Shown: positions 1 to 16,201 of the stretch, piece by piece
Position numbering within the stretch: the first letter of the stretch is position 1
Layout: every line of letters begins with the position of its first letter
IMG/VR virus record: IMGVR_UViG_3300045988_118631
Location: 1-16,201 of that record
Reading direction: 5' to 3' (one strand)
Origin: a virus
DNA length: 16,201 bases
Notes under the pieces: generated by a model
What the model was told of the DNA's origin: nothing
Database searches by the model: none
Seen by the model: the letters and a program-made list of their open reading frames with translations, nothing else
Made by a program: the position numbers and the translations under genes

Positions 1-55
1 AATATGGACTGTGACGCAATCCCGAGGTTGCAGGTTCGAGTCCTGTCGGAGGCGC
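1..55 (+). repeat. Terminal direct repeat, copy 1 (identical to 16147-16201)
   Basis: Read directly: aatatggactgtgacgcaatcccgaggttgcaggttcgagtcctgtcggaggcgc occurs at both window ends. The repeat is cut by the window edges, so its true extent is unknown. Confidence 0.97.
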
Positions 56-309
56 GTTTCCCGTCCGGTCGGAGTTACCAGATCTACGACCGAGACGCCT
101 AGCGCCCTGGCTAGACTGTCCAATTCTTCAAGCTGCCAGGGCCGTTCACCTCGCCACCGCTTGGTAATGGCACCCTGCGATATGCCGAGTCTTTGCCCTA
201 GTCGCACCTGGTTAAAGCCAGCCCGCGCCGCCTCGGCGCGAACGTTCGCCGCGACGACGTCGCGCGTCGTGATCGCGGGCGCGGGGGAGAAGCTAGTTAG
301 TGTGCTCAT
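1..309 (-). CDS. XRE-family helix-turn-helix repressor (cI-like), partial. ATG at 309-307; the ORF is still open at window position 1
   Basis: My own minus-strand translation: MSTLTSFSPAPAITTRDVVAANVRAEAARAGFNQVRLGQRLGISQGAITKRWRGERPWQLEELDSLARALGVSVVDLVTPTGRETRLRQDSNLQPRDCVTVHI... It is absent from the ORF track because it has no stop in the window. It has an HTH_XRE-type motif, is divergent from the cro-like gene, and its last ~35 codons overlie the tRNA-like segment. Confidence 0.8.
   Translation of the reverse strand, partial: MSTLTSFSPAPAITTRDVVAANVRAEAARAGFNQVRLGQRLGISQGAITKRWRGERPWQLEELDSLARALGVSVVDLVTPTGRETRLRQDSNLQPRDCVTVHI
20..54 (+). other. tRNA 3'-half-like segment (variable loop, T-arm, 3' acceptor strand, discriminator); candidate attP core. 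Duplicate at 16166-16200
   Basis: gcagg-TTCGAGT-cctgt is a canonical T-stem/T-loop (GGTTCGAGTCC). It is followed by a 7-nt acceptor strand cggaggc and discriminator g. Upstream sequence does not form an anticodon or D arm, so this is a tRNA fragment or mimic, as expected for an attP of a tRNA-targeting tyrosine integrase. Confidence 0.6.
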
Positions 310-319
310 GTGCCCATGA

Positions 320-331
320 TAGTCCAAAATG
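320..331 (+). promoter_or_regulatory. Candidate operator half/site 1 (TAGTCCAAAATG)
   Basis: 11/12 identical to 385-396. Lies next to the repressor start. Confidence 0.35.
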
Positions 332-384
332 GCATAAGAGTATGACCGCCGTACACAAATTAGCTGGCCTGTCCTGTTGATTAT

Positions 385-396
385 TAGTCCGAAATG
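385..396 (+). promoter_or_regulatory. Candidate operator half/site 2 (TAGTCCGAAATG)
   Basis: 11/12 identical to 320-331. It is embedded in the imperfect palindrome TAGTccgaaatgaACTA (385-401), just upstream of the cro-like ATG. Confidence 0.35.
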
Positions 397-411
397 AACT
401 AAACCAGCCGT

Positions 412-633
412 ATGACTCTCGCTCAGGACTTCGTCACCCTTGAAGTGACTCGATACATGCGCGCGGCTGGCCTCAATCAAGAGACCATGGCCGCATCAAT
501 TGGTGTCCAACAGTCCGTCCTCTCAAAAAAGCTCCTCGGTTTGCGCCGCTGGTCCATCAATGACCTGGATCGCTTAGCGGACGCGGGTGTCCCTATTCAT
601 CTCACCACATCGACGCTAGACCGGGAGCACTGA
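412..633 (+). CDS. Cro-like XRE-family HTH protein (73 aa)
   Basis: GLNQETMAASIGVQQSVLSKKLLGLRRWSINDLDRLADAGV aligns by eye with the repressor's GFNQVRLGQRLGISQGAITKRWRGERPWQLEELDSLARALGV. It is the first gene of the plus-strand block. Confidence 0.75.
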   Translation: MTLAQDFVTLEVTRYMRAAGLNQETMAASIGVQQSVLSKKLLGLRRWSINDLDRLADAGVPIHLTTSTLDREH

Positions 634-636
634 CTC

Positions 637-837
637 ATGAGCTATCGAATTGACTGGACCCAGTTCCTCGCCGCCCTCGTGGCGCTGGCATCCTATGGCG
701 CGACTATCGCCGCCATGTTCGCGTTCTACATCCCGTGGCCTATCACGGTCCCGCTCATGGCCGTGACCTTCATTGCCGCTGGCATCTGGTCGCACCGTCG
801 CGACGTGAACGAGATGGGAGATGCCTCCAATGAGTAA
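637..837 (+). CDS. Small membrane protein, two predicted TM helices (66 aa)
   Basis: GGGAG lies 9 nt upstream of the ATG. Hydrophobic stretches: FLAALVALASYGATIAAMFAFYI and ITVPLMAVTFIAAGIW. Confidence 0.65.
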   Translation: MSYRIDWTQFLAALVALASYGATIAAMFAFYIPWPITVPLMAVTFIAAGIWSHRRDVNEMGDASNE

Positions 838-1021
838 CCGACTCGCAGACAACATCTCCCCGGCCCTCATGGCAGAACTCGATCAGACCGCCGCCGAAAT
901 GCTCGCCATGGTATTCATTCACCGAAACGGCGAAGTAGAGATGCACGCCCGCGCCGACATCTCGCGCCCCGGCGTCGCCGCCGCCCTTCGCCGTCTCGCC
1001 GATGAGGTGGAGCAGGCATGA
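821..1021 (+). CDS. Hypothetical early protein (66 aa; ATG at 830 is the better-spaced start)
   Basis: ORF in the operon frame pattern. GGGAG (816-820) sits 9 nt before ATG 830. The stop overlaps the next start (ATGA at 1018). Confidence 0.5.
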   Translation: MPPMSNRLADNISPALMAELDQTAAEMLAMVFIHRNGEVEMHARADISRPGVAAALRRLADEVEQA

Positions 1022-1221
1022 TTACCAGCTCCGACGCCGCTATTGTCCGCTCGCTCCTGCGCAAAGCCCAAGCGGTTAGCCTCCAGCGCGCCGAAGACGC
1101 CGCCAATACTGGCGTCCCCGGCGCGAAGCGCCTACGCCCCAAGGACCGCGCGACCAAGGCAAAGCTCGTTCACTGTTACGTGACCGTGGCCGTGCGCTAC
1201 ATGATCGAAGGTCAGCAATGA
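1018..1221 (+). CDS. Hypothetical basic early protein (67 aa)
   Basis: ATGA-coupled at both ends, with GGTGGAG upstream. No motif recognised. Confidence 0.5.
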   Translation: MITSSDAAIVRSLLRKAQAVSLQRAEDAANTGVPGAKRLRPKDRATKAKLVHCYVTVAVRYMIEGQQ

Positions 1222-2243
1222 CCACCGCCGTTGCTTGGACCGATCAGGACCGCGCCGACTTTATCGCCGCCGCCCGCGCCGCGATCAGCGGCCCCCGTGC
1301 CGAGGATGCCGCCGCCCAACCGGCGACCGTGCCAGCGCCGAGGGCGCGCGGCGTCCTCAATGCCGGGATGAGCTTCACCTCCATTCTCGCGGCGCTCTCT
1401 CGGATCGGATGGGGACCGCTTAGGGGACGTGAATTCGCCGCCTCGCGGGCGATCCTGGATACCCTCGCCCTACTTGCTCACGACACCCGCGCCGACCTCT
1501 CGGCGACCGTGCAAACCACCGCCCGCCAGCTCGCCAAGCGCGCCGGTTACTCCCTTCGCCACACGTCGCGTTGCCTCCAATGGCTCGAAGACGCTGGCGT
1601 GATCGAGTGGCACCGGGGCGGCATCAGGATGGGAGCGCCGACCGTGGGCGTCATCAAAGTGATGAAGCGCGTCCTCGTGGACTGGACGCTGGCCTTCCGC
1701 CGCGCCTCCGACGCCGAAGACCGAGCCCGCAACGCTGCGACCCGCGCCCGCATCCAGCTTTACCGCATTCGCCGAAACACGGCCCGCCCGAAGCCGCTCG
1801 AAGCCCATGTGGACATGAGTACGCCCCATCCTTCCCTACGGGATGAGGGGGCCGCTACGGCGTCCCCTCGTTCGTCCCGAAAGAAGAATGTTCCGACCAG
1901 AAAGGAAGAAGACACCGATATGCCGAAGTACCGCCCCACCTACATGACCTACCTAGCCACCGAGTGCAAGCACGGTGAACCCTCATCTGACCGCTGCAAC
2001 CGCTGCAGGTATGAAGCAATCATGCGACAGCAGCAAGCCGCCGAAGCCGAAAGAGCCGCCGCAGAGCGGCGGCGCAAAGAAGAAGAGGAAGAGCAGACAT
2101 CTAGCACGCTGGCCCCGTGGCCCCCGGCGTTTGCTGAGTACATGCAATCCACCTACCCAGACGCTCACTATCGCTCATGGGCGCGCCTGGCCCTGAAGGA
2201 CGACACCGCAAAGGAACTCCTAAATGCCAACGCCGCTGCCTGA
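1218..2243 (+). CDS. Winged-helix (HTH_36-like) DNA-binding protein, putative replication initiator (341 aa)
   Basis: TARQLAKRAGYSLRHTSRCLQWLEDAGVIEWHRGG resembles the wHTH of plasmid/prophage replication initiators. The C-terminal part has a Cys cluster (CKHGEPSSDRCNRCRY) and a charged RRRKEEEEEQ tract. It is the only replication-type gene seen. Confidence 0.6.
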   Translation: MTTAVAWTDQDRADFIAAARAAISGPRAEDAAAQPATVPAPRARGVLNAGMSFTSILAALSRIGWGPLRGREFAASRAILDTLALLAHDTRADLSATVQTTARQLAKRAGYSLRHTSRCLQWLEDAGVIEWHRGGIRMGAPTVGVIKVMKRVLVDWTLAFRRASDAEDRARNAATRARIQLYRIRRNTARPKPLEAHVDMSTPHPSLRDEGAATASPRSSRKKNVPTRKEEDTDMPKYRPTYMTYLATECKHGEPSSDRCNRCRYEAIMRQQQAAEAERAAAERRRKEEEEEQTSSTLAPWPPAFAEYMQSTYPDAHYRSWARLALKDDTAKELLNANAAA

Positions 2244-2469
2244 CTCTCGCGCCGTCGTCGCCGACATTGCGACCGACATTGAAGCCGCCGCCATGCGCGC
2301 ACACGAAGCATTGAACGGGGCCTCGCCCTACTCGATGAGCTCACCTCAGTTCCGGCTCGCAGGTATGACTCTCCAGATCGCCAGCCTCGCCCGCCAGATG
2401 CGTGATGAGATCGCCGCCAGCTACCCGCCCCCGCCCCCGCCCCCCACCGTCTACGGGCCGCGCCGATGA
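2224..2469 (+). CDS. Hypothetical protein with a C-terminal poly-proline run (81 aa)
   Basis: The ORF fills the gap between the Rep-like and HNH genes, with an ATGA overlap to HNH. Contains PPPPPPP. The start is uncertain (20-nt overlap with the upstream gene). Confidence 0.45.
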   Translation: MPTPLPDSRAVVADIATDIEAAAMRAHEALNGASPYSMSSPQFRLAGMTLQIASLARQMRDEIAASYPPPPPPPTVYGPRR

Positions 2470-2777
2470 GCTGGGACGGCTCCAAGGTCCGCCGACTCGC
2501 TAACCAGGTGCTTGGCCGGTACGGCTCCACATGCTGGCTATGTGGCAAGCCCATCGACCTGGCAGCGTCCCGCCGCTCGCCCCTCGGCCTGACCGTCGAT
2601 CACGTCGTGCCCCGCTCGAAGGGCGGCACCGATGACATCACCAACCTGCGACCAGCTCACCACCACTGCAACACAAGCAGGCAAGCCCGCCCCGCCTCGG
2701 ACTACCAACCACCCCGGTCCTGGTCTGGCTCTGGCTCATGGCCAGGCCTGACCGCACCGGCTAACCCGTGTTCTTAG
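2466..2777 (+). CDS. HNH endonuclease (103 aa)
   Basis: CWLCGKPI...LTVDHVVPRSKGGTDDITNLRPAHHHCN is a classic HNH/Cys-box motif. It sits directly upstream of the terminase genes, as in HK97-like cos phages. Confidence 0.9.
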   Translation: MSWDGSKVRRLANQVLGRYGSTCWLCGKPIDLAASRRSPLGLTVDHVVPRSKGGTDDITNLRPAHHHCNTSRQARPASDYQPPRSWSGSGSWPGLTAPANPCS

Positions 2778-2876
2778 ACACACCGCCAGGCAGTCCCCGC
2801 CCCCAACTTCCTGTTCCCCCCGACGCCCAGATAAACGGGCCCGAAACGGCCCAAACCCAGAACGGAAACACGAATC
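2778..2876. promoter_or_regulatory. HNH-terminase intergenic region; candidate cos / small-terminase recognition site
   Basis: One of the few non-coding gaps. It has a C-rich, G-poor tract (2791-2828), then AAACGGGCCC / AAACGGCCC / AAACCC / GAACGGAAAC motifs (2833-2870). Confidence 0.25.
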
Positions 2877-3209
2877 ATGCGCGAAATGACCAACGAACTG
2901 TTCCAAGTGGAACCACCCCCAACGGGGGAGATCGAAGACGCCGTGCGCGAAGCCTTCGATGACCTAGACGCCAAGGGCGTCCTCGGCCCAATCGAGAAGG
3001 CGAAGCGCGCCGCGCTCACCAAAGCCGCCGCCGCCCTTGATCGAAGCCTGAACGGCGGCGCGCCGAGCGTCGCGACCTCCAACGTCCTGAAAAACGTCCT
3101 GGAATCGCTCGATAGTCTTCCCCGCCCCGCCGAGGGAACCGACCGCGAACTGGACGCCTTCGACGCGGCCCTAGCCGAGCTCACCCACGACGCCCTGACC
3201 GCATCATGA
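2877..3209 (+). CDS. Putative terminase small subunit (110 aa)
   Basis: Called mainly from position (between HNH and the large terminase, ATGA-coupled to the latter). It is small, acidic and looks helical. No diagnostic motif. Confidence 0.45.
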   Translation: MREMTNELFQVEPPPTGEIEDAVREAFDDLDAKGVLGPIEKAKRAALTKAAAALDRSLNGGAPSVATSNVLKNVLESLDSLPRPAEGTDRELDAFDAALAELTHDALTAS

Positions 3210-4606
3210 GCGCCGCCCCGAAGTATGCGACCCGCCGCAACCCGGCTAACCCCACGTTCGGCGCTCGGATCGCCGCGACCGCCGCATTCCTCGGCGGCTC
3301 GCTCATGCCTTGGCAACGCCAGGTCGCCGACGTCGCCCTAGAGCTCGACCCAGACACGCCGGGGGCCTGGAGGTATCCCGTCGTCGTCGTCACCGTGCCC
3401 CGCCAGGCCGGTAAGAGTTTCCTCCTGCGCGCCGTCATGGTGGATCGCATGATGGCCTACAACCGGCACGAAATTCTCATGACAGCGCAGACCGGCAAAG
3501 ACGCTCGCAAACGGTGGAAACAGATCAACACCGCACTCAACGCAGAAAAAAAGCCCGGCTATTTCAGGGTGTACGCCTCGCAGGGCTCCGAGCGGACCGA
3601 GTACTTGAAGCGCGGCTCGTTCATCTCGCCGTTCGCGCCGACGCCGAAGTCAATCCATGGCGATTCGTTGCATTTGGTTACCGTCGATGAGGCGTGGGCT
3701 TTCGACGCAGAAGCAGGCCTTGCCCTGGAGACAGCGATCAACCCTACCCAGCTCACAATCAAGGACTCGCAGCTGTGGATCGTCTCCACCAAGGGCACGG
3801 ACAAATCGGCGTATCTCAATGAGCTGATCCGCCAGGGCAGGAAGTCAGTGGAAGACCCACATAGCCGTATGTGTTTCTTCGAGTGGTCAGCCGATGAAGA
3901 AGCCGCCGAGCGCGACCCCTACAGCGACGAAACCCTGTCCTTCCACCCTGCGCTAGGACACACGCAGACCGCCGACAAAATCAGGGCCCTACGATCCGAC
4001 AACCTCGCCTCGTGGCGTCGCTCGATCCTGAACCTGGAGACCGCCGCCGAGGAAACAGCCGTGGACATCCACCTGTTTAGCTCGCTCATGGACCTGGACC
4101 TGACCGCCCCCGATCCCTCGCGCGTCTGCCTCGCCGTCGATCTCGCCGCCGACCGATCCGCCGCGACAATCGCCGCCGCCTGGCTCGATGACGACGGCGA
4201 CCCCTGCCTAGCAACAGTGGCATCAGGGCCCGGCATCGACTGGGTACGCCCCGCCCTTCATGGCCTCCAGGCCGCTGGGTATGCGTGGATCGGATGCGAT
4301 CCAGCGGGCCCCACGCGAACGCTCGCCGCCGATCTCGACGCCGAGGGGACACCGATCACGACACTGGCCACCCGCGAATATGCCTCGGCGTGCCAGCTAT
4401 TCCTAGATCGAGTGAACGCGAAGCGCCTCACGCACGACGGCAACCAAGAGCTCATCAAAGCGACCGGGGCAGTTGTCCTGCGACAGCTATCGGGAGTGAC
4501 CGCTTTCGACGTCGCTAAATCGCCGCGCCCCATCGACGCCCTACGCGCCGGGGCCGTCGCCGTATGGGCCGCGTGTCAGCCACGGCCCGGCATCCAAATC
4601 TACTGA
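3206..4606 (+). CDS. terL: Terminase large subunit (466 aa)
   Basis: Walker A-like VPRQAGKS, Walker B-like LHLVTVDEAW, and a C-terminal nuclease-type CLAVDLAADRSAATIAAAW. Located upstream of the portal gene. Confidence 0.92.
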   Translation: MSAAPKYATRRNPANPTFGARIAATAAFLGGSLMPWQRQVADVALELDPDTPGAWRYPVVVVTVPRQAGKSFLLRAVMVDRMMAYNRHEILMTAQTGKDARKRWKQINTALNAEKKPGYFRVYASQGSERTEYLKRGSFISPFAPTPKSIHGDSLHLVTVDEAWAFDAEAGLALETAINPTQLTIKDSQLWIVSTKGTDKSAYLNELIRQGRKSVEDPHSRMCFFEWSADEEAAERDPYSDETLSFHPALGHTQTADKIRALRSDNLASWRRSILNLETAAEETAVDIHLFSSLMDLDLTAPDPSRVCLAVDLAADRSAATIAAAWLDDDGDPCLATVASGPGIDWVRPALHGLQAAGYAWIGCDPAGPTRTLAADLDAEGTPITTLATREYASACQLFLDRVNAKRLTHDGNQELIKATGAVVLRQLSGVTAFDVAKSPRPIDALRAGAVAVWAACQPRPGIQIY

Positions 4607-4625
4607 CCATCCAGGGAGCCACATC

Positions 4626-4811
4626 ATGCGCATCCACGTTGACGCCTCGGCTTGTACCTTCCTGCCCATGTGCGAGTGCGGTTGGAGGGGCCTCCCCGCC
4701 GCCTCGCATGAGCGCGCCCTGACCCAGGTCTCCGAGCATGAGAGGTACGCGCACCCCGGCGACCGGCACGCCCGCCGCGCTCTCAGCGCGTACCGCTGGC
4801 GACACGTATAA
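4626..4811 (+). CDS. Small Cys/His-rich hypothetical protein (61 aa)
   Basis: GGGAG lies 7 nt upstream of the ATG. Sequence ACTFLPMCECGW plus several His. Located between terminase and portal. Confidence 0.55.
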   Translation: MRIHVDASACTFLPMCECGWRGLPAASHERALTQVSEHERYAHPGDRHARRALSAYRWRHV

Positions 4812-4849
4812 GCCGGGATGCGAATCGGGTACCCCGCATACTCTCAGCC

Positions 4850-5965
4850 ATGGCCTCCCTCGCATCCCTATTCGGCTTCCACCGCGCCGAGACCGGCGCG
4901 CCGATCCCAGCGGGCATCACGCCGCCCGCACGGGAAGCGGCGCTCATCACCGAGCGCGGCGCGCTCGCCCTGGACTCGGTCTATCGCGCCGTGAGTGTCC
5001 TCCAGGCCGCTGGCAAGCAAATCTCGCTCGATGCCTGGCGAGACGGCTCGCAGCTCGAAGGCCGCGACATGCCCACCGTCGTCGCGACGCCCGGCCCCGA
5101 TCTGACCCCTACGGCGCTCATTGCCGAGACAATCGCCAGCCTCGCCCTCCGAGGAAACGCCTATTGGCTCATTGGCCGTACCGGCGACGGGCGCGCAAAC
5201 TCGCTGCGCGTCCTGGACCCAACCCAGTGCCTTCCCGTCCTGGACAACAACACGGGCGAACGCAGCGTGCAATGGCGATCGCGCACCTGGAAACCCGATC
5301 AGATTCGGCACCTGCGATTGACCTACATCCCCGGCGAAGCCGCTGGCCTCGGCCCGATCCAGGCGTGCGCGCGATCCCTCCAGGGTGCAACCGAAATGGC
5401 ATCCTACGCCGCGAACTGGACCCACGGCGGCGGCGTGCCTACCGGCGTCCTATCCACGGAGCAGCCGATCACCGCCGCACAAGCTGCCGACGCTAAGCGC
5501 GCCTGGAATGACTCAAACTCCCAGAGCGGCGGCGTGGCCGTCATCGGCGCGGGACTCAAATACTCGCCCCTACACCTCACACCGAGTGAGATTCAGTTCC
5601 TGGAGTCCCGCGCCTTCGACGTCCTGGCAGTCGGTCGCATGTTTGGTATCCCCGCGCACATGCTCCTAGCGGCGGTGAACGGATCGAGTCTGACCTACCA
5701 GAACATTAACGACGCCGCGACGGACTTCATTCGGTGGACCCTCATGGCCTACCTCCGAGAGATCGAAGACGCCCTAACCGCAATCGTCCCGCGCGGTACG
5801 ACCGTTCGCTTCAACCTGGACGCGATCCTGCGCGCGACCCCCGCCGCCCGCATGGCTACACATAAGACCGCTATCGACGCCGGCATTTACACCCCCGAGT
5901 ATGCGCGCCGCATCGAAGGGATCACCGACGACGCCGCAACCGACAAGGACACCCCGCATGAATGA
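4850..5965 (+). CDS. Portal protein, HK97 family (371 aa)
   Basis: Size, position and HK97-portal-like stretches (LRGNAYWL, FLESRAFDV, MFGIPAHML). The stop overlaps the next start (ATGAATGA). Confidence 0.9.
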   Translation: MASLASLFGFHRAETGAPIPAGITPPAREAALITERGALALDSVYRAVSVLQAAGKQISLDAWRDGSQLEGRDMPTVVATPGPDLTPTALIAETIASLALRGNAYWLIGRTGDGRANSLRVLDPTQCLPVLDNNTGERSVQWRSRTWKPDQIRHLRLTYIPGEAAGLGPIQACARSLQGATEMASYAANWTHGGGVPTGVLSTEQPITAAQAADAKRAWNDSNSQSGGVAVIGAGLKYSPLHLTPSEIQFLESRAFDVLAVGRMFGIPAHMLLAAVNGSSLTYQNINDAATDFIRWTLMAYLREIEDALTAIVPRGTTVRFNLDAILRATPAARMATHKTAIDAGIYTPEYARRIEGITDDAATDKDTPHE

Positions 5966-7547
5966 CCTCCAGACCCGCCGCTTCGCCATCCGAGCCGACG
6001 CCGACGCCGAGCCGCGCACCGTGCGCGGCCTGGCCGTCCCCTACGGCGTCGAAATTGAGCTCGCCCCCGGCTACTTCGAGAGTATCGCGCCCGGCGCTCT
6101 CGCCGACCGAGCCGACGACGCGACCAGCCTCAAACTCGTGTGGCGACACGACGAACCCATTGGCCTGATTACCTCGGCTACCGAGACCGCCGAAGGTATC
6201 GAGATCGAAGCCCGTTTCTCGGACACGCAGACCGCCCGCGACGCCTACCAGCTAGTCAAGGACGGCGTCATTGACCGCCTCTCCATCGGCTTCATTCCGC
6301 TCACCTACGAACGCGCCGAAGCCGACGACGGCACGCACACCACCATTACCAGCCTGGACCTCCGAGAAGTCAGCCTGGTTCCCTTCCCTGCCTACGACGG
6401 CGCGACCGTGACCGAAGTACGCGAACAACCCACCCCCACCGAAAGGACAACCCCCATGACCGACGCACCCGCCTACGCGCTCGCCTCCGACCTGGACGAC
6501 CTGCGCGCCGACATCACCGCCATGGAGCAGCGCGCGACCCTCGCCGCCGCCGAGCGCGGCACCGCCCCCGCCGCCGACAAGCGCACCCCCGGCGAAGCCA
6601 TTAAGGCCCTCATCAACGATGAGGCATACCGCGCCGAGATCGCCGCGATCCAGACCCGCGCCTTCAACGGCACTCCCTCCAGTGCGGATGCAACCATGGT
6701 TGTCCCCGAATGGATCAAGGATCTGACGCGCATCGTCGATAAGCCCAACGTCCTGGCCGGGCTGTTCTCGCGCGGCGCTCTCCCCGCCGATGGGATGGAG
6801 CTCGACTTTACCGAGCTCGCGACCAACACCCTGACCGTGAACGCACAGACCGCCGAAGGTGCTGATCTCCAGATGGGTAAGATCACCACCAAGAAGCGCA
6901 GCGCGCCGATCAAGACCTTCGGCGGTTATACCGAGCTCTCTCGCCAGGCGATTGAGCGTACCCGCGTCAATCTCCTGGACACGTCCCTGCGCGGCATGGC
7001 TATCGCCGCTGGCCAGGCCTCGGCCTCCTACTTCGCCACGCAGTTCGCCACCGCCGTCAAGGCGCAGGACGCCTCCAAGCTCGCCGTCTCCAAGGCCGCG
7101 ACCGCCCTCACCTGGTCGGACATCTCCGGTATCTTCATCGACGCCGCCGCGCGATTCGCCGACCAGGCCCTGACCCTGGACGGCCTGGTTGTCGATCTCG
7201 CGACCTTCAAGGCGCTTTCCGGCCTGACCGGCACGGACGGACGCCCGCTCATGCGAGCCACCGAGAACCCCACCAACACGATTGGCACGACGAACGCCAA
7301 GGCCCTGACCGGCGTCATTCTCGATGTGCCCGTGACCTGCAACCTGCGCGCGACCGCTGGCGAGCTCGGCGCGGGCATCGTGGGCGCGTTCTACAACTCC
7401 GAGGCGATCCGCACCTACGAGACCCCGCTTGTTCAGCTTCAGGATGAGAACATTGTCAACCTGAGCAAGCAGTTCTCGGTCTATCGCTACGGGGCCGTGG
7501 CTACCGAAATTCCGACCGGCCTCGTGCCCCTGAAGATCGGGGCCTGA
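5958..7547 (+). CDS. Prohead protease (HK97 family) fused in frame to an HK97-fold major capsid protein (529 aa from ATG 5958)
   Basis: The N-terminal ~165 aa carries protease motifs (RGLAVPYG, LKLVWRHDEPIG, DRLSIGF, REVSLVPFPAY). The rest has a coiled-coil N-arm and a capsid-like body. No stop occurs between the two parts. ATG 5958 overlaps the portal stop; the track start 5901 lies inside the portal gene. Confidence 0.85.
   Translation: MNDLQTRRFAIRADADAEPRTVRGLAVPYGVEIELAPGYFESIAPGALADRADDATSLKLVWRHDEPIGLITSATETAEGIEIEARFSDTQTARDAYQLVKDGVIDRLSIGFIPLTYERAEADDGTHTTITSLDLREVSLVPFPAYDGATVTEVREQPTPTERTTPMTDAPAYALASDLDDLRADITAMEQRATLAAAERGTAPAADKRTPGEAIKALINDEAYRAEIAAIQTRAFNGTPSSADATMVVPEWIKDLTRIVDKPNVLAGLFSRGALPADGMELDFTELATNTLTVNAQTAEGADLQMGKITTKKRSAPIKTFGGYTELSRQAIERTRVNLLDTSLRGMAIAAGQASASYFATQFATAVKAQDASKLAVSKAATALTWSDISGIFIDAAARFADQALTLDGLVVDLATFKALSGLTGTDGRPLMRATENPTNTIGTTNAKALTGVILDVPVTCNLRATAGELGAGIVGAFYNSEAIRTYETPLVQLQDENIVNLSKQFSVYRYGAVATEIPTGLVPLKIGA
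6456..7547 (+). CDS. Possible nested in-frame major capsid protein from an internal start (363 aa)
   Basis: GAAAGGACAACCCCCATG at 6441-6458 copies the RBS context of the endolysin start (GAAAGGACACCAACCATG) and the chaperone start (GTAAGGACACCACCCATG). The ATG sits exactly at the protease/capsid domain boundary. Confidence 0.4.
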   Translation: MTDAPAYALASDLDDLRADITAMEQRATLAAAERGTAPAADKRTPGEAIKALINDEAYRAEIAAIQTRAFNGTPSSADATMVVPEWIKDLTRIVDKPNVLAGLFSRGALPADGMELDFTELATNTLTVNAQTAEGADLQMGKITTKKRSAPIKTFGGYTELSRQAIERTRVNLLDTSLRGMAIAAGQASASYFATQFATAVKAQDASKLAVSKAATALTWSDISGIFIDAAARFADQALTLDGLVVDLATFKALSGLTGTDGRPLMRATENPTNTIGTTNAKALTGVILDVPVTCNLRATAGELGAGIVGAFYNSEAIRTYETPLVQLQDENIVNLSKQFSVYRYGAVATEIPTGLVPLKIGA

Positions 7548-7549
7548 CC

Positions 7550-7864
7550 GTGAGTGCCGACCTGACCGCACGCATTGCCGCCTACGTGGGAGACGTGCCC
7601 AACGACGCATTCCTGAAAGAGTGCGCCGAGCAGGCCGCGACGCTCATTCGCGATCAGGTCGGCACCGCGACCGTGCCCGCCGAAATCCTGGAGCGCGCGC
7701 AAATCGAAGTCGCCGCCGAGCTCTACCACCGTCGCAGTGCCCCCAACGGGATCAAGAACTTCGCCGATGGTTTCGACGGCACCGCCGCGATCCGCGTCGC
7801 ACGTGACGCCATGGTCGCCGCGCGCCCCCTCCTGGCCCCCTATCTACCCCTCGCGATCTCATGA
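7550..7864 (+). CDS. Head-tail connector/adaptor (gp6-like), GTG start (104 aa)
   Basis: Immediately follows the capsid gene. The pattern ...FLKECAEQAATLIRDQVG...AQIEVAAELYHRR is typical of gp6-like adaptors. Confidence 0.75.
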   Translation: MSADLTARIAAYVGDVPNDAFLKECAEQAATLIRDQVGTATVPAEILERAQIEVAAELYHRRSAPNGIKNFADGFDGTAAIRVARDAMVAARPLLAPYLPLAIS

Positions 7865-8256
7865 CAAACAGTGGACCTATCGCCGCCGCCCGCGCCGACC
7901 TCGCCGACGTCCTGACCCGAATCACCTCCATTCCCGTCCTGACGTCGATCCCGGAACGCCTGGCCCCGCCGTGCGTCGTCGTCACCGAAGGCACGCCCCT
8001 AGTCGCCCCCGACGAGAACGCGCACGGAGGCGTCACGGTACGGCTCTCGATCACGGTTGCGGTCGCACCGACGACCAATGCCCTGGCCGTCGCCCGCCTG
8101 GACTCAGCCGTTGACGCAATCGTTGTCGGCATGGTCAGGGAGGGCATGTTCGCCGCCGTGGACGCCTACCAGACGATCAAGGGCGCAGATGGGCAGGCCT
8201 ACCTCGCCGCCCCCATCACAACCGCAATCACCTACACCATAGAAAAGGACTCCTGA
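7861..8256 (+). CDS. Head-tail joining / tail-terminator-like protein (131 aa)
   Basis: ATGA-coupled to the adaptor. The N-terminal pattern LADVLTRITSIPVLTSIPERLAPPCVVV resembles tail-terminator (DUF3168-like) proteins. Called from position and pattern only. Confidence 0.5.
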   Translation: MTNSGPIAAARADLADVLTRITSIPVLTSIPERLAPPCVVVTEGTPLVAPDENAHGGVTVRLSITVAVAPTTNALAVARLDSAVDAIVVGMVREGMFAAVDAYQTIKGADGQAYLAAPITTAITYTIEKDS

Positions 8257-8258
8257 CC

Positions 8259-8717
8259 ATGACTGTCACCCGCAATACTCGCATCCTCGGTAACAAGCTC
8301 GGTTTCTCCATTGCCGGTAAGGACTACTGGAGCGACATCTCCAGCTATGAGCTCTCGCCCGAAACCTCTGATAAGGACGTCGTCACCTTCGCAGATGCCC
8401 TATCCGGCGCGTCCTCGGCCTGGAAGTTGAAGGGGAAGGCCATCGTCTCATTCGACGCCGGTTCTTTCTGGGACATGCTCTGGTCCCAGGCTGGCCGTAC
8501 CGTTGACGTCCTGGTCGCACCTTTCGGCAATAAGGTGGCGACTGCGAAGCAACCGCATTTCAAGATCAAGGCGAAGATCGGCGTCAAGCCGTCGATCAGC
8601 TCCGAGGCTGGCGACGAAAAGGGCTCGACGTTTGACTTCGAGTGGCAGTGCGAAGGCGAACCCGAGAAGCTCACCGCCACGTCGACGCTCGGCGCGGGCA
8701 ACATGGAAGACAACTAA
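8259..8717 (+). CDS. Major tail protein (152 aa)
   Basis: Lies upstream of the chaperone/tape-measure genes. It looks beta-rich, has lower GC3 than its neighbours, and has AAGGAC upstream of the ATG. Confidence 0.6.
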   Translation: MTVTRNTRILGNKLGFSIAGKDYWSDISSYELSPETSDKDVVTFADALSGASSAWKLKGKAIVSFDAGSFWDMLWSQAGRTVDVLVAPFGNKVATAKQPHFKIKAKIGVKPSISSEAGDEKGSTFDFEWQCEGEPEKLTATSTLGAGNMEDN

Positions 8718-8722
8718 TCTCC

Positions 8723-9127
8723 ATGACCGGCATTCGTGACGGCCGCGTGAACCTGGACGGCGGTAGCGTCGAAATCACGGGCATTAAAGCGCTCCTGCGC
8801 GACGCCGAAGCGGTGGGCGTGGCCGTCACGGACCTGAAAGACCTCACGTATAGGCTCGCAACGCCTATTGCCACCCTCGCCAAGACAATGGCACCCCACA
8901 AGGACGGCGACCTGCAAGCAGGGATCAAGCCAAGCCGATCTAAGCGGAAAGTCATGGTGAGAGTGGGCTCCAAGTCACGCCTCCCATACGCGGGCGTGCG
9001 TCACTGGGGAGCCGACTCACGCAGCGGCCCCCGATGGCTTTCCCAAGCCGAAGAAATGATGCGTCCCAGGACGTTCGCGGGCTTTGGGAAGGGCATCAAG
9101 GAACTACTCGACCAACACAACTGGTAA
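8723..9127 (+). CDS. HK97 gp10-like tail-completion/neck protein (134 aa from ATG 8723)
   Basis: LAKTMAPHKDGDLQAGIKPSRSKRKVMVRVGSKSRLPYAGVRHWG matches the gp10-family pattern (aP..tG.L..si...v.vg...pYa..ve.G). The track start 8642 lies inside the major tail gene. Confidence 0.6.
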   Translation: MTGIRDGRVNLDGGSVEITGIKALLRDAEAVGVAVTDLKDLTYRLATPIATLAKTMAPHKDGDLQAGIKPSRSKRKVMVRVGSKSRLPYAGVRHWGADSRSGPRWLSQAEEMMRPRTFAGFGKGIKELLDQHNW

Positions 9128-9138
9128 GGACACCACCC

Positions 9139-9384
9139 ATGAATATGAATGCGCTCACCCTCGGCGACCTGGAGTACTACGAACGCAAGACCGGCGAACC
9201 GATCACGTCCTTCGATCCCGAAGCGGGTGGCAGGCTCGCCCGTCCCATGATCGCCATGTGTGCCGTCTTGCTGTTCCGGCGCGGCGGCTACCAGACCCGT
9301 GACGACGCCTATACCGCCGCCGCCGATCTGACCATGGAAGACGCGACCGCTCTCGTTTCCACCCAGGAAACATCGGGGGAATGA
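9139..9384 (+). CDS. Tail assembly chaperone (gpG-like, 81 aa)
   Basis: Lies directly upstream of the tape measure. AAGGACAC RBS context, and a G5 run just before the stop. Confidence 0.6.
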   Translation: MNMNALTLGDLEYYERKTGEPITSFDPEAGGRLARPMIAMCAVLLFRRGGYQTRDDAYTAAADLTMEDATALVSTQETSGE

Positions 9385-9533
9385 CCGGCGCGACCTCCCT
9401 AAGCCCCGTCCTAGCGATCCTCGCCGTGGACGCCGGGATCAGCCCATGGGAGGCGCGCGAATATCTCACGCTAGAAGACGCGCGCGCGATCCTGGACCTC
9501 CTCCAGGAACGCGCCAAAGCACAGAAGGGATGA
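9381..9533 (+). CDS. -1 frame extension of the chaperone (gpT-like segment, 50 codons), or a small ATGA-coupled ORF
   Basis: Open -1 frame from 9381 (MTGATSLSPVLAILAVDAGISPWEAREYLTLEDARAILDLLQERAKAQKG) ends 3 nt before the tape-measure start. It is below the ORF-track size cut-off. The slip-prone tcGGGGGAAtga lies at 9373-9384. Confidence 0.45.
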   Translation: MTGATSLSPVLAILAVDAGISPWEAREYLTLEDARAILDLLQERAKAQKG

Positions 9534-9536
9534 CCG

Positions 9537-11816
9537 TTGGCTGGCCACGTCGTTAAGGTCTCAGTTGTCGCCGAGACCAAGAATTTCAGCCGAGCATTCA
9601 AGGGCCTGGCAAAGGAAACAGGCCTGACGAATCTCGCGAACGCGGGCAAACAGGCCGTGACGACCCTCGCGACCGTCGCCGCCGCTGGCGCCGCCGCTAT
9701 CGGCGTCGCAGGGGCGAAGGCCGTCAGTGCCGCCGCCGACCTGGAGCAGTCAACGGGCGCTATCGAAGCGGTATTCAAGTCCGGCGCAGACCAGATGAAG
9801 GCATTTGCCGATACGGCGGCGTCTTCGGTTGGTCTGACCAAAAACGAATACCAGGAATTGGGCACGTTGTTAGGGGCGCAGCTCAAAAACGGCGGTACAA
9901 GCCTTGATGAACTCGCAGGCAAGACGAACGATCTGATCGGCGTCGCCGCCGACTTGTCCGCGCAATTCGGCGGCTCGACCGCCGATGCCGTCGCCGCGCT
10001 CTCTAGCGCCCTAAAGGGTGAGCGCGATCCGATTGAGCGCTACGGCGTGTCCTTGAAGCAGGCCAGCATCGACGCCAAGGCCGCCGAGCTCGGATTCGAG
10101 AAGGTGGGCGGTTCCTTCGATACCGAGGCGCAGCAGGCCGCGACGCTCGCCTTGATTATGGAGCAGACAGCCGACGCGCACGGAGCCTTCGCACGGGAAG
10201 GCGACACGCTCGCGCATCAGGTGCAAGTCCTCAAAGCGCATTTCGGCGACTTCGCCGCCAAGGCCGGGACACTGGTCCTGCCCATGGTGACCGCCCTCGC
10301 GTCCGCCGCCGTGGAACATCTTGTGCCCGCGCTCGAATCGCTCTCGACGTGGGCAAAGGACGTCGCAATTCCGGCCCTCCAGGACTTCGCCGCGCGCATC
10401 CAGGCGAACGTCGTCCCGAAGATCAAGCAAGCCGCCGCCGTCTTCCAGACCGAGATTCGTCCCCGCCTCCAAGCCCTCATTGACTGGCTCACCACGACGG
10501 TCCCGCCCGCCGTGTCCCGCGTCGTCGCATTCTTCGAGAAGTTCGGCCCCGCTATCGCCGCCGCCGCTGGCGTGATCGGGACATTCGTCGCAGGCTTCAA
10601 GGCCTTCAACCAGATCAAGACGATCATCGGAGCCGCTAAAACCGCATGGGCGGCGCTCAATGCCACCATGGCCGCTAATCCGATCTTCCTCGTGATCGCC
10701 GCCATTGCCGCCCTGGTCGCGATCTTCGTAGCGCTCTACCAGAACAACGAGACTTTCCGCGCCGCCGTTGACGCCGCATGGGCACAGATCAAAGCCGCCG
10801 TGAGTGTCGTTGTCGAGTGGTTCCAAACCAACGTCGTGCCCGCCCTCAAAGCCGCGTGGGAGAAGATTCAAGCCGCGTGGGACGCCGTCTGGCCCCAACT
10901 CCAGGCCGCGTGGGCGTCCTATGGTCAGCCCGTCGTCGATCTCATCATTAGTGTGTTCCAAGGCCTCGCCGCGAACTGGGACACCATCTGGAACGGCATC
11001 TCCACCGTAGTATCCGGCGTCTGGCAAGTAATATCCAGCGTTATCTCCACCGTGGTAGGCGTGATCTCAGGAATTATCCAGGTCTGGACCTCGGCGCTCT
11101 CTGGCGACTGGCAGGGCGTCTGGGACGGCATTAAGCAGATCGTTTCCAGCGTCTGGGACGGCATTAAGGGCGTCATTAACGGGGCCCTGAACATCGTCAA
11201 GGGATACATCACATACGCCATGGGCGTGATCTCCGGCATTTTCTCCGGCGTCTGGTCCTCCATCTCATCGACCGTATCAGGGGCCTGGAGCGGCATCACG
11301 GGCGCGATCTCCAGCGGCGTCTCATCCGCCGTGTCCTTCATCTCATCACTGCCCTCGCGTGCCCTATCCGCGCTCGGCAACCTCGGCTCGCTCCTGATCG
11401 GAGCCGGTAAGAGCCTCATCCAGGGTTTCATCAACGGCATCAGCTCAATGATTGGCTCGGTCAAATCCACGCTCGGCAACCTGACCTCCAGCCTGACGTC
11501 CTGGAAGGGGCCCGCCGACTATGACGCGATCCTACTCACGCCAGCCGGTCGCCTCGTGATCGACGGCTTCATTAGGGGCCTGGAATCGCGGTACGGCGCA
11601 GTGCGTCGATCCCTCGGCGCGCTCACGGGCATGGTCGCCGACACCGACGCCGGTTCGCTCGGCCTCCCTGACGCCAGCGGCCTGGCCGGTCTGCGCTCGC
11701 GCGGCGGCGTCACCATCCATGTGACCGCGAACATGCTCCACCCGTCGATTGACGCGGGCCGCGTGATCGCCCAATCCATCGACCAATACACCCGCCTAAA
11801 CGGAGCAGGACGATAG
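9537..11816 (+). CDS. Tape measure protein (759 aa, TTG start)
   Basis: Largest gene. Ala-rich helical N-terminal part, a hydrophobic segment PIFLVIAAIAALVAIFVALY, then long W/G/S/I-rich repeats with 11-residue spacing. Confidence 0.92.
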   Translation: MAGHVVKVSVVAETKNFSRAFKGLAKETGLTNLANAGKQAVTTLATVAAAGAAAIGVAGAKAVSAAADLEQSTGAIEAVFKSGADQMKAFADTAASSVGLTKNEYQELGTLLGAQLKNGGTSLDELAGKTNDLIGVAADLSAQFGGSTADAVAALSSALKGERDPIERYGVSLKQASIDAKAAELGFEKVGGSFDTEAQQAATLALIMEQTADAHGAFAREGDTLAHQVQVLKAHFGDFAAKAGTLVLPMVTALASAAVEHLVPALESLSTWAKDVAIPALQDFAARIQANVVPKIKQAAAVFQTEIRPRLQALIDWLTTTVPPAVSRVVAFFEKFGPAIAAAAGVIGTFVAGFKAFNQIKTIIGAAKTAWAALNATMAANPIFLVIAAIAALVAIFVALYQNNETFRAAVDAAWAQIKAAVSVVVEWFQTNVVPALKAAWEKIQAAWDAVWPQLQAAWASYGQPVVDLIISVFQGLAANWDTIWNGISTVVSGVWQVISSVISTVVGVISGIIQVWTSALSGDWQGVWDGIKQIVSSVWDGIKGVINGALNIVKGYITYAMGVISGIFSGVWSSISSTVSGAWSGITGAISSGVSSAVSFISSLPSRALSALGNLGSLLIGAGKSLIQGFINGISSMIGSVKSTLGNLTSSLTSWKGPADYDAILLTPAGRLVIDGFIRGLESRYGAVRRSLGALTGMVADTDAGSLGLPDASGLAGLRSRGGVTIHVTANMLHPSIDAGRVIAQSIDQYTRLNGAGR

Positions 11817-11819
11817 GCC

Positions 11820-13433
11820 ATGACGACCCTACCTAGCCCCTCCCTCGCCGACTACAGCGGCGCGACCTGCCAGCCCCTTAGCGGCGGGCGCGTGCGCTTC
11901 ACCCTCACGCCCGGATCGAGTGCCCTCACCATCACGGTGCCCAACCTCGTGCCAGGTCACCGCATCGGCGCACAAATTCGCGTGCGCGCCGACCAGCCCG
12001 GCAAGCGGATCGTCATCCGCATCGGCAACCAAGCCAACACCTACGGGCCCGGCCCCATCTACACGGTATCCGCCGAAAACTCCGCCATGGGGACCGAGCT
12101 CGCCATTGACGTGGCAGGCCTCCAGACCGGCATCATTGAAGCCATCACGGTCTGGGACCGTACCGACATCCCAGCCAACCCCCGGCCCTGCGACGTACTC
12201 AGCCTCCAGGCGTACTATCCGCTACCCGGCTTCTTCGGTCTCAGGTGGAACAACGCCAGGTGGAATCGCGCCTCATGGACGCTCGGCGTCGCCAAGCCGT
12301 GGGCAATGACGTGGAATCGCAACGCCTGGGACACTCGCGCATGGAACCAAGGCGAAACGAACATATCGCAGTGGCAGGACATCCTCGGCCCGTGTACCGA
12401 TCTCACCGTGACGCGCGGCGTCACGACAAATGGCCCCGCCATGAGCGCCGCCGTGGGCACCCTGACCGCGCACGCGATCAACGCCCTAAGCCCCCGCGCG
12501 ACCGGCCTCCACCACGGCACGCCAATTCGCCTGATCCATTGGCCAACCAGGACGGCGATCTATACCGGCGTCATTACGGACCTCACGATCACGCCCCACA
12601 AGCCTGGCTCGCGCGTGGACTATGAGGTCACCCTCACCGCATCCGACAACGTCGCCCGCCTCGCCTCGCTCACGCGCTACGGAGCCAAAGCAGACGGGGG
12701 CAACGGATCGGAGCCCTGGACCGCGCGCCTGGACCGACTCATCAAGTCGGCCCCGGAACTGACCTACCGCATCCACGACACTGCCACGCAGACCGTGCCG
12801 CCGACCGTCTGGGAAACCAGCCTTGCCAAGCACCTGGACGCCCTCACGGCCTCTGTCCTCGGCTCCTGGACCGTGGAACGCGACGGCACCGTATCTATCC
12901 GCATTGCGCGACCCCGATCCGCGGCGATCACGCTCACAGACGCCGAAGAATCCGCGATCAATTCCGGCATTTGGTCTTACACAGACGTCAACGTTGCGTG
13001 GGCGTCCGCCGACGCCGTCGCACACGTGACGATCAATAACCATGGCGCGAAATGGGACGCAGAAAACAGCGAGTGGACCGCCGACGACACGGAGACAACC
13101 GTTGACGATCCGACCGCCGCGAACGCGTGGGGAGGATCGGCGATCTCGATTGATACCACCCTCCCAGCCGACGCCGTCGAAAGGACGGCACGCCGCTACC
13201 TCGCCGCCGCGAACGCCGATCCCGCGCCTTCCAGTGTGTCCCTCGTGGCCGCGCACGATACCGGTCCCGCCGACCGAGGCGCGCACATGGCCACCGCCGC
13301 GACCTTCGACCCTATCAGTGCGATCAACGTCGAATGGCGCGGCGAAGACGCTCGCGCACTCATTACCCAGGTCACGCACACGATCACGCCGACGACCTGG
13401 AAAACCCGCCTGAACCTCACAAACAACCAGTAG
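11820..13433 (+). CDS. Minor tail protein with a distal-tail-protein (Dit)-like core and an N-terminal extension (537 aa)
   Basis: First gene after the tape measure. TDLTVTRGV...GTLTAHAINA...GTPIRLIHW...IYTGVITDLTI resembles siphovirus Dit proteins. The N-terminal ~190 aa adds an extra domain plus a Trp repeat. Confidence 0.6.
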   Translation: MTTLPSPSLADYSGATCQPLSGGRVRFTLTPGSSALTITVPNLVPGHRIGAQIRVRADQPGKRIVIRIGNQANTYGPGPIYTVSAENSAMGTELAIDVAGLQTGIIEAITVWDRTDIPANPRPCDVLSLQAYYPLPGFFGLRWNNARWNRASWTLGVAKPWAMTWNRNAWDTRAWNQGETNISQWQDILGPCTDLTVTRGVTTNGPAMSAAVGTLTAHAINALSPRATGLHHGTPIRLIHWPTRTAIYTGVITDLTITPHKPGSRVDYEVTLTASDNVARLASLTRYGAKADGGNGSEPWTARLDRLIKSAPELTYRIHDTATQTVPPTVWETSLAKHLDALTASVLGSWTVERDGTVSIRIARPRSAAITLTDAEESAINSGIWSYTDVNVAWASADAVAHVTINNHGAKWDAENSEWTADDTETTVDDPTAANAWGGSAISIDTTLPADAVERTARRYLAAANADPAPSSVSLVAAHDTGPADRGAHMATAATFDPISAINVEWRGEDARALITQVTHTITPTTWKTRLNLTNNQ

Positions 13434-13444
13434 AAAGGCCCCTC

Positions 13445-13780
13445 ATGAAAACGTTTGTCCCTGGCGAGATCGCCCGCGCCGAAGACGTCAACGCGAATTT
13501 CGCCGAGCTCAAAACCGCAACCGACAAGCTCACCGCCGCATTCCAGCTTGGGCAGGTCGCGATTAACTCCCTCCAGCCCGGCGAAGCGACCAACTCCTAC
13601 AAGATCGCCTTCCCCAAGCGATTCGCCAAGACCCCCATGGTCTTCATGCAGTCGCAGAATCAGCGCCTAAACGTCGCCGCATGGGACATCACCCCCGAAG
13701 GCTTCACGTGGATGGCGCACAACAACACTGGTGGAGCATCGGCCTACGCCCAAATCATGTGGGTTGCAATCTCCCTCTAA
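13445..13780 (+). CDS. Small tail-tip / receptor-binding candidate with an H-type-lectin-like domain (111 aa)
   Basis: GAAAGG lies 6 nt upstream of ATG 13445. YKIAFPKRFAKTPMVFMQSQ...VAAWDITPEGFTW...IMWVAI fits the H_lectin pattern (F..pF...P.V ... v..vt..GF ... WiA). The N-terminal GEIARAEDVNANFAEL is a fibre-like motif. Confidence 0.5.
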   Translation: MKTFVPGEIARAEDVNANFAELKTATDKLTAAFQLGQVAINSLQPGEATNSYKIAFPKRFAKTPMVFMQSQNQRLNVAAWDITPEGFTWMAHNNTGGASAYAQIMWVAISL

Positions 13781-13801
13781 CCACCCGAAAGGACACCAAC
13801 C

Positions 13802-14563
13802 ATGAGCGTAAATAGCGCAGTCACCGACACCAATTGGGGCCCCAACTTTGACCCCGGTCGCCCCTACGGCGAACCCCTCGGAATCGTTATCCACCATTGG
13901 GGAGTAGATGGACAGTCTCACGACGCCGTCGCCGCCTACCTCGCACGCCCTGATGGGAATACCTCGGCTCACTACGTGGCCAGCGGCGGGCGTGTGACCC
14001 AGATCGTCCACGACTATGACCGCGCGTGGCACTGCATGGGCAACAATGCTTGCACAATCGGGATCGAGTGCCGCCCCGAATGCGACGCCGACGACTTCGA
14101 GACCGTCGCACAGCTGATCGCCGCGATCCGCGAAGAATGGGGATACCTGCCCCTATCGGGGCATCAGGAACACTTCCCCACTGAGTGCCCAGGCCGCTGG
14201 CAGGCCCGGCTCGATGAGCTCGACGCCCGCGCCCTCCTCATCCAGGGCGGCGGGCCCGCCGTGCCCGCTCTCGCCGATCCTGACCCCGGTCGCCTCCAGG
14301 TGGATGGCTGGTGGGGACCAGCGACGACCGCCGCCCTCCAGGCCTACCTCGGCACGCCCGTAGACGGCACCGTATCCAGCCAGGACGGGGCATGGCGCGA
14401 AAACCTCCCCGCAGCCGGGGCCGGTTGGGACTTCGAGAGCGACCCGGATGGATCGCAGATGATCGCCGCCCTGCAGGCCCGCCTCGGCGTGGCCGTGGAC
14501 GGCTACGTTGGCATGGCGACGGTCGCCGAACTCCAGATGCATCTCATTGAAGGGACTCTGTGA
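13802..14563 (+). CDS. Endolysin: N-acetylmuramoyl-L-alanine amidase (Amidase_2/PGRP) plus two PG_binding_1-like repeats (253 aa)
   Basis: Zn-ligand context IVIHHWG ... SGHQEHFPTECPG, and AHYVASGGRVTQIV. C-terminal LQVDGWWGPATTAALQAYLG and LGVAVDGYVGMATVAELQ. Confidence 0.9.
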   Translation: MSVNSAVTDTNWGPNFDPGRPYGEPLGIVIHHWGVDGQSHDAVAAYLARPDGNTSAHYVASGGRVTQIVHDYDRAWHCMGNNACTIGIECRPECDADDFETVAQLIAAIREEWGYLPLSGHQEHFPTECPGRWQARLDELDARALLIQGGGPAVPALADPDPGRLQVDGWWGPATTAALQAYLGTPVDGTVSSQDGAWRENLPAAGAGWDFESDPDGSQMIAALQARLGVAVDGYVGMATVAELQMHLIEGTL

Positions 14564-14784
14564 CCATGACTGACACGCCGAAGCACGCAGCGACCCCTCA
14601 GCCAATCGAGTGGCTTACCCCCACCGTGCGACGATGGGCATACGGCGTCGCGACCGCCGCCGTCCCGCTCCTGGTGATCTATGGAGTGATCGAGTCCGAG
14701 ACCGCGCCCCTCTGGGTTGCCCTCGTGGCCTCGGTCCTCGGCACTGGGACCGCCCTTGCACACGTTCCCAGGGGCGACGAATGA
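14560..14784 (+). CDS. Holin, two TM helices (74 aa; GTG 14560 or ATG 14566)
   Basis: Overlaps the endolysin stop. WAYGVATAAVPLLVIYGVI and LWVALVASVLGTGTALA are hydrophobic helices, followed by a charged C-terminus. Confidence 0.7.
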   Translation: MTMTDTPKHAATPQPIEWLTPTVRRWAYGVATAAVPLLVIYGVIESETAPLWVALVASVLGTGTALAHVPRGDE

Positions 14785-15236
14785 CGCCCGCCGCCGAGGT
14801 TATCAACGCACTCGGTGGCCTCGGCGGCGTCGCCGCCATCGTGACAAGCACGGCGACGTTGATACAGGCGCGGCGAATCAACGCCCAAGTTAGCCCTAAT
14901 CACGGTTCCAGCCTTGCCGACGCCGTAAACCGGACTGACGCAAAGACAGCCGAAGCCGTCGCCGCCGTGAGCCGTCTAGAAGATGCGCTTTCCTCGCACT
15001 CTAGCGCCATTGAGCGTATAGAGAGCGCCCTCACCACCAACGGCGAAACAGTGCGTCGCATCGAGACCGAGCAGACCAAGACCGCCGCCGACGTCATGGT
15101 CGCCCGGCATCAGATCGAGGGACTGGCCCGTGAGCTCAAAGGCCTTGGGCATGAGATCGGAGACATCCGATCTACCCGTGATCGAGAGCATGGCGACTAT
15201 GACGCCCGGATCAGGTCACTGGAGGGACGCGCCTAG
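14781..15236 (+). CDS. N-terminally membrane-anchored coiled-coil protein (151 aa), possible lysis accessory
   Basis: ATGA-coupled to the holin. Has the TM segment LGGLGGVAAIVTSTATLI, then heptad-like, charge-rich sequence. The track start 14610 lies inside the holin gene. Confidence 0.6.
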   Translation: MTPAAEVINALGGLGGVAAIVTSTATLIQARRINAQVSPNHGSSLADAVNRTDAKTAEAVAAVSRLEDALSSHSSAIERIESALTTNGETVRRIETEQTKTAADVMVARHQIEGLARELKGLGHEIGDIRSTRDREHGDYDARIRSLEGRA

Positions 15237-16054
15237 GCCACCGCCTCAACCACTGCCCTAAGCGTCTGGTCCGCTATCGCCAGGTAACGGAGGGTGGTTT
15301 GTGGTGATTCGTGCCCTAGCACCCTCTGGACGGCGACAAGATCGCCCGTCCGTTCGTAGGCTCGCGTCGCGAACGAATGGCGCAGGGCGTGCATTGTGAC
15401 GCCGCGTGGCAGTGCACGCCCAACCAGTCGCCCGATCCACTCAGCCGAGACATGGCCCGAATCGGCCCCTGGAAACAGCCAGCCGGGGCCGTGGCCTTGA
15501 ATCTCTACGGCGATTGACTCGGGTACTGGCACCGTCCGAGGTTTCCCGCCCTTCCCGTGGACGATCAGAGACCAGCCATGCAAGTCGCGAACGAGGTCGC
15601 AGCCGCGCACCTTCGCGACCTCGCCGCGACGTAACCCGAGCTCCGAGGCCAGGCGCACCGCCAGACGCACCCGCCAGTCAGGGGATAGCCTGGCGCGGGC
15701 AATCGCGGCGGCGTCGGCTGGCCTCGGCGCGGGCGCAGACGCGCGCACCGTAGGGACGCGGCTCGGATCGACACCAACCGCGTGCCGCTCGCCCGCCCAC
15801 GCATAGAACCCTGCGACGGACTGGAGAGCGCTACGGCGCGTGTCTCGCGCCCAAACGTGCGCAGCGGACCACTCGATCACGTCGCCTGTCTCCACCTCCC
15901 ACGGGCCGCGATCCACAGCGCGGGCAAACCGTCGCAGCCAGTCGATCCGCAGCCTCGTTGTTGCTACCGAGCGGCCCGATCCAAGCAGGTGCAACCGGTA
16001 ATCTCCCAGTGGCGCGTCCCAGCCGCCCGGCACTAATGCTTTGCGTATAACCAT
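15233..16054 (-). CDS. int: Tyrosine integrase/recombinase (273 aa from ATG 16054)
   Basis: Catalytic signature LGLRRGE (Arg), HGKGGK (Lys), HALRHSFAT (His-x-x-Arg), LGHES, LRYL (Tyr). Lies next to the tRNA-like segment. The upstream part of the track ORF (to 16165) overlaps the att/tRNA-like repeat and is unlikely to be coding. GTG at 16060 is an alternative start. Confidence 0.92.
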   Translation of the reverse strand: MVIRKALVPGGWDAPLGDYRLHLLGSGRSVATTRLRIDWLRRFARAVDRGPWEVETGDVIEWSAAHVWARDTRRSALQSVAGFYAWAGERHAVGVDPSRVPTVRASAPAPRPADAAAIARARLSPDWRVRLAVRLASELGLRRGEVAKVRGCDLVRDLHGWSLIVHGKGGKPRTVPVPESIAVEIQGHGPGWLFPGADSGHVSAEWIGRLVGRALPRGVTMHALRHSFATRAYERTGDLVAVQRVLGHESPQTTLRYLAIADQTLRAVVEAVA

Positions 16055-16092
16055 GCTCACATACTCACCCGATACGCCCAATGCCGCGCGCG

Positions 16093-16201
16093 CTACGCCG
16101 CCGCGCCCGATCCGACGTGCGATAACGAGGCCTCCAAAGTGTTCAGAATATGGACTGTGACGCAATCCCGAGGTTGCAGGTTCGAGTCCTGTCGGAGGCG
16201 C
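16093..16201 (-). CDS. 3' end of the same repressor ORF when the frame is followed across the 55-nt overlap (circular/viral form, total 120 aa)
   Basis: Continuing the frame of 309..1 into 16146..16093 gives ...HILNTLEASLSHVGSGAAA, then TAG (16095-16093). This is valid only if the molecule is circular. Confidence 0.5.
   Translation of the reverse strand, partial: RLRQDSNLQPRDCVTVHILNTLEASLSHVGSGAAA
16147..16201 (+). repeat. Terminal direct repeat, copy 2 (identical to 1-55)
   Basis: Exact 55/55 match to the window start. Confidence 0.97.

Follow-up and report, generated by a model that had tools for sequence, protein, structure and literature searches.

Integration-dependent immunity, which was originally described in mycobacteriophages, is organised in a compact cassette of approximately 2 kb that comprises int, rep and cro, with the attachment site attP located inside the repressor gene rep (PMC3694055; PMC4557955). 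The virally encoded repressor is tagged, while the prophage form of the protein is shorter and stable; the integrase Int is tagged as well, and xis, cII and cIII are not part of the system (PMC3694055; PMC4557955). The Rep protein of phage BPs ends in -KAS and is stabilised by the A135E substitution (PMC4557955); as the tag of BPs has this ending, termination in two alanines is no strict rule of the family.

The system has subsequently been assigned to phages of other actinobacteria. Gordonia phages of Cluster CW (GMA5, GRU3 and Jeanie), with genomes of 17.1-17.7 kb, have an attP core of 37 bp that lies in a tRNA (PMC5559632), and the Bifidobacterium breve prophages Bb423phi2 and 689b-1, approximately 18 kb in size, are integrated at tRNA-Met with a 39-bp att core; upon excision in silico, their repressor is extended C-terminally by 18 residues, including an ssrA-like tag (PMC6109161). 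As the switch had already been described in these small phages, the claim of the original prediction that its occurrence in a 16-kb phage outside the mycobacteriophages would be new does not hold. On the other hand, no paper linking integration-dependent immunity to Actinomyces or Schaalia was found in the literature. The phage described here is a new example, in a new host group, of a design that is already known.

The window, by which the whole stretch of 16,201 nucleotides under analysis is meant (IMG/VR virus record IMGVR_UViG_3300045988_118631), represents a small temperate siphovirus of human oral Schaalia/Pauljensenia in its free, circular state. The circular phage genome has a unit length of 16,146 bp and a G+C content of 64.7%. 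It probably carries an integration-dependent immunity switch, the structural elements of which are visible in the sequence of the locus, while the proteolytic elements are predicted by analogy with the described systems. The features of the locus are as follows.

1..55, no strand: first of the two copies of a 55-nt terminal repeat, matching 16147-16201 exactly and representing the assembly overlap of the circular genome
18..55, plus strand: att common core of 38 bp, AATCCCGAGGTTGCAGGTTCGAGTCCTGTCGGAGGCGC, with a second copy at 16164-16201, recognised by its identity to the host tRNA-Arg(TCT)
1..309, minus strand: codons 1-103 of the repressor gene (ATG at 309), based on translation, HTH_3 and PHROG matches and 51 homologues
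310..411, no strand: rep-cro control region of 102 nt with two operator-like 17-bp sites
412..633, plus strand: cro-like HTH gene, 73 aa, with weak HTH_31 and HTH_3 matches and a match to phrog_2328 (E=1e-6)
15233..16054, minus strand: tyrosine integrase gene (ATG at 16054), 273 aa, Phage_integrase match with E=5e-16
16055..16092, minus strand: spacer of 38 nt between rep and int, delimited by the stop codon of the former and the ATG of the latter
16093..16164, minus strand: repressor tail present in the viral form only, codons 98-120 (16164-16096) followed by the stop TAG 16095-16093, CVTVHILNTLEASLSHVGSGAAA, detached by integration
16130..16201, plus strand: pseudo-tRNA of 72 nt, called by ARAGORN as tRNA-Val(GAC), in which tRNA-Arg-derived sequence is confined to the 3'-terminal 38 nt

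The adjacency of rep and int depends on the nature of the window ends. The identity between 1-55 and 16147-16201 is exact and ends before the 56th base, and the repeat is composed of 17 phage-specific nucleotides and the 38 nucleotides of the att core. Terminal direct repeats containing a tRNA 3' end are typical of prophage borders, and the window might accordingly be taken for a prophage excised by software between 55-bp attL and attR repeats, in which rep and int would never be adjacent and the 120-aa repressor would be an artefact of joining. This exceedingly improbable reading is ruled out by contigs of independent origin, with tandem units or with the junction in their interior. The MEGAHIT contig ERZ27263341 k119_86974 (16,143 nt), found via the exact integrase sequence and independent of the window assembly, has a different break point and is 100% identical through rep, core and int. 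A related phage is represented by a scaffold of 31.8 kb, which consists of two tandem units with int after rep, and more than ten IMG/VR contigs possess the rep-core-int junction in the contig interior. Moreover, the repeat is longer than the true core of 38 bp, its additional 17 nt being absent from attB, and genuine attL and attR junctions show host sequence where the window shows phage sequence. As independent contigs run straight through it, the end junction is real and does not represent an attL/attR pair, which confirms the initial interpretation of the 55-nt repeat as a circular junction. L064 and L066 terminate in the pattern of 17 plus 38 nucleotides as well; the sum of 55 fits a graph vertex at k=55, suggesting that the circular path was cut where the paths of attP and attR diverge.

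In Schaalia/Pauljensenia, which form the oral 'Actinomyces odontolyticus' group, the tRNA-Arg(TCT) is identical to the core at 18-55 over the stretch that begins with A37 and ends with the first C of CCA. The tRNA-like segment noticed initially is thus real, but tRNA alignment and att junctions set its extent at 18-55 instead of about 20-54. Within the repressor gene, the core spans codons 85-98 of 120. A different meaning of this region would follow from the 72-nt tRNA-Val(GAC) which ARAGORN calls at 16130-16201, as the antisense ORF through the tRNA-like sequence would be spurious if this were a functional phage tRNA gene. There is hardly any probability that this is the case, and the call was rejected as a pseudo-tRNA. 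An Rfam scan of the window for a true tRNA gave no match at E<=1, and the match to a real tRNA, which is Arg-TCT and not Val, is confined to the 3' 38 nt. The 5' part is phage sequence, the opposite strand of which encodes the repressor tail, and among relatives this half differs in such a way that the acceptor stem is broken, while the antisense ORF is conserved with 51 homologues in the databases.

From the ATG at 309, the repressor frame is free of stops on the minus strand down to position 1, equivalent to 103 codons, and when followed round the junction terminates at TAG 16095-16093 to yield a protein of 120 aa with the tail ...LEASLSHVGSGAAA (also given as ...QPRDCVTVHILNTLEASLSHVGSGAAA). 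The protein is of the XRE type, with matches to HTH_3 (residues 29-77, E=2e-6) and to phrog_4583 'transcriptional repressor' (E=2e-16); the HTH domain spans residues about 15-78, and codons 85-97 (RLRQDSNLQPRD) are antisense to the tRNA-derived core. The cro-like protein and the repressor are 33% identical in a pairwise alignment of 54 residues (E=2e-9), a similarity which identifies the two genes as paralogous. In the cassette, int (15233-16054, minus strand) and rep (309..1/16146..16093, minus strand) are read leftward and the cro-like gene (412-633, plus strand) is read rightward. Translation across the junction, gene coordinates and the pairwise match are hence in agreement with the original prediction, which had proposed a 120-aa viral repressor ending at TAG 16095-16093, an integrase start at 16054 located 38 nt past the repressor stop on the same strand and a divergent paralogous cro-like HTH at 412. 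By analogy with the BPs model (PMC4557955), rep and int may be co-transcribed across the 38-nt spacer.

The rep-cro control region harbours a direct repeat of 12 nt (320-331 and 385-396) as part of two 17-bp sites, TAGTCCAAAATGGCATA (320-336) and TAGTCCGAAATGAACTA (385-401). Both sites are conserved and vary jointly between immunity groups of related phages, and they may function as operators. A simple sigma-70 consensus and terminator scan of positions 1-700 did not reveal promoters or terminators. No Pfam or PHROG match to an excisionase was obtained for the small early ORFs at 637-837, 821-1021, 1018-1221 and 2224-2469, which have no assigned function and could hide a recombination directionality factor. 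In BPs, Brujita and Charlie, no excisionase is recognised.

The integrase, which has the C-terminus ...VVEAVA, is 43% identical to gp32 of BPs over 274 aa (gp32 residues 60-333, E=3e-58), and its best phage matches are found in Gordonia phages Emperor and SallySpecial, Cluster G mycobacteriophages and Gordonia phages GMA5 and GRU3. It is also matched by the Int of Brujita (PDB 5vfz; E=9e-14), aligned over residues 24-264. The catalytic domain comprises residues 126-263, and the approximately 120 remaining residues would suffice for a core-binding domain only, with no arm-binding domain, which suggests an 'arm-less' integrase of the BPs/Brujita type. In the comparison of the repressor with those of other phages, envisaged at the outset for mycobacteriophages, BLASTP did not give a match to BPs gp33, and hhalign assigned a probability of 39% versus BPs gp33 and 75% versus Emperor Rep, both reflecting generic HTH likeness only. 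With the likeness limited in this way, the repressor is not grouped with BPs gp33 and Emperor Rep. In a tblastn search against phages, the repressor found one weak match only, in Gordonia phage Pipp.

The proposed likeness to BPs (Cluster G), Brujita (I1) and Charlie (N) is upheld by the structural arrangement that defines the system and by an integrase 43% identical to BPs Int. All have leftward int and rep and rightward cro in a cassette of approximately 1.4-2 kb. The window phage shares with the BPs-type system an attB at the 3' end of a tRNA, which in the case of BPs is a tRNA-Arg. The core is read antisense through the tRNA T-arm, as ...PEGFEPPTF... in BPs, ...GESNPRP... in Brujita and ...QDSNLQPRD in the window phage, and the transition from the viral to the prophage repressor shortens the protein from 136 to 103 residues in BPs and from 120 to 97 residues here. 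The small-residue C-termini of Brujita Rep (-HAA) and Int (-SAA; -LSAA) likewise have counterparts in the window phage. Distinct from BPs, Brujita and Charlie are the genome size (16 kb versus 41-47 kb), the host (oral Actinomycetaceae versus mycobacteria), the length of the control region (102 nt versus about 200 nt in this group) and of Int (273 aa versus 398 and 318 aa), and a repressor with no detectable kinship beyond the generic HTH.

In genome size and gene order, the window phage resembles the Gordonia phages Emperor (16.6 kb), SallySpecial (15.9 kb) and Cluster CW. The plan shared with Emperor consists of HNH, small and large terminase, portal, a protease-capsid fusion, tail genes, leftward int-rep and a rightward HTH gene, and the integrases of the window phage and of the small temperate Gordonia phages are 42-44% identical. 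Emperor Rep contains the tRNA antisense motif IRDSNPEPAD and ends in -VAA, while Emperor Int ends in -WAA (-TWAA). In contrast, there is no nucleotide similarity to Cluster CW and Emperor, and judged by nucleotide and gene content the window phage is not a member of the cluster. The tRNA target is Lys in Cluster CW and Arg(TCT) in the window phage, the lysis genes are placed otherwise than in the small Gordonia phages and the hosts belong to a different order. Apart from a 264-nt tape-measure segment matching Microbacterium phages, a whole-genome megablast against GenBank phages found nothing, and the large terminase is approximately 37% identical to those of the nearest small Arthrobacter, Curtobacterium and Gordonia phages. 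With the B. breve prophages, the window phage has in common that it forms a small human-associated actinobacterial prophage in which int and rep occupy opposite ends; however, the viral form in B. breve was only reconstructed in silico with no excision seen, whereas in the window family both forms are present in natural assemblies.

The original prediction had suggested to use the core for locating attB and integrated copies. When the 38-mer was scanned for in IMG/VR and GTDB species genomes, all four site types, attB, attP, attL and attR, were recovered from natural assemblies, with tRNA-Arg(TCT) as the target. Empty attB sites, in which tRNA-Arg is followed by the host flank, were found 22 times in Schaalia, Pauljensenia and 'Actinomyces sp. 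ICM47'-type genomes, including one record labelled Sanguibacter. At attP, the core has phage sequence on either side. The order at attL is the 5' half of the host tRNA, core and rep, and at attR int together with the tail-coding piece, core and host flank, the flanks matching those of empty attB sites. Homology to the window stops exactly at position 18 in all attL junctions and at position 55 in all attR junctions, which places the crossover inside the repressor ORF as predicted. According to ARAGORN, the tRNA-Arg(TCT) is intact at attL.

The junctions also disclose the fate of the reading frame. All host-side junctions (attB or attL; 45 of 45) read ...QPRD-stop, while on the phage side (attP or attR) the frame continues into the tail in 26 of 26 junctions, 24 of which reach a stop after 23 or 12 residues, the other two running off the contig end; the repressor product is thus changed by integration. 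At the host junction, codon 98, which in the phage is TGC (Cys98), becomes TAG, whereby the T is provided by the core and AG complements the anticodon bases C35 and U36. As the codon next to D97 is converted to a stop by the host anticodon, the prophage form consists of 97 aa and ends with D97; integration of the phage hence turns the 120-aa repressor into a protein of 97 aa with the loss of 23 residues. The anticipated replacement of roughly the last 20-25 codons by translated antisense tRNA sequence does not take place, as the TAG follows immediately.

Repressor homologues of 120/109 aa are encoded on contigs of approximately 16-17 kb, whereas those of 92, 97 and 103 aa all end in ...QDSNLQPRD, and on the contigs with the short form the end of the repressor gene overlaps, in antisense orientation, an intact tRNA-Arg(TCT). 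Both isoforms occur in near-identical lineages, namely P0002 with 120 aa and P0015 ending in QPRD. IMG/VR 3300045988_136470 (16,350 nt) contains a complete prophage bounded by attL (L036) and attR (L039), and the MAG MGYG-HGUT-01273 is lysogenic with both junctions present (L070 and L061). Further attL junctions belong to two phages, one sharing 95% identity with the window (L017) and the other 88% over rep-cro (window 18-675), the latter being adjoined by host Na/H-exchanger and L32 genes (L013). In lysogens, int and the orphaned tail codons are located at the far prophage end, behind host DNA, and only the free form has rep next to int; the relocation of int to the opposite prophage end, as originally postulated, is directly visible in 3300045988_136470 and MGYG-HGUT-01273. 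Because four att types and both isoforms are found in natural assemblies, the truncation is documented and not just reconstructed, unlike in most predicted cases. At the sequence level, the coupling of integration to repressor truncation and to the separation of int is practically certain.

The frame of the repressor stays open across the core and past it in 17 distinct tail-coding sequences, although the DNA of the phages concerned is only 70-95% identical, and is more than a product of chance. Twelve distinct versions have 23 codons and five distinct versions have 12 codons, and all of them, across three tail classes, end in A-[A/V]-A, as GAAA, TQAA or VAVA; the tail of the window phage itself ends in ...GSGAAA. 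Due to indels in the same DNA, the 12-residue class reads a different frame. ORFs of distant relatives that traverse other tRNAs end in -VAA, -MAS, -VSA or -TVAA, and the integrases of the family end in -EAVA or -EAAA. With a pN/pS of 0.54 for the tail versus 0.13 for the HTH part, constraint on the tail at the protein level is modest. The synonymous divergence (pS) of the tail is low, 0.26 versus 0.48 in the HTH part, which suggests that part of the conservation is at the DNA level, plausibly reflecting Int binding sites that flank the core in attP.

In an AlphaFold (AF2) model based on 28 homologues, the HTH residues 15-78 have a pLDDT >90, while residues 80-120 are modelled with low confidence, containing a weak helix at 100-114. 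The last six residues are unstructured in the model and the end of the tail would consequently be accessible. Together with the described systems as analogy, these data fit, rather than prove, a role of the tail as an exposed C-terminal ssrA-like degradation tag, and the integrase C-terminus -EAVA would similarly be compatible with a degradation signal.

In the proposed switch, Int-mediated recombination of the 38-bp attP core with the 3' half of the host tRNA-Arg(TCT) splits rep. The free genome encodes a 120-aa repressor that consists of the HTH, a linker read antisense through the core and the 23-residue tail ending in GAAA. If BPs and Brujita are taken as models, the tail would act as an ssrA-like tag that renders the viral form unstable and unable to provide immunity, while the 97-aa prophage form would be stable and repress the rightward early promoter. 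The same analogy predicts that Int, also ending in -AVA, would be protease-sensitive, such that the level of Int would decide on lysogeny, and that a separate excisionase would not be needed.

Alternatively, the overlap of attP and rep could be an accident of genome compaction, with a conventional CI/Cro switch in which the 23-residue extension is harmless and the two forms of the repressor do not differ in activity or stability. The relaxed protein-level constraint on the tail (pN/pS 0.54), its possibly DNA-level conservation and the tolerance of lengths as unlike as 23 and 12 residues would be in line with such an accidental overlap, as would the finding that both forms of the BPs repressor bind DNA alike (PMC4557955). 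We consider it rather improbable, though, as mere compaction does not readily account for the maintenance of frame, exact length and terminal A-[A/V]-A in 17 distinct sequences, nor for the convergence of the frame-shifted short class on -QAA. Distant relatives on other tRNAs equally end in -AA, -VA, -AS or -SA, and Int bears the same kind of ending. Furthermore, the homologous int cassette of BPs/Brujita has experimentally been demonstrated to be integration-dependent (PMC3694055), neither cII/cIII nor, among the small early ORFs, an excisionase was recognised, and the 38 nt between rep and int leave no second promoter-bearing gap. Integration-dependent immunity is therefore the preferred reading of the locus.

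The repressor is also encountered apart from complete phages. In several oral metagenome contigs (L007-L009 and L002-L005), the tRNA-Arg and the host MTHFR gene are separated by a relic of 807 bp, which encodes an intact 92-aa repressor of the truncated form under purifying selection (pN/pS about 0.2). The relic is without cro, and a second core copy was looked for in it and not found. L002 had been considered a long lysogen contig, but was rejected as such, its mirrored gene order being a palindromic assembly artefact around the relic. In the MAG ERR589714_bin.35, a junction of phage left end, core and relic suggests a prophage beside the relic, an arrangement that would re-fuse the relic repressor to a viral tail. 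It is conceivable, although doubtful, that some Schaalia strains retain the relic repressor, fixed in its truncated and presumably stable form, as a domesticated immunity gene against the whole phage family, and that a newcomer integrating at the same tRNA re-tags it. If true, the newcomer phage would thereby take over immunity from the relic.

With respect to applicability, the int-attP-rep-cro cassette, including the core of 38 bp, might be used as a switch or for integration vectors in oral actinomycetes that are poorly tractable genetically. The understanding of the mechanism is unchanged by the window phage. The phage family is common in oral metagenomes, with repressor clusters of dozens to more than 100 member sequences, and integration-dependent immunity would be extended to phages of human oral Actinomycetaceae (Schaalia/Pauljensenia).

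The DNA encoding the 23-residue tail of the viral repressor (window 16096-16164), which adjoins the att core, shows a synonymous divergence (pS) of 0.26 compared with 0.48 in the HTH-coding part of the gene, and this reduction to about half suggests a constraint at the DNA level, possibly due to sites that the integrase binds in a small attP. In a second lineage, the same DNA contains small indels and is consequently read in a different frame, giving rise to a tail of 12 residues that despite the frame change still ends in -AA.

L010:10318-10393, also in the loci L019, L029, L031, L039 and L061: 12-residue repressor tail of the second lineage, CVTLSDIWTQAA

In the scaffold L010 (VALL22-1 scaffold_625, 31.8 kb) a 16.3-kb genome occurs twice, head to tail, which reflects either a replication concatemer caught by assembly or an assembler passing twice round the circle.

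The isolate genome of Boudabousia marimammalium (GCA_001936115.1, L006:10001-10372) harbours a distantly related prophage with a 46% identical repressor that ends within tRNA-Asn(GTT), with the stop codon TAA built from the anticodon loop, a stop codon origin common to this prophage and the window's phage family. In the further relatives P0039, P0040, P0042 and P0043, the tRNA motif through which the repressor is read is another one, GLEPPTF or GLEPAT. In the window itself, the full tRNA-Val(GAC) called by ARAGORN at 16130-16201 is false; Rfam has no tRNA there, and tRNA-Arg origin is limited to the 3' 38 nt. Automatic annotation would spread this call to attP and every attR.

The spacer between rep and cro contains two 17-bp sites of 6-5-6 design, one adjoining each start codon.

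Window 320-336: candidate operator 1, TAGTCC-AAAAT-GGCATA
Window 385-401: candidate operator 2, TAGTCC-GAAAT-GAACTA

Both sites vary in concert among related phages and are clear palindromes in some lineages, such as TTATGCC-ATAGC-GGCATAA in L019, which makes them candidate operators that would define immunity groups. A further feature of the window lies in the structural genes.

Window 5901-7547: single ORF of 548 aa joining a Peptidase_S78 prohead protease and a major capsid domain (Phage_capsid_4), from precomputed hits

Gene 10 of the Gordonia phage Emperor is a protease-capsid fusion of the same kind.

At the host attB, a relic is found that retains solely the repressor of such a phage.

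L007:9433-10239: relic insert of 807 bp, bordered by tRNA-Arg(TCT) on one side and by the MTHFR flank of the host on the other

The insert, also present in L008, L009 and L002-L005, encodes an intact 92-aa repressor with the C-terminus QPRD*, while cro, int and a second core copy are all absent from the 807 bp, and about 29 nt of the host flank are deleted. Differences among the relic repressors are mostly synonymous (pS 0.33 versus pN 0.066), and the gene may be a domesticated immunity gene.

In L002 (ena:ERZ27319201:k141_810116), MTHFR, MetE, a regulator, threonine dehydratase, RNase T and SSB lie in opposite orientation on both sides of the relic repressor, a mirror symmetry that looks like a palindromic MEGAHIT mis-assembly. 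L068 (NZ_JVOJ01000036.1), titled Sanguibacter keddieii strain 250_SKED, has a tRNA-Arg core identical to that of the Schaalia type, and its flank resembles those at Schaalia attB sites; this genome may be mislabelled or contaminated.

In the MAG ERR589714_bin.35, one contig (L066:1-80) begins with 17 nt of phage-left sequence and the core, and then runs into a relic repressor and the MTHFR flank of the host. An attL (L064) and a contig with a free attP (L054) belong to the same MAG. Together these suggest, on the evidence of a 55-mer overlap and one further base, a prophage integrated adjoining a relic, an arrangement which would add a viral-type tail to the relic repressor.
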